A stretch of 64,000 bases of DNA, from the NCBI GenBank assembly GCA_040285745.1, contig JAUFOR010000003.1:992001-1056000 (forward strand), given 5' to 3'. Positions 1 to 64,000 of this stretch are shown one piece after another (the stretch's first letter is position 1; every line of letters begins with the position of its first letter). A program made the translations under genes and the position numbers. This DNA comes from Barthelona sp. PCE (Eukaryota). The notes beneath the pieces are model-generated. The model was not told the origin of the DNA, searched no databases, and worked only from the letters and a program-made list of their open reading frames with translations.

Positions 1-1
1 T

Positions 2-577
2 GGATCTAATAGCGTATCGCAACTTCGGCTCAAGTCTGGAAGTGTTATTGATTGCTCTCTCCTCATGTTTTCAGTTGGAGCTCGTGCAAACGCTGGCATA
101 GCACGCGATCTCGGGTTGGACGTTGACCGCGGTATCGTTGTCGACAGAGGTATGCGATGCTTTGTTGATGGTATTGCCACACCACTTGTTTATGCTTGTG
201 GAGACTGTGCCCAACCGAAGGACGTTAACTACGCCATGCTGTGGTCAAATGCAATCAACCAGGGTGCCATTGCAGGTTTCAACGCTGCAGGTGGTAATAA
301 GGAGTTGGAGAATCAGTCCTTCCCTTGTATATTGCATTGCTTTGATACTCAGATGTTCTCAGTGGGTTCTTTGCGTCAGGCGCCAACGGATATGGTCATA
401 AAACAGTACACAGCTCAAAACCTGAAAAAGGTGTTGTTAAACGGAGGTGTTATTAAAGGAGGTTTCCTTATTGGTAATGTAGACAACCAAATGAAGCTAA
501 AGGGCGCATTAGACTCCGAGGCAGGTGTTATTGAGGCAGCAGCTTGTATGATTGATGAAGAAAAGCTGGAAGAGTAG
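2..577 (+). CDS. FAD-dependent NAD(P)H oxidoreductase, NADH:rubredoxin oxidoreductase/NirB-like (5' end outside window)
   Basis: Frame is open from base 2. Motifs GIVVDRGM, VYACGDCA (second FAD motif), LWSNAINQGAIAGFNAAG and C-terminal KKVLL..GVIKGGFLIGN are typical of pyridine nucleotide-disulphide oxidoreductases. Confidence 0.75.
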   Translation, partial: GSNSVSQLRLKSGSVIDCSLLMFSVGARANAGIARDLGLDVDRGIVVDRGMRCFVDGIATPLVYACGDCAQPKDVNYAMLWSNAINQGAIAGFNAAGGNKELENQSFPCILHCFDTQMFSVGSLRQAPTDMVIKQYTAQNLKKVLLNGGVIKGGFLIGNVDNQMKLKGALDSEAGVIEAAACMIDEEKLEE

Positions 578-711
578 TAAATCATTTCTTATATAAAACT
601 AAAATTAATACAAAGAAGTGCGGTTAAAGGATTCCTTCTCGCAAACGCGATATTTTAAAGATCTTCAATAATTTTCCTGAAATCTCATTTTCTTGGGTTT
701 TTTCAAAGCGT

Positions 712-2079
712 ATGGATCCTGATCTAACAGGATGTGGGGTTTTGTCACATCACGTTACAGATTTACTGACAGAAGAACTTGCTAATGTAAGAAGTATAGA
801 TTTCGATATTTTATCATTAAAAAACGCAAAATTTTTTACCATTTTGTGTCTTAATGTTGATAGTAGAGCAGTAATCAAAAGCGTTTTAACCTGGTTGTTG
901 AATCCAACAACAGTTTTTAATTCCTGCATTATAAAGAATGCTTTGTTGTATATAAACTACAACCATGATCCAAAAAAGTCAGATTACACAGATGGATTAA
1001 CATCAGAAGATGTAGAAATGCTTTCTTATCTCAGAAGCAATTATCCTTCCAACGATATGAAACTACTAATAACATTTTTGTTGGGCGACTACACCCCCCA
1101 GATGACCATTGATATGATATGGCCATTTGATATGAACTTAGTGCCGCATTCGTTTTCTTTTTGGAGATTGGGAGATTCCGTTTTTGATCTTCCCAATAGT
1201 TGTGCTTCTATGATCAGATCTGAGCTCTTACACATTGACAAATACGAATATGAACGGTTTTATGACATATGCGAGACTCAATGTAGGCTTGTTTTTGATA
1301 TTCTGTGTGCTTACCCGCCTCTGTTTGGCTTACTTGTGGATCACATGAGTACAAGGAATCACATCATGCACTTTGTAACGTACTGTTCGCCTGGATCTCC
1401 GTTATTGTCATGTATGCAGCACATTTTTCACGACGTTTTTTGCTCGCAAGACATTGATATAGCAAATACACTTGGCTGGTTCAAATCTGAACATCTAATA
1501 TACACTGTTTTTGCTGGCAATAACGCAAATAATTTGCTGCAGACTGATGGTTTCTTACACCGTTTTACTTGTCTATTATACACATTAAAGACATGGTGCG
1601 TGTGTCCATCGCAAACGCAGAACATTGAGATTGGTTCGATGATCAATTTTATCAACAAGGGCCTTCTCATGCTTCTTTCAGTGATAGGACCCAATATAGA
1701 TACAGGCTTGCACGAAACAGCAATCATTCTCATTGAAGGAATATTGTTCATTTATGCTGCACTGAAGAAGGGTATTGGAGTTCCTTTAAAATTACAAACA
1801 CAAACTGAATTGCTTCTGCTTCGAGTGCTTTCTCTCTCAATTGTATACTGTAGTGATTCCAGTCTTAAGGATGTGTTGACTGCGTGCCTGGGCATACTCA
1901 GGTTGATTGATGTCAACCACAATGTCTTGTACGACATGATACTCCCCGGTGAGTTTTTTGTTTTCAAGCTACTGAAGAATATTCAAATCAATGATTTTGA
2001 GTGTCAATTACAGTTTTTTGACCAAAAATTATTGAATTCACAGGAGAATATCACCTTTGTTTTCAAAAAAAACCGGTGA
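712..2079 (+). CDS. hypothetical protein, 455 aa
   Basis: Long ATG-initiated ORF; no recognised motif. Confidence 0.7.
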   Translation: MDPDLTGCGVLSHHVTDLLTEELANVRSIDFDILSLKNAKFFTILCLNVDSRAVIKSVLTWLLNPTTVFNSCIIKNALLYINYNHDPKKSDYTDGLTSEDVEMLSYLRSNYPSNDMKLLITFLLGDYTPQMTIDMIWPFDMNLVPHSFSFWRLGDSVFDLPNSCASMIRSELLHIDKYEYERFYDICETQCRLVFDILCAYPPLFGLLVDHMSTRNHIMHFVTYCSPGSPLLSCMQHIFHDVFCSQDIDIANTLGWFKSEHLIYTVFAGNNANNLLQTDGFLHRFTCLLYTLKTWCVCPSQTQNIEIGSMINFINKGLLMLLSVIGPNIDTGLHETAIILIEGILFIYAALKKGIGVPLKLQTQTELLLLRVLSLSIVYCSDSSLKDVLTACLGILRLIDVNHNVLYDMILPGEFFVFKLLKNIQINDFECQLQFFDQKLLNSQENITFVFKKNR

Positions 2080-2195
2080 TTTATTCTATATTAATAACAT
2101 ATTTTCTTTTTTACATTTCTAAGTAATGAATGGATCGTATATTGCTCTGTCTTGTAACGATCTGATCTCATATTTCGAAATAAAAATTATTCATT

Positions 2196-2558
2196 TCATT
2201 TCAGAAAGTTCATCAGTTCCTCATCGTCCCGGGCTACATCTTGTAAATGTTGGAAATTTGCATGGGGAGACCCACATTTTACCAACAGTGGCAGATCATC
2301 AAAGCACTTCTCATAATCATTGCACATTTTTTTGAATTCATCAACTTGTTCTTTCTCATATGCCAAATCAATCTCGATATAAGGCAAGAATGTGCTATCT
2401 AAGACCAGTTTCATCAGATTTAACCTTGTGAAAGAGTAACTACGTGGATCATACGAAGAATAAATCAATTTCAGCGGTACATCACCTATTGCTTCTTTTG
2501 CTTCCTCCCTAGCCCTCTCTTCTGACCATTCCTGCGCTTCCTGCTGTGGAAATGGCAT
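2196..2558 (-). CDS. SH3BGR/glutaredoxin-like thioredoxin-fold protein (no CxxC)
   Basis: Pattern LKLIYSS...LDSTFLPYIEIDLA...LPLL...ELMNFLK resembles the SH3BGR family. Confidence 0.5.
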   Translation of the reverse strand: MPFPQQEAQEWSEERAREEAKEAIGDVPLKLIYSSYDPRSYSFTRLNLMKLVLDSTFLPYIEIDLAYEKEQVDEFKKMCNDYEKCFDDLPLLVKCGSPHANFQHLQDVARDDEELMNFLK

Positions 2559-2683
2559 TCAAAAAATGATAAGAATGATAATAGGATAAACAGGTGTTAT
2601 ACCTTTCTTCTTCTTTTACAATCTACATATCATACATGTACAGGTCTTTGTTCTTGGTACTTTGCACCATCTGTATCTTTAAA

Positions 2684-3235
2684 ATGGGGTTTTGCTTCAA
2701 AAGGGAGTATCCTCACACTGAATTTCCGCCTCGTGAAGAAATGATCGTCGAGAACAGCACTGTGAATATGTTCGACGGTGACAAGAAGCTTGGCTACTCT
2801 AAAGGTCCGTCTATTCCGCGAGAAAATTGGATTGTAATTGGGAAGTATATTGAGGATCGAGAAATTACATTAAAGAATTGGAGAGGTGCTGTCAAGGTCA
2901 GTTTCGACGCTGAGCTTAGTTGGGAGACTGCCGAGCATGATTATTTCCCTTTGGACACGTTTTTGCACAATACAAAATTGAGAGCAAAGAATGTTAAGCG
3001 TTTTGCAACATCTCAAGATGAAAATATCCTCTCTGACTTTGAGTGCCATGTCGATTACGGAGGTTACAATAGGAACAAGCACTATGTTTATGAGGAGCAT
3101 GAGATGGGTGAGCGTCAAATTTCTCATCATTGGGAGGCCCTCATTGGGATGACCTGCATACTGCACGATCACCCTTTGACAAACAGGTGGCACTATACCT
3201 TCAAAACCGACCAAGGCACTGTTTTACTAAACTAA
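2684..3235 (+). CDS. hypothetical protein
   Basis: ORF 2594-3235; likely start is ATG 2684, after an AT-rich leader. Confidence 0.6.
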   Translation: MGFCFKREYPHTEFPPREEMIVENSTVNMFDGDKKLGYSKGPSIPRENWIVIGKYIEDREITLKNWRGAVKVSFDAELSWETAEHDYFPLDTFLHNTKLRAKNVKRFATSQDENILSDFECHVDYGGYNRNKHYVYEEHEMGERQISHHWEALIGMTCILHDHPLTNRWHYTFKTDQGTVLLN

Positions 3236-3244
3236 TGGTACATG

Positions 3245-4018
3245 TTAACGGGCCTTTGTGGATGATCTAAATAAATGGTTATCAATAAGAGGCTGGTTGA
3301 GTTTCTCGAACTTCATCAGCTCCATCATTATCTGCGGAGCAACCTTCTCAGACCCGGTGTATTCGACTGCGAGTTCGTAGAACCTCTCAAATTCCTCTGT
3401 GCTCATGATCTCAAGATCGGTGACAAACATCTGGAACAAATCAGTCGGGCTCATGACAACGAGTCGGTCGCTCATCGTGGCACCGTCCTCGGCGCTCGTC
3501 ACCTGCAGGATGGCCTTCATTGGGGGCTCATCACCATAAGCTTGCTCATTGGCGCAAGAACGTGTTCTTGGTACCTTTAAATCCGTCCTGATACTTGGCA
3601 CACCAAATGCACGTTCAGGGATAACAGATGCATGTTTGTCTTCAATGCTGTCGAAGCGAGTGTCAACCTCTTCCTCACAAAAGCATGCAGCAGCCGTTTC
3701 GCTGAAATCTTTTTTGAAATTGATCGGTTGCTCGACCTTTCCCGGCACAATGTTCTGTGAAATGTGCGACGTATCGACGTTGGTGTGTGTGCGCTGGTAA
3801 TGAGAGACGATAGAACTGGGTCTACTTACAATTTCAGGATTTAGCGCCAATTTTGCACCAACTCCTTCACCGAGAGATGCGGACCTGTATCCGAAACGCA
3901 TGTCGGGAACATACTCCTTCTTAATACTGCGACCGAGATACTCATCAACTTCTAAATCGGCTTCAGGGTTAAAAATGACTTGTTTGATAGTAGACTTTGT
4001 TGCGTTGTTCTCCTTCAT
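3245..4018 (-). CDS. EFHB: EF-hand domain family member B (CFAP21)-like ciliary protein
   Basis: Signature AFGVPSIRTDL...SCANEQAYGDE matches the conserved EFHB C-terminal motif. Confidence 0.7.
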   Translation of the reverse strand: MKENNATKSTIKQVIFNPEADLEVDEYLGRSIKKEYVPDMRFGYRSASLGEGVGAKLALNPEIVSRPSSIVSHYQRTHTNVDTSHISQNIVPGKVEQPINFKKDFSETAAACFCEEEVDTRFDSIEDKHASVIPERAFGVPSIRTDLKVPRTRSCANEQAYGDEPPMKAILQVTSAEDGATMSDRLVVMSPTDLFQMFVTDLEIMSTEEFERFYELAVEYTGSEKVAPQIMMELMKFEKLNQPLIDNHLFRSSTKAR

Positions 4019-4371
4019 TTTGATGTATGAATTGGACCTGTGTAAAGTATTCTTGTTAAAAAAGAAGAAGAGAAGGGAAAGGTTTTTAAAAACAAGTATT
4101 CAAACCATTGAAATCTTATGTCTCACTCCCCAGAACGTGGATAATGTTATCGGGGAGGCAATACCACACCGTTTTATCATAGTTTCGAATCGAGACAGAC
4201 ATTTACTTAACAATGCTGAGTTTCATTGTTTACCTGTATCTTAAGTGATGGTACACTCTGCTTCGTGATAGGTTTAATATAGCAAAAGCAGAAATAATAT
4301 AACATGAAAAACCTGGTTACCCAAAATGAAGAATGATTTTTGTTAAGTGAATAATTGCTTTACTTGGGTGT

Positions 4372-4821
4372 CTAAATTGGATGTCCCCAGCGGTCAAAGA
4401 TGATTTCCCGAGGTTTATTTCCCGGAATTTCTATCTTTTGAATCTTTATCGGTTTTGAAGAAATTTTTCGTTTCATTTTTGCCTCTAAAGACCCCCAAAA
4501 CATTCTTTTGTTGGTGGTATACTGATATTTAGCCATTATATCTTGCACTTTAGATGGGTCACTAATCACAGGTTGCTTATCTGCTGTTTTAGCCTCATCA
4601 AAAGGTGTTTTTTCTGTTATATCAGTTGAATTAATGCTAATAACTACGCAATCATTCGTTCTATCCAAACAGTTAGAACTTTGACATTCTTTCTTTTCCA
4701 TTTCTTCCTTTTCAACAATATTATCTAAAGTTTCAATATCTTTAATCATTTTATCTATGATTTCAACGATTGTACTTTCCATTTTATGTTTAAAAATAGA
4801 GAAATTCTTGAAAGCAGGCAT
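4372..4821 (-). CDS. hypothetical protein
   Basis: 149-aa hydrophilic ORF; start uncertain. Confidence 0.5.
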   Translation of the reverse strand: MPAFKNFSIFKHKMESTIVEIIDKMIKDIETLDNIVEKEEMEKKECQSSNCLDRTNDCVVISINSTDITEKTPFDEAKTADKQPVISDPSKVQDIMAKYQYTTNKRMFWGSLEAKMKRKISSKPIKIQKIEIPGNKPREIIFDRWGHPI

Positions 4822-4945
4822 TTGCTTAAACCAGTTTTTAATCGTACAATATGTAGTTAAAAGTAATAGAAATCGCTTAACTTTACCTATTTACACTTAT
4901 ACTGTAAAACAAGACTGCTATAGTATTTACTCCTCATTGCACAAA

Positions 4946-5290
4946 ATGCCAGAAGAAATTCAGCTGCAAGAAGAAGCAGAAGAAGTCCCAAATGTCGAAT
5001 CCACAGATACTGAAGATGAGTCCATCATTGTAGACAAAAAGCGTACACATTCCATTCGAAGCTCTATATCGGCTAAAGAAGATGACGACAAGGTCACCAT
5101 GAGCCCCTCGCTTAAGACGCAGGCGGTCGAGAATGATCTTAACGAACAATTACGTTTACTTGAAGAAAAGCGTCGCACACTCGATATTGATGTGGCTACT
5201 TTTAAGCCCAGACACATTCTCACGTTGATATTCTTAGTGTTGTCCATTGGTTTCCTGTATATAATGATGAAAAAAGAGGGTATTGTGTAA
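4946..5290 (+). CDS. small tail-anchored membrane protein
   Basis: Acidic N-terminus, short coiled coil, C-terminal TM (ILTLIFLVLSIGFLYIMM) followed by KK; likely start ATG 4946. Confidence 0.6.
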   Translation: MPEEIQLQEEAEEVPNVESTDTEDESIIVDKKRTHSIRSSISAKEDDDKVTMSPSLKTQAVENDLNEQLRLLEEKRRTLDIDVATFKPRHILTLIFLVLSIGFLYIMMKKEGIV

Positions 5291-5297
5291 AAAAGTA

Positions 5298-6119
5298 CTA
5301 CCATCCATCGTATTCATTGTAATCAAACCCACTAATAGATGGTAAGAATGAGTTTGGCTCCACTGAAGCAACAAAACCTGGTTTTGAGAAAACAGATGTA
5401 ACTTCCTTTTTAACCTCCTCAAATACTCCTGCTTGTATCCTGTCAAGCAAAGCCTGTCTGTCTATGACGTTATTCTCTATATATTGCTCGATACGCACCT
5501 TTTCTCGCTCCAAAATTCGAAGCAACTCCTGCAAGGATGATCTCACCATCCCTAGCTCTTCTGTCCGCTGTTTTTTTAACTGTAGGAGGTTTTCCTTGTG
5601 CCCAGAGCGAGATCCTATCTCCTTAACGTAATCTGGAAGCGATACAAAAGCGTCACGAGCAGTGCGCTTATATGAACGGACAAACGCTTCGTCCGGTGTC
5701 AAAAGGGAATCTGTGAGTGTCGTACAGTATTCACGTGTAAAAACGGCGCTTTTTCCCCACATCCCCACAATCTTATGGATCTTACGATGATAGGCTGTTC
5801 CAAGACGAGAGTAAATGAGTGGAAAAGCACTTGGAAATGTGTCCTTGAGGCGCTCCAATAGAATGCTGCGCTTACCATTCAAATTCAGAACGACATCGTG
5901 AATGACATATACTAACCCCAAAAAAAATCCCTCTGTAAGATCTTTATCTGTCTTATTGATGCAGTTTAGCCATACTCGGATGATTTCGTTGCAAGTAAGT
6001 GGCTCGTTTTGAAAAAATCGAATGTAAAGTGATGAACTAAAAATTTGCGTTTCAGCACAAGATCGTGCTAAAAACAACAAATTTTCAAGCGTCTCTGCCC
6101 TAAATCTAGTTTCTGTCAT
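5298..6119 (-). CDS. CTD-interacting domain (CID/RPR) protein, RPRD1/Rtt103-like
   Basis: IIRVW, LVYVIHDVV and KIHKIVGMWGKSAVF follow the CID consensus; C-terminal coiled coil. Confidence 0.6.
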   Translation of the reverse strand: MTETRFRAETLENLLFLARSCAETQIFSSSLYIRFFQNEPLTCNEIIRVWLNCINKTDKDLTEGFFLGLVYVIHDVVLNLNGKRSILLERLKDTFPSAFPLIYSRLGTAYHRKIHKIVGMWGKSAVFTREYCTTLTDSLLTPDEAFVRSYKRTARDAFVSLPDYVKEIGSRSGHKENLLQLKKQRTEELGMVRSSLQELLRILEREKVRIEQYIENNVIDRQALLDRIQAGVFEEVKKEVTSVFSKPGFVASVEPNSFLPSISGFDYNEYDGW

Positions 6120-6203
6120 ATGAAAAGTGGAAAACAAACGATGATCAATGGGAAGAAGGTTGTTATTCGTTTTTCACCCTTTAAATGGATTATTGAGGAT
6201 TTT

Positions 6204-7835
6204 ATGATGAAGAACATATTTTTCGTTATCCTTTTGCTGGTGACATACGTCGCAATTACGCAATGCGCAAAGCTAACTTCACCTGTTTGTAATTACCAAA
6301 GTAACATTGTTCCCCAGGGTTCTTCTTTGATGCTCAAATGTTACTGCGTGTTTCACAAATGCGAACTTCAAAAAAGTACCTCAACTGACTTTGATTTGTA
6401 TGAAATTTTTCATCCAATGAATCTTACCGAATCATCCTCTTTTTACATTCGTGCATACTCGAAAGATCTCTTGCTCTACTCAGATATCCTGCCTCTCACC
6501 TTTATTTTTGAACTGGCTCTGGAATCACCAAACATCACTATTGATAATTATCCAGGTCATGTTGTCATTAATATTTCTGTTACAGAGGCATTGTGCGACA
6601 CCTGTGTTATCCGATACGGATTTTCAGAGGTCATTTCGCAGACATCTCCCGTTTATGACAGTTTTCTTGTTTTTAGGCAACCAGTCCATTTGAGGCAGAA
6701 ACTGTGCGCAGCGCAATGGAAGGAATCCTTCTCCAGCGCTGTTGTTTGTGTCGAATACAGAGTTAAACCAGACTTTCCATCCATTCAAAGCAGTGTCTCT
6801 CTGCATGGTTCGGTCACAGTTGGTCTTTCTATCGACTCTCAGTGGGAAGATTACCAACTACGCTATTGGTGGTTCAATGAACGGCTAGAGCTGACAGCAG
6901 CAATAGCGGCGAGCGAAAGAATACCTTTTGAGGTATATTCGGTACCATTCATAGTGCAAGGAAAGGGTACACTTTACGTCGTTGGATCGTCCACTCTGTT
7001 TTTTGAGGATCGGCGACAGGTGTTTTTCATTAACGCTGATGATAAGACACTGAATCAATCACTCTCTGATGTTTTTTTCGTATCTGACAAATGCTCCTCT
7101 GAAAACAAACTTATTTTGAACTCTGTGCCTGTGTTTCTCAGCGAAAATGGTCGGGAAAATGTTACTGATTTGCAGTACGCCTACCACCAGAGCTTACCAT
7201 TGCAAACTGATACCCAATACTATCTGTACGCGCAGCATCCAGACACGGTCGTTAAGCACGCATTCCACACAAAGAAACCTGTCTTGTGTGATTTAGTCTT
7301 CCGAGATAGTTTTGTTGCGCTTGATGATTCACTTTCATACGTAGATTCAATCGCCACTGTTAATGTTTTGACCGACATCCAGCTGCTGTGCGACGGGAAC
7401 GTGGAGTACAAGTTACTAGACCCTTTCGACAGCATAGTTGCGGCTTTACATGAGGATTCTTCATGGCTGTCTGCAACCGATTTAGACCTGTGTGCTTACG
7501 TTGCCGGATTTAGTGTACCATCCACAGCCTTCTGGATCTCAGCTCGTTTACTTATCAGACCAATGACCAATGGTTGCTTTCAAAACGGGTTTCTCGCACC
7601 AATATTGTCACTTAACGTAACCAGCCATCATGATGTCCTCAAAACAGCTGGAAGCATCTGGCAACGAGTGTCTTACTTAATGCTTGACTTTTCGTGGCGT
7701 GAAATATTAACCGGTACTTTTCTTTTAGTACTTTTGATGTTTATTTTGGTTGAAGTGGTACTAGCAGTGCTTGGATCCCATCAGAAGACTATAATTGTTG
7801 AAGAGAATCATATAACCAACAGAAACCGCTTGTAA
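6204..7835 (+). CDS. type I membrane/surface protein with possible Fn3-associated (CHB_HEX_C-like) repeats
   Basis: Signal peptide MMKNIFFVILLLVTYVA, C-terminal TM, repeated IRY...S.VY..P-type segments. Confidence 0.6.
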   Translation: MMKNIFFVILLLVTYVAITQCAKLTSPVCNYQSNIVPQGSSLMLKCYCVFHKCELQKSTSTDFDLYEIFHPMNLTESSSFYIRAYSKDLLLYSDILPLTFIFELALESPNITIDNYPGHVVINISVTEALCDTCVIRYGFSEVISQTSPVYDSFLVFRQPVHLRQKLCAAQWKESFSSAVVCVEYRVKPDFPSIQSSVSLHGSVTVGLSIDSQWEDYQLRYWWFNERLELTAAIAASERIPFEVYSVPFIVQGKGTLYVVGSSTLFFEDRRQVFFINADDKTLNQSLSDVFFVSDKCSSENKLILNSVPVFLSENGRENVTDLQYAYHQSLPLQTDTQYYLYAQHPDTVVKHAFHTKKPVLCDLVFRDSFVALDDSLSYVDSIATVNVLTDIQLLCDGNVEYKLLDPFDSIVAALHEDSSWLSATDLDLCAYVAGFSVPSTAFWISARLLIRPMTNGCFQNGFLAPILSLNVTSHHDVLKTAGSIWQRVSYLMLDFSWREILTGTFLLVLLMFILVEVVLAVLGSHQKTIIVEENHITNRNRL

Positions 7836-7894
7836 ATATTTGTGTACCCTTTCACTCATTTTTTTATCCATCTTTACCGATGGTTAGCTAGAAT

Positions 7895-8677
7895 ATGGAC
7901 CCACAACACACTCCAAAGATGCGAAAAGCTCCATTTCGATCAGGGATCATCCTTTCACCTCCTTTTGACGATTTAGGAAGAGAACAGAACGTACAAATCC
8001 CATCACCACAAGTACCATCCTTCCTTCGTCCCGTAAAGAAGGTGCGGTCAATAGATAAACTGTTAGCGCACCAACAGCACGATTGGACTGACTCTTCTAT
8101 CTCTGTATGTCATTCCTCTGCGCAGGCATCAATTGATCCCGTAGAGTCTAAGTGTGCAACTGTCAGTGTGCCATCACAAGGGGTTATTGTTCAAGATATG
8201 CTCGAACACAACAACGTATGGGGTTGTATTGAAAATCTGACCGAATTCGTTTTACAATACTTGCTGACTGACTCAGTGAATCTCTTAAATAGCATTGAAG
8301 AGAGAGAAGCAATGAACTTTGATCTTTCGTCTATTGAAAGTGCGCTTGAAGATCTTTTGAATACAGAATCCGCACTCACACGGCAGTTCCTATCCCCTAC
8401 CACTATACCATCGTTGGTTTCACCAAAGAAATTGAGGAAACATCGGCTCAGGAATCAGCTGTCAAGTAGGGAACTAGAGCGCATAGTAATGAGAAGAGAT
8501 AGATACGTGGACCATAGAAACATGCTCGCTGACGAGTTTGACGTACGAATCATGGTGAACCTGTCCACCCTAACAGAGTATGTGATGACCCAATGCTTCG
8601 ATGAGGTAGTTAATGAAATGAATGAGACGGTAGACGTCGTTGTTGACAGGCTTGTATCCCAAGAGATGGGATTATGA
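7895..8677 (+). CDS. hypothetical protein; C-terminus weakly reminiscent of centriolar KIAA0753/moonraker
   Basis: 260-aa ORF with an acidic helical tail FDEVVNEMNETVDVVVDRLVSQEM; family link is tentative. Confidence 0.6.
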   Translation: MDPQHTPKMRKAPFRSGIILSPPFDDLGREQNVQIPSPQVPSFLRPVKKVRSIDKLLAHQQHDWTDSSISVCHSSAQASIDPVESKCATVSVPSQGVIVQDMLEHNNVWGCIENLTEFVLQYLLTDSVNLLNSIEEREAMNFDLSSIESALEDLLNTESALTRQFLSPTTIPSLVSPKKLRKHRLRNQLSSRELERIVMRRDRYVDHRNMLADEFDVRIMVNLSTLTEYVMTQCFDEVVNEMNETVDVVVDRLVSQEMGL

Positions 8678-8874
8678 TGCATTTTAGGAAATTGTAATTC
8701 TATATATTTTTCACAGTAATAAAACTAAATCATACATATTGGTGCATCTTATCCTCATTCATGATTACATTTCGCCACATAGACGGGATCAAATACGAAA
8801 ATAAGAGCATATTAATTACCTGATCTTAATTCGACATTTCAACCTCCTTCATCCATTATCATTAATTTTTAAAC

Positions 8875-9960
8875 ATGGCATGTCCAACAACAAGGGAGTG
8901 TTGTCTGAAACCGGGTGTTTGTGCTTTCGAAATGAAGCCTCCTGAGGTTAGCTACGAATTACTGGCTGAATTCTTCAGAGATAATAACGAAACAACGGAC
9001 AAGGGCTGGAATCTTTCATGCAATAACAATGAGGGTGAGGAATTTCCATCTAAATGGCCTGTGCGTTGGGTATTAAGCCCATCACTAATTGAGCAACTTC
9101 CACAAGCGATAAAGTCTAATATAGAGATGGAACTCCGGATACGAGGATGTGCCATCCACCTTCTTCACAAAGTATGTGCGAAAGCAGGTCGCCGTGTTGG
9201 TGAAGATCGTATAACGATTTCTTCTCTGGGGTACCCTGGCAATTTATTACCGCTTTTCTGCAGTATTGTGCTCCACCGCTTCTTCTCAGTGCACGACGTC
9301 ACCAATCTGAACATTCCAATAGCAATCACTGCAGTCTGCTGCCTTGGAAAGAGCATCATGAATATTTACTCATCAGAAAACCTGCCACTATACAGAATGG
9401 ACACTTCTGACTGGCTGCACACTGTAGCTGGTATTGTGAACGGGTGCACATGCAAGTGCTACCCCGATATTAGCGTTGATGATGCTACGATTCGCAGGGT
9501 CAGCGATACTGTCACACAAATTGTCGCTACCCAGCCTCTTGACCTCGTTCCCGATCTGGGATTCAAGTATTTGGTGCGTTTCTTTATAACTTTCCAGATG
9601 AAACAAGAGTTTAAGCACAAGAGCTCTTTCTTAAGAGACTTATGCATGCAGCTTTTCAAGCTGCTAACCCGCTCTATCATGTCTCTTTTATTCCCCGCAC
9701 TACCCCTTGCAGGTCTCTTGCTACAGTATGTGTGCAAGAACATCATGGACAAAGGTTTGTGTGAAGTTTGGACTTTTGACAAGGAGAACTGTGAGCTATT
9801 TGAATCATTCGTTCAACAAGAGACGTCTATGCACCATATGGAGATCGAAGATGATTGCTGCTGGCCTCAGTTGTTCAGGATTGACGAGATTGACATTGCT
9901 CGTTTTGATAGGCTTGTCTCATGTTTAGTTACTGTTAACAACCCCTGTAAGAAAAATTAG
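8875..9960 (+). CDS. divergent transcriptional cyclin (T/K/L-like)
   Basis: EMELRIRGC..LL, IVLHRFFSVH and AITAVCCLGK resemble the cyclin L/T N-terminal box. Confidence 0.55.
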   Translation: MACPTTRECCLKPGVCAFEMKPPEVSYELLAEFFRDNNETTDKGWNLSCNNNEGEEFPSKWPVRWVLSPSLIEQLPQAIKSNIEMELRIRGCAIHLLHKVCAKAGRRVGEDRITISSLGYPGNLLPLFCSIVLHRFFSVHDVTNLNIPIAITAVCCLGKSIMNIYSSENLPLYRMDTSDWLHTVAGIVNGCTCKCYPDISVDDATIRRVSDTVTQIVATQPLDLVPDLGFKYLVRFFITFQMKQEFKHKSSFLRDLCMQLFKLLTRSIMSLLFPALPLAGLLLQYVCKNIMDKGLCEVWTFDKENCELFESFVQQETSMHHMEIEDDCCWPQLFRIDEIDIARFDRLVSCLVTVNNPCKKN

Positions 9961-9967
9961 CTATGCT

Positions 9968-10789
9968 TTACTCTGCTTTCTCTTTTCCAAACCTTCTACG
10001 GCGCTGACTGTACGTGAAAAGGCACTTGTCAAAAACTGTTGATGAAAAATCTGGCCAACAGCACTGTTCAAAGATGAACTCTGCATATGAACACTGCCAC
10101 AGTAAGAAACCGCTTAGGCGCTCCTCGCCTGACGTCCTGATCATAAGATCCACATCTCCCGATTCATCACAGTACATATTTTCAGAAATACCTTCTTCAG
10201 TTATTTCTTTTGCATTTTCAACACTGTTTATAATCTCATCACGGCCGGAGTAGCTCAGTGCAAATATGAACGTTGGTCCTGTGCTATCCTTTGTGTTATC
10301 TTCAGCCTTTTTGATAAGATCCTGAATCTCTTCACTAAAGTCCGTCACTTTTCCAATAGCTTTGAACCTTGCGTTGTTGTCTTTGATGTGTTTCTCTTGT
10401 TTAACCAAGAAATCTTTCAGTAAATTAATGAGAAAGTCAACCTCAGTTTTTTCACGAGACCAGTTTTCCTTAGAAAAACAATAAAACGTACAGAATGGAA
10501 TCTGTAGTTCGATCACACGCTTAACAAGCTTTTCAACAACCTTTGCTCCTCGCCGATGTCCTTCTGTTCGTGGCAATCCTCGCCTCTTTGCCCAACGACC
10601 ATTTCCATCCATTATGATACCTATGTGCCTCGGTTTCCGTTTAGATGGCAATGTTTCCCAGTTCTTATCTATGAATTGTGAATACTGACGATGTTTAAAA
10701 TAATGACAAAGTTTTCTGTTGAGATAGAACACAAAACCCGTGCATAAAACCCCTATTACAAACGATATAACGTGTGAATAAAGCAACAT
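9968..10789 (-). CDS. uppS: cis-prenyltransferase, undecaprenyl diphosphate synthase type, with N-terminal TM
   Basis: PRHIGIIMDGNGRWA, FSKENWSR, LSYSGRDEI, DLMIRTSGEERLSGFLLWQ and C-terminal RRFG. Confidence 0.92.
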   Translation of the reverse strand: MLLYSHVISFVIGVLCTGFVFYLNRKLCHYFKHRQYSQFIDKNWETLPSKRKPRHIGIIMDGNGRWAKRRGLPRTEGHRRGAKVVEKLVKRVIELQIPFCTFYCFSKENWSREKTEVDFLINLLKDFLVKQEKHIKDNNARFKAIGKVTDFSEEIQDLIKKAEDNTKDSTGPTFIFALSYSGRDEIINSVENAKEITEEGISENMYCDESGDVDLMIRTSGEERLSGFLLWQCSYAEFIFEQCCWPDFSSTVFDKCLFTYSQRRRRFGKEKAE

Positions 10790-10831
10790 TGCTTGGAATG
10801 GTGTGATCTTATGTTATCCACACTAAATCTT

Positions 10832-12115
10832 TTACTTTCGCCACCAAGACGATTTCTTACGCTTCCCCAGCCATGATTCTGGTGTTGCCTCTGGATATTG
10901 CCCCAAACGCATGATGTTATGTGGAATATGAGGTCGGATCAATTCTTTACCCAAATTATAAAAGGCACTGGCCATGACTGTCACCATTTCATCCTCTGTT
11001 CGCTTCTCGCTATCTTTCATCTCCTCCAAAGTCGATATTTGCATCTTCAAATTCACAATATCTTTCTCCAATGCTGTAACAGTTTCATCGTTGGGCATAG
11101 TCACGACAGCGGGCTCCTCACCAGATCCTCCATTGGGCGCAGGGCTCGCTTCCAGCTCAACAATTCGTTGCTTAAGTGTAGTTATTTGCATCTGTGCGCT
11201 CTCCAGCTCAAACTCGAGATCGTCATCAACAACACCGTTTCCTACCTTCTCTAGTTCTGAGACCCGATCCTTGAGTGCCTGGTTGTCCGATAGCGCAACA
11301 TGTAGACTTCCCTCTGTTTCAGCGATCCTTTCTTGAAGATTTTTCACAGTATGAGTATCAACCTGTGAGAGCATCTTCTGCGCTGTCTCCAGTTGTTTCT
11401 TTGTGTCGTCCAGTTCCGTTAGTACGTCGGCGTGGTTCTTCAGCCGCCCATTGGCAATTTCATACAATTTTGACAACGATTCCAGCTTCTCTTCCAGTTG
11501 AGCGTTTGTCTCCCTGAGATCACTTACCTCCAACTCAAGGTTGTTCTTTTCGAACCCAATATCCTTCAACAAGCTTATCTCGTGCTTTTGCTCTCCAACG
11601 ATTATTTCAAGATCTGCGTTTTCGCTCTCAAGTGCACTCACCTTACTGTAAAGTTCTTCAATCTGACGTGTATACTCATCTACGGAGATGTCTTCGTTCT
11701 CTTCCACGTCAAACTCCAGAAAAAGATCCCTAACAAGCATCATTAAGCTGTCCTGTACCTCCTGCTCCAGGCTAATAATTGTTTCAATATAGTCCCTTGA
11801 AGCATGTCTGATGCATATGAGCAATGTGAGGGTACATACCCGCTGAAATGCTGTCTCTTTCCCCTCAATAAGATCGTCTAATGAAATTTTTAGAGGATTC
11901 TCAATATGAGGATACTGAGTACTGTAATGACTCAACAAAATGTCAAAATAGTGATGGCTGATGCCTATGTGGGTGTCTGGTGTTGTAGGTGTTGACAAAT
12001 GTGAAAGAACATCCTTAAAGAAGGCTAAAAATGATGGATGCTTACAAACATCCATATATGTCTCTCCTTCAGCCTCAGCGACCGCTTTTGCCCATGATAG
12101 AAGACTGTCCGCCAT
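10832..12115 (-). CDS. HOOK: HOOK-family dynein/microtubule adaptor
   Basis: DSLLSW N-terminus, YIETIISLEQEVQDSLM, long coiled coil, C-terminal MASAFYNLG and SWL motifs. Confidence 0.7.
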   Translation of the reverse strand: MADSLLSWAKAVAEAEGETYMDVCKHPSFLAFFKDVLSHLSTPTTPDTHIGISHHYFDILLSHYSTQYPHIENPLKISLDDLIEGKETAFQRVCTLTLLICIRHASRDYIETIISLEQEVQDSLMMLVRDLFLEFDVEENEDISVDEYTRQIEELYSKVSALESENADLEIIVGEQKHEISLLKDIGFEKNNLELEVSDLRETNAQLEEKLESLSKLYEIANGRLKNHADVLTELDDTKKQLETAQKMLSQVDTHTVKNLQERIAETEGSLHVALSDNQALKDRVSELEKVGNGVVDDDLEFELESAQMQITTLKQRIVELEASPAPNGGSGEEPAVVTMPNDETVTALEKDIVNLKMQISTLEEMKDSEKRTEDEMVTVMASAFYNLGKELIRPHIPHNIMRLGQYPEATPESWLGKRKKSSWWRK

Positions 12116-12159
12116 GATATAAGAGAAAAACAAATAAACATAGCCTGCTCAATCAATAT

Positions 12160-13248
12160 TTACAGTTCTTTCTCCATTGCGTATTCTCCTATATCACAGA
12201 GTACCCACGGGCTTGCCATAACAGTATGTAAAACTCTTCCGAATATACTGTCGCAACTTCCCTCACAAACATCACAGTTACCACCCCATTCCTCGAAATA
12301 ATCATCTAAATAGCTCTTTATAGTCTTAAAAACGTTCGCTTTCACACATTTAAGCGGTGCACCAGTGCATGTAACGTTCCCATTAGCATCAATTACAATT
12401 GAACTATGATCACTGCACTTGGCTGCCTCAGACTCAAAATATTCAAAGTGGTTAAGGTCACATCCGTGCGAAGTGCCATCTATAAGAACGAAACTGGGGT
12501 GAACTGGATCGAGAGCAGCTTCAACAAATGTATCGGACATATTTAAAAACTTATTATCGAAGAAAAGTACGTCACGAGCAACCCATCGTACTGTTCGTGT
12601 GTCCTGGACCAATTTCATTTGCCCTGTAACACTCGCTGAATCGATACGCTTGCCCGACCAACAAAATTCATGCTTTAGTACGAGAACAGAACCAAGATCG
12701 TCCCACACAAAGCATACATTCTGCCCACTGTGCACCATGCGTGGTGATACTTCGTGCCATTCACAAAAATCAGAGACCTTTGCAATTTGTAGAGTGGCAC
12801 AGTGAGAAAAATCAAACATATAAACAGTATCTCCCATGTGTGCGTACAATAGAGTATAACAGGTGCAGCACTGTGGAATATGCGGCTGTGTATCCCACTC
12901 TTCCAGCGTCATCAAGTATTCGTCCAACGTTTCTGGGTCGTATGTTCCACTTTCGGTCAGCATGTGAAGAGCAGCGTGAATAACTGCCGAAGTTTGGTGC
13001 GCGCAAAGATTCTTCGTTGTCATTATAGGTTTTGAGAACGTGCTCACACTATACCTTCCACTGGTATGCATTAATACACAATAAAAGACATCTGATGTGT
13101 CTGTAGACGCGTCCACGAAAGTAACAGACCGATTCCCAGAGTAAACGCATGCCCCATGGCTAATTGGCAACTGAAAAGAAAGCGAAAGTTGTTCATCAAC
13201 GACTAACTCGTTTTCTCCTCTTATTTCGTAACCTTTAGCCCGATTCAT
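12160..13248 (-). CDS. hypothetical protein (beta-rich, lineage-specific)
   Basis: Long ORF; likely start ATG 13248. Confidence 0.65.
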   Translation of the reverse strand: MNRAKGYEIRGENELVVDEQLSLSFQLPISHGACVYSGNRSVTFVDASTDTSDVFYCVLMHTSGRYSVSTFSKPIMTTKNLCAHQTSAVIHAALHMLTESGTYDPETLDEYLMTLEEWDTQPHIPQCCTCYTLLYAHMGDTVYMFDFSHCATLQIAKVSDFCEWHEVSPRMVHSGQNVCFVWDDLGSVLVLKHEFCWSGKRIDSASVTGQMKLVQDTRTVRWVARDVLFFDNKFLNMSDTFVEAALDPVHPSFVLIDGTSHGCDLNHFEYFESEAAKCSDHSSIVIDANGNVTCTGAPLKCVKANVFKTIKSYLDDYFEEWGGNCDVCEGSCDSIFGRVLHTVMASPWVLCDIGEYAMEKEL

Positions 13249-13312
13249 GGTCAATTCCCCAAAGATATATCCCAAAAATGATTTTGTTTCCTGAAATAAG
13301 TTCTTTTATCAT

Positions 13313-13753
13313 TTACAACCCCATTTGGTAGAAATATTCCGACACACGATCGGCTTCGCTTCGTACCTGGACCTTAAGAAGCTCATTCTCAATGTAGTCA
13401 TCCTTCAAGTAAAAAGGTGCAAGGAGAATAGTTTTGTGGTTCTTAGTCATGTAAATTGCCTCCCTCTTGCTTAAATCACGATTATAAGCAATGACACCAC
13501 GTTTACTACGTGGTTTAATGTGATTATCAACCAAAAAATACTGCTGATCTTCACCGTTGACACATAAGTGCAGGTCTGAGCTGGAGTTGAATGCTGCATG
13601 TAACTTACCTGTATCAGACGGTTTGATGGAGATATCTCCAGCATAAGTGACGCCATCGTAACCCAACACCGCACAATCGTGCAACTCCTCTTTCTTGTCA
13701 AGATAACTTGTGAAACGGTCCCAGTCCTTCTTGATTTGCTTCGTGTAGCTCAT
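13313..13753 (-). CDS. profilin-like protein
   Basis: WDRFTSYL...CAVLGYDGVTYA at the N-terminus and ADRVSEYFYQMGL at the C-terminus match the profilin pattern; ATG 13753. Confidence 0.7.
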   Translation of the reverse strand: MSYTKQIKKDWDRFTSYLDKKEELHDCAVLGYDGVTYAGDISIKPSDTGKLHAAFNSSSDLHLCVNGEDQQYFLVDNHIKPRSKRGVIAYNRDLSKREAIYMTKNHKTILLAPFYLKDDYIENELLKVQVRSEADRVSEYFYQMGL

Positions 13754-14193
13754 AATACTCGAAAATAGCTTTAAGAATAAATGCAGAACTTTCAAGCAAC
13801 CAAAAACCTCGCAATCTTCAACACTATGTTCTTTGCTTTTACCAGCTGTAATTCGCTCTGAATACCGAGTTGGATAATCTAAAAAAAACTGATATCCACC
13901 GTAAATGGACAATAATTTCTCTGTGATAATATCATCAAATATTGAATAAACAGCATACCACGGCCACAGTACAAACAATTACAACACAAAAAAGTAATGT
14001 AAAAACGAGAAAAAAAATCTCCCCATAACATTAATAAACCCCAAAAGTCCCCTGAAAAATACAATAAACTTTGCTAAAAAAGTACCTGTAGAACAAAAAA
14101 CTAACACATGAAGGAAAGAAGATGCAAAGCAGCTCGTTACGCGTTTCTCCCTTCTTTACAATCATTTTAGTTGCATTTAGCAACAAAACAACC

Positions 14194-14685
14194 ATGTCAT
14201 ACTCCCTGGGCGCGTTTTCAGTACAGAAATCCAAGCAAAGAGAATACATTGAGAAGATTGGTCTTGCTGCAATCACTGTCATGTTTGTTCTCTCCCTGGC
14301 TTGGTGCTTCCTTTCTATTGGAAGCTCCAAGCTCTTCCTCATAGGGCTCATTGGCATCCTCCTTATTGGAGTGCCTTTCTTTATCCTAATTTACTGGAAT
14401 ACCAAAGAACCTCTTGAACAGAAGTATATGGATCTCTATTACATCTATGGAATCGGCCTCTTCCTGGTGTGCCTTCTTGTATTCCAATTTTCGAGAGTAT
14501 ATCCTCCTCCAAAGTGCCCCATCTGTCCTTCCACTCAGTGTGGCGGTACAGGTTTTTGGGACCTCGACTTCAGACAGTGTCACTATCGTAGAGATCCCAT
14601 GGTCTATGCTAGAATCATCAATGATGATAACCAGTTTACTTGGAAGACATACGCCAAAAACTGTACGCTCAACTGTCCTCAGTAA
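14194..14685 (+). CDS. small multi-pass membrane protein with Cys-rich tail
   Basis: Three hydrophobic segments followed by CPICPSTQC...C...C. Confidence 0.6.
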   Translation: MSYSLGAFSVQKSKQREYIEKIGLAAITVMFVLSLAWCFLSIGSSKLFLIGLIGILLIGVPFFILIYWNTKEPLEQKYMDLYYIYGIGLFLVCLLVFQFSRVYPPPKCPICPSTQCGGTGFWDLDFRQCHYRRDPMVYARIINDDNQFTWKTYAKNCTLNCPQ

Positions 14686-14701
14686 GTTATGCAATAAAAC
14701 G

Positions 14702-15388
14702 TTAGTATTTCCGCTGTCCGAATATAGCACTACCTATACGGACGTAATTGCTTCCGCAACGCAGAGCATGATCAAAATCGGAGCTCATACCCATGCTCAA
14801 CAGCAGAGGTCTTCCCAATCGCTCCTCATACTCCTCTCTGATGACTCTCATGCTCTCAAATACAGTGAGGTCGTTTTGCTGACCGATGGTCATGAATCCC
14901 AACATGTTCAGGTGCGGACACTCGGTTTCAATAACATTAACAATCTGCTCCAACGCATCACCTATCTGTACGCCGCTCTTTGTCTCCTCTGTTGATGTGG
15001 AGACCTGAACAAAACACCTTAAAATTTTCTCATGTTTCGCCAGTTCTTTCTCAAATTTCCTAGCTATTTTTTCTCTATGAAGGGTCTGTATCACCAAATT
15101 CTCGACTTCTACAAGTGATTTTACCTTGTTAGACTGAATTGGTCCAATGCAATGCCACTCAATGTCTTGTGGTAATATTTGTGATTTTTCAACCAATTCC
15201 TGCACGTAATTCTCACCAAAAAGACGCTGCCCTGCTTCGTATGCAGTCTTTATCATTACTGAAGGCTTTCTCTTAGATACAGCAACCACTTGTGCACTTG
15301 CAGATATGCTATGCACATTATTCTTTATACCATTGAGTCTGTTAATCAGTTCATCCTCGTTGAACTCTTCTCTGTATCTATCCGCCAT
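14702..15388 (-). CDS. PLPBP: pyridoxal phosphate homeostasis protein (YggS/PROSC)
   Basis: VVAVSKRK, FGENYVQE, WHCIGPIQSNK, LSMGMSSD, VRIGSAIFG. Confidence 0.95.
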   Translation of the reverse strand: MADRYREEFNEDELINRLNGIKNNVHSISASAQVVAVSKRKPSVMIKTAYEAGQRLFGENYVQELVEKSQILPQDIEWHCIGPIQSNKVKSLVEVENLVIQTLHREKIARKFEKELAKHEKILRCFVQVSTSTEETKSGVQIGDALEQIVNVIETECPHLNMLGFMTIGQQNDLTVFESMRVIREEYEERLGRPLLLSMGMSSDFDHALRCGSNYVRIGSAIFGQRKY

Positions 15389-15640
15389 TATTATGCTTGT
15401 GAAAATGAATAAAAAGAAAACAAGCTACTTGTTAGTTTATTTTGTGCTTACTGTGACTTTTTTCCATGATATTCCCCTTATAGTAAAGTGAATCATGATA
15501 CCGCTCTTACAATGAAATATAAAATCAACAGGTTCATCTAATTACGTGTTTCATCAACATCCCCTCCATAAATCGTTCCGTCTTCTCACTTGTAAGAGTT
15601 GTAGCAAAATGAAAATGCTGTGATCTGACACAAAACTTAA

Positions 15641-15808
15641 TCAATCATTCTTTGGCTTGGAATCATCACCTTCACTCTTCACCAGTTCAAGCATCGACTG
15701 CCAATACTCAAGAACACGCTGTTTGTGTGGGTTTCCGTCAAAATGCTTTCTACGTACGGTTTCAGAGTCCCTTGTGAGGAACACATCGCAGTAGTGACAG
15801 TAAAACAT
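15641..15808 (-). CDS. SNRPC: U1 snRNP protein C, minimal 55 aa (absent from ORF track)
   Basis: Manual translation MFYCHYCDVFLTRDSETVRRKHFDGNPHKQRVLEYWQ... matches the U1-C zinc finger (FYCDYCDTYLTHDS.SVRK.H..G..HK..V..YYQ). Confidence 0.9.
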   Translation of the reverse strand: MFYCHYCDVFLTRDSETVRRKHFDGNPHKQRVLEYWQSMLELVKSEGDDSKPKND

Positions 15809-15895
15809 ATGCCACAATCCCCCTATACAAAAAATGAAACGGAAAAAACACTTAACATCTTGGATTCTACATTTCTTCCCATTTCATATTTATTA

Positions 15896-17341
15896 ATGAC
15901 CCAAACCAAAGAACATCTTATTGACGAGATTCCCACAACCGTCAAGGACCTTGATGCTGATGAGCTTGAACATCGACCAGAAATTATCGAATCTCTATGC
16001 ATGAACTGTCATGAGAAAGGAGAGACAAGGCTTCTCCTTGTGCGCATTCCCTTCTTCAGAGAGATTGTTTTAAGCAGTTTCAAGTGCCCTCACTGCAATT
16101 TCCGTGATTCATCTTTAATTAATGCTTCTACAATCGCTCCCAATGGTTGTGAATTCACACTGCGCGTGGCAGAGAACGCAGAGTTAAACAGAAGAGTCGT
16201 AAAGTCAGAATTCACTTCTGTTTCTGTTCCTGAACTTGGTCTCGATATACCAGCAAATGAACATTCTAAAGGAGAACTTACCACCGTTGAGGGTGTTATC
16301 ATGCGTGTTGGAGAGGGAATTCGTCAGGATCTGCCCTATTATTTAGTTAATGATCCTGATACCGCAGCCAAATTCTCACAGTTTCTTTCCAGATTGGATG
16401 CGCTGATCCACCAGGAGGGCGAATTCGAACCCTTCACATTCATCATTAAGGATCCCAGTGGTAACTCCTTTGTTGAGTCAACGTACGCACCCCACCCTGA
16501 CCCCTACCTTTTTGTCGAGCACCATGCGCGTACTGAAGAAGAAACTATCAAGCTGGGTCTCCCCGTAGCCGAGGTCGCCGAGGTTGACGCCAAGCACAAG
16601 CACGCACAAAGATACACTGACACTGACACGATTATCAGTGAAGGATTTATTGCTGAACGGTTTGCACAGAGACTCGAGATGGAGGAGTGTCCTGAAGAGG
16701 TTGCAATCATTCCCTTCCCATGTCCCATGTGCCAAACTGATGGTGAGAACCGTCTGAAACTGGTTGACATTCCATATTTCAAGGAGACGCTAATTATTTC
16801 TTTCAAATGCGAAACATGTGGCTTCAAGAACGTTGAAGTTAAGGCTGGTGGCTCTATTGACTCCCATGGTACCCGCACCACTGTTGTAGTTAACCACCAC
16901 GATGATCTCAACCGTGATCTGCTCAAGTCTGACAGTGCTCAAGTTGTCATACCCGAGATTGGACTGGAGTTGGCCCCTGGTACTCTGGGTGGGCTCTTCA
17001 CTACTGTTGAGGGTATTCTTCTCAAGGTTAAGGAAGAGCTTCGCAGAACACACGGTTTCGTTCTTGGTGACAGTGCTATCACAACCCAGAAGAAGGAGTT
17101 TGATGTTTTCTTCAACGAAATTGATGAGTGCATGAAGCTCGAGCGTTCTTGGACACTTGAATTAGTAGATCCTCTTTCAAACTCATTTATCCAGTCTCTC
17201 ACTCCTCCGATTGCTGATCCGAAGCTTGTCATCGAAAGATACGAGCGTTCTGATGAAGAAAACGAAAGATACGGAATCGATGCTCTCATGGAACTCGATG
17301 CTCGAGAGAAAGCTGAAGCAGAGGCCAATAAACAACAGTAA
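15896..17341 (+). CDS. ZPR1: zinc finger protein ZPR1
   Basis: Two C4 fingers (ESLCMNC..CPHC; CPMC..CETC), IPFFRE/IPYFKE, TTVEG repeats, DPSGNS/DPLSNS. Start is ATG 15896 because the longer frame overlaps U1-C. Confidence 0.95.
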   Translation: MTQTKEHLIDEIPTTVKDLDADELEHRPEIIESLCMNCHEKGETRLLLVRIPFFREIVLSSFKCPHCNFRDSSLINASTIAPNGCEFTLRVAENAELNRRVVKSEFTSVSVPELGLDIPANEHSKGELTTVEGVIMRVGEGIRQDLPYYLVNDPDTAAKFSQFLSRLDALIHQEGEFEPFTFIIKDPSGNSFVESTYAPHPDPYLFVEHHARTEEETIKLGLPVAEVAEVDAKHKHAQRYTDTDTIISEGFIAERFAQRLEMEECPEEVAIIPFPCPMCQTDGENRLKLVDIPYFKETLIISFKCETCGFKNVEVKAGGSIDSHGTRTTVVVNHHDDLNRDLLKSDSAQVVIPEIGLELAPGTLGGLFTTVEGILLKVKEELRRTHGFVLGDSAITTQKKEFDVFFNEIDECMKLERSWTLELVDPLSNSFIQSLTPPIADPKLVIERYERSDEENERYGIDALMELDAREKAEAEANKQQ

Positions 17342-17342
17342 A

Positions 17343-18506
17343 TCATCTCCTCGTTGGTTTTTCATCAAGGATAGGAACAAATTCGCCCAACTCCAAGTCG
17401 CTGATTGGTATATTGCCTCTTGTATGCGCTGTAGGATCGTTATTCGGCATAACAATGTTGAAAACGTCATTCAGAAGACTGTTTTTGAGCACGCGATCAG
17501 CTTGAGTGGTGCTCGACAACGAGGGAGAGGCGTTGACCTCAATCAACCATGGCTTTAGCTGATCGTCAATCATTACATCAAAACCATAGCACTCAAAACA
17601 ATGTTTATCGTTGCTGATCACGTTCTGCACAGACTTTAGTGAATGAATGATGATGAACTCAATTCGGTCAAAACAATTGGTAGTAGCCCGATATCCATAA
17701 ATCGCCTCAAGATGCAGTCTCAAATCCTCGACGCTCCACTTGCTCCCGTTAACTTCGTTATAGTTATCCGCATGCTTCTGAATCGCAATGTTCGATAGGT
17801 GGCGAACAGAATTTCCCAGCTCGCTCACATTGTTTGAGTACTTCTCAACACAGAATCGGCAGAACCCTTGCTTGTAGAGAAACGCACGGAGAGGACGATA
17901 CGACGTTACCAGTACATACAGCCTTAAGTCAAACTTACGTTCGGAAATTAGTAATGGGTTGTCAATATACTTTGAAATCAAATACGAATCTCGAGTTGAA
18001 ACTGTTGTGGCAGACGACCACTTCTGTGACCACTTCTGCAGTTGTGACATTTTAGAAACAATAAACACACCGGCGCCCTGAGCACGAGCTGGCGGCTTCA
18101 TAATCCATAAGGTACTGGGCTCTCTGCGGAAGTGTTCCTCAAACAGCGCCATCTCGTTTGGCAGGATGTATGTTGGCGGTATTAGGTCCAGAAGCGTGTA
18201 CTTACCAAATGCATCACGCATGCCGAGTGGATTATTCTCACGTTCCAACTCCTTTCTGTATCGTTTTATGTGACGCACCATCAAGTCCTTACGACACAGC
18301 GCATAGTTGTTGCTGAAATGATTGATAATCTGTCTGTCAGAGAAACGGAAGCGATTCTCTGGATGAAAAATACTTTTTGTTGAGCTAACTGTAGCCCAGT
18401 ATATGGACCATTCATCTCCTGTAGCGCGCTCAAGCCCCCTCGCCTCGAAATTCGATAAAATCGATTGTTTGTTGACATCACACTTGAAATATATTTGTTC
18501 GGTCAT
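17343..18506 (-). CDS. TTLL1: tubulin polyglutamylase TTLL1
   Basis: RKDLMVRHIKRYRKELE, WIMKP, KFDLRLYVLV, HCFECYGFDVMID, WLIEVNASPSL. Confidence 0.92.
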   Translation of the reverse strand: MTEQIYFKCDVNKQSILSNFEARGLERATGDEWSIYWATVSSTKSIFHPENRFRFSDRQIINHFSNNYALCRKDLMVRHIKRYRKELERENNPLGMRDAFGKYTLLDLIPPTYILPNEMALFEEHFRREPSTLWIMKPPARAQGAGVFIVSKMSQLQKWSQKWSSATTVSTRDSYLISKYIDNPLLISERKFDLRLYVLVTSYRPLRAFLYKQGFCRFCVEKYSNNVSELGNSVRHLSNIAIQKHADNYNEVNGSKWSVEDLRLHLEAIYGYRATTNCFDRIEFIIIHSLKSVQNVISNDKHCFECYGFDVMIDDQLKPWLIEVNASPSLSSTTQADRVLKNSLLNDVFNIVMPNNDPTAHTRGNIPISDLELGEFVPILDEKPTRR

Positions 18507-19046
18507 AATATGTAGTATAATTATGTAAAATGAAGCTCACCCAAGGTTTGATCGTGTTAGATATGCAAAAAATATGAAAAGGGTCGAAAAACGTTTACCA
18601 CCTTTGCAAAAACATTTTTAAAACAGTTTCACTTGAGTGCGACGAACCAGTTTGATATAGTTGTCTATTTTTAGTTCGGTTTATTGGAGTCTTATCCATA
18701 TAAATGCACATAAAAGCATGCAATTCATAAACCTTTAATAAGCAATAATATGGCATGCAAAATGCTATAAACTTCTCTTACCCTTCATTAATTGGTTCAA
18801 AATGTGTATTAATAGAGAGAAATTACATCGTGCTTTTTTTAAAGTAAAACTACACAAACACATTTATTAGTAACTTTAGTAATTATTCCATGAGCTCCAT
18901 AGGAAACTAAACAGTATAAAATACATTATCTGCATAAAGTTCCCAAAAAAATTTTTAACTTGCTATGCTCACAAAATTGTCAAATATGTAAACAATACTT
19001 ATATTACAGTTTGCTACTCTATTTAACAAAGCTTAAAAGCACAAAA

Positions 19047-19457
19047 ATGTGTCTTATCTCTCAAACAACCAAGATTCTAAAAAGGCTCATTTCTCCAACA
19101 TCTAGCACTCGTCCCCGCGTATCTATGGATATTAAATCCTGGATTAAATTCATTCTCAAGCGTGGTGATCTCCCTAAACCCTGCTTAATAGTCGCAATTT
19201 CCTATCTAAAACGTATTCAACAGACTTACCCTGAGTTCTATCTGGATATGGGCAACTTCCATCTTCTGTTCCTCACAGCCTGTATTGTTGCTAGCAACTT
19301 TGTTGAGGATAGATGCTATGATATAAAGTCTTGGAGTTACATCTCACAATACTTCACTCATCACGCTGTTAAAACTGCGCATTTGGAGATGTTGAACCTT
19401 CTTGATTGGAACGCATACATCGACGAGGCTAGTTACAATGCCTTGGTTCAAGAATAA
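19047..19457 (+). CDS. Pho80/cyclin-P-like cyclin
   Basis: LIVAISYLKRI, HLLFLTACIVASNFVED, WSYIS, LEMLNLLDW. Confidence 0.75.
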   Translation: MCLISQTTKILKRLISPTSSTRPRVSMDIKSWIKFILKRGDLPKPCLIVAISYLKRIQQTYPEFYLDMGNFHLLFLTACIVASNFVEDRCYDIKSWSYISQYFTHHAVKTAHLEMLNLLDWNAYIDEASYNALVQE

Positions 19458-19608
19458 ATATACTTTCCAACTTACAGGTTTGCTAAAATTTCTATTTCCA
19501 GTATATATTACCTAATAACGGGACAGTAAACACACAATAAACAATATAAATACTCAATAAACATCGAATAACTATCTGAACCTGCTTTATCAAAAATTTT
19601 TCCTTTTC

Positions 19609-21438
19609 ATGATCAAAGTGGAAGTAAGTGATATCCCTGGTTTTGGTGATGCAGAAATAAGCTTTGAAGACGGGGGATTGTTTATTTCGCAACAATGTGG
19701 ACGTATTCCTCAATTTTTCGATGTTGATACTCATTTAGAAGAAGTTCTTGCGGGCCTGAGTAGAGCTTCGCACGTTCCTAAGCATAAATTTGGTGGACGT
19801 GTTTGGGAAAGACTGTGGTGCTGTCCAACAGATCATATGCATTATGTCACAGTCAGTTCCATGTTTCTGACAAATCCATCATTCGTTCTTTTCGATGTTT
19901 TGGGTTCAGATATACAGTATTCTGGCATTATTGATATTAAGGGGAACATTTTTAAGCACGATACCATCTTCATGATCGATAGTGAAACGATTGCTAAACA
20001 GAATGAGAGCGAAACATACTCGCTGTGGAAACGTGTTGATGGTAAGTTTGTGTGCAAGTCACGAGCGATGCATTTCGACCCTAATAAGCATTCGGGGTTT
20101 CTTGGGCAACAGTTTTGCTACGAACATAGGTATTATGGTGCTTGTCTTGACAACTTTGACAATGTTGGAACAGACGATAGCGATGGTATATATGACTACT
20201 TCGAGCTAGAGGTTAACATGTACATTTGCAAAAGAGCTGAGTGTGCTATTATGTGTATACCTGAGGAAAAAAAAGTTGATGTCTTTTACGTTCGTAAACA
20301 CTTCCCAGGATTCGAACCCTTTGTATACCACATCTCGGATGATTTCCCTCTGTTCAGTAGTGAATTGTTTGACATGAGCACTGTTGAGTTCTGGGCTATA
20401 AATACCTTTGAAAAGACCTTGGTGGTTGAGGCATGCCTTACATGTAACACATTACCATCGTTCGTTGTGTTTAAAGGGGGCGAAATGCGTGTCATCAACT
20501 TAGGTTTTAATTCAAGAGGTCTGAATCTCCCACGTACTGTTTTCACCCCCAAATTCAATAATCTCCACCTCCTCCCCTTTGCATTTACCTTTAGGAGGAA
20601 CGCTTTGTGTACTATGGACACGGGGGACCTTATAAAGAAGCAGCTTTTCGCGATTCCGTGTTTGTCTAGGTTTTCTTTCATTTCGCAGTTGGGTATTGGT
20701 TTTAAGACAGCAGACAACTTTATTTTTATTAATATCCCTGGGAACACAGTGTGGTATTATAAGAGACAGCAGATGGGATTCAGGAAGGACGACATGTCTT
20801 TTTCGTGCAACTTGCTCAAAATTGCCAACACTGATATACTTGCTGGAAAGACTAAAAATCGATTTATATGCTTCCAAAGTACGTCACCGCGTGTCAGTGA
20901 GCGCATAGAACTGCATCCAACGGGAATTTTGCGCCGTGAAGCGTTTTTGATTGATAGTGAATTCATTATTTGTGATGTGGGGGAAAAAAGAACCATCATC
21001 CATCTTTCAAACGAAGAATCCTGTGAGATTGAGCATGATATTTGTTTAGAAACAGATATATTGATGGATGAGTCCAATCTTTGCTTGCGTTTCAGCAACG
21101 TTGTTGTTCGTGTATCAGGAAACTGTGTGATCACAACTCCTGATTTGTCCGGTAAACAGGGTGCATTCCTGGGATTCCTGTCAGAACAGCTTCACCTGTT
21201 TTCAAAAGGAATTTTTCACGTTGATGGAAATGCTGTAGCACGTTTTAACCAAGACGCAACATTATCAAATACATATTTCTGTAATTGTACTCTAGTACTA
21301 ACTAGCATTGATCATGCTACAGTTACACAACATAAATATTTGCTGTCGGAAGACAGTGCTGATGTCAGAGTCCATGTGTTTAATATGGATGAGTGGCTTA
21401 CTACAGCCAAGTACCTACCGCTATTTTCAATGACTTGA
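19609..21438 (+). CDS. hypothetical protein, lineage-specific ~600-aa family
   Basis: 609-aa ORF, F/C/D-rich and beta-like; termini resemble the ORFs at 24550 and 26507. Confidence 0.7.
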   Translation: MIKVEVSDIPGFGDAEISFEDGGLFISQQCGRIPQFFDVDTHLEEVLAGLSRASHVPKHKFGGRVWERLWCCPTDHMHYVTVSSMFLTNPSFVLFDVLGSDIQYSGIIDIKGNIFKHDTIFMIDSETIAKQNESETYSLWKRVDGKFVCKSRAMHFDPNKHSGFLGQQFCYEHRYYGACLDNFDNVGTDDSDGIYDYFELEVNMYICKRAECAIMCIPEEKKVDVFYVRKHFPGFEPFVYHISDDFPLFSSELFDMSTVEFWAINTFEKTLVVEACLTCNTLPSFVVFKGGEMRVINLGFNSRGLNLPRTVFTPKFNNLHLLPFAFTFRRNALCTMDTGDLIKKQLFAIPCLSRFSFISQLGIGFKTADNFIFINIPGNTVWYYKRQQMGFRKDDMSFSCNLLKIANTDILAGKTKNRFICFQSTSPRVSERIELHPTGILRREAFLIDSEFIICDVGEKRTIIHLSNEESCEIEHDICLETDILMDESNLCLRFSNVVVRVSGNCVITTPDLSGKQGAFLGFLSEQLHLFSKGIFHVDGNAVARFNQDATLSNTYFCNCTLVLTSIDHATVTQHKYLLSEDSADVRVHVFNMDEWLTTAKYLPLFSMT

Positions 21439-21575
21439 TCATTTTTTGAAGTGAAAAATTGCAGTATTGTAAATAAGAAGGAACCTTAAAATTGAAATAC
21501 ACCCGCATACGTTCTATTCCATTCTCTGTTCAAAATCAAGTAACGTGCTATTTCGTAGTAGTAAATCTATCGTAC

Positions 21576-23557
21576 ATTCCGGATTTCGTTTTTTTACTAT
21601 TTTTTAGGGGGTGGGATCTCAATTACCCGACCTCGATCTTAGGAACTTATTTACGCCATCCAACTAGATATCTGTCAGTAAACATGCATGGATCCGAGTG
21701 AACTCAGCCCTTGTGAAGTCACTTATGGGGTGGGATCAAGTCACAGAGTAATAGTAGGTTGGTAGATATATGAGGGTGTAGCCTGTGTTGGGTTGTAATA
21801 TGGGGCAGGAGCTACTGGTTCAATGGAATTAAAAGATGGTTGAACAACATTAAATGCCTGTTCCATATGATGTTGAGGTTCTGTATTATGTTCAGGAGCA
21901 GTTGTCACTACAGGAATAGCAGCTACTGCAGGTGTGGGACGAGGGGCATTGACGAAAGGAGATGTATTCGTCCCATCACAAACAACAGAAACATGATCAC
22001 GACGAACTTGAGCTTCAGCACTAGTCTTCTTCAAGTAGCAAACTAAAAAAACAACAAGAAGTATGCAAAAAACAGCATAGCTGCCCCTGATATGTTTGGG
22101 TATAAAGGCCAATGCCGATATACAAACATAAATCAAACATCCAACGCAACAGTTGAACTTTTTACGATGAGCTGTGGCTGCTTCGCGGCGTCTTATGTTC
22201 TCAGGATCTGATTCATTACTGGTTTGAGATATTTGAGCTTTTCCCACCATTTGAAATAGGAAAGGTATTGTAAAACAACTTGTGATGTTATTCTTTTCTC
22301 GTTACTTAGCTTTTGCTGAAATTTTAACAGCGTGTAAGGTGATCAATGAAAGCTAAAATCGTCTTTTTTTCTAGATTCTGAAATTTTTTTTCTTTCCAGA
22401 ATCAAGGTTTTATTCAATTAATGTTTAATGATATCCATATGAATCCTTAAAAAAGCAACTTTTGGATTTTTAAAAGATAGTTTAGATAGTGTATCTTCTT
22501 TCATCTCCCTTTCGGTAGTATGAATGTATCGAATCAAAGAAAAGGTAGTAAATGTCGCTTAGGCCAACTTTTTAGTAGTATTAGAACTGTATGATTCACC
22601 ATAGTTCCTTCCCTTATTTGCAGCGGTAGTAAAGCCTGAAACTTTGATGATTTACAGAGATCTAAGTTTGGGTATGGCGGTTGCTTAGTTCACTTATATC
22701 AAGGTTACCTATTTTCTTTTGTATATTTTATACCTATTTATTAGTATCGAGGGACTTTAGCACACCGACCCCGGTGATTCAACCCTGCTTCGTGTTCCAT
22801 TCTCTAATTGTTCATCAATCTGATCTTGATCGGTTGCATGAATTGTTAATACGCAAGAAATTGATTGTTTCATCATGTTTATACTTTGTATTTAAACCAT
22901 TTCTAGTTGGTTTTCATTTGGTCCCGTTTTTTCTCCATGTTCGAGGCAGTAAAAAACTAATCTGTACTTAAAATTTCGAATGAGTCTTTTTGCCAGTTTT
23001 CTGAATTCCACTTTTGATAGTTTCCTCCACACTTCATGGCTCGCTTTTTTATAAGAGAAGTAAGTTATTTGAGATATCTGCACCTTTAAAGATTGTATGT
23101 AAGAAAGAAATTGTTTGAATTAGAAGTAACATCAAAAGCTAAAACTTCATTTAATCAATTTTGTTAATGTATTCAATGTCAAACTCATGTATCCGACCAC
23201 ATGAATGACATTAAATGAATAAGTAATGTTTCCACACAAAAATGTTTGTTGAGACTTTTACTTCTTATTGGTCATGTTGTGATTGTTATTTTGGATTGGA
23301 AAGGTTTTAGATGTGTTGGTGGTGGTGATGGATATCAAGATTGTATTCGCCAAACGGCCGGTATTGTATGTAGTGTTGTAATCTTGGAAAATGGTAGTTC
23401 AAAATCGTTCAAAGAAAGAAAGAGAGGAAGCTGTTTGTAACATCAAATTAAGAAGAAGTGTGGAAAGACGTCAAAAAAAAAATGACTTTGACTTTATTTA
23501 CTACGCGAGTTCACTCTATCTAATCCATGCATGTTTGTAAAAGGAGAAATCCGGAAT
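21576..23557. mobile_element. probable decayed TIR DNA transposon-like element
   Basis: Inverted repeats: 21680-21705 vs 23507-23536 (10 bp and 14 bp perfect blocks) and 21576-21597 vs 23537-23557. Broken minus-strand frame at 22892-23083 has a Tc1/mariner-like C-terminal pattern. Confidence 0.4.
21741..22250 (-). CDS. small two-TM membrane protein with Pro/Tyr-rich tail
   Basis: Two hydrophobic helices, then a P/A/Q-rich tail with PAPYY. Confidence 0.6.
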   Translation of the reverse strand: MVGKAQISQTSNESDPENIRRREAATAHRKKFNCCVGCLIYVCISALAFIPKHIRGSYAVFCILLVVFLVCYLKKTSAEAQVRRDHVSVVCDGTNTSPFVNAPRPTPAVAAIPVVTTAPEHNTEPQHHMEQAFNVVQPSFNSIEPVAPAPYYNPTQATPSYIYQPTITL

Positions 23558-23591
23558 TCATTATTCAACAAAAAAAGTGCATGCAAAAAAG

Positions 23592-23664
23592 CGCCTGGGT
23601 GAGGACTTGAACCTCAGACCTTCTGATTAACAGTCAGATGCTCTACCGACTAAGCTACCCGGGC
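23592..23664 (-). tRNA. tRNA-Asn(GTT)
   Basis: Cloverleaf GCCCGGG-TAGCTTAGTCGGTAGAGC-A-TCTGA CTGTTAA TCAGA-...GTTCAAGTC...CCCAGGC-G, followed by a T6 Pol III terminator. Confidence 0.93.
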
Positions 23665-23741
23665 CACTGATTTCGGAAATGTGTTATAAATTATTAATAT
23701 TGTGTCTTTTATTACTCATTGCAATTTTAATACTATAAAAA

Positions 23742-23822
23742 CGCATGTACTAGGATTTGAACCTAGGAGCCCGGAGGCACACGCTTTCTAGGCGCACCGA
23801 ATAACCGCTATCGCATACATGC
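23742..23822 (-). tRNA. tRNA-Ser(AGA)
   Basis: Acceptor stem GCATGTA/TACATGC, anticodon arm TGCGC CTAGAAA GCGTG, long variable arm, CTAGG TTCAAAT CCTAG, discriminator G, downstream T-run. Confidence 0.9.
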
Positions 23823-24549
23823 TATTCGGAAATAAACAAATAAAATATGTGATTATCTTTTTTAACTTAGGAAAAAGTAAGTAGGTCATAGAGGTATAAA
23901 TAGCTTATATTCAAGTTCATTAGATGATTTTCAATATTGTAATTTTTCTTAAAAGTGTATACTACAATTGTATGAAATTTTAAATTTTTTTATCTTCATT
24001 TTTATATTTTTTCCATTATTAAAATATAAAATAGACTATAAAATTATTTAATAAAGCAAAATTAAGTGTTAAAATAATAAAATAAAGTGTTTTATAGTTT
24101 CTAAAAGTTTCTTATTAGCTTTAAATTAAAAATTTTTTGAATGTATGATAAAAAACAACCAATAATATCTATAATGCAACATATTTAATGCAACATATGT
24201 GAAAATATGCTCTCAATAAAAACCTGCGTTAAAAATTGAGCTTTTTTAGTTTCTGCAATAATAATATTTTTACAGTACTTTACATTCTTAAAAATATAAC
24301 ACAAAACACCCATTACTATTAAAATATTGGTTTTAGCATCTTATATATTTATATATATGTAAAATCCTATATATGCATCTATGAATATGAATATCCATAT
24401 CATTGTGTTGTAAATTATTATATTTAAAGAAAACACCAAAGGATCTGCATGCATTATTGAACTACTATTTGCTACAATATTTCTTACCTTGTTTTATTAT
24501 TTTTTTATTTGTTTCTTGCAATTTAGGCCAGATTCAAGTTGATACAAAA

Positions 24550-26409
24550 ATGAGAAACGAGTATATTTATCAAAGGGACGCACATCACGATTATCCAGAT
24601 TCAGCATGTTGTATAGTTAGTGAGACACTTATGATTGTCAACCCATTTGATAAATCACTTCCTGGGATCCACTGTAACTATTTTTTGAAGGGAATTAGAT
24701 CAGTGGCTCAGCCAGAGGTCGAAGTGTTTAATCGATGCTGTCTTAACAAAGAAACATATAATTCATGTTTTTGGGCTTCAACAAAGGAAGGTTGTACCAT
24801 TCCACCACCTCAAGATGGTAATAGATGGCGTTTAACATTTTATTTTTTTCAGTTTCCATCATTTAATCGGTTTTCCGAAATTAAGCTGGGTTTTCCTAAT
24901 GAAGAAGTATTTGCTTTGTCTCCACATGCCTTCTTATTTGTTCATTTTGGTCAGAAAAGCCTAATTAGGCGAGACTATTCTGATGATTATTCATCATACG
25001 AAGACTTCGCATTAGTCATTGCCGATGATTATCATGGATGTGATCTATGGCTTGTTTCAGGTGCTTCTGATCCTTTGTTTCCAGGGGGTGTATGTATGAA
25101 GTCGGGAATTTATTTTTTTGAGAATGATCGATTTTTTCCAGCCGATAACATATATGGTGGCTTTGATAATTTATCAGGGGCAATTATTGGAATGGGTTCA
25201 ACAATGTATGCTGTTTTTCAAGACTCACTATTTGAGCTTCCAATAATTATTGATGAATATATTTCAGGAGCACATTTTTTTGCTTTTGGTATTTCCAGTA
25301 CCTTCACCCATTTTGTTTTGGGATATCGGGGGAAATACATTACCGAACAGGGTACAGTGCCTATGGATCACAGGTTTCCTTATCGTGGATGGACACTTGC
25401 CGAGACTTTTGACTACACATCGGATTATTGTTATGGTTCCAGGATATTTGCAATTAAGAGGGACATGATCAGGGACTACGTTCCAATCGATCGAAGTAAT
25501 GTGTTACTGAGAGCTTATCTTGTTCCTAAGGCTATTAAAGTGTTAGATGAAAATACGCTTTTTGTTAAAGGAAGCGATTTTCCAGTCATTTTCTTTCTAG
25601 ATAGACATGAAATATGGACTGTACCTATTGTTTATGGTCAGGATGTTGATGTGAGTATAGATAGCATGCAGGATTTTTCAGGAATGAATCCAATTAGTTT
25701 TAAGGTTCATAACGGTAAGTATGCAGCTATTGTAACGTTGGAGGACGGATCGGCATCTGAGCAAGTGTTTGAGACGGGTGTTTCGAAGTCACATTTAAGC
25801 TCTAAAGATTACTTTTTGTTGCATGAAATCGATACAATATATATTAATTGCGTTCCTTTCCGTCCACAGTTCAGGTTTTCCAGTCCTTGTATTGTTAAAG
25901 ATAAGTTGTTTGTGCGTCTGTTGGATGCATTTAACACTTACGTCTACAGAATTGTTGATAATGTACCTCAATTTATCGCCAGAATTGAAGGATGGTACCA
26001 ATTCTCACAGTACAGTGATCGTGTTGGCGTCCGAACAGACCATATAGGATCTGGTATTGCTCTCTTCGATGATAACTATGCGATTCTTACTTTCGTCCGT
26101 TTAGCCCATAATATGTTGAACTTATGTGGTGACTGCACTGTGTATAATCGACACAGTACAGCAAATCATATCGATTTTGAAGCTAAGGATGTTACAAAAC
26201 ATACGTTTACATGTTATAATGAAATGACGGGTTATAACAATGTGGTATATCGATGTAGCTATGAGGATAATCTGAGAGGAAGAGTTTCCATCACAAGAAG
26301 AGATTTGATAAGAATGGAGGAACGAACGGAGGTTGTTGACTTTATTGACTTTGCTTGTAGTAGCAAAATTATTCATTTTGAAGGTACAAACCCACTTCCT
26401 GAGGATTGA
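24550..26409 (+). CDS. hypothetical protein, lineage-specific ~600-aa family
   Basis: Long ORF, likely start ATG 24550; composition and termini similar to its neighbours. Confidence 0.7.
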   Translation: MRNEYIYQRDAHHDYPDSACCIVSETLMIVNPFDKSLPGIHCNYFLKGIRSVAQPEVEVFNRCCLNKETYNSCFWASTKEGCTIPPPQDGNRWRLTFYFFQFPSFNRFSEIKLGFPNEEVFALSPHAFLFVHFGQKSLIRRDYSDDYSSYEDFALVIADDYHGCDLWLVSGASDPLFPGGVCMKSGIYFFENDRFFPADNIYGGFDNLSGAIIGMGSTMYAVFQDSLFELPIIIDEYISGAHFFAFGISSTFTHFVLGYRGKYITEQGTVPMDHRFPYRGWTLAETFDYTSDYCYGSRIFAIKRDMIRDYVPIDRSNVLLRAYLVPKAIKVLDENTLFVKGSDFPVIFFLDRHEIWTVPIVYGQDVDVSIDSMQDFSGMNPISFKVHNGKYAAIVTLEDGSASEQVFETGVSKSHLSSKDYFLLHEIDTIYINCVPFRPQFRFSSPCIVKDKLFVRLLDAFNTYVYRIVDNVPQFIARIEGWYQFSQYSDRVGVRTDHIGSGIALFDDNYAILTFVRLAHNMLNLCGDCTVYNRHSTANHIDFEAKDVTKHTFTCYNEMTGYNNVVYRCSYEDNLRGRVSITRRDLIRMEERTEVVDFIDFACSSKIIHFEGTNPLPED

Positions 26410-26506
26410 TTAGTGTCATTCAGATTGATAATTGATGGGAAATAAATTTTGTTGTGATTGTAATTATTTCACTCTCAACGAATTTAGATAACGAGAGTTT
26501 GACAAT

Positions 26507-28462
26507 ATGGAAGACTTTGAAGGGAGCACAGCATTTGTAGACGTATTTGAAGAGGGTTTTTTTGTTTCACCTTCATTTTTGGGTCCTTTAACGGAAATTA
26601 ATGATACATGTGATTTAAATGTGTTCGAAGAACACAAAAGAACGATAGTTTGTGATATTAATTGTCCTCAAGATCTTGATTCCTTGTACAGCATTCTTTC
26701 CAAGCTTCCTGAAGATTTAAAGGGGTACTACATCCCACCTAGAGGGTATACGCATCAGGGACAATCGTTTTCTGTTATTTTTCTTCAATATGTTGATGGG
26801 GGTTTTGTTTTTGATGAATTGGTAACGTATGAGGCTCCATGTTTCATGAATATCTGCACAGTGATCAACAAGCAAGAATTTATTGTTCATAACGGGTGTG
26901 ACTATGATTATATACGGTTTTATGATGGTAGAACTGATGTTATGAACATTTGTTTGGGATCATTTATATTATATGTTGGTGGATTCGCTGTCTTTTGTAC
27001 TAAAAATGAACTTAAAAGGTTTAAATTACAAGGGAACCGTTTTGTGTTCGAGGTCATTGGAAAAGTTGAGGGAACAGTTAACGTATGTAAGCTGACTGGA
27101 TGCATGGTTGATAATGTGAGGGGTTCAAAGTTTAGTGTGATATATTTTGAAGGAGATAGCTTTCATAGTATCGATTTGTTGAAGGTATTCCCACTTCTAT
27201 CTTCTTTGCAAGAAACAGTAATCAGTAGGATATGGTTGCTCTCAATGTCGCGCAAAGAACTTGTGATAGAGATCTGCGGATTTTTGTATGTTTTCATTGA
27301 GGGAAACTGCTTCTGTTACAGATCAGGATTAAATGCTTTTAGGAACGCTATTCAAATGCCATTTTCACAAGAGTTCAACTATCTACCACACTTTTTTGAT
27401 TCATATTTTGTTGAAAATGGAAAGATTTGGAAGTTGGAAGAAATTGTATCGCCTTTTATAGGTGCATCGTTTACTGATGGTTTAGTCGCCACTTCTGAGA
27501 ACTGTGCCGTGTATTCTAACAAAGATATGCTTTTTGCATTAAATTTTAGCAACAAAAAGGTTCATTTTTTCAAAAAGAGTTATTTAACCTTTTTTCGTAC
27601 ATTCATCGCTTGCGCTAAGGATGGTGTCCGGATGGGCATGGAAAACGTAAAGGGAAAAATTGTAGGGAGTTCCATTATCCGAACAAGGTTGGTGAATGTT
27701 GAAAATCTGTCAGAAGCAGTTGAGGTTGTTAGGATCTACAAAAGCATATACGCATGTCCTGAGTTTGGTATTTTCGATGACGTGGCCCTGTTTGCAAAGT
27801 ATAGATATATTGATGGGAAAAGCGTAGAAGTTTCTATTATTAAGTATGAAGTTTCCACCAAGCAACGAAAGACAGTGTACTGTGAGGTTATTGATAGGCA
27901 GATGGCTAGGGTGAGTAAGTGGTATCGAAACTGTGTTGTCATGGATGTAGGCGACAAAGTTATTATACGCGAGATCAGCGATGACTTGTGGGAACGTGTG
28001 ATGTACATTCCTTTTCGACGATACACTGTCAATCCGTATGACTTTGGGCTTCAGGTTAAGCAGAACAGAAGGGGACATGTACAGTTCATTCGTTCGGAGT
28101 ATGATCGTCAGTATAAGGCGGGAACTTTTTATGCTTTTCTTTCTGCGAATCTGGTATTGTTCAACACTGGTATGTGGCGCATTAGAGCCGACTGCCATGC
28201 AGAACACGTGATTGACTTCGGGTTTGATTTGCAGAGCAGTGAATACCATATCGGAGTGGATATCGTTACCATTTATCATGTTGACAGATCCACCCTTACA
28301 GCACACCATAGAAGGTATGCGTTTGAAGATGAAGATATCTTCGTGGTCGATTGCGTTGAGATTGATGTGCAGATGTTCTTGAAATCTTGCACATACCATG
28401 ATGGTGCGCAATTTCTATCCAGTGAGAATGTGCAGAACGTGATTGACATGCGTGGATGGTAA
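26507..28462 (+). CDS. hypothetical protein, lineage-specific ~600-aa family
   Basis: 651-aa ORF in tandem with the previous gene. Confidence 0.7.
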   Translation: MEDFEGSTAFVDVFEEGFFVSPSFLGPLTEINDTCDLNVFEEHKRTIVCDINCPQDLDSLYSILSKLPEDLKGYYIPPRGYTHQGQSFSVIFLQYVDGGFVFDELVTYEAPCFMNICTVINKQEFIVHNGCDYDYIRFYDGRTDVMNICLGSFILYVGGFAVFCTKNELKRFKLQGNRFVFEVIGKVEGTVNVCKLTGCMVDNVRGSKFSVIYFEGDSFHSIDLLKVFPLLSSLQETVISRIWLLSMSRKELVIEICGFLYVFIEGNCFCYRSGLNAFRNAIQMPFSQEFNYLPHFFDSYFVENGKIWKLEEIVSPFIGASFTDGLVATSENCAVYSNKDMLFALNFSNKKVHFFKKSYLTFFRTFIACAKDGVRMGMENVKGKIVGSSIIRTRLVNVENLSEAVEVVRIYKSIYACPEFGIFDDVALFAKYRYIDGKSVEVSIIKYEVSTKQRKTVYCEVIDRQMARVSKWYRNCVVMDVGDKVIIREISDDLWERVMYIPFRRYTVNPYDFGLQVKQNRRGHVQFIRSEYDRQYKAGTFYAFLSANLVLFNTGMWRIRADCHAEHVIDFGFDLQSSEYHIGVDIVTIYHVDRSTLTAHHRRYAFEDEDIFVVDCVEIDVQMFLKSCTYHDGAQFLSSENVQNVIDMRGW

Positions 28463-28473
28463 TATTTTACTGT

Positions 28474-29778
28474 TTAGAAGTATCCGTCGAGACCGTCAAA
28501 ATCGCTGTTCTCTTCTTGAGATAGATCATCATCCAAGATATCCATATCCCAGTCCAGTTTGTAGAAGGTTTTTCCTCCAATGCCGTATGTTTGTAAAAAC
28601 TGAAATCCAGCATCTGTTGAAGCTGAGATAAAAGTAATTTTGGTTTTGAGCGTTAAGGCATTATCAATAAGCCAGTCCGTTAATGGCTCAGCGGTTTCAC
28701 AATCTTCTAGATCAGGTTCGGCTGTTGTGTAACGCACATTATTGTCCATTTCTACTCGGTATCCAACCAAGTCTTCAGAGACAACAAGGTGTTCAACACA
28801 ACCCATGTCAACAGCTTTCATCGTTTCCACAACACCGTACACAATGAGCTCAGGGTTGAGAGTAACATCTTCGAAAAATTCATTGGCAGCACGACGTTCC
28901 TTGTTGAAGTGAAGATCAGCTAACAAATTATCACACTTTTGGATGGCTTCACGGAAACCTGAACGACCACCATATGCAACAGTTACTGTTCCAAGTATAA
29001 GAGGTTTGAGACGGTAATGGATATCTTGGTGTTGACAGAACTCGTGCTTAAAGTCTGCACTTCCAGCAAGGATTAATCCCTGAATGTTTGGGGTTGAATC
29101 ATCGTTGACGAAGATGCTGTTGCACACATCGACGGCATGGCTGAGATACCATCCGCGTTTTTCAACACGAATACGCTGATATCTATTTTGAGACTGACCG
29201 CCTTGGTTCTGCTTCTTAGGGAGCTCTTCATCAAACATATAAATGATTTCTTGCGTTTGGCCAACCCGACCATACAGCGCACACTTGCCATCAATGACCA
29301 CAATTCCAATGCGATCTCTGTTACAACTTGCAATGAGCTTCTCTATCGGACCGACCCGGAAAGTTGTATCGCAGATGTAAAGGTTGGTTGTAATGGGCAT
29401 AAATGGCTCAAAGCTATAAACAAATTTTTTGAAACTTGAACCTTGATCACAAGGAAGGAAACCTGCGAAAATCACAAGTCCGTTTTTTGGCGTTCGATTA
29501 TAGCTTCTCAGAATGGTCAGGCACGATGACAGACTACCTGTAACATGCACACGTGTAAGACGTGAACGAATCTTTGAGGTTTTTGAAGCCTCTGATTCTA
29601 TACGCTTACGTTGAAGTACGATAGAGGATCCTGATGAGATGTAAATACTGATAAAGGACGTCCCAGTGGATGAATGGTGGCCTCATAAGTTCTGCATCAG
29701 CTTACGAAGCTTGAGAAGATGGAGTTGATGCGTTTCCGCCGATTCATTGGTATTGATGTTGTTACTGGGTGACTTCAT
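28474..29778 (-). CDS. eRF1: divergent eukaryotic release factor 1 with in-frame TGA at codon 32 (readthrough gene or recent pseudogene)
   Basis: ATG 29778 is in frame with ORF 28474-29550: KLRKLMQNL*GHHSSTGTSFISI...SKIRSR...PKNGLVIFAG, YICDTTF, QGGQSQ, GSADFK, YGGRSG and an acidic tail; 434 codons. Confidence 0.88.
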
Positions 29779-30146
29779 CGAATAGTTGTTCAATATTCTA
29801 TGCTCTTTGAAAGGGGAGAGAAGAAAAAGTGTATTGGGTTCAACATTGGATCAAATTCGATATTCAGAGCTATAAGGTGGACCTCTGTGTTTGTCTGTGT
29901 TTTGTAGTTGTATGGGCGACATTGATTCGTTTTGGCAGATTAATTGAGTCTGTATGTATCAATGATAGTGGCTTGAAAAGAAAACTAACATTTTCTTTCA
30001 TCAAATTGACGTGTTACCTCAACTATTCATCATAAGCAATGCATTATTGTGCACACTACTTGTACATATACAACAAATAAAATTGCTGGTGAAAAGAGGC
30101 AATCTGAATTTCACATTTATCCCTTTTCATTAATCATATCAGCTTA

Positions 30147-32489
30147 ATGGGAACGTTCACGGACAGTGATCTAGAAGCTGAACTCCTGCGATCGGGACAC
30201 GCATCTCCAACAGTATCGTCTATGGAGAATGACAACAAAGAACCATATGCTGAGAATATGTCGGCAAAATCCAAAGACATTGAGTTGATTAGCATTGCTG
30301 TCGATGAAGATGTGCAAAAAGATTTCGAGGAAGGCTCTTCCTCCTCAGATGAAGAACTCAATCATTCTTTTGAGACGGTTTTCTATTCTTCGTTGAAAAC
30401 CGTCACATCAGTAAGCGATAACATATCTATGAAGGACTTTTTGGCGGTTACATTGAGGATTTGTAACTGCTATTTTGCGATTGCATCTGCGTTGCTCATG
30501 CTCGCATCCGTTTTGAATTTCATTTTACTGCCATCGTATTCTTTACTGTATTACCTTAACAATTCAACAGGAATGTACTTTGTTGTTGCAAATGGCATCT
30601 CTCTTTTCATCATTGTTTGCGCAGCACCACAACTCTTTGTTGCTTGCATTTCGTTTGCGTCAAAGTTTTTCCTGGCAGGAGATGTAAGTCATTTGTATAA
30701 TCTTGCGTTTTTACGATGGTTTTTTGCTATTAATGAGCGTATTTTAGGTTTGAAACCCAAAACTTTCCGTCGAAAAGATACTTTCATGCAAATTGCAGTG
30801 TTTTTCGACGCATTAATCGTAGGTGCTGTCTTTTGGATCCAAACAGGTTTCGCTAGCTACACTAGTAGCTTCTTATTTGCTGTCTTCTTGATCACAACTA
30901 TCATGTGCATCTGCTACGTTGCACAGCATGTTATTATAGCATACGTCACGATACCTTCTATCAATGATATTGTCGTATGCTTTCATCTCACGGAGAATAA
31001 GGAGTTAGTTCAAGAAACTCTCAATCGCAAGTCTTTCATTTACAGATGGATGATGAACGAGACAGAAAAGGGAATGCAATCTAAATGGGCTCGCTTCCCA
31101 TGTTGGGTTTGCTTTTTGTTTCTCCTTCCTTTTTTGTTTGTGCTTTTCATGTGCCCCATATATGTATTTGTTGATGTATGGGAGGTGCGTAAAGCAACAA
31201 GAACCACACGCCGCTTCTCAGGTCTTCGTTTCTACCTTGCAATGTTTGTTGCCTGTGTTTACATAATCGCAGTGGTCTATTTATTCGGTGTGGCGATTTT
31301 CTTGCACGCAAAGTTCTCGAGCATCATTGTATCACTGATGAGTTTGTTTCCGAGCACCCCTTTCGTTGTTGCGTTCCTGGCAGATAAGCAGAAATACCTT
31401 AGAAGAGCATCCCGCCTTTGGCTGTTTGTTGTTCTGTTGTTGGCTGCTCTCATGCTCTTTTTTATTGTTAAATACGTTAACCAGGATGACAGTCGCTATC
31501 CGGAACTGGGTAATGCAGTTGAGAAAACAACACAGCTACAGAACATCACTTTTAATGATTTCCAAACATGGTATGAGTCAAAACCTTACATAGATATGGT
31601 CGGCCATCAACTTCCCCGCTCTGGTGTTTTTGATCCTGCAGTTTCGGGATCTTTACAGTCAGCATATCCAATATGCAGCATGAACGTGCATGGGCTGTCA
31701 GTTTTCGACTATATGTTCTTCTCTTTTATTGCGTACCGTCCTGGATTCTATCGAATCTACGAACCGTTCAAAAACGATGATTGGGAGATTGTGGGCGTCA
31801 ACACCAAGCGGTTCAATTCATATTTTATTGATTTTTACTCTCCTTCCCGTAACCTCAGTGTTGTAGCAATAAGAGGCACGTCTGCGAACTCTATGCTAGA
31901 CTTTGTGCTCGATTTCGACGTGTTTAGCGAATCAGCGCTTTTAGGATTCCTCAATGCTATGTTCCCCTTCGGTTCATGGTTGCCTGAGTCCTTCCAGAGC
32001 AGGCTCGTATCTGCCATGTCTGTCGTTGAAGGTATTAACGATCTTAACGCACAGAGATATGATCGTGAGGCTGTGAAGTATATCAAGTATCGTAGTTACG
32101 TTGCAGACAATACAATTGTGACAGGGCACTCGTTGGGCGGTGGTCTCGCGCAGGTTGTCGCAGCTAAAACTGGAAACAAGGCGATAGTTTTCAGCTCTCC
32201 CGGTATGGCACTCACATCGAGTAAGTTTAAGGTTCCTTATAACTCATTGCGCATGACTAGCACGACCGTCGTTCCCGATAACGATCCAGTAGCCAAGATT
32301 GACATTCATGCTGGTGAAGTTCAACGAATTGCATGTGATAAGGCGAAGCATCAATTTGAGTGCCACGGCATACTCCGCACTTTTAGGGAATTAGGCGTAC
32401 ACTGCATTAATTCCGATATTCTATATCTACGAGATCAGGCGACCGATATTATTGCACGACTGAAGCAGGAGGAAAAGAAAAGAGGATAA
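30147..32489 (+). CDS. multi-TM class 3 lipase (alpha/beta hydrolase)
   Basis: Many TM helices, then VVAIRGT, VTGHSLGGGLA and DPVAKID. Confidence 0.85.
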   Translation: MGTFTDSDLEAELLRSGHASPTVSSMENDNKEPYAENMSAKSKDIELISIAVDEDVQKDFEEGSSSSDEELNHSFETVFYSSLKTVTSVSDNISMKDFLAVTLRICNCYFAIASALLMLASVLNFILLPSYSLLYYLNNSTGMYFVVANGISLFIIVCAAPQLFVACISFASKFFLAGDVSHLYNLAFLRWFFAINERILGLKPKTFRRKDTFMQIAVFFDALIVGAVFWIQTGFASYTSSFLFAVFLITTIMCICYVAQHVIIAYVTIPSINDIVVCFHLTENKELVQETLNRKSFIYRWMMNETEKGMQSKWARFPCWVCFLFLLPFLFVLFMCPIYVFVDVWEVRKATRTTRRFSGLRFYLAMFVACVYIIAVVYLFGVAIFLHAKFSSIIVSLMSLFPSTPFVVAFLADKQKYLRRASRLWLFVVLLLAALMLFFIVKYVNQDDSRYPELGNAVEKTTQLQNITFNDFQTWYESKPYIDMVGHQLPRSGVFDPAVSGSLQSAYPICSMNVHGLSVFDYMFFSFIAYRPGFYRIYEPFKNDDWEIVGVNTKRFNSYFIDFYSPSRNLSVVAIRGTSANSMLDFVLDFDVFSESALLGFLNAMFPFGSWLPESFQSRLVSAMSVVEGINDLNAQRYDREAVKYIKYRSYVADNTIVTGHSLGGGLAQVVAAKTGNKAIVFSSPGMALTSSKFKVPYNSLRMTSTTVVPDNDPVAKIDIHAGEVQRIACDKAKHQFECHGILRTFRELGVHCINSDILYLRDQATDIIARLKQEEKKRG

Positions 32490-32524
32490 ATGATTTTTTA
32501 TTGACAGAAATATTGTAAATACGG

Positions 32525-33919
32525 TTAAAATTCATCGCAGTCATCAAGATCACTACAGTTGGGGGATAGAGAGATTTGTCTAAAGTTCAAAGGCTGGTTC
32601 GTGTTCAGAACCACGCGAGATGAAGAAGGGCTTAGTGTCGGGAGCTCCAGCATTGCGGGCTCCATCGACACGAGTGGTATGTGCTGTCTTATGACGGGTG
32701 AGAAGGGAGAGCTGATCAGTTTCGGCTCAGGGTGCACCATATCCTCGTAAGAAAGTGATCTCCTCATTCTGTCGACGGTTGTGTCGTAAAGCTGCTGGTT
32801 CCCTGATTGCTTTTTGGAGAAGACAGATAGCTGACCGGTGTCTTCGCGTATGCAATGGACAGAGAGTGAAACCCTCTTAAACACAGTCTCCTTCTTTTCA
32901 AACAGAATTCGACAATCGCGCACAGATCTCTGCTTCAATACCGCCTTATTTCGCTGAAGCGTGTCCTCTACAAGATGCATTGTCTCTTGAATTGAACAAG
33001 AGCTCGAGAAAAGAAAGTCTCCATCACTGGCGATTGGTGATTTTGGAGATGCGATTGGAGGAGCTGATTTCGACCAAGGCGAAATAGCACGTAGTCCAGG
33101 CGATACAAGTCCCGCCTGTGTGTCTCCCCGGATCCATGGGTGGTCTATCGCCTCTTGAACAGTCAGACGCCGAACCGGCTCCTGCTGTAACAGCGCCTGT
33201 ATCAGATCAACTAGGTGCGGGGGAAAGTAGCTGGGGAAGTTGACCGTTGCCTTTAGCGCATGCTTCAGCTCGCCCAAAGAGTCGCAATCGAACGGAGCGT
33301 AGCCTGCCGTCATGTAGAAGAGCAAAACGCCGAGCGACCACATGTCGGCCGCTTTTGGGCAAAACAGGTGGTCCTCCAGCACCTCCGGGGGGCAGTACGT
33401 GGGGGTTCCGCCATGCACATTGGTCAGACAGTTAGCCTTGCAGCACAACGAGAGACCAAAGTCGATAAGCTTGATGACCCCATTCTTCCCGTACAGTACA
33501 TTCTCCGCCTTGATGTCACGGTGGCTGATTTGGTTTGTGTGTAGGTACCGCACCGCCTCAAGCAGCTGTGTGAAGTAATTGCGGGAATCGTTGATTGAAA
33601 GTTTCGAATTTTTCTCCAAAAGTGTCCCGTGTGGAACATATTCCATAAATATGTTAATGCTATCATCATCTTCAATAGCATCGATGAGCTTTACGATGTT
33701 AGGGTGATCACAACGTTGTAATATCTCGATTTCGTCATTAGCGCTTTTGATGTTGGACTTAGAAGAAGTCAATATCTTCTTAAGTGCACAACGTATGCCG
33801 CTGCCCTGTATCTCCACCAATGAAACGGTACCAAAAGTGCCTCGACCGATTTCTCCCAAGATAGAAAATGTATTCTTGGTGATAGTGGATTCTCCTATCA
33901 GTTGTTTCTTCAATTTCAT
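32525..33919 (-). CDS. Ser/Thr protein kinase, CAMK group (SNF1/CIPK-like)
   Basis: GRGTFG, ALK, HRDIKAEN, DFG, GTPTYCPPE, DMWSLG. Confidence 0.92.
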   Translation of the reverse strand: MKLKKQLIGESTITKNTFSILGEIGRGTFGTVSLVEIQGSGIRCALKKILTSSKSNIKSANDEIEILQRCDHPNIVKLIDAIEDDDSINIFMEYVPHGTLLEKNSKLSINDSRNYFTQLLEAVRYLHTNQISHRDIKAENVLYGKNGVIKLIDFGLSLCCKANCLTNVHGGTPTYCPPEVLEDHLFCPKAADMWSLGVLLFYMTAGYAPFDCDSLGELKHALKATVNFPSYFPPHLVDLIQALLQQEPVRRLTVQEAIDHPWIRGDTQAGLVSPGLRAISPWSKSAPPIASPKSPIASDGDFLFSSSCSIQETMHLVEDTLQRNKAVLKQRSVRDCRILFEKKETVFKRVSLSVHCIREDTGQLSVFSKKQSGNQQLYDTTVDRMRRSLSYEDMVHPEPKLISSPFSPVIRQHIPLVSMEPAMLELPTLSPSSSRVVLNTNQPLNFRQISLSPNCSDLDDCDEF

Positions 33920-34136
33920 GCAAAAAACGGATAGGACTACGGGTAGCCGTGTTTAAAAATAAAAATGTGTTGAATGGGAGGAAAAAAAAAGTAGCATGCC
34001 ATTGGCCTACAAATCGGGTTCTGAATTTTACTTCTCTTTATTGTGCATGTGAGAGTGTCCTGACCAGGTACAGGTAATGTCATGGTTGTGTTGAAGAGTT
34101 GATCATTTTCACAACCTGCACAAATCAATTTTATTG

Positions 34137-35413
34137 TTAGAATTGTCTGAAGACGGCATTGAACCTCGCTACTGAAGATCCCTGCTCTTCGTACTGCTCC
34201 TTTGTATGACAGACACTGTAAAAAGCGGGATCATTCGCAAACTCTGAAGCACCCAGGAACACTGCAATTTGCTGAAGGTTGCGCTTGCAAAACACATTAA
34301 CATTGATCTTTCTGACGTCCTCTTCAGCTATGCTCATCCTCACGGCCATACTCTTCATGCGGTCGTCCACAATTGTCTGAATATCTCCCTCTAGTCTCTT
34401 CTTGAAGTTTTTGAAGCTTGTGTTTCCTCCACATAACACGACGTTTCCATACAGATCAATACGTGATTGCATGGGGCATGCCTGGATAGCCTCATCAACA
34501 AGAACTGCAAGCGGCTTGTCCAGCTTAGCATTGAAAATTTCAGGCATGAAGAACATCTCAGGACCAATAAAAGCCTCGTAACCAACATCAAACGCGATCT
34601 TACCCTTGTTCGGGAACTCGTGCACGACGTTTGTGATATACTTCTCGGGCTTTGAGTCGAACAAATTAAATCCGTGCACCAAATCTCTGGCTACATAACA
34701 GTGGTTCTCCTTAACCTGGAGTGCACATGACTCACTGCCCTGTAGAGGGATTCCCTCTCTCTTCCTCAGCGTCTCTTGTATGAAAGATGTGACGTTTTTA
34801 CCACCTAATGGGATAGTGCGAATTGCGCTTCCAACAACGAAACCCTCTACAACAGGGACGATTTGCGTGCCTCCATCACCAGAATCGACAACGACGCCAG
34901 TGAGTGCGTTTCCCTGCTCATCTGTGATTGCCTTCTTTGCGCAAAGAGCCATTGTCGCTTGTACACCAATATACAAATGCGGTACGTTAAAGGTCTCAAA
35001 CATGATTTCAGCGGTGTACTCTCTATTTTCTGGTGGATTTAGAGGCGATTCAGTAACAACAACGCCATGGTTCTCTGGCTCAACCCTCATCATATCAAAA
35101 AAAGATGCTTGCCAGAATTTCTCCATCATATCCCAATTGGTTACGATTCCGTCGGTGATTGGATAGTTTAGTGAGTATTCAAGCTTCTTTTCAAGCGCTT
35201 CATTACCAATAACAAAATCAAGATCTGATAAAGTTCCGTTTGCCCCTGTAACATGGTCTGATTTATGCCCCACTACGGTTGGGATATTATGTAAAGGTAA
35301 TCCTTGACCGGCAAAACCGATTTTCGACCAACTAAATATTAGGGGGTGCTCCTTTTTGCATCTACATACCTAGTTCCGTTATCAAAAATCACTGCTGGGC
35401 GATTTGTTGCCAT
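34137..35413 (-). CDS. ARP3: actin-related protein 3; exons 35370-35413 and 34137-35331
   Basis: Spliced N-terminus MATNRPAVIFDNGTSWSKIGFAG; PPENREYTAEIMFETFNVP; C-terminal CHTKEQYEE...NAVF. Confidence 0.93.
35332..35369 (-). other. spliceosomal intron, 38 nt (ARP3)
   Basis: GTATGT...CTAATATTTAG; removal restores the actin-fold DNG..K.GFAG motif. Confidence 0.9.
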
Positions 35414-35747
35414 AATTTGTGTGTTAGCGTGTTGAAAAGGGTGGAAGTTGGCTTAACAACAAATTGATGATCTATGCCATTCAAATAGTTTTTGTGATGT
35501 TGTAGATTGTACCATTTGCTGTTTTTACAACAAGTACCTTAAATGGTTGGACTTGTAATTTGTAAATGCACTGATTCATACTACTGTGGGTGAGGTGTCT
35601 TTGCGTCTAATATGGTTGGTTTGTGTGGTCTTATTTCTCTTTAATGTACTGTGGACGGTACAACACACTCCCAAGAAAATTAATACAGAACAATTGAGTG
35701 TTTGTACATAATAAACCCTTACACACACACCTTAATCACGCAGGGGA

Positions 35748-36995
35748 ATGTCAGGCATTTTAATTGAGGAAAACCCCCTCAAACAGAGAATATATTTGCC
35801 TCCACAGACAAAATTTGTTGCTTGTGTCTCAGATCGCTTTGAGAACTTTTTCAGAAGGACGGATGATGCAATCATTCAATGGTCACAACGCCACCTTAAC
35901 CGTTTTTGGATAATTTTCAACATGAGCATAACATTTTTTACATCAATTGAGTTTGGTTGTGCTGTTCCAATAGTTTTTCTTTTTTGTAACTTAGACGGGC
36001 TCGTATCCGAGTACATATGGCTCATGCTTGTTGCCACCCTCATCAGTCAGATCCCTAAACGTTTTCTCTGGCGGAGGAGACCATTTATGACTGGTAGGGC
36101 GAAAAAAGTCATTGACACGAAGACCTCATCTTTTCCGAGTAGGGCTGTGCTGTGCAGCGTGATATATTTGTATTTCATTGTGTATTTTTTGCAATATCAA
36201 TCACACGATGCTGATGTTATCATCAAATGGTGGATTCCCATCATCGTAGTTGCTGTCATCTTTTTGTCGGGCTGGGCCCGCGTGCAGCTCGGTGTACACT
36301 ACCCGAGCGACTGTCTCGTTGGTGGTCTGCTGGGTATTGTCTGCGTAGGTATCGCCTATCTTCTACACGAGCAGGAGGTTTTCTTGTGCCTGGACTGCAC
36401 TGACGGGTCATGTTACTCGCCCGATCCGGCACACACTATTACATGGAAGGCCATAGGCAGAGCTAATTGGGGTATTTTTACAGGTATCACCGTTCTTGGT
36501 CTTATACTGGTGTTTTTTTTCAGCTTGCGTCCGTTGAAGCTCTGGTTCAAGTCCCATTGTATCATTGGCATGCTAACGCCAGTGTTTTGCTTTAATATTG
36601 GGTTTCTTTGTCCTCTATTGCCAAACCCGTGCTCTCTCCATAACCCTGGAGATAACCCGACGTTTGGAGACTTTTTGGCAGGAACAATCGTCGCCAGCAT
36701 CACCGCTGCATTTGGTATGTGGTCGGCGTCCCGGTTGAAGGATCCGAGCAGTTCTGCCACAATCATTGAGGTAGATAATGACGAGTCCTTCGACTTGTCA
36801 GTTGACGGTCACCGTGCTCTCTCCCACCGAATCCACAAGGCTATACATGATGATGAAGAGAGCCTAGTTGTCTATAACTTCGATGTCGTGTCAAAGACTA
36901 AGGAGACGTCATTCGCGGAATTGAAAGCTGTGCTGAACTTCATCGGAATGCACACGTTTGTGTTCATGTCGCTTCTCTGGTGGCGTCTCAAATAA
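35748..36995 (+). CDS. PAP2-family membrane phosphatase
   Basis: KRFLWRRRP, SSFPS and ARVQLGVHYPSD motifs with multiple TMs. Confidence 0.85.
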   Translation: MSGILIEENPLKQRIYLPPQTKFVACVSDRFENFFRRTDDAIIQWSQRHLNRFWIIFNMSITFFTSIEFGCAVPIVFLFCNLDGLVSEYIWLMLVATLISQIPKRFLWRRRPFMTGRAKKVIDTKTSSFPSRAVLCSVIYLYFIVYFLQYQSHDADVIIKWWIPIIVVAVIFLSGWARVQLGVHYPSDCLVGGLLGIVCVGIAYLLHEQEVFLCLDCTDGSCYSPDPAHTITWKAIGRANWGIFTGITVLGLILVFFFSLRPLKLWFKSHCIIGMLTPVFCFNIGFLCPLLPNPCSLHNPGDNPTFGDFLAGTIVASITAAFGMWSASRLKDPSSSATIIEVDNDESFDLSVDGHRALSHRIHKAIHDDEESLVVYNFDVVSKTKETSFAELKAVLNFIGMHTFVFMSLLWWRLK

Positions 36996-37024
36996 ATAGC
37001 TGCACATAATATGATTTTTTACAT

Positions 37025-37981
37025 CTACAGAGCCTTCATGCCCGAGACTGACACGTTTGTCACTGATATTGAGTGATCGTCACATACCGCGGCAACCATA
37101 TCCTCAGAAGCGTTGAGCTTTGCTTTCCATACAGCGTGTCCAGAGTGAGGATTGATCACCTGCACTACCTCGCGCATACGCACATCCCACACGTGCACTA
37201 GACCGCTGGTTGAAGAGGAAACGAAATAGTTATCGCCAGCATCCAAACTCAGTACCCAGCTAGGCTGGGCTACCAAACTGGTGATCGTTGTCCCGCTCCT
37301 TCTGTCAAAGATACGTATGTGTGTGTCGTCGCTGCCTGTGTACAATAAGCGGCTGTCGGGGGACCATGCCAGTGCCCTGATTCTGCTGCTGTAACTATCC
37401 AGGGCTGTTTCGAACTCCTTCTCTTGGACGTCGTAAATGTGCACCTGGCCTCCTGCTGTTCCAGACGCAACGTGGACGCAGTCAGGTGCGATGCTTGTTG
37501 CCATAACAAACGATCCACCCAGCCTTTGCAAGTTCTGAATGGATGAAGTCGGGGATAATCTAACAATATCACCGAATTCCATCACAATTTTCTGATTTCC
37601 GATGTTTCGCTCCATGTCAAGCGGAATAATACTAACAAAACCGGCTTGAGAACCAGTTGAAACAAAACTCTCGTCCTGAGCAATTGAAATACCCCAGCTG
37701 TCGAGAGGCTCGCACTTCTTCGTTGCGAGGTGTGTTCCATCATTCGAAAAGAACTTCAAAACACTCTCAAGAGAAAAAACACCAAAAAAGTTAGATGTTG
37801 CCTGAATATCAGCAATTCCAAGCGTGAGGAATGAATCTATGCTCTGTTTCAACGTCATTGTTGATGTGTCCCATAGTTTTAATGAACCACTAACACTACC
37901 AGTAACAAGGCTTCGGTTCTCAAGGAATGAGCAGGCCCATACCGCGTCTTCGTGTGCGTTCTTCTCGTGTTGAATCGACAT
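37025..37981 (-). CDS. WDR61: WD40 protein WDR61/Ski8
   Basis: N-terminal AHEDAVWAC, LVTGS...LKLW, IRALAWSPDSRLLYTGSDD, SWVLSL. Confidence 0.75.
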   Translation of the reverse strand: MSIQHEKNAHEDAVWACSFLENRSLVTGSVSGSLKLWDTSTMTLKQSIDSFLTLGIADIQATSNFFGVFSLESVLKFFSNDGTHLATKKCEPLDSWGISIAQDESFVSTGSQAGFVSIIPLDMERNIGNQKIVMEFGDIVRLSPTSSIQNLQRLGGSFVMATSIAPDCVHVASGTAGGQVHIYDVQEKEFETALDSYSSRIRALAWSPDSRLLYTGSDDTHIRIFDRRSGTTITSLVAQPSWVLSLDAGDNYFVSSSTSGLVHVWDVRMREVVQVINPHSGHAVWKAKLNASEDMVAAVCDDHSISVTNVSVSGMKAL

Positions 37982-38047
37982 ATTCAATCAAATCTGTGAA
38001 AAGGTGAAGAATTGAGAATACAAATGTTCAGCCAAAAAATGCTATTT

Positions 38048-38812
38048 TTACTCAATCATACTGAATATGTTCTTTTTGATGTTCTTGATCTCTTCAAACA
38101 GGTTGCTTTCGATTTGTGTGTGGTTTTCAAACTGTTCAATTAGCCGCAGACTCCTTACATATCGCTGCTCGGTTACAATACGCTCTTCTTTCTCTTTTCG
38201 GAGTTTGTACTGTACATCTGCTATTTTCTGTTGTAAATCAAAGTGCTCTCGTGACAAGTCATCAAACTGTAATGTCTCTATATCATTTTTTAATGTTCTA
38301 TATTCTTTCTCAAGGGTTTCATTTTTCAAATCCACTAAACAACTCTGCTCCGTAAAAAAATCAATAATTTGCTGAAACTGGTCCGACTTCCTTTCATAAG
38401 GGAGTATTCCTAGCTCGTTCTTATGCCTCAAAGCATGCTTTTCCTGTCTCTGAATCAAAGAAATCATGTAACGTTCGAATTTTGCCAGTTTTCTGTGATC
38501 CTTTTGTGTAAACTCTTCATCTACACATGTATTAATAATATTAGGTGTTGTTGTAATGATTTCCTCCTCGATTGTTTGTATATTTGAGGATAGCTCCGCA
38601 ATATCTTCCTCTAACCTATGAATGTGCTTTAAAAAGGGTTTAGCACTTTGTACAAAGTCACTTTCAAGTGATTGGAGCAAATTTAACTCACGAATCTGTT
38701 GCTCTTTTGCGAATTGATCAGCATATTGTTGACTCCATATTGAAAATTGCTGAAAACACACATCACGGAGTTCTTCATTAACTTCCTCGGTGATAAAATC
38801 TGGAAAATTCAT
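38048..38812 (-). CDS. coiled-coil hypothetical protein
   Basis: 254-aa E/Q/K-rich heptad ORF. Confidence 0.65.
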   Translation of the reverse strand: MNFPDFITEEVNEELRDVCFQQFSIWSQQYADQFAKEQQIRELNLLQSLESDFVQSAKPFLKHIHRLEEDIAELSSNIQTIEEEIITTTPNIINTCVDEEFTQKDHRKLAKFERYMISLIQRQEKHALRHKNELGILPYERKSDQFQQIIDFFTEQSCLVDLKNETLEKEYRTLKNDIETLQFDDLSREHFDLQQKIADVQYKLRKEKEERIVTEQRYVRSLRLIEQFENHTQIESNLFEEIKNIKKNIFSMIE

Positions 38813-39231
38813 GGACCCCAGCCCTTAATGCACAATAAAGTTGTGAATAAGTGATATATTGTGAAAACATTCCTTTGCACCGTTTTTTTGCATTTTGTAA
38901 TTGTGCGGGAGTTTTTTTGTAATTTTTAAAGCTTACCTTCCAGTTATAATACCACATTAATCTCTCATCATTAAAAAAAGCGCATGAATCATGAAATGAT
39001 AATTTACACACATTTCCTCATCCAAACGATAAATATATATAATACGCTGTCTATTTACGTTGATAGAAATTAGATACAGGATAGCAGAAGATGGATCTCA
39101 AAAAATAATTACTATAAAGGATTTCTTTGGTTTACACTTTCTGATAATACGTTATTCTCCCAACTTATCACGATAATAAACTGAAAATTGGATATGAAGC
39201 AACGCTGATACTTTTTTAAAAATGCAGGTTT

Positions 39232-39534
39232 TTATGTGGCTTCTTGCGCTTGGTTTACGAGTAAGATATACTCAAGTGCATGTCTCATTTCGTCGTGCTC
39301 TTGAACTGCATCACTTAAATCCTTATCAATCTTCCTATTCTTCTCTACTAGTGAAATAAGTGCTCTTTTCTCTGTTTGGTACTCGACAAACAGCTTACAG
39401 AACTGTTGTGCGAACTTATGCCTTTGTCTCAAGTCGGAACTCGTTGTTATTCCTTTGTTTTGTGTTTGTGTGACACTGCCATTGTTTTGCCTAATTGTCG
39501 CAACCTGCTGCTCCCCGTTTGATATATTGTACAT
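39232..39534 (-). CDS. small coiled-coil hypothetical protein
   Basis: 100-aa ATG-initiated ORF in otherwise AT-rich DNA. Confidence 0.5.
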   Translation of the reverse strand: MYNISNGEQQVATIRQNNGSVTQTQNKGITTSSDLRQRHKFAQQFCKLFVEYQTEKRALISLVEKNRKIDKDLSDAVQEHDEMRHALEYILLVNQAQEAT

Positions 39535-39842
39535 TTAAGATGTGTGTGTATATATAAAGTGTTTGGGAAAGGTGTGAAACCGTATTAAGGATCCTGTCTC
39601 AATTCAACATTTTTACACTTGCTTAAACGGAATATTGTACATTTTAAAGCATATTTCGGCTTTTTTTTTGTTATAATATCCTGATATAGATGCCTAAAAA
39701 TCTACATCATCTTCATGATCATTTCTCCAAAATAAAACTCACAAAAGCTGATAACTCAACTAGATAAAGTCACAGAAACAAGGAAGTACAACATTTCGCT
39801 TTCACAATTGTTTCTAATTTCTCTCCCCTTTCAAATAGCAGG

Positions 39843-40649
39843 ATGTTTTTTACCTACAAGATTGTTGTTTTTCTCGGGGTACTTGCGATATTAGCACATG
39901 GGAATATCCTTTCATACTCATCAGAACCACAGTATGAAATAGGATTTACAATAGGAGCTGTGGACGATATAACACTCGAAACTCATTATCCATGCCACTT
40001 GATCAAGGATGCAACCGAACGCATGTTCAATTGCTGTCTTCCAAGAGTTGATCCAAATGAACAAGAGTCTTTTCTGCAAGTCAACACATCAAAGACCATA
40101 TATGACGTTTTGGACCAACTACGTGGCCTAACAGCGTACTACCGTACCGGAGGCTGGTTCGATTTCACTCTTAAGTGGGAAGAATCTGTTGAACAATTCC
40201 ACATGAACGAAAAGCGCGAGAAGGAACAGGTTTTCTCATTGGGTAAATACAATCCAGCAGAGTTTACCAGCCAGATCGAGCATGATGCGCAAGAACAACC
40301 TTATTACAGCTTTGTATACGACGACGGAGAGCATTGCGGTATAAGCAACGAACCACGCACAGTTGATGTTCAACTCAAGTGCGGTCTGCATAAGGAGCCG
40401 TTGTTCGTGACAAAGGTGATAGAAAAGAAGACTTGTGAATACGTTATGGAAGCTTCCACACCACATCTATGCGACTTGTTCGGGTTCCAACAGAGTGTAA
40501 CAAAGAAGCCTTCTTTAGCCATCTGTCGATTGATTCCTGAGGCTGGAAAACCAATTATCATCAACAGTAATGGTGGAAAGATTATTTTTGAACAAGGAGG
40601 ACCGGATTCAGAAAACAAAGAACACAAAATGAGGTTTAAAGAGGTTTAA
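39843..40649 (+). CDS. ER lectin with MRH domain (OS-9/ERLEC1-like)
   Basis: Signal peptide; VEQFH, YDDGEHC...PRTVDVQLKC and EKKTCEYVMEASTPHLC. Confidence 0.8.
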   Translation: MFFTYKIVVFLGVLAILAHGNILSYSSEPQYEIGFTIGAVDDITLETHYPCHLIKDATERMFNCCLPRVDPNEQESFLQVNTSKTIYDVLDQLRGLTAYYRTGGWFDFTLKWEESVEQFHMNEKREKEQVFSLGKYNPAEFTSQIEHDAQEQPYYSFVYDDGEHCGISNEPRTVDVQLKCGLHKEPLFVTKVIEKKTCEYVMEASTPHLCDLFGFQQSVTKKPSLAICRLIPEAGKPIIINSNGGKIIFEQGGPDSENKEHKMRFKEV

Positions 40650-40762
40650 TGTTAAGTCCCTCCGGATATATGTAACAATGGTACTCCAAAGCAGTAAAAT
40701 ATCATTTGAAAAGCAGGTTAATTCGTTTTTTTCCCTTATCTTGTTTATTTTTGTGATTTTCT

Positions 40763-41537
40763 ATGAGTGACTACGATTATCTATTCAAAGTTGTGTTATT
40801 GGGTGACGCAGGTACTGGAAAAGTATGGTATTATGGCTTAAATTTGTATTATGAGATCACAACATTTAAAAAAGGATTCTATTCTTTCAAACTGCTGCAG
40901 CCTTGTCTAAACGGCGAGCTTGGATCTTGGATATAAAGCAAAGCGATTTTCAGCCTCTCGAATTAATATTAACATTTAGAGTTCTCTTCTTGCTCGTTAT
41001 ACCAGAAATGAATTCTCTCGTTCATCCAAATCGACAATTGGCGTCGAGTTTGCTACAAAAACTGTTGTATTGAACGAGAAACGCGTGAAAGGACAGATTT
41101 GGGATACAGCTGGCCAAGATAGATTTAGAGCCGTCTGTGACGCCTATTACCAGGGTGCATACGGTGCTATTCTCGTTTACGATATCTCAAAACGCTCATC
41201 TTTTGAGAATTTGGATAAGTGGTTAGATGAAGTGAAACGTTATGCCGATGCCAATATCTCTTTACTTGTTGCCGGTAACAAATGCGATCTCTCATATGCA
41301 CGAGCCGTGTCAGTTGAAGAAGGAATGAAATGGACCGAAGAACACAACTGCTCCTTCATTGAGACTTCAGCATTGGACGCGACAAACGTAGAGGAGGCTT
41401 TCCTCAACGTCCTTTGGAACGTCTATGAGAAGCATTCCAACGGAGCCTATGAAAGCGAAGATGAAGGAATCACCATCGACACTAATGAAGGAGAGGAGAT
41501 AGCTCTGAATAATGACGAGCCTCCTTGCACTTGTTAG
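40763..41537 (+). CDS. RAB11: Rab11-family GTPase; exons 40763-40822 and 40980-41537
   Basis: Spliced MSDYDYLFKVVLLGDAGTGKSSLL...SKSTIGVEFAT...WDTAGQ, GNKCDL, ETSAL, C-terminal CTC. Confidence 0.93.
40823..40979 (+). other. spliceosomal intron, 157 nt (RAB11)
   Basis: GTATGG...TTAACATTTAG; removal restores the P-loop GDAGTGKS. Confidence 0.9.
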
Positions 41538-41556
41538 TCATACGGGCTGCTCCGGT

Positions 41557-42513
41557 TCACATAAAGACAAAGCTCAACCCCATCGCACCAACGATAATAG
41601 ACGTTACTAAGTAAAAAACTCCTAAAGTTATGGGACTGACTCCTATCCATGTTGTAGTTGTTAGAACAACGCTTTTCTTACCGTCAAACGCATCCACAGG
41701 CCAATTATTGTCCAAGTTGATGGTGTACGTGCCTGGTGCGAGATCGCGGTCTATACGACCATAAAGCTTCATAAAGTTGGGAAGTGCGGCCACGCGCATC
41801 CAGTTCTTGAACCTAGGGTCCGTAACGTCAACCGACTGCTCCGATGATGTCTTGAACTTCGTATCGTCCGCCTTCCAACTGATGTTATCTGTTGATAACG
41901 TGACAGGGCTCGAAGAAGGATCCAAAAGCGAAAAAGTATCATTAAACACGGAGTTTGCCGTTAAACCACATGGGTTCAAAACCGGCTCGCTGTCTTTGTC
42001 GTTGATTGTACGCATGGGAAGGCAAAAATCAACGTCACTGTAGGTACGACCCGTAACACCCATCAGTTGATCATCATCGCGAGATTGTACGTATCTTCTG
42101 TGGTTCTGAAACACGTTCTCAAGCTTGTAGTAAAAGAATACAGGCTCCTTCATGATTTCTGAAATTGTAAACGTTGTAGTGCAAGAATCACCAATGTTGC
42201 AACCCGCAATTGATGAATACTCCACAGTTTTAGTGGATGAAGTGTTGCTCGAAAGAAGGAGCAACAAGCCCACGCAAAAAAGCACTAAAAATAACGAAAA
42301 AAAAGAGATGATTGCACAACTACGCTTAACTAATGGCCGCCATGCAGCTAGCCTCTGTTGCCTGAATGCAGTGTCTAAATGTGAGATCCAAATCGTTATG
42401 TTTAGGTGCAAGAAGTAAAGCATTCGACTAAAACGAATCCAAATGCTGTTTTCAACTTACAAAAAAAATATACCTTTGGGACGCCTATATGATGGAAGAA
42501 AGCTCTCCGTCAT
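41557..42513 (-). CDS. CDC50: CDC50/LEM3 flippase beta subunit; exons 42474-42513 and 41557-42374
   Basis: Spliced RRPKDTAFRQQRLAAW; FQNHRRYVQSRD, PCGLTANSVFND, WMRVAALPNF. Confidence 0.92.
42375..42473 (-). other. spliceosomal intron, 99 nt (CDC50)
   Basis: GTATAT...CTCACATTTAG; removal gives the conserved RRP..TAF.QQRL motif. Confidence 0.8.
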
Positions 42514-42692
42514 ATGTGTGACTATCGTAAAAACAAGCAAAAAAGGAAGAAAATGCTATAACCAGTTCAACACTTAATTTACAGACTATTCCGCCATCTA
42601 CCATGGAATTTTGACATTGATAACCCCAAGATTTAATGCTGAAAGTTGCATAACACTTTCCTAAAAATCTGAACAAACATGATCTGATTTAC

Positions 42693-44048
42693 TTACAGGT
42701 TAAAGAAGTTATCTTCAGCATAGAGGTCCTTGACACGCTCAACAAATGCCTCCTGGCTGAACATACTAGCATGTTCACGGCCTTGTGATCTGATATAATT
42801 GACGCATTCCTCCTCGATACCCATCCTTATGAACTCTGCGTATTCCTCTTCGCTTTCCGCCAACTGCCCGCATCCTGGCTTCACAATATCCTGTTTAGGA
42901 CCTCCACTGTTATGAGCAATGGTATACAAACCAGCTGCAAGATACTCAACAACTGCTATTCCAAAGTGCTCTCTCACCATAGCGTGAATGCCAACCTTTG
43001 CCTCACCAAGGCGCTTCAAGAGCTCGCTAAAGGGTATGTTGACTAAAATCTCAAGGTTATCGCTGATACCCAACGTCTTTGCACGGCTCTTCAATACTGA
43101 TACGAGCTCATGGTCCGCTTCGGCACGACATGACCCAATCAGGACGAGTTTGGTGTCCTTTGCGACTCGTGTATCCTCCAAAAAGGCTGCAAACGCATCC
43201 AGTATAAGGCGATGATTCTTTTCCGGACGGAACTGCCCAACTGACACAATAGTGTTGCTCCTGTTATGGAAAGGGAGCGCCTCGAACGCAGCGGTATCAC
43301 AAGGAGGAAAGACCTTATGAATCTTTCGATCAACACGGCCCCAAAGCTGCTCAACGTGGGACTCTGTCCATGAACTGTTCACCATAACGTGATCGCAACA
43401 GTAGGAGACCCAGCGGTAAAGGCGGGCGAATGTCTTATAATAAACGAGCTTGAGGTTGACAAACAAGCGAAGTCTCGCAAAGAGAGGACGGTTGTTATAC
43501 TGAATCTGACCTGTTTTGACAACTGTAATCATATCCATGGAGATCGTGGGGTAGTGTGTGTAGCACCCCACACGGCAGCCACCCACAAGCTTGAAAACGG
43601 GGTATGTGAAAGCATATCCCATACTATCGATGACGTAGTCGGGTCTCATACGCAGCAGGCATTCGAATGCGGTGAACATGGAGAACACTGACTGCAAAAA
43701 CAGCGTCAGGAAAGGGAAATGACGATGTTCACATAAGAAGGTTGTCTTAATGAAGATAAAATTCACAGGATGATGTAACTTGATGCCAAACACGTCATAT
43801 GCTTTCTGGAGGATATCTTCTGGTGTCTCATCACCGCGTTTTCCCGTAAAAACGGTAATATTGGCTTTCTCACCCAAGGATTCCTGAATAGCCTTAATCA
43901 TAAAGAAAAGGACGCGCTCACCGCCACCACCATCGTTAGCGAATGGATGGAAGAATGCTATAGCCCCTTTTTGATGTCGAAATACTCGAATGTATATTAT
44001 TAAGGAAACAAGCGTAATGCCCAAGAATGCCAATATACTCAGAAGCAT
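42693..44048 (-). CDS. ALG11: alpha-1,2-mannosyltransferase ALG11
   Basis: FFHPFANDGGGGERVL, DSMGYAFT, YTHYPTIS, NSSWT, QFRPEKNH, EHFGIAVVE. Confidence 0.96.
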   Translation of the reverse strand: MLLSILAFLGITLVSLIIYIRVFRHQKGAIAFFHPFANDGGGGERVLFFMIKAIQESLGEKANITVFTGKRGDETPEDILQKAYDVFGIKLHHPVNFIFIKTTFLCEHRHFPFLTLFLQSVFSMFTAFECLLRMRPDYVIDSMGYAFTYPVFKLVGGCRVGCYTHYPTISMDMITVVKTGQIQYNNRPLFARLRLFVNLKLVYYKTFARLYRWVSYCCDHVMVNSSWTESHVEQLWGRVDRKIHKVFPPCDTAAFEALPFHNRSNTIVSVGQFRPEKNHRLILDAFAAFLEDTRVAKDTKLVLIGSCRAEADHELVSVLKSRAKTLGISDNLEILVNIPFSELLKRLGEAKVGIHAMVREHFGIAVVEYLAAGLYTIAHNSGGPKQDIVKPGCGQLAESEEEYAEFIRMGIEEECVNYIRSQGREHASMFSQEAFVERVKDLYAEDNFFNL

Positions 44049-44138
44049 TGATAGCGACTATTCTACTGATGAAAATGGAAAAATATACTTAAACAACCCA
44101 GAAAGACCGTTTGTGTTTTGAATCGTTTATTCATCTTA

Positions 44139-46385
44139 ATGTCCGTGCCTCGTAGCGTTTTCCCAAACGCACTGCACAAGGGCCCGTTTATACACGAGCA
44201 CAAAACCTTCGATACTTCATCAAATTTTATTTCGCAACTTCTGTCTCTTGAAAGATGCCCAAACTATCAATCAGTTGGTGTATTTGGGGGGATATCAGTG
44301 GGGAAAACAGCACTTATCGATCATATACTGTCCCACAACCACGAACTTACGAAGGGTTTTTCTAATACTCATAAACTGTGTTCTGAGATGTGCACAACAA
44401 CGCACATCTCTTTTACGACCGCTTTAGGCAGTACTGCTCAGGGAAAATCAGCCCTGCTTACACTGGTGGATACACCTGGGCATGCGGACCTATTCAGTGC
44501 CGCAACTCATATTCTACCCTTAATAGACGTGGGACTATACGTCGTGGATGTTGTGGAAGGTGTTAACATATATGCTCATCGTATGATACGGGAATTGATG
44601 AGCGCACGCGTCCCAATCATTTTTGTGATTAACAAAATAGATAAACTCTTTCTAGAGCAGAAGATGGCTCCAGAAAATGCATTCAACAAGCTAAATTCTG
44701 TTGTCAACGACCTTCACTCCATTGTTAAGTTCGATACCAACAATCTAGCCTTGTCTTGCCTTAATTTCAATTGCCTCTTCACATTGGATGCCTTTAGAGC
44801 ACATTACTCCACTGACGCTATCGGTTGGGATTCCAACTTTCCAGATTTCGTTCTCCAACCGCTGTTCAAGTTGATGTCTTTCCCATTTCGGTATGAGGCT
44901 GAGGATCTTCCACGTGCCCTGAAACGCATTGGCTTCACCGTAACAAATGATATAATCCCGCTATCGGTTCACGAAAAGGTGAGCTATCTGCTGAGGTTGT
45001 TCTTGGGCGGAGGCTGGATAGAATCGATATTAGTACAGGTTGACCCCCGTGACACCTGCCCTGAGAAGCCCATGATGGTTCTCCTTGACAATGACAATGC
45101 ATATTCGGTGTGTAGATTCGCACGGCGAGTTAACAGAAAGAACTTCACTCTCGGCAGTCGCTGCATTCCGGACTGTGAGCTTTTCATACCACAGGGTCGC
45201 GCATACATGCCAGTCGATTCAGTCCCTGCTGGTGTCGTGTGCTGCATATGCGGAATCCACTCTCTCCCTCATGAAACCAATATGGGTAACCCAATGATGA
45301 CCGTTTCCATAGCACCAGAGGAGATTGGGCAGTACCACTCCCTTGCCGCGCACTGCTCTCTATTGGAACTCGTGCATCCTTCCGTTTCTGTAACCAAGAA
45401 CTGTGACGAAACGGAGCTAAGTCTGGCGGGTGGCGGCGAGTTCGATTTAAACGTATTTCTCCACGATCTCTCGTTCTTGATGCTGGAGGGTAACCAATCA
45501 TTCATTGTGAGCGACCCTCAGCCGGTTGTGAGGGAGACTGTTACAATCATCAGTCAAGTGTCAGCCGAAACAATCTCAAAGTATGGAAACTTTGTTTTGC
45601 GCACTGTTGCTGAACCTCATGTCAGACAGAGAAATGAGCCATCTTCGTACTTTAGATCAAACGTACTATCTGTCTCCCATGATTGCCTTCTTGTTATGGC
45701 CATTGTGCCTGTTGAATCAACGAAAGAGGCTGTAGTTGAAGCTGAAATGATGAGAACCGCCCTCAAAAACTGCAAGAAAACAATTGATGCAACTTTTGAA
45801 CGCTTTGTTAAATACGGTCCACTAACTCGCTCTCGTGTTTCCGGATGTATGTTCCACATCACAGGATTTGAGCGGTTTAGTCAGGGGGAGATTGACGCAG
45901 CTGAACTGAGTGAAGCCCTTACCAATTCACTAACAGCCGCATTCTATCTTGCTGAGCCACGGTTTCTTCTCAGTGAATATTTATTCGAGGTCATTTGCCC
46001 AACACAGAAGATTAAAACAGTGCGTAACATCGTTGAAAGAAGACCCTTTGCACGATATCGTACAGCACATAACATTGTAGGGACATCTCTTTCATACCTG
46101 CAGTTCAACCTTATATCGCTCGACGCCATTGGTATGGAGGTTGATATTCGCGCTGGGACTAATGGTGCTGCGTACATTAACAAGTATTCATCGCAGTTCA
46201 TGCTCCTTAACGCCGATCCACTAGATGCTCGTATTGTTATCGAGCCACTTGCAATTTCCTCTCAGCCGAAGCTGGGTAGGGAACTGTATATCAGACTACG
46301 CGGGCGTAGGGCAATCCCTCAGTTTGATATGGAGCGATACGTCAGCTCTGAGACATACACCACCATTAAAAGTCTTGGCCTTTGA
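44139..46385 (+). CDS. SNU114: U5 snRNP GTPase Snu114/EFTUD2, reduced and divergent
   Basis: GKT, DTPGH, DVVEGV, NKIDKLFLEQKMAPENAF, and the Snu114-type C-terminus DPLD...IEPL...LGREL...R.RR. Confidence 0.85.
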   Translation: MSVPRSVFPNALHKGPFIHEHKTFDTSSNFISQLLSLERCPNYQSVGVFGGISVGKTALIDHILSHNHELTKGFSNTHKLCSEMCTTTHISFTTALGSTAQGKSALLTLVDTPGHADLFSAATHILPLIDVGLYVVDVVEGVNIYAHRMIRELMSARVPIIFVINKIDKLFLEQKMAPENAFNKLNSVVNDLHSIVKFDTNNLALSCLNFNCLFTLDAFRAHYSTDAIGWDSNFPDFVLQPLFKLMSFPFRYEAEDLPRALKRIGFTVTNDIIPLSVHEKVSYLLRLFLGGGWIESILVQVDPRDTCPEKPMMVLLDNDNAYSVCRFARRVNRKNFTLGSRCIPDCELFIPQGRAYMPVDSVPAGVVCCICGIHSLPHETNMGNPMMTVSIAPEEIGQYHSLAAHCSLLELVHPSVSVTKNCDETELSLAGGGEFDLNVFLHDLSFLMLEGNQSFIVSDPQPVVRETVTIISQVSAETISKYGNFVLRTVAEPHVRQRNEPSSYFRSNVLSVSHDCLLVMAIVPVESTKEAVVEAEMMRTALKNCKKTIDATFERFVKYGPLTRSRVSGCMFHITGFERFSQGEIDAAELSEALTNSLTAAFYLAEPRFLLSEYLFEVICPTQKIKTVRNIVERRPFARYRTAHNIVGTSLSYLQFNLISLDAIGMEVDIRAGTNGAAYINKYSSQFMLLNADPLDARIVIEPLAISSQPKLGRELYIRLRGRRAIPQFDMERYVSSETYTTIKSLGL

Positions 46386-46393
46386 CTTTCACC

Positions 46394-48052
46394 TTAGAGA
46401 TATGTGCTTCCAATAGCTATTATGTCCTGCACGTTCTCGTATGGCCCGATTGTGTGAATATTAGTGTTTCTGAGATATTCCTCTTCTAGCTGCTTATCCA
46501 GCTTCAGCGATGATATTTCAAAGCAGGTGCCTTCACCGAGGAACATAGTAATGTAACGGGCAGCCGAGAATCGCTTCAAAAGGCGCTGAATCGCCATTTC
46601 TTTTTGAGCTTCAAAGCTATATATCATGTTGAAGGGAAAGAAAGGTTCTAGTTTTAGTAAACATGCAGACACCATAATATGTGGGATCGAGCGCTTACCG
46701 ACAAGTACAAGCGTTGGTGGATTCCCGTTTGTTGACTTATACGTTGACAGTCGTTGAATGAAGGCGGCAAAAAGTCTGAATCGATCACTAATTGCACCAT
46801 TAATCGCCTTGAGCGCCCGTGTACGCCCATTCAGCTGTCCCTCGATGAGATCTCTGTTCTTGCGCAATTGCTCATACCTCTGCTCGAGAGTTCTTATCTT
46901 TGGTACAGAGTCGGGTCTTAGCGAGCGGCGGACGTTGTCAATATTATCAAATCGCTGGATCTTCCCCTTTCCATTGGGAAATAAATACGCTGTAATAGGC
47001 TGCTTGATACTACGCACAACATGCACCGGTTCTATCAAGGCCTGTTGTGCACTTACTGTGTTGATTGGGAAGAGAGCGTCAATGTCAAAGATAAAAACGC
47101 TTGGTCCAGGTTGCCTCCCCTGATTCTGTTGTTCAACCACGGATGGAAACCACGGGTTATTCGTCCGCACACAATTGAGCAGCTCCACGATTCTGTGTGT
47201 GTTTTTGGCGTTACGGAACTGGACTAGGTCGTCTGCTACGTTCTTCTTGATCATGAAACGAAGGTTTCGAATGTTTGGATGAGGATCAATCAACGACATC
47301 ATCGTTCCATGCGACCGCTTGTTTTGAAGAAACTCTAACCGAGTGGTCAACCTGAAATGACGAACACTGAACTCTTGCTTCAGATATATTACGGTGTTGC
47401 GCAATTTCTTGACGATCTCTTCATTTGAAGTGAAGAAAACACGCAGTTCAGGAATTTGCCCACATATCTCAATGGTTTCCTCCAGTTCTGTTGCCATTTT
47501 CATCATAGAATCGCATGCTACGTGCCAAAGACCAAAGGAAAGATCTGGTTTTTTTGGTTCGCTCAAATTGAACTCAATTCTTCGCACATAGCGTTCCAAT
47601 GTCATTGTTACAAAGTGTGGGAGATGCATTATGCTCGTTTCAGGCATGTTGCGCTCAGGGTAATGAATAAGAAATGCCTTTAAAAACTTGATAATTCCTC
47701 GCATAAGATTTATCAACAAATGACCACGATTGCTTCCTAAAACATCCGAATACGACGTCCTGAACATTGCTGAAAGACGGCGAATCACATGTACAGGAAC
47801 CAAAAACATTCTTTCATTGGAAAATGAAAATTCCTTCGCATCTTTCGACTCCAGTGTCCATGAATTATTGAATATGTATTCGCACACCTGGTTAAGGTTC
47901 CTTGTATAAGACAAAAAGTCGTTTGGATGTTCAAAGGGATCAAGATTAGAAAAAACTTCTTTATCCTTACCGTGCTTGCCCAAATCACTGCGCCAATGTG
48001 TATAAATTTGCTTAAGAATCTTAACTATGTCAACATCTAAGTGCAAAACCAT
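46394..48052 (-). CDS. protein with C-terminal Eyes-absent (EYA)-like HAD domain
   Basis: VFIFDID (EYA VFIWDLD), LVLV...LEPFFPFNMIYS...KEMAIQRLLKRF...FLGEG (EYA FPIENIYS...KESCFERI..RF...IGDG). Confidence 0.6.
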   Translation of the reverse strand: MVLHLDVDIVKILKQIYTHWRSDLGKHGKDKEVFSNLDPFEHPNDFLSYTRNLNQVCEYIFNNSWTLESKDAKEFSFSNERMFLVPVHVIRRLSAMFRTSYSDVLGSNRGHLLINLMRGIIKFLKAFLIHYPERNMPETSIMHLPHFVTMTLERYVRRIEFNLSEPKKPDLSFGLWHVACDSMMKMATELEETIEICGQIPELRVFFTSNEEIVKKLRNTVIYLKQEFSVRHFRLTTRLEFLQNKRSHGTMMSLIDPHPNIRNLRFMIKKNVADDLVQFRNAKNTHRIVELLNCVRTNNPWFPSVVEQQNQGRQPGPSVFIFDIDALFPINTVSAQQALIEPVHVVRSIKQPITAYLFPNGKGKIQRFDNIDNVRRSLRPDSVPKIRTLEQRYEQLRKNRDLIEGQLNGRTRALKAINGAISDRFRLFAAFIQRLSTYKSTNGNPPTLVLVGKRSIPHIMVSACLLKLEPFFPFNMIYSFEAQKEMAIQRLLKRFSAARYITMFLGEGTCFEISSLKLDKQLEEEYLRNTNIHTIGPYENVQDIIAIGSTYL

Positions 48053-48078
48053 TGTGTTAATAAAAAAAGGGATGTAAA

Positions 48079-49257
48079 CTAACAAACGTGTTTATTTCTG
48101 GGTGACACAACTTCAAATGTCGCATCATCAAGATCAATATCAAGGCTATTTGGTGGCTCCGGTCTCTGATAATAAGCCTGCTTTCTCTGTTCGCGTATTC
48201 TTAAATCTGCAAAAATTTTAGGCCTCACCTGTGTTCTGATCTGTATCACCTTATTCCATGAGAACGTACCCATGCTTTTGAACGTCATGTCAAAGAGAGG
48301 TTGCTCTGCAATACATTTGTCCAGAGATCCTAAGATGTTGCTGGTGCTGGTCAAATCGGTTGTTCGCAACAAATGGTCCTGCATCAATCTAAGAATGGCA
48401 ACTCCCACTCTGAAAAGGATCTTTGGCCCTTCTGACACTATACAATCAATAATTCGGAACACACATGGTGGACTCAGGGTTTTTGAAAACAAACACATAA
48501 ACCAATCTGTGGTAAAGAAATTCAGTCCTGCGCCTTGTTTCTCAATGTGCTCTATCACAAATGCACATCCCTTCCACTTGGCGAGCTCGATAAGGACTTG
48601 TTGGTCGATTTGGACACCACTCAAATTTCCTTTATAGTAGTTCGGGGGGAGTTTATCAATTAGTGCTGTTAGAAGCCAAAAGCAATCCTCCTCTGTGATA
48701 TCTGTGTGTGCGAGGAAGACAAATACAATGTAGTTGAGCGATTGTGTGTATCCCAATGATGGATTGTGGAAACTATAAGCAACCAAAATGCGACGCATAC
48801 GTTCCAATATTCGTTTAGAATGGATATGTTGGTGTTTAGGGAAAGTACGGCGGAGATCGCTCTCTATAAGGTCGGTATAATCTGTTTTTCGGCTTGCATT
48901 GTTGACAACAAGCTGAGCATAATGGTCTACATTGGCCTCCCTAAGTCTGCGTGCCCCTGAAAGGGCCATCCATACACCTCCACGGTGTTCCACGGCAACA
49001 CCGTCACGAACGAGGGTTTTTGTACGCTTATCGAGTTGTAATCCACAGTACAAATCCGATGTGTTTGTTTTACGCTGAACATTTGATAAGTGTGCAATCC
49101 ATTTGCGCGACCGAGCAGGTTCAAGCTCACATGACCTTCTAAACGAAGATTCCATGAAAGGAGTCACATCATTGTACAGAAAGCCATACGGTCCCCAAAA
49201 CTCAGTTTCATCGTTTTCAGACAGCTCTGGTGGTAGTGGTGTGAAGAGCGATGCCAT
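48079..49257 (-). CDS. TBC-domain Rab GTPase-activating protein
   Basis: RGGVWMALSG, IESDLRRTFP (R finger), GYTQSLN (Q finger), WFMCLF. Confidence 0.92.
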   Translation of the reverse strand: MASLFTPLPPELSENDETEFWGPYGFLYNDVTPFMESSFRRSCELEPARSRKWIAHLSNVQRKTNTSDLYCGLQLDKRTKTLVRDGVAVEHRGGVWMALSGARRLREANVDHYAQLVVNNASRKTDYTDLIESDLRRTFPKHQHIHSKRILERMRRILVAYSFHNPSLGYTQSLNYIVFVFLAHTDITEEDCFWLLTALIDKLPPNYYKGNLSGVQIDQQVLIELAKWKGCAFVIEHIEKQGAGLNFFTTDWFMCLFSKTLSPPCVFRIIDCIVSEGPKILFRVGVAILRLMQDHLLRTTDLTSTSNILGSLDKCIAEQPLFDMTFKSMGTFSWNKVIQIRTQVRPKIFADLRIREQRKQAYYQRPEPPNSLDIDLDDATFEVVSPRNKHVC

Positions 49258-50056
49258 CCCATGCAATTTGTAACTGGAAAGAAATGGTATTACAATCTAA
49301 ACTTGCCTCCCTAAGCTTTTAACTTGTTGTAAAAGTATCTATCAAACTTTTTGACCAGAGCATGGATAATGTACTGTTCTAAATGCAAATAAATGTCAGT
49401 GTATATGTTTTGTTACACATATAAATTTTTAAGGTACTATATCTCTGAAGTAGATCTTTTAATTGATGCTTTTGAAGTGTTTATTCTTTTTTTAGTTGTA
49501 TTTATTGGTATAATAAAGTAAATGCTTTTATCATACTATATACTGCTTATTGGTGTATTTTAGCTTTGATTTAATATGTTCATATAAGTTTGACAAACTA
49601 TACACAACATAAAATTCCATTTGGGAAAACGGTACTGCAATATAAAAAAGTCGAAACTTAAATTTTGAACTGCTGCAAGGCACATAAACGTGTAAAATAC
49701 AGCAACCATTAACAAAAACGACTGTTTATCTTTGTAATTGTTAAAATTAAGCTTGTAGTAATGATATTCTTTCTTTACTTACATTATCAACTTTATATTT
49801 TTTTTATACCTTTAAAATGATATTTTATAATCATTGTAATATAAGAAAAATACTAAATAACAATTTATAACAAGAAAAAAAATGAAAATTTTTTTCTGGT
49901 AAATAGTCACCATACTTTCTATTTGAGGATAGTATGAATGGTTGTATCTATACAACCACTTAAAAATGCTTAATGGCCATGGTAATTTGTTTTTTCTATC
50001 TCGATTGTTATTCGTTATTCTACTAAATTAAATCATTGATGATTTCCGTAAAATTA

Positions 50057-50139
50057 GTCCCAATCGTATAGCGGTTTTATTACGGTAGCTTGCTAAGCTA
50101 TTGCCTTCGGGCTCCAGAGTTCGAATCTCTGTTGGGACG
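50057..50139 (+). tRNA. tRNA-Ser(GCT)
   Basis: Acceptor stem GTCCCAA/TTGGGAC, GTAGC TTGCTAA GCTAT, variable arm TGCCTTCGGGC, CAGAG TTCGAAT CTCTG, downstream T-run. Confidence 0.92.
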
Positions 50140-50587
50140 CTTTTTGGTTTAGTTTTTACTTTACCCTGCTTAACTTTAAGGGTGAATTACTTCAATAATT
50201 CTTCTCATTTTTTACATAATTTTATTTATTACAACCAAATACATAAGATTTCAAACCACTAAGTAACTTTTAATTCAATTTTTAAACTTCTTTAATTCAT
50301 TATACCAAACCCTTCTACAAGCTGAAATGACCTCCCTTTTTGTGTTGAATGAGAGACCAGTCAGAGAAGGAACCCAAAAACAAACTAGAATCAATAAAGT
50401 GTTTTTAAATCTTGTATGAACGCTTTATCTATGTTTATCTGTTCTCAGGTGGTCTAGTACAAATAAACATCGTTACTCAGAGCATCCACATATCTTCACA
50501 GAAGCAAATTTGTAGAAGAAATTTGCATATTGTTATTCATCCTATAACGTTTCTTTAAGTCTCTTAAGAACTTGTTTAATAGTAGAT

Positions 50588-51155
50588 ATGAAATTCACAG
50601 CCCTCTTTTTATTGATCTGCACAGCTGCAATGACTTCAGCTTTTACAGTGCAACCCTGCATCGGCGGAAAAGACGCCATGCACAGCTTCATGCCCTTCCC
50701 AACCCCCATCGCCAAGGTCGCTCTTGCCCGTTCCTACAAGGACGTCAAGATGAGACTGCTCAGCATTCGTGAGGAATCTCACAGTTCTTCATGGAATGTT
50801 GGTCTTGGTGTAACATATCAGGGCGTCACAGCTGACTTTAAGCTCGGTCATTCCAAGCAGGATCAACTCAAGCTCACTGATGATGACAGTTTTGAAATTG
50901 GAGAGGTTTCACTCTCTTCTGATGAGTCTTATATCGCATTATACGGGCTATGGTGTTCTAGATGTGGAGCAATGTATGACAAAAAAAACTGAGAAAAAAA
51001 AGAAAAAATTTTTCTCGCATTATGATGGAATATAACTAATTTTTAGGGTTACTATGAATACTTCTGAGCTTGGTGACGTCAAATCCTTCATTGAGGATAC
51101 TGTCGACCCCGTTGATCTCATGCTTCAAGTAATTAAGGATCACAAGCGCCATTAA
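50588..51155 (+). CDS. secreted hypothetical protein, 164 aa; exons 50588-50973 and 51047-51155
   Basis: Signal peptide MKFTALFLLICTAAMTSA; splicing extends the frame to ...MVTMNTSELGDVKSFIEDTVDPVDLMLQVIKDHKRH. Confidence 0.7.
50974..51046 (+). other. spliceosomal intron, 73 nt
   Basis: GTATGA...ACTAATTTTTAG, AT-rich, same signature as the other three introns; in-frame join. Confidence 0.75.
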
Positions 51156-51505
51156 GCTTTCAAATTGGTTACTCAAAACCATGATCGTTTTCGAGCACGC
51201 TTTATAATAAAATTTTCGAGAAATATAGCAGTATGAAAAGGTAAGGATTTGATTGAGGGTTATTTTCGGATCTGTATCAAAGCTGACACAGGCATTTGAT
51301 ATGCTATATCATATATGAATGTAACATTCTTGTAATCAATTAAAGAAATTCTTTGAGGAGTTGCCTGTGAAAAATTACTCCAGCATACAAATATTTTGGT
51401 ATTTTTTAAAAACTTTTGTATTTGACCGATTGAATGTACATTATCTAGTTAAAAATAGCTTTTCAAAAATGTTTTTCTTTTTTCGCCATATTCAGACATA
51501 TTCCT

Positions 51506-54500
51506 ATGAGTTCGCATTATGATGCTCAATCATTCCGGACATCGGTGCCAAAGATGACCAACATAATAGCTGGAAATGTTCAATTGGGCAACATTTATGG
51601 TATTCATCGTGATAACCTTATTCAGTATAATATTGACTCTAGGGAGAGCACAGTGATCCCAGTTCCTGATCCTGCAGCTATTACCAGCCTTATTTCTGAT
51701 CCACTTACAGGGGTTTTGTTTATTGTCTGTAACAACCAGATTTGCTATCTCATACCGGGCCAAGAGTGCACACAGCTTGAGCCAATCCACATGGTGTTCG
51801 GCATCCCAATACCAATTGTCGATGTAATGGTGATATCAATGTCAACAAACGGAGGTCATATTGCTGTATGTTTTTTCACTGATGGTTCTTATTGGGTACA
51901 TACCATAGATGTCACCAACCCCTACAACTTCATCAACGCGGGTTCTCATCAACTACATCAAGAATCTATTACAGCATTAGCACTGAATCATAATGGACGT
52001 AAAATATTAGCGGCTTGCAACAATACATCTTATGACTTTATGGAAATTAACTTCGATAGTGGAGAGCAGCGTTTCATACCGCTGTATCCCGATGCAGATC
52101 AGCCTCTTGTTAAAAGTTTCTTCTGTCATGGCGATCACATTCATTGGGTTTATGCTGAGAACTTGTTGTATCACTACACCATTGTAAGCCCGGGTGAGGA
52201 TAGGGTAGAGGATCACCACTCCATGGAAATGGAAAGCTGGGTGTGCGATATTCAACGCGTGCATGGTGATCAACTGCTTGTCAAGCTAGAAGGAGGAATG
52301 TTCGAGATAATGCGCTTAGACAGCCCCCGCTCCGGAATCAAGACGTTTACGTGTTATAAAATGAACGTAACATTTATTGTTCCAGGTGAGGAACAGTTTT
52401 GGATAGTTGCTCCCTATGAAGGAAAATTACGTGCATATAAAGCTGATCAGGATGAAAGCACCCCTGAAAGGAAGCGTGGTCGGAAAAGACGACGAGCTAA
52501 TAAGACTGAGGAAGGTGGAGAAGGGAGATCTGAAAGAAAACGTGGAAATCGCGGTTACCGTAATAACAATGCAAAGCTAGAAGAGGGTGAGCAGGCCCCG
52601 GTGTTGAAGCGTAAGAAACGGAGAAACGAGCGAGACGGGACGATGTTTGAAAGTTCAAAATGTGCAATAATTGTTTCCGGTGGTATTGCCAAGATTCACT
52701 CCATGAGTTCTCCGGACGGGGAGCCCGTTACAGACTACTGCGTATCAAAAACTGCAATGGCTGCAGTTGTGCATGATGAAATAGTCGTTTGTGATAGTCA
52801 ACGAGATCTCATCCGAGTCAGTGCGCCGGAAGGTGCCATCAAGATAGTAATTGTGAACAACCGCATCGTTTGCATTGGTAAGTCTCAGTGTGTCGTCTAT
52901 GATATGACACTGAAGGGTGTAGCAAGCCATAGTGTTGAGATCTCGAAAGTCAAGGACTATGTTGTGGGTGACAATGTGTTTTACATTCTATTTGATAGCT
53001 ATTCGGTATTTGGAGCACATGTATACAGTTCCAAAACAATTACTATTCCTTTCTCAGCAACAAAAATAGTTGAATTCAAAATAAGCGATGTTAAAACAGA
53101 CCTTTCGTTAAAATATGATGTCAAGAAGCCGGTAAGATGCTTGATAAGATATAATGAGTATGGGTTTTTTCATTCAAATGATTGGATGAACAGTGCGGCT
53201 CAGTTGGCAGTAATTGGACAGCAATCGGTCGCTGATAACATAATCCCGTCTGCTAAACCCATTGTTGCGCACGGAAAAAAGGCAGTTACCGAGTATAAAA
53301 GCATTTTCGACAAGCAAAAGGCTGGTATAAAAAATTTACTCGAGCGCTTGGTTGCTAAGGACGAAAAACAGGTGAATGAACTTATTTGGGCGATGGAGCA
53401 TCTATTGATTAATATGGATGCATGTTATGAGAGATGCAAAGCTAACATCAACGAGAACGTTCTCGTTGAGTTGTTAAAGTGCAAAAAATCATGGAAATAC
53501 CCTGAGGAGATTACGTATGATACTATTCGGGTGTTGGAAAAAATGCAGGGTGAGATCAATGCATTGTGCGGAGACGTTAATCCGAGAGCAGTGCGGACAC
53601 ACTTTCTAAGACGTTTAGAGATGATGTATCTACGAAATCCGTCATTGTTGATTGCAAACGAAGCGCATATGCAGCGTATAGATGCAGCAATTGCAACAAA
53701 CAACAAGTATTTCACTTTCTGGAAAGAATTCAAAATCGAAACACACATTTGTGCAGCTCTCGGAGCTTGTCTTGCACTCAAAGACAGACTCATAGGTGTA
53801 GTAGCCATGATGAAGGAAGGTTCAGATGTGCTTTCTGATGCAAGAGACATTGCAAGAGAGTCAATGCGTATCCAATCGACTATTAATAACGTTTTCGTTC
53901 ATTTTGCAACAAATAGCATCCGCATAGAGGCAAATGGCATCTTAGACCGTCAATTAGCACTTGTATCTTTCAAAAAAGCTAGTTATACAGCTGAAATGAT
54001 GCTCAACAAGTTTAACCTAAAGGTAGACTGTGATGTAGATGTGGAGTGCGCCGCTTTATACTCTAACGCTTTGTTATTGGGGCTGCATGACGAAAAAGTC
54101 ATGCAAAAAGATGCCCAGAGAGACACATATCTTAAATGTTTCTGCGTGTCAGATCTTCATCGCGATAGGTCACTAAACTCCTTACGAAACGAGTTAAATG
54201 TGCTTCTCCGCCATGAAGATAGTTTTATTTCAGTAGAACGCCTCGTATTTGTCGTTGACGGAAATACTCCAACAGTTTCATATATTGTTTTAGAGCTAGA
54301 GTATGCATCATTTGATCTTATCATGTACATAGAGCACTTTTGCACCCCTTTTAATCTTGAACAGCGGCACACAATTGCACGTCGGCTAATTACCGCAATG
54401 TGGACACTTCATAGTATGAACATTATTTGGAGAGATGTAGCACCTCAAAATGTTCTAATATTTTGTGAAGAGGATGGTACCATTACTGACGTGAAGCTGT

Positions 54501-56095
54501 GCGATTTTTCTTCGGTGTTGATTGAGGGGGACACAAATACGCGACATAACTTAGCCCAAATATCAGCATCATTTAATTGCGTTGCGCCAGAGGCCAAAGC
54601 AGGTCAGTTTTCGTTTGAAAGCGATGTTTTTGCGTTAGGTTCTGTGTTGATGTACACATATGGATGTTCAGTCTCAAGAAACATGCCTGTTGATGAAGTT
54701 TTACTAATTAACGGATCCCCGATAAACACACTACGACGTGTTCGTGCGCAACTTCCCCAGTTACGACCAAAATTGGAAGAGTTAGTCAATGATGGCAGTT
54801 TCACAACAGAAAGGATTTCAAATCGCTTCCCTCTCATTAAGAAGCATGTGAAACACCACGTGGACTATGTCAAAGAAAGTATAGAGCACTTTTCTCGTAG
54901 GCAAGAAACCGTAAATATGAATGATTTTCGAACAGCTTTTCCATTTGTGTTTTCAAATCGGGAAACCTTCTTCAATACCGAAGCGCTCACAATAGACAGC
55001 CAACATGGTGTTATTTTTTACTTAAATGGTGTTTCAATGAGCAAATTCGAAATTTTTGCAGACGAAGTGTTCAAACTGAGATTGTTACACGATTATATAC
55101 TATTAAACGGTAATTTGAACCCAAATGCAACTGATGATGATCTTCGTGCTGTTGCTAATCTTCTCTATCTTTGCATAGAGCACGATGTGCATCTTATACC
55201 GGATTATTTACCGCCTTGGATTATTATTGCGCTTTCTGACGATTATAATTCTGTTAATGACCCCACTTTATTCAAGAAAGCATTTTATGTGCAACATTCT
55301 CAAATGATAAGCAATTATTTGACTGGTTGTGCTGAATGGAATGAAAAAGTTGTTGATGCGACTACATTCCCCGAATATGAGTTGTTTTTCATAGAAGAGA
55401 CCATTGAAACATACGCTCACGCTATGCGTATAATCCATGAAACATTCAGAACAGGCCCAGCAGTTGCTCAACTCAACAATTTATCATTTGAGGAAATATT
55501 TGCATTACTCATTTCAGACAAGAACCTTGATGTTTTATACATCACATCTCAGCTTGATTATGGAAATAATGTTGATTCAACACAGCGTTTGACATTAGAA
55601 AGGGCAATCTCTGAACTTGATTCTGTCGAAAGGACAAAGCTCGTATACTGGATGAGTGGCCTATCCCAGCTTCGCAACTATAAAGTTTGCACTCGGCCTG
55701 CTCATTCACACGTGAGTATATCACCTTCTTTGAGGCAAATTACATTGCCACAGAACGGAGAAGTACTTTCTGACTTGAAGCGTGGAATTGCAGATGTTTA
55801 TGGAATGCAACATAAGATGGCTCTTGCCCACGCACTAAGCGAACTGCAAACAGGAGATATTGACAGTATAAACAACAGAATTGTGAAGTTATCACATGTT
55901 CGTATATGTCCCTTCTGTTTCACACAGCATGAGTGCGATGATGGATTGATCAAGTGCAAAACATGTTCTCTATTGTTCTGCCCACGGTGCTTAAAGCTGC
56001 AATGTCGCCAACTAAAACACTGTAATGTTGCTCCAGTGCAAACATTATCTCAGACAATGATTCAGAAAACCCTGGATGTGTTACTACAATCCTAA
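51506..56095 (+). CDS. 1529-aa multidomain protein: beta-propeller-like, protein kinase, HECT-like, C-terminal IBR/RING-like zinc finger
   Basis: Kinase motifs YLK, NEL, IIWRDVAPQNVLI, KLCDFS, APE, SDVFALG; HECT-like ERTKLVYWMSG...QITLP; CPFC...CKTC...FCPRC. Confidence 0.75.
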   Translation: MSSHYDAQSFRTSVPKMTNIIAGNVQLGNIYGIHRDNLIQYNIDSRESTVIPVPDPAAITSLISDPLTGVLFIVCNNQICYLIPGQECTQLEPIHMVFGIPIPIVDVMVISMSTNGGHIAVCFFTDGSYWVHTIDVTNPYNFINAGSHQLHQESITALALNHNGRKILAACNNTSYDFMEINFDSGEQRFIPLYPDADQPLVKSFFCHGDHIHWVYAENLLYHYTIVSPGEDRVEDHHSMEMESWVCDIQRVHGDQLLVKLEGGMFEIMRLDSPRSGIKTFTCYKMNVTFIVPGEEQFWIVAPYEGKLRAYKADQDESTPERKRGRKRRRANKTEEGGEGRSERKRGNRGYRNNNAKLEEGEQAPVLKRKKRRNERDGTMFESSKCAIIVSGGIAKIHSMSSPDGEPVTDYCVSKTAMAAVVHDEIVVCDSQRDLIRVSAPEGAIKIVIVNNRIVCIGKSQCVVYDMTLKGVASHSVEISKVKDYVVGDNVFYILFDSYSVFGAHVYSSKTITIPFSATKIVEFKISDVKTDLSLKYDVKKPVRCLIRYNEYGFFHSNDWMNSAAQLAVIGQQSVADNIIPSAKPIVAHGKKAVTEYKSIFDKQKAGIKNLLERLVAKDEKQVNELIWAMEHLLINMDACYERCKANINENVLVELLKCKKSWKYPEEITYDTIRVLEKMQGEINALCGDVNPRAVRTHFLRRLEMMYLRNPSLLIANEAHMQRIDAAIATNNKYFTFWKEFKIETHICAALGACLALKDRLIGVVAMMKEGSDVLSDARDIARESMRIQSTINNVFVHFATNSIRIEANGILDRQLALVSFKKASYTAEMMLNKFNLKVDCDVDVECAALYSNALLLGLHDEKVMQKDAQRDTYLKCFCVSDLHRDRSLNSLRNELNVLLRHEDSFISVERLVFVVDGNTPTVSYIVLELEYASFDLIMYIEHFCTPFNLEQRHTIARRLITAMWTLHSMNIIWRDVAPQNVLIFCEEDGTITDVKLCDFSSVLIEGDTNTRHNLAQISASFNCVAPEAKAGQFSFESDVFALGSVLMYTYGCSVSRNMPVDEVLLINGSPINTLRRVRAQLPQLRPKLEELVNDGSFTTERISNRFPLIKKHVKHHVDYVKESIEHFSRRQETVNMNDFRTAFPFVFSNRETFFNTEALTIDSQHGVIFYLNGVSMSKFEIFADEVFKLRLLHDYILLNGNLNPNATDDDLRAVANLLYLCIEHDVHLIPDYLPPWIIIALSDDYNSVNDPTLFKKAFYVQHSQMISNYLTGCAEWNEKVVDATTFPEYELFFIEETIETYAHAMRIIHETFRTGPAVAQLNNLSFEEIFALLISDKNLDVLYITSQLDYGNNVDSTQRLTLERAISELDSVERTKLVYWMSGLSQLRNYKVCTRPAHSHVSISPSLRQITLPQNGEVLSDLKRGIADVYGMQHKMALAHALSELQTGDIDSINNRIVKLSHVRICPFCFTQHECDDGLIKCKTCSLLFCPRCLKLQCRQLKHCNVAPVQTLSQTMIQKTLDVLLQS

Positions 56096-56298
56096 CTGCT
56101 GAAGAAGATTTTTGTTGTGAGTGATCATTGCATCAAAAGTAAATTTTTTGACAATTTTAATTCGAAACCTTTTGTACAGTTATGTTCTTGCTTCCACAGA
56201 TATTAAATGACTAAAACGAGGTTTTATAATGCTTGAATGTTATATTTGAGGCTGAGGCTTCATAATTCAATTTCTCTCTCTTTCTTTATCTCCTTTTT

Positions 56299-57228
56299 AT
56301 GTTACATATCAAAGTATCACACAAGTTAGAGCTTCAGGGTATTGGTCTTGACCTCACCACTAGCGAAGATGGATCCATGTTTTGCTATTCTGCAGACGAT
56401 AAGGTAAAAGTTTACACATACGATCACTCAGAAGGCTTTGTGCACAAGATTGACTTTACATACGAAAACTGTGCTGCTTATTGCATTTTTATAGGGAACG
56501 ATCATTTAATCATGGGAACTCATTACGGTTTTGGTGTGTATTCCCTCGCAACTGGTGCATGCCTCCATGAGAGTGAAGACAGCTGGTCTGAGGAGATCTA
56601 CGCTATGGAATCCTTTACCATAAGCGAATCCGAGTTTTTGTTTGCCGCTGGTGGAATGGCCGGAGATTTCAGGCAATACAAAATCGTCATAGCGGATCAG
56701 GAGCGTGTCGAAGTGGAAACCATTATTGAAATGGATGATGAAGCATTCTGTGATGCTGAAGGCGTAAACGGTTTAGCTTATTATGATGAAAATCGTCTTT
56801 TTGTTTTCGTTGGCGACTCTTCAGTCACATATATCGACCCGATGGATCCAGACCAGAGCCCAGAAGATATTGCTGAACCAGTTGAACTCCCTGATGGTTT
56901 CAGCGCAGACTCTGTTTCTTTGTATCATATGGAGGCGGGTACATTTGTTGCATGCACTAAGTTATGCAGTGTGACACGTGATTTGGAGTTTGGAGAGCCT
57001 GTTGATGATTTTACTGTTAGATCAGTAGTTGCAATGAACAGTCAGTATTTGGGTGGCTTCACTGAAACGGAAGTGTGTGTTTTCGACGCTGAAAGTGGTC
57101 AGAAGGTAGGTTCATTTGCTCAACAATTTGTTCGTGTTGCTTTAAAAGGTAAACCTGGTACTTTCTTCTTTGATGTTTGTAAGCTTGAATCTAACTCTCA
57201 TATTGTATTTGCAGCTTCATTGGAATAA
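56299..57228 (+). CDS. acidic beta-propeller (WD40-like) protein
   Basis: Repeated short beta-strand motifs (DDKVKVYTY, FAAGGMAG, VCVFDAESG). Confidence 0.65.
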   Translation: MLHIKVSHKLELQGIGLDLTTSEDGSMFCYSADDKVKVYTYDHSEGFVHKIDFTYENCAAYCIFIGNDHLIMGTHYGFGVYSLATGACLHESEDSWSEEIYAMESFTISESEFLFAAGGMAGDFRQYKIVIADQERVEVETIIEMDDEAFCDAEGVNGLAYYDENRLFVFVGDSSVTYIDPMDPDQSPEDIAEPVELPDGFSADSVSLYHMEAGTFVACTKLCSVTRDLEFGEPVDDFTVRSVVAMNSQYLGGFTETEVCVFDAESGQKVGSFAQQFVRVALKGKPGTFFFDVCKLESNSHIVFAASLE

Positions 57229-57676
57229 CTGTCACGCAACAATAGCCAGTAAATACAGTTAGTTTTTATTCAGATTTTTTACTGACTTCTTCAACATGAA
57301 AAACAAACACTCTGCAATATCTATGTCATTGAATGTGAAATACACAACGCTTTCAACACCTGAACAGCTGATATAAAGTCGCTAAAACAATAAACAGTAA
57401 CTCAAAAAATTGAAGTCCCAAAACAAAGACAAAAAACCCAATGTAAGCCCTCACAGCCGTGGAAACCCAAGGATTATATCAAGACATGCTGATATCCAAT
57501 GAAATCAGATAGAAACAAGTATATGCTACTTAAAGTAAGCTGCCACTGTTCCCACTTACCAAGAGAGCATATATAAGCAATTTTCTGGAATTACTAAGGT
57601 TCATAGTGCAGTAGGATAACGACATTCTCCTTAAACTTTTTTTCCCTTTATCTTTGTTTAACGCTAATTTTTTGCA

Positions 57677-57853
57677 ATGGCCAAGAGTAGAAACGCGGGA
57701 TCATCCAACGTCACCATTAAGAACCACCGTAACGGTATCAAGAGACCCAAACGTCAAAGAAAGCTCAGCATTAAAAACATGCATCAGAGTTTCCGTCGTA
57801 ATCAGAAGTTCGCACGCAAAAACAACCGTGTGGTAGTCGAAAAGAAGGAGTAA
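57677..57853 (+). CDS. RPL29: 60S ribosomal protein L29 (eL29), 58 aa (absent from ORF track)
   Basis: Manual translation MAKSRNAGSSNVTIKNHRNGIKRPK...FRRNQKFARKNN matches eL29 (MAKSKN...K.HRNGIKKP...F.RN..FA.K.N). Confidence 0.92.
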   Translation: MAKSRNAGSSNVTIKNHRNGIKRPKRQRKLSIKNMHQSFRRNQKFARKNNRVVVEKKE

Positions 57854-58309
57854 TCACTGCAATATACGTCGAGAAAATTTTTTTACTTTTTATTCAATGA
57901 AATAAATAGTTTTTATCACACCTTTGGGGGGTATTGTGCAACAGACAATACCAAATTTCAACTTTGAAAGTTCTGGTCACCAGTTTGTATCCCATTATAA
58001 GCTGAATGGAAAGTAGTTTTCTAATTGAACTTTAAGTACTGACCAGATGAAATTCAAGAGCGTTGAGACATTAAAAAGAACCCAACTAGTTGACTGTAAG
58101 AAATAGGTATTAGACAGGTGAATTTCTCATATCATTTCCTAGTTTTTCAAAATAGGATAAAGATGCCTTTAATTGAATGTCCACAAATACATTGTGACAG
58201 AAAACGTTTACGAAATTCAGAACACAATTTCTAAATTTTTCTCTTTCAATATACTGCATTGATTTTTCCATACATTTTTTTCAATTACGGTTGCATAATT
58301 TACAAATGA

Positions 58310-59689
58310 TTAGACTGCTGTATCTCTGAAATAAAGGACCTGCTGCGTGATTGCGTCGAATGGAAGTGTTGCATCAACCTTCAAAACGTTACGGGGGAAT
58401 AAACGCTCAGCTTCAGCAACCATCTCTTCAGCGTTGGCATATATCTGCTCACAGACCTCAGGTGCATCCAATGGGGAGCGGACAACACCCTCAGGGAACT
58501 CGTCCTCGGTATCCTTGAACTTTGCAACACCATATTCAAAGTATCTGTTTTCGGCACGAAAAGCGACATCGTCATGTTTGCTTTCCAGATAGACAAGTCT
58601 ATCCATGACGAAGCCTGCCTTCTGAAGGTGCTCCACATCCGTCTTATTACGTGGGAAGCCATCAACAACAAGTGGGACACCGTTGTGCTCATGAACATAT
58701 TCTAAGAACATAGGTACTAAAACATCAGAGGAAACGTGATGTTTTGCCAGTAAATCGGTTGTCTCGTGGTCAAAATGACGAAGAAGCATACCAATGTTAA
58801 CATATGGAACAGTTAAAATTTCGCTGAGCTTCCAAGCCTGTGAGGTCTTACCCAATGTGGTGGGACCGCACACAAAGATGCTCGCTTGCTTACGTTTGAC
58901 TTCTCTGGGAAGTTGTGCGTTCGTGCGAAGGTACTTTCTGATATCTTCGTATATTTCATCAGGGTGCTTTGCGCCATCGACTTGGAATTCCAGAGACTTG
59001 TAGAGGCACCTGATACCACGCATGTTACGGTGATACAGACCAAGGCGGGTACGCATGGCGGCCTCAGTGTCGTCCTTCCTGTGGATCAACCTCGAAAGGA
59101 TCTCCTTTGGTGGAGGCGAAAACTTCAAGTGGTAAATGTGGCCGTCAGTTGGATCCATCATGCGGCCCAATGCACGCTCAACAAGAACGTCGTCGTCAAC
59201 AACGATGTTGATGAACTTATTAGCGAGACACCCACTGGTTTGCAAAAAGATCGCCTGTGCACGGTTACGAGGGAATCCATCTAAAAGCCAACCCTTCTCT
59301 AGACAATCAGGCTCGCTCAAGCGGTTGATTACGATGCCGCAGATGATGTCGTCAGGTACGTAGTTTCCATTGCTGATATGAGAGTCAGCAATTTTGCCCA
59401 ACTCTGTTTTGTTCCTGATCTCACGGCGCAGAATTGCACCTGTGCTGATGTGGACGACGCCGAACTCCTCCACAATCTCTTCTGATTGTGTACCCTTTCC
59501 GGCGGCTGGTGGACCTGAGATAATTATGCGCAGAACGGGGTTTCGCTTCAGATAGTCCCTTAAATGGACGAGATGGTCCGAAGGCTGGGATGTAATAAGC
59601 TCAGAATAGCACTCGTTGAGCAACTGGTTCAAGTTATTCGTCGTAGCATACTCAGATGCACGTTTAAAAAATTCAGATTTTGTTTGCAT
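58310..59689 (-). CDS. AK8: adenylate kinase with tandem AK domains (AK8-like, ciliary)
   Basis: N-terminal docking-type helices, GPPAAGKGT, LDGFPR, second domain with GPTTLGKT and VDGFPR. Confidence 0.8.
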   Translation of the reverse strand: MQTKSEFFKRASEYATTNNLNQLLNECYSELITSQPSDHLVHLRDYLKRNPVLRIIISGPPAAGKGTQSEEIVEEFGVVHISTGAILRREIRNKTELGKIADSHISNGNYVPDDIICGIVINRLSEPDCLEKGWLLDGFPRNRAQAIFLQTSGCLANKFINIVVDDDVLVERALGRMMDPTDGHIYHLKFSPPPKEILSRLIHRKDDTEAAMRTRLGLYHRNMRGIRCLYKSLEFQVDGAKHPDEIYEDIRKYLRTNAQLPREVKRKQASIFVCGPTTLGKTSQAWKLSEILTVPYVNIGMLLRHFDHETTDLLAKHHVSSDVLVPMFLEYVHEHNGVPLVVDGFPRNKTDVEHLQKAGFVMDRLVYLESKHDDVAFRAENRYFEYGVAKFKDTEDEFPEGVVRSPLDAPEVCEQIYANAEEMVAEAERLFPRNVLKVDATLPFDAITQQVLYFRDTAV

Positions 59690-60051
59690 TGTATATATAG
59701 GTTGTATTACGGATATTTAGGTGTTTTAGGTAAATTTGATGATGCAAAATCGATTTAAAGCCCGGGATGTTGTGATACGGTGAGATATGCGATAGCGTCT
59801 ATTCAGCCAGATATTGTTCTGAATTCATGTTGCATGAGGTTAAAACTGTGTATAATATGCTGCGATGGCTGTACAAATGTCTTACTGGACTCATGGAATA
59901 GGAATTTCCATTTTTGGTGAATAGACGATTCACATCAAAGTGGCAAGACACTGTGGATTTAAAAAGCAGAAAAATACCTCTGCCACGAGTTTTAGCCCTG
60001 GTTTAAGACATTTCCTGCAATAAACTTTTTGCTTTCTTCAAACCCTTTACA

Positions 60052-60258
60052 ATGGCTTCCGAAGGGACTCCACTCGAAAAAGTCATAACAATCATGATTT
60101 TAGTATGCCTTAGCCTTGGAGTTTGTTTTTGGTATTGTTGCCTAAAAAAGCAACCACAAACATTTGCTGTTTCCTCAAAGCCAGCAACATTGGCGAATTT
60201 CAAAGGACCAACCCCCATGCATGATCCACATCCCGAACCAAAATACAATAGTGACTAG
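60052..60258 (+). CDS. small single-TM protein
   Basis: 68 aa, TM followed by CCLKK; ATG after a pyrimidine-rich leader; AATAAA just downstream. Confidence 0.5.
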   Translation: MASEGTPLEKVITIMILVCLSLGVCFWYCCLKKQPQTFAVSSKPATLANFKGPTPMHDPHPEPKYNSD

Positions 60259-60287
60259 TATAAATGAATAAAATCACATTTTATTGC

Positions 60288-63275
60288 TTACTGTACTCTT
60301 AACTTAAAAGGAGGGACTTTGAGCTCCTGGAAATTGGAGTCAGTGAACATGGCATTAACGATAAGAACGTCACGAGGACAATCTTTTTTATGACAAAGCT
60401 CATATACATCCTTGCTCTTCATGGCAAGACGTTCCTCATTGGAAGGATCCCAAGAGGAGTACACAATATTGCCATCCATCTCTACCATAGCAGCCTGACC
60501 GCCAAGCTTTGCCTCGAATTCACGGATCCAATCACCTAAGGTAATGTTCCTTGCGTCAACTTCAAGGTAGTCCCACACTGAGAAATTGCCAAGCTTGCCT
60601 TCCTCTACCTTTACCTCCTCTGGGTTGAACTTTAGGATGGTACTGATGGCCATGTCAATGTAATACGACTGGTAGTCATCAATGTCTCTGCTTCCGGTGG
60701 CGAACTTGAGGAGCTCGAGCATTGACAAACCTGTAACCAGTGCAGTGGTGGTGACCATAGCGGGAATGATCTTACCAGCAACCCTCCTGATCTCGAATTT
60801 GGTTTCAGTGGGGATATCGTAGGAAATACCACGTGTGTTAGCAATGGCAGCTACGAAATCCAAGTGAAGTTCATCGTCCTTCTCGAACTCAATGGCAGCA
60901 CCGCTTACATCGATAACTGGGTACTGAGAAATGACTTCGAGCATCTCAGAGCGAGACATGGATGGCAGAGGTGCGTTGTTGTTGTCATCAGGTTCATCGG
61001 TCTCAACGACAAAGTCAGAAGCTGGAACCCACTTCTTGGGCTCAACCTTACAGGCCTCCTCCAAAACGTACTCGCGTGTGAGGTCGCTGACATCCCAACC
61101 GTACACAAGACCCTGAAGCAGAGTACAAGAATAAACGAATTCTGCGTGTGTTTCGTTATCAGGATCGAACTCGTGAACAACAGGACATCTCTTGTGACCA
61201 GTCCAAAATGGCATACCGGTCTGCTCGTCGACAGCATCTGCGGGACAGGAGTGCAACAGTTGTTTGATTGTGTTGATAAAGAACTCCTCAAACATGTTCC
61301 TGGCATAGACAATACAGTCGTCAATGCGTTTAGGATACCACTCAACGGCCTGTCCCAGTGTTTTCATGATATCTTGGATCTCAACAGGACCCTTGCCCTC
61401 GAGCCAACTCATGCCGTCCTTCTTCCATTTGGAAAGAACTTCATAGGGCTTCTCAAAGCACTGATTCCATTTGTCACGACCCCATTCGATGGTGTGAGCA
61501 ATTAAGTGAGGGAAGTTCTTGAGGGTGCAGAAGGCGATGTTATCGTCCTCCGGATCTTGTGACTGGCCATAAGAGACTGTCTTTCCGGGAACAACGGTCT
61601 GGGTTGATCCCTTCAGACCCTGTGTACCAGACTCAAAGAGGGGCTTGCCGTGGAGCAGAGCGCATGAGTCGGTGTACAAACGTGCCTTCATATTATCGAG
61701 CGCGTTGATAATAACGTCCAGCCCAGCCCAGAACTCATAGTTCCAGACGTCCTCCGTTGAAGTACCTACAGCGATTGTGGAGGAGGCGACGTTCATATCC
61801 TTATTCATATTCTTAGCAACACGAATGCCTACTTCAGACTTGGACTGCTTGATATCACCTTCTCTAAACAAGAACTGACGTGAAAGGTTGCTCTTCTCAA
61901 TGACATCTAGGTCAGTGACAGTAAGCTTACCCTCTCCGCAACTGAGACCACATGAAGCAAAATTCTTTAGAGCCTCACAGCCAATAGCTCCTGTACCAAC
62001 GAGGAAAGCATTATAGTTCTGCAGTGTGGTGAGGGCTTCCATGCCGTACACAGTGATGAGGTCGTCGTAGCGAGAATTGATGGGACGTACGTTGTCGAGG
62101 TTGTCAAGCGTGGGCTTGAACATACAGGGTGTTTCCTCGAAGAAACAAAATTGTTTGATAGGTGTGAACTTTCTAGACACGGCCTTGAGGGCCTCCTGGG
62201 CGACAATACCACCAAGTGCAGCAGCAGTGGGATTGATAGAGGTGAACCAACCCATGAAGAGTGCACGGAAAACAGGGAATTCCTCCTTTTCAATATCAAA
62301 GGTGGTGTCGCTCACGAGGGAATCAAACATTTCGTACGCTTGCTCAGGCGACTCAAAGTTATAGATGCCCAATTCATCCATGAAGCGACCGGTAGACACA
62401 AAGAACTTGTGAAGCTTACTGCTTTCGATCTTGTTTCCAAAGATCTCGATAATGTCAGGTGTGGCAACGGCCTCCTGATAAGACTTGAACTCAAAGGTGG
62501 CGGGTTGTTTAACCTCAGCAACATAACCTCCGGAAATATACTCTCCGAATTCAGTTGCATCGACGCCTTCAAGCTCCATTGTGATACGGCCAACCTTCTT
62601 GATGGAGAACTCTCCCTCGTTGAGCTGATCTGTGCCGCGCACATGCGTTAGCTTAACAATTGTGCCATCTGGTACGGAAATACTGTTCTCGTCACAGAGA
62701 GTAACGAGACAGGGGTTTGTGTTTGACACACCATCGACAAGACCGGTCCATGGCTGGATATCGTCTGCCTGTGTGACTGTGAACTTGTCACCGAGATCGC
62801 AGAAGAGACGACCGACAAAGCCACGCGCGCTTGCAACAATTACCTTTGTTCCGTGGTTGCGGGCTTCACTAGTGATGCCGTTGATCTCCTCCTCACGTGC
62901 ATCAGTCAGAATAATGAGATCATACTTGTCATAAGGGATACCATCCTCCTTTGTAAGCTGACAATAGGGGTTAAGTTCTGTAAGATTTGCAAAGGCAGCG
63001 TCGACGCGGGTTGTGGTGCCAACGTGTTCCTCTTCAACGTAGAAATTACCGCAACGATCACGTAATTCGCAAGTGTTGTTATCGTGAACACCAACAACAG
63101 GAATACCGGCAAGAATGAGGTTTTTAGCGACCTCAACACCGAGACCACGAAGGCCAACGATCAATACTCGACTGGACTGCATAGCTTGCATCGCATCTTT
63201 ACCAAGAGCGTAAATCTGTCGAGAGTAGCGATCTTCGTCGATCTCTATCTCAGGTGATGATTGAATAGGTTCCAT
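60288..63275 (-). CDS. UBA1: ubiquitin-activating enzyme E1
   Basis: YSRQIY, GLRGLGVEVAKN, GTGAIGCE, IEKSNLSRQFLFR, catalytic FCTLKNFP, FEKDD, AGKIIPA. Confidence 0.97.
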   Translation of the reverse strand: MEPIQSSPEIEIDEDRYSRQIYALGKDAMQAMQSSRVLIVGLRGLGVEVAKNLILAGIPVVGVHDNNTCELRDRCGNFYVEEEHVGTTTRVDAAFANLTELNPYCQLTKEDGIPYDKYDLIILTDAREEEINGITSEARNHGTKVIVASARGFVGRLFCDLGDKFTVTQADDIQPWTGLVDGVSNTNPCLVTLCDENSISVPDGTIVKLTHVRGTDQLNEGEFSIKKVGRITMELEGVDATEFGEYISGGYVAEVKQPATFEFKSYQEAVATPDIIEIFGNKIESSKLHKFFVSTGRFMDELGIYNFESPEQAYEMFDSLVSDTTFDIEKEEFPVFRALFMGWFTSINPTAAALGGIVAQEALKAVSRKFTPIKQFCFFEETPCMFKPTLDNLDNVRPINSRYDDLITVYGMEALTTLQNYNAFLVGTGAIGCEALKNFASCGLSCGEGKLTVTDLDVIEKSNLSRQFLFREGDIKQSKSEVGIRVAKNMNKDMNVASSTIAVGTSTEDVWNYEFWAGLDVIINALDNMKARLYTDSCALLHGKPLFESGTQGLKGSTQTVVPGKTVSYGQSQDPEDDNIAFCTLKNFPHLIAHTIEWGRDKWNQCFEKPYEVLSKWKKDGMSWLEGKGPVEIQDIMKTLGQAVEWYPKRIDDCIVYARNMFEEFFINTIKQLLHSCPADAVDEQTGMPFWTGHKRCPVVHEFDPDNETHAEFVYSCTLLQGLVYGWDVSDLTREYVLEEACKVEPKKWVPASDFVVETDEPDDNNNAPLPSMSRSEMLEVISQYPVIDVSGAAIEFEKDDELHLDFVAAIANTRGISYDIPTETKFEIRRVAGKIIPAMVTTTALVTGLSMLELLKFATGSRDIDDYQSYYIDMAISTILKFNPEEVKVEEGKLGNFSVWDYLEVDARNITLGDWIREFEAKLGGQAAMVEMDGNIVYSSWDPSNEERLAMKSKDVYELCHKKDCPRDVLIVNAMFTDSNFQELKVPPFKLRVQ

Positions 63276-63596
63276 GTATGTGTAAAAGAGTTAAAAATGG
63301 AGTAGCAAGGGCTCTTTGTGACCAAAGGTTCTAGATGTACTTTTTTAGGGTTGTGGTATCTGCTATAGGTATAGTAGCGGCAATAAACGTGGGTGGAGCA
63401 CATGATTGTGTTATGTGAAGAACTGGTCTGTTAAACCTGCACTTGTAGTACCTATATGTTTGAGCTATCTTGCTGTGATGTATGCGGGGTAAAGAAGTTA
63501 TTGGTCAGTATAGGCTGCTATTTATCTTTTGAGGAAGAGAATTGGTGCTGCATATAGTTTTATCTTCCTTTTACAGGGCTTTCTTTTTTATTTGGT

Positions 63597-64000
63597 CTAG
63601 TTCAATTCGGGTATAGGGAACATATGTAGGTGGCCCATTGAGGTTCCTATGTAGGCATATCCAACGGAGGATAGTGAGAGTGTTGTTGGTTCACCAATGT
63701 TGAGCTCTTCTTTCCCAATAACTTCCACAGTGCGCGTGTACATATCATTGATCACGGTTGCATACAGCCTACTGCTGACACTCCAGTGTAGCACAAGGAA
63801 GATATTTGCTGCACCAGCGAGAAGAAAGTTTTCGAGCACAGGTGTTGTTCCAACGCAATTGCCGTCATCTCGGTAAAGAACAACGCGCCCACCCAAGTTG
63901 AAGAGGACAGCGTTCCCACTGACAACGTAATGGAGAGACATGACGGGGAAATCAGTGAGACTCCTGCAGATTTCGGATTCATGGACCTTGTTCAAGAGAA
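63597..64000 (-). CDS. 3' end of a beta-propeller-like protein (start outside window)
   Basis: Frame runs to the window edge; C-terminal YIGTSMGHLHMF is a WD-like strand. Confidence 0.55.
   Translation of the reverse strand, partial: LLNKVHESEICRSLTDFPVMSLHYVVSGNAVLFNLGGRVVLYRDDGNCVGTTPVLENFLLAGAANIFLVLHWSVSSRLYATVINDMYTRTVEVIGKEELNIGEPTTLSLSSVGYAYIGTSMGHLHMFPIPELN

What the first reader, a model, noticed from the sequence alone, without database searches (positions are those of the whole stretch)
28474..29778. Release factor gene interrupted by its own substrate: eRF1 with one in-frame UGA, a candidate readthrough autoregulation switch
Seen: the ORF track starts at GTG 29550, but the same frame continues up to ATG 29778. 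It is broken only by TGA at 29683-29685 (codon 32, AAC TTA TGA GGC). The upstream peptide KLRKLMQNL aligns with the conserved eRF1 KIKKLIKSL helix. Downstream, GTS, YxCxxxF, GGQ and the acidic tail are intact, and 434 codons is normal eRF1 length. The next in-frame ATG is at 29400, so reinitiation would lose most of the N domain. TGA ends other genes here (U1-C, TTLL1, CDC50), so this is not code reassignment. Established: bacterial prfB (RF2) and Mimiviridae eRF1 use internal stop codons for recoding-based control, while cellular eukaryotic eRF1 genes are normally uninterrupted. Inference: full-length protein is made only when UGA termination is weak, giving negative feedback. A recent pseudogene or a base error remain possible.
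Basis: partly seen in the sequence, partly recalled or inferred. Interest (0 to 1): 0.88.

Follow-up and report, generated by a model that had tools for sequence, protein, structure and literature searches.

The report
Release-factor gene interrupted by a stop codon
The gene for the protein that recognises stop codons in the tiny free-living protist Barthelona carries a stop codon inside real coding sequence, so a whole protein probably needs that stop to be misread, but reads that could rule out a sequencing or allele artefact were not available.

Summary
On the minus strand, ATG 29778 to TAA 28474 is a 434-codon eRF1 gene with one in-frame TGA at 29683-29685, codon 32.

The organism is Barthelona sp. 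PCE. Its GenBank model hides the stop inside an in-phase 75-nt "intron", 29631-29705.

That segment is genuine eRF1 coding sequence:
- It adds 29 bits to an eRF1 profile and beats 200 of 200 shuffles.
- It holds the GTS residues that are invariant in 22 of 22 aligned sequences.
- It lacks the GTATG...TAAYATTTAG signals of the two verified introns in the window.

TGA is an ordinary stop here, ending 7 of 32 real genes. I found no SECIS, no leaky sequence context and no stimulatory RNA fold.

The factor is very divergent: at most 38% identity to anything else, NIKS changed to KIRS, and the UGA-linked Ser70 changed to His.

Best reading (0.4): full-length eRF1 needs UGA readthrough, which feeds back negatively on its own synthesis. 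This could be an evolved switch or a tolerated nonsense allele like yeast sup45-n.

Three rivals remain open: an allele or assembly artefact, a real intron, and a pseudogene with a paralogue elsewhere. No reads covered the TGA, no orthologue was found, and the whole genome was not available.

The parts
28474..29778 (-). eRF1 gene, 434 codons plus TAA, read through one TGA
   Evidence: Pfam eRF1_1, eRF1_2 and eRF1_3 match. PDB eRF1 chains match at E 3e-72. The GenBank model is PCE1_001448 of Barthelona sp. PCE.
29683..29685 (-). In-frame TGA, codon 32, followed by GGC
   Evidence: The alignment column is variable and hydrophilic (E, S, K, G, D, R) in 21 other sequences. In the AF2 model it lies in the loop 31-41, just after helix 14-30.
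29631..29705 (-). 75-nt in-phase segment (GTAAGC...TCATCAG) that the GenBank model removes as an intron. It encodes residues 26-50.
   Evidence: The segment adds 29.3 bits to an eRF1 profile, and 0 of 200 shuffles reach the observed score. It contains T40 and S41, invariant in 22 of 22 sequences.
29656..29664 (-). GTS motif (G39 T40 S41), inside the annotated intron
   Evidence: The motif's role is taken from passages of PMC12153298 and PMC9161772.
29563..29574 (-). KIRS in place of NIKS (K69 I70 R71 S72)
   Evidence: Of 151 family members, 84 had the motif readable: 63 NIKS and none KIRS.
29545..29547 (-). His78 at the place of human Ser70
   Evidence: At this place 84 readable members have S 73, N 5, A 3, R 2, F 1 and no H.
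29359..29379 (-). YxCxxxF motif (YICDTTF)
29194..29202 (-). GGQ motif
35332..35369 (-). Reference intron 1: 38 nt, in an Arp/actin-family gene, GTATGT...CTAATATTTAG
   Evidence: Splicing joins MATNRPAVIFDNGT to SWSKIGFAGQ.
40823..40979 (+). Reference intron 2: 157 nt, in a Rab GTPase gene, GTATGG...TTAACATTTAG
   Evidence: Splicing restores the P-loop GDAGTGK|SSLL.

Best explanation
This is the eRF1 gene of Barthelona sp. PCE, probably the only one in a 10.2-Mb genome. The TGA at codon 32 lies in translated sequence, in a surface loop between helix 1 and the GTS loop of the stop-codon-reading N domain.

The GenBank intron is most likely a gene-finder's way round the stop. A full-length factor is then made only when a near-cognate tRNA (Trp, Cys or Arg) reads UGA32 instead of eRF1 terminating there.

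Because the competitor at that codon is eRF1 itself, synthesis falls when eRF1 is plentiful and rises when it is scarce. That is a built-in negative feedback. The factor's own changes at UGA-linked residues (KIRS for NIKS, His for Ser70) may make UGA termination leaky enough for this to work.

Shown: the stop is in the assembly, the sequence on both sides is coding, TGA works as a stop, and the residues are changed. Inferred: the readthrough itself, the feedback, and that this is the only eRF1. Whether it is an evolved switch or a recently fixed, tolerated nonsense allele (as in yeast sup45-n) cannot be told from these data.
For: - One stop in an otherwise open 434-codon frame, with eRF1 homology on both sides.
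- The 25-codon segment around the stop scores +29.3 bits (371.2 against 341.9 for the spliced model). Shuffles average 343.4 with a maximum of 353.0, and 0 of 200 reach the real score. That is about 1.2 bits per residue against 0.86 for the whole protein, so the segment has been kept as coding.
- It holds T40 and S41, invariant in 22 of 22 sequences, and strand 42-47 of the N-domain sheet.
- The position of the stop tolerates many residues.
- The segment's ends do not match the two verified introns of the window. An in-phase GTRAG..YAG pair of 150 nt or less encloses 995 of 8492 codon positions in 15 ordinary ORFs by chance.
- There is no in-frame ATG before codon 127.
- TGA terminates 7 of 32 real genes of 200 aa or more, so the factor must meet UGA. 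None of those 7 has G after the TGA.
- Ser70 substitution is linked to UGA readthrough in Blastocrithidia (passages of PMC12153298).
- Yeast eRF1 nonsense mutants are viable (passages of PMC2039749).
- The assembly was polished with 308x Illumina reads (Table 1 of PMC11316075).
Against: - No read or contig independent of the assembly covers the TGA.
- No orthologue was found, so conservation of the stop and dN/dS are untested.
- The context UGA-G is not the known leaky UGA-C, and no downstream fold exceeds shuffles (z +0.54 with 140 of 200 shuffles as good; z -0.65 with 50 of 200).
- TGA usage as a stop is ordinary (7 of 32), which gives no sign of weak UGA termination genome-wide.
- A curated pipeline that used RNA-seq mapping produced the intron model, and I could not see whether reads support it.
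- The intron reference set is only two introns.
- Whether a second eRF1 gene exists could not be checked, because no genome is held.
- 0 of 7 TGA-G terminators has about a 0.2 probability by chance.
Confidence: 0.4

Rival explanations
1. Allele or assembly artefact. The cells also carry, or only carry, an uninterrupted copy. The TGA would be one allele of a heterozygous site captured by a collapsed consensus, a culture polymorphism, or a residual base error. Nothing unusual would then happen in translation.
For: - A single base separates TGA from codons for G, R, S, L, W or C. G, R and S are among the residues seen at this column.
- The rest of the gene is intact.
- The assembly is Nanopore R9.5 with Illumina polishing, and Merqury completeness is 98.4%, which leaves room for some unassembled variants.
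- The protein model P0002 comes from the same assembly, so it is not independent.
- There is no recoding signal.
Against: - 308x Illumina polishing makes a plain substitution error unlikely.
- Residual Nanopore errors are mostly indels (recalled), and the frame here is kept.
- 966 bases of the gene covered by contigs of two runs of one study show 0 differences, though they do not cover the TGA.
- Ploidy and heterozygosity of this organism are unknown to me.
Confidence: 0.25
2. Real in-phase intron, as in the GenBank model. Positions 29631-29705 are spliced out and a 409-aa eRF1 lacking residues 26-50 is made. Intron retention would give the stop.
For: - GTAAG...CAG borders, a length of 75 nt and kept phase.
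- The organism has a spliceosome: a Snu114-like gene and two real introns.
- The annotation pipeline used RNA-seq mapping and PASA.
- AF2 still folds the shortened protein (mean pLDDT 79.3).
Against: - The segment is eRF1 coding sequence of above-average conservation.
- Splicing would delete the end of helix 1, the GTS loop (T and S invariant in 22 of 22) and strand 42-47.
- In the AF2 model of the spliced form, residues 1-25 fall below pLDDT 50 and pTM drops from 0.63 to 0.47. This is weak evidence.
- It has neither the 5' GTATG nor the 3' TAAYATTTAG shared by both verified introns.
- Such GTRAG..YAG in-phase pairs occur by chance around 11.7% of codons.
- Introns are rare here: 2 verified in about 45 genes.
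Confidence: 0.15
3. Decaying paralogue. A canonical eRF1 elsewhere in the genome does the work, and this divergent copy has just acquired a nonsense mutation.
For: - Extreme divergence: at most 38% identity to any of 1.84 billion representatives other than its own model.
- The weakest domain is the codon-reading N domain (24.6 bits against a cut-off of 23.8).
- Near-invariant residues are changed (KIRS, His78).
Against: - Only one stop and no frameshift in 434 codons, despite deep divergence. The divergence therefore arose under selection for an open frame.
- GGQ, GTS, Glu55, YxCxxxF and the acidic tail are kept.
- The genome is the smallest known of a free-living eukaryote (10.2 Mb, 5064 proteins, 4.46% repeats), and the window shows no other broken gene.
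- Most eukaryotes have one eRF1 gene (recalled).
Confidence: 0.12
4. Specified decoding of UGA: selenocysteine, a suppressor tRNA, or a context-dependent sense/stop code.
For: UGA is the codon used for Sec and for Trp in ambiguous codes. The Ser70 place is changed, as in UGA-reassigning lineages.
Against: - No SECIS or any relevant Rfam match at E of 1 or less in 27400-30300.
- The convergent neighbour's stop lies 11 nt from the eRF1 stop, leaving no free 3' UTR.
- None of six other genes tested by reading through upstream or downstream TGAs shows homology across a TGA.
- TGA ends 7 of 32 genes.
- The 3 tRNA genes of the window are Asn, Ser and Ser.
Confidence: 0.05

Closest known systems
Mimivirus R726 / Megavirus mg280 class-I release factor (Jeudy et al. 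2012, PMC3521657; abstract and passages read)
   Same: An eRF1-type factor whose own ORF carries an in-frame UGA in its 5' part. That UGA must be read through, and the arrangement is proposed to be autoregulatory.
   Different: - The viral genes need a second event, a frameshift.
- Their stop is in the leaky UGA-C context and is conserved between two viruses.
- Readthrough was tested experimentally.
- Here the host is a cellular chromosome, the context is UGA-G, there is no frameshift, and there is no evidence of conservation.
- 19 giant-virus eRF1 loci from IMG/VR are only 28-33% identical, and none has a stop at this place.
Bacterial prfB (RF2) +1 frameshift at UGA (as described in PMC3521657)
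   Same: A release factor whose synthesis depends on failure to terminate at an early in-frame UGA that the factor itself reads, giving negative feedback.
   Different: RF2 is an unrelated protein family. It uses a frameshift rather than readthrough, and it has a conserved CUU UGA C shifty site, which is absent here.
Yeast sup45-n viable nonsense mutants of eRF1 (passages of PMC2039749, which cites Moskalenko et al. 2003; PMC8701342 seen as listing and abstract start)
   Same: Premature stops in the essential eRF1 gene are tolerated, with a reduced amount of full-length eRF1. This is a self-suppressing allele.
   Different: Those are laboratory mutants with fitness costs, and gene amplification is reported for them. 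Here it would be the state of a natural isolate or culture.
Plant eRF1 autoregulation by readthrough and NMD (PMC5397192; listing and abstract start only)
   Same: A cellular eRF1 whose level is tied to the termination efficiency of its own mRNA.
   Different: By my recollection of that work, the plant circuit acts at the normal stop codon and through NMD features in the 3' UTR, not at an internal stop in the N domain.
eRF1 of UGA-reassigning lineages such as Blastocrithidia, Ser70Gly (passages of PMC12153298)
   Same: Substitution at the Ser70 place next to the NIKS motif.
   Different: Here the residue is His, not Gly or Ala. TGA is still a regular stop (7 of 32 genes), and no other in-frame TGA was found in the window.

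Membership tests
eRF1 (eukaryotic/archaeal class-I release factor) | Three-domain architecture eRF1_1, eRF1_2, eRF1_3 | tested here: met
   Pfam E-values 2.7e-05, 1.2e-28 and 4.9e-16, all above their cut-offs. PDB eRF1 chains match at E 3e-72 over residues 14-426.
eRF1 (eukaryotic/archaeal class-I release factor) | GGQ peptidyl-tRNA hydrolysis motif | tested here: met
   G193 G194 Q195, invariant in 22 of 22 sequences.
eRF1 (eukaryotic/archaeal class-I release factor) | [quoted passage not shown] | tested here: inconclusive
   GTS, Glu (E63) and YxCxxxF are present. TASNIKS reads KTSKIRS and Ser70 is His78. Among 84 readable members of 151, none has KIRS and none has His.
eRF1 (eukaryotic/archaeal class-I release factor) | Uninterrupted reading frame | tested here: not met
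   TGA at codon 32.
Programmed stop-codon readthrough (recoding) | Coding potential and homology continue in frame past the stop | tested here: met
Programmed stop-codon readthrough (recoding) | Leaky context or stimulatory downstream RNA element | tested here: not met
   The context is UUA UGA GGC, with no UGA-C. Folds of 100 nt and 191 nt give z +0.54 and -0.65. There is no Rfam match.
Programmed stop-codon readthrough (recoding) | Stop conserved at the same codon in orthologues | not testable with these tools
   No relative closer than 38% identity turned up in the protein searches. The metagenome scan was empty. No genome is held.
Programmed stop-codon readthrough (recoding) | Full-length product demonstrated | not testable with these tools
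   This needs mass spectrometry, ribosome profiling or a reporter assay.
Release-factor autoregulation by recoding (RF2 / Mimivirus type) | The internal stop is one that the factor itself decodes in this organism | tested here: inconclusive
   TGA ends 7 of 32 genes, including CDC50 and a TTL-family gene at the ends of their domains. That this factor is the one reading them is inferred.
Spliceosomal intron (GenBank model of 29631-29705) | Splice signals like those of verified introns of the same genome | tested here: not met
   Both verified introns have GTATG...TAAYATTTAG. This segment has GTAAGC...ATCTCATCAG. The reference set is only 2 introns.
Spliceosomal intron (GenBank model of 29631-29705) | The removed segment is not needed for the protein | tested here: not met
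   +29.3 bits, 0 of 200 shuffles as good. It contains the invariant T40 and S41 and strand 42-47.
Spliceosomal intron (GenBank model of 29631-29705) | Spliced RNA observed | not testable with these tools
   The contigs laid cover only 28554-29433.
Selenoprotein gene | SECIS element in the mRNA | tested here: not met
   No SECIS family at E of 1 or less in 27400-30300.
Variant nuclear code with UGA as sense | In-frame TGA at conserved positions of many genes, with TGA rare or absent as a terminator | tested here: not met

The most novel reading that the evidence does not exclude
Barthelona's only eRF1 is made solely by readthrough of a fixed UGA in its own N domain. This is an evolved self-tuning loop in which the factor's altered UGA-sensing residues (KIRS, His at the Ser70 place) set the leak rate. 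It would be the first cellular eukaryotic counterpart of the bacterial RF2 and Mimivirus release-factor switches.
Probability: 0.2. Interest if true: 0.85.

Novelty: new variant of a known kind. Interest (0 to 1): 0.55.

Why it matters
Recoding-based self-control of a release factor is known for bacterial RF2 and for giant-virus eRF1. My two searches turned up no case of an internal stop in a cellular eukaryotic eRF1 gene.

A free-living eukaryote whose termination factor depends on failed termination would show that this logic evolved a third time. It would also give a natural system for studying how eRF1 residues such as Ser70 and NIKS set UGA leakiness.

If instead it is an artefact, it is a useful warning. 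The public gene model deletes the invariant GTS loop to avoid a stop, and anyone using that protein for eRF1 or genetic-code surveys would be misled.

Tried and rejected
- **Reads.** The look-up of sequencing runs listed 3 runs of one study, none on record as RNA. Read laying placed 4 short contigs from 2 runs on 28554-29433 only, with 0 differences. Nothing covers the TGA or the putative intron, so there is no verdict on the base, on expression or on splicing.
- **Whole genome.** None is held, so I could not search for a second eRF1, tRNA-Trp, a suppressor tRNA or the Sec machinery.
- **Orthologues.**
  - The word-based search gave 4 hits, and only the gene's own model was close.
  - The exhaustive HMMER search gave 2704 hits at E of 0.001 or less, none above 38% identity except the gene's own model.
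  - Three name look-ups of 30 hits gave generic plant, mollusc, bird and lichen eRF1 names or no names.
  - The metagenome scan matched 343 pattern stretches with 0 relatives.
  - The viral scan with the single protein matched 40 stretches with 0 relatives.
- **Viral origin.** 20 IMG/VR loci found with the alignment are 28-34% identical, no closer than cellular eRF1.
- **Tree.**
  - The IQ-TREE run did not finish.
  - FastTree used 97 rows. I kept proteins of 370-470 aa and dropped P0002 and the cluster members P0154-P0167.
  - It puts the query on a long branch beside unnamed aRF1-like proteins, with support 93. I read this as long-branch attraction.
- **Code change.** Rejected.
- **SECIS.** None found.
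- **Downstream RNA structure.** None beyond shuffles.
- **More reference introns.** Pattern scans gave mostly chance hits. Only two introns could be verified by the protein they restore.
- **U1-C.** Not found by two regex scans or by Pfam on 20 ORFs.
- **Supplements.** The supplementary files of PMC11316075 were closed. They may hold gene-model or intron statistics bearing on the intron rival.

Full report
**What is there**

On the minus strand a frame opens at ATG 29776-29778 and closes at TAA 28474-28476, 434 codons later. Its only interruption is TGA at 29683-29685, codon 32, in the context AAC TTA TGA GGC. The mechanical ORF list starts at GTG 29550 for this reason.

Read with X at the stop, the product matches all three Pfam eRF1 domains. 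It also matches solved eRF1 structures at E 3e-72 over residues 14-426. Those alignments run straight across the stop. The next in-frame ATG is codon 127 at 29400, so reinitiation would lose the N domain.

**Whose gene it is**

The only close database match is "hypothetical protein PCE1_001448 [Barthelona sp. PCE]", 409 aa. It is identical to my translation except that residues 26-50 are missing. At the DNA level the missing part is a 75-nt, in-phase GTAAGC...TCATCAG segment at 29631-29705, which contains the TGA. So the public annotation treats the stop as intronic.

The genome paper (PMC11316075; passages, Table 1 and methods read) reports:
- a 10.2-Mb genome in 8 contigs with 5064 proteins;
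- a Nanopore assembly polished with 308x Illumina reads;
- gene models from GeneMark-ET and AUGUSTUS after RNA-seq mapping, checked with PASA.

**Is TGA a stop here?**

Yes. Of 33 ATG-started ORFs of 200 aa or more, 21 end in TAA, 8 in TGA and 4 in TAG. One TGA ORF is an antisense shadow, which leaves 7 of 32.

The CDC50 and TTL-family genes end in TGA exactly where their Pfam domains end. Reading TGA through in six other genes only added stretches without homology, each followed by an ATG or another stop.

No SECIS or other relevant RNA family is found around the gene. The convergent neighbour's stop is 11 nt from the eRF1 stop, so there is no free 3' UTR. A code change and selenocysteine are therefore unlikely.

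**Is the segment an intron?**

I think not, for five reasons.

1. It is eRF1 coding sequence. A profile built from 21 other eRF1s scores the full protein 371.2 bits and the spliced model 341.9. In 200 shuffles of the 25 residues the mean is 343.4 and the maximum 353.0, and none reaches the real value. Per residue the segment is better conserved than the protein as a whole.
2. It carries T40 and S41 of the GTS motif, invariant in 22 of 22 aligned sequences. GTS is one of the recognised stop-codon-reading elements (passages of PMC12153298 and PMC9161772).
3. In an AlphaFold model (mean pLDDT 83.4, pTM 0.63) helix 1 spans residues 14-30, a loop spans 31-41 and strand 1 spans 42-47. Splicing would remove the helix end, the loop and the strand. 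The model of the spliced form has pLDDT 79.3 and pTM 0.47, and its first 25 residues are below 50. This is weak evidence.
4. The window has two introns that I could verify by the protein they restore:
   - 35332-35369(-), 38 nt, in an Arp/actin-family gene;
   - 40823-40979(+), 157 nt, in a Rab gene.

   Both start with GTATG and end with TAAYATTTAG. The eRF1 segment has neither signal.
5. Finding such a rescue by chance is easy. An in-phase GTRAG..YAG pair of 150 nt or less encloses 995 of 8492 codon positions in 15 ordinary ORFs of the window, and any GT..AG pair encloses 8452. The verified-intron signal encloses 0.

The caveats are that two reference introns are few, and that I could not see RNA reads.

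**How unusual the protein is**

An exhaustive HMMER search of 1.84 billion representatives found 2704 relatives, but nothing above 38% identity apart from the gene's own model. The named best hits are ordinary plant, mollusc and bird eRF1s.

GGQ, GTS, the Glu55 place and YxCxxxF are kept. TASNIKS reads KTSKIRS, and the Ser70 place is His78. Of 151 other family members, 84 had this region readable by my pattern:
- 63 have NIKS and none has KIRS;
- at the Ser70 place 73 have S, 5 N, 3 A, 2 R, 1 F and none H.

Ser70Gly is the substitution tied to UGA readthrough in Blastocrithidia. A FastTree tree puts the protein on a long branch next to unnamed aRF1-like sequences. I take that as long-branch attraction. 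Giant-virus eRF1s from IMG/VR are 28-33% identical, have canonical motifs and carry no stop at this place (19 loci inspected). A viral origin is therefore not indicated.

**How it most likely works**

If the TGA is real and the segment is translated, the only route to a functional factor is near-cognate decoding of UGA32. The column tolerates E, S, K, G, D and R in other species and lies in a surface loop, so any inserted residue should do.

eRF1 itself competes at that codon, so output is inversely coupled to eRF1 activity. This feedback follows from the arrangement and is not an extra assumption. The same logic is documented for bacterial RF2 and was demonstrated for Mimivirus R726 (PMC3521657). 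Yeast cells survive nonsense alleles of SUP45 with less full-length eRF1 (PMC2039749).

What I cannot show is that the stop is programmed:
- The context is UGA-G rather than the leaky UGA-C.
- There is no downstream structure beyond shuffles.
- There is no orthologue in which to test conservation.
- None of the 7 genuine TGA terminators in the window is followed by G, but that has about a 0.2 probability by chance.

**Rivals**

- **A heterozygous or minority allele, or a residual error.** This is the most serious rival. One base change turns G, R, S, W, C or L codons into TGA, the protein model is not independent of the assembly, and no read evidence reached the site. The four contigs laid cover 28554-29433 only and show 0 differences.
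- **A real intron.** See above.
- **A dying paralogue.** This is disfavoured. A single stop in a deeply diverged but otherwise open frame points to long selection for an open frame. The genome is also very compact, and the window shows no other broken gene. But I could not search the genome for a second eRF1.

**Verdict**

It is unproven and competes with ordinary explanations that one read-mapping step would settle.

Independently of that, the public 409-aa model very probably misdescribes the gene.

Noticed in passing
35332-35369 (-) and 40823-40979 (+): The two verified spliceosomal introns share an extended signal: 5' GTATG and 3' TAAYATTTAG, with the branch-like TAAY at a fixed 5 nt from the AG. 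This hints at constrained intron signals, as I recall for other intron-poor metamonads. Only about 2 of 45 genes in the window have an intron.
   Followed up: partly
50974-51046 (+): A candidate third intron (GTATGA...CTAATTTTTAG, 73 nt, GC 0.22) lies in a gene-poor stretch upstream of a short ORF. It could not be tied to a protein.
   Followed up: partly
28460-28476: The stop of the convergent 651-aa gene (ending at 28462) and the eRF1 stop (28474-28476) are 11 nt apart. The two mRNAs' 3' ends must overlap each other's coding DNA.
   Followed up: no
29680-29711 (-): In the 191-nt fold, a stem of about 10 bp pairs the GUAAG of the annotated 5' splice site with the UUAUGAGGC that holds the stop. 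The fold as a whole is not better than shuffles (z -0.65).
   Followed up: partly
44139-46385 (+): A 748-aa GTPase whose best matches are Snu114 / U5-116K spliceosome proteins (E 2e-36). It ends in TGA.
   Followed up: partly
50057-50140 (+): ARAGORN calls a tRNA-Ser(GCT) here, but it does not reach Rfam's tRNA gathering score in the whole-window scan.
   Followed up: no
29179-29202 (-), residues 193-200: After GGQ the protein reads SQNRYQRIR, which resembles the SQxRFERxR of the aRF1-like sequences more than the SALRFARLR of typical eRF1. This may contribute to its odd placement in the tree.
   Followed up: no
runs X1 and X2: A run labelled as a different organism (B), from the same study, holds fragments of this gene with 0 differences. 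It is probably not an independent source.
   Followed up: no
24403-28462 (+), 6120-7835 (+), 712-2079 (+): Several long ORFs (451-668 aa) have no Pfam family at E of 0.001 or less. This is typical of the strong divergence of this genome.
   Followed up: no
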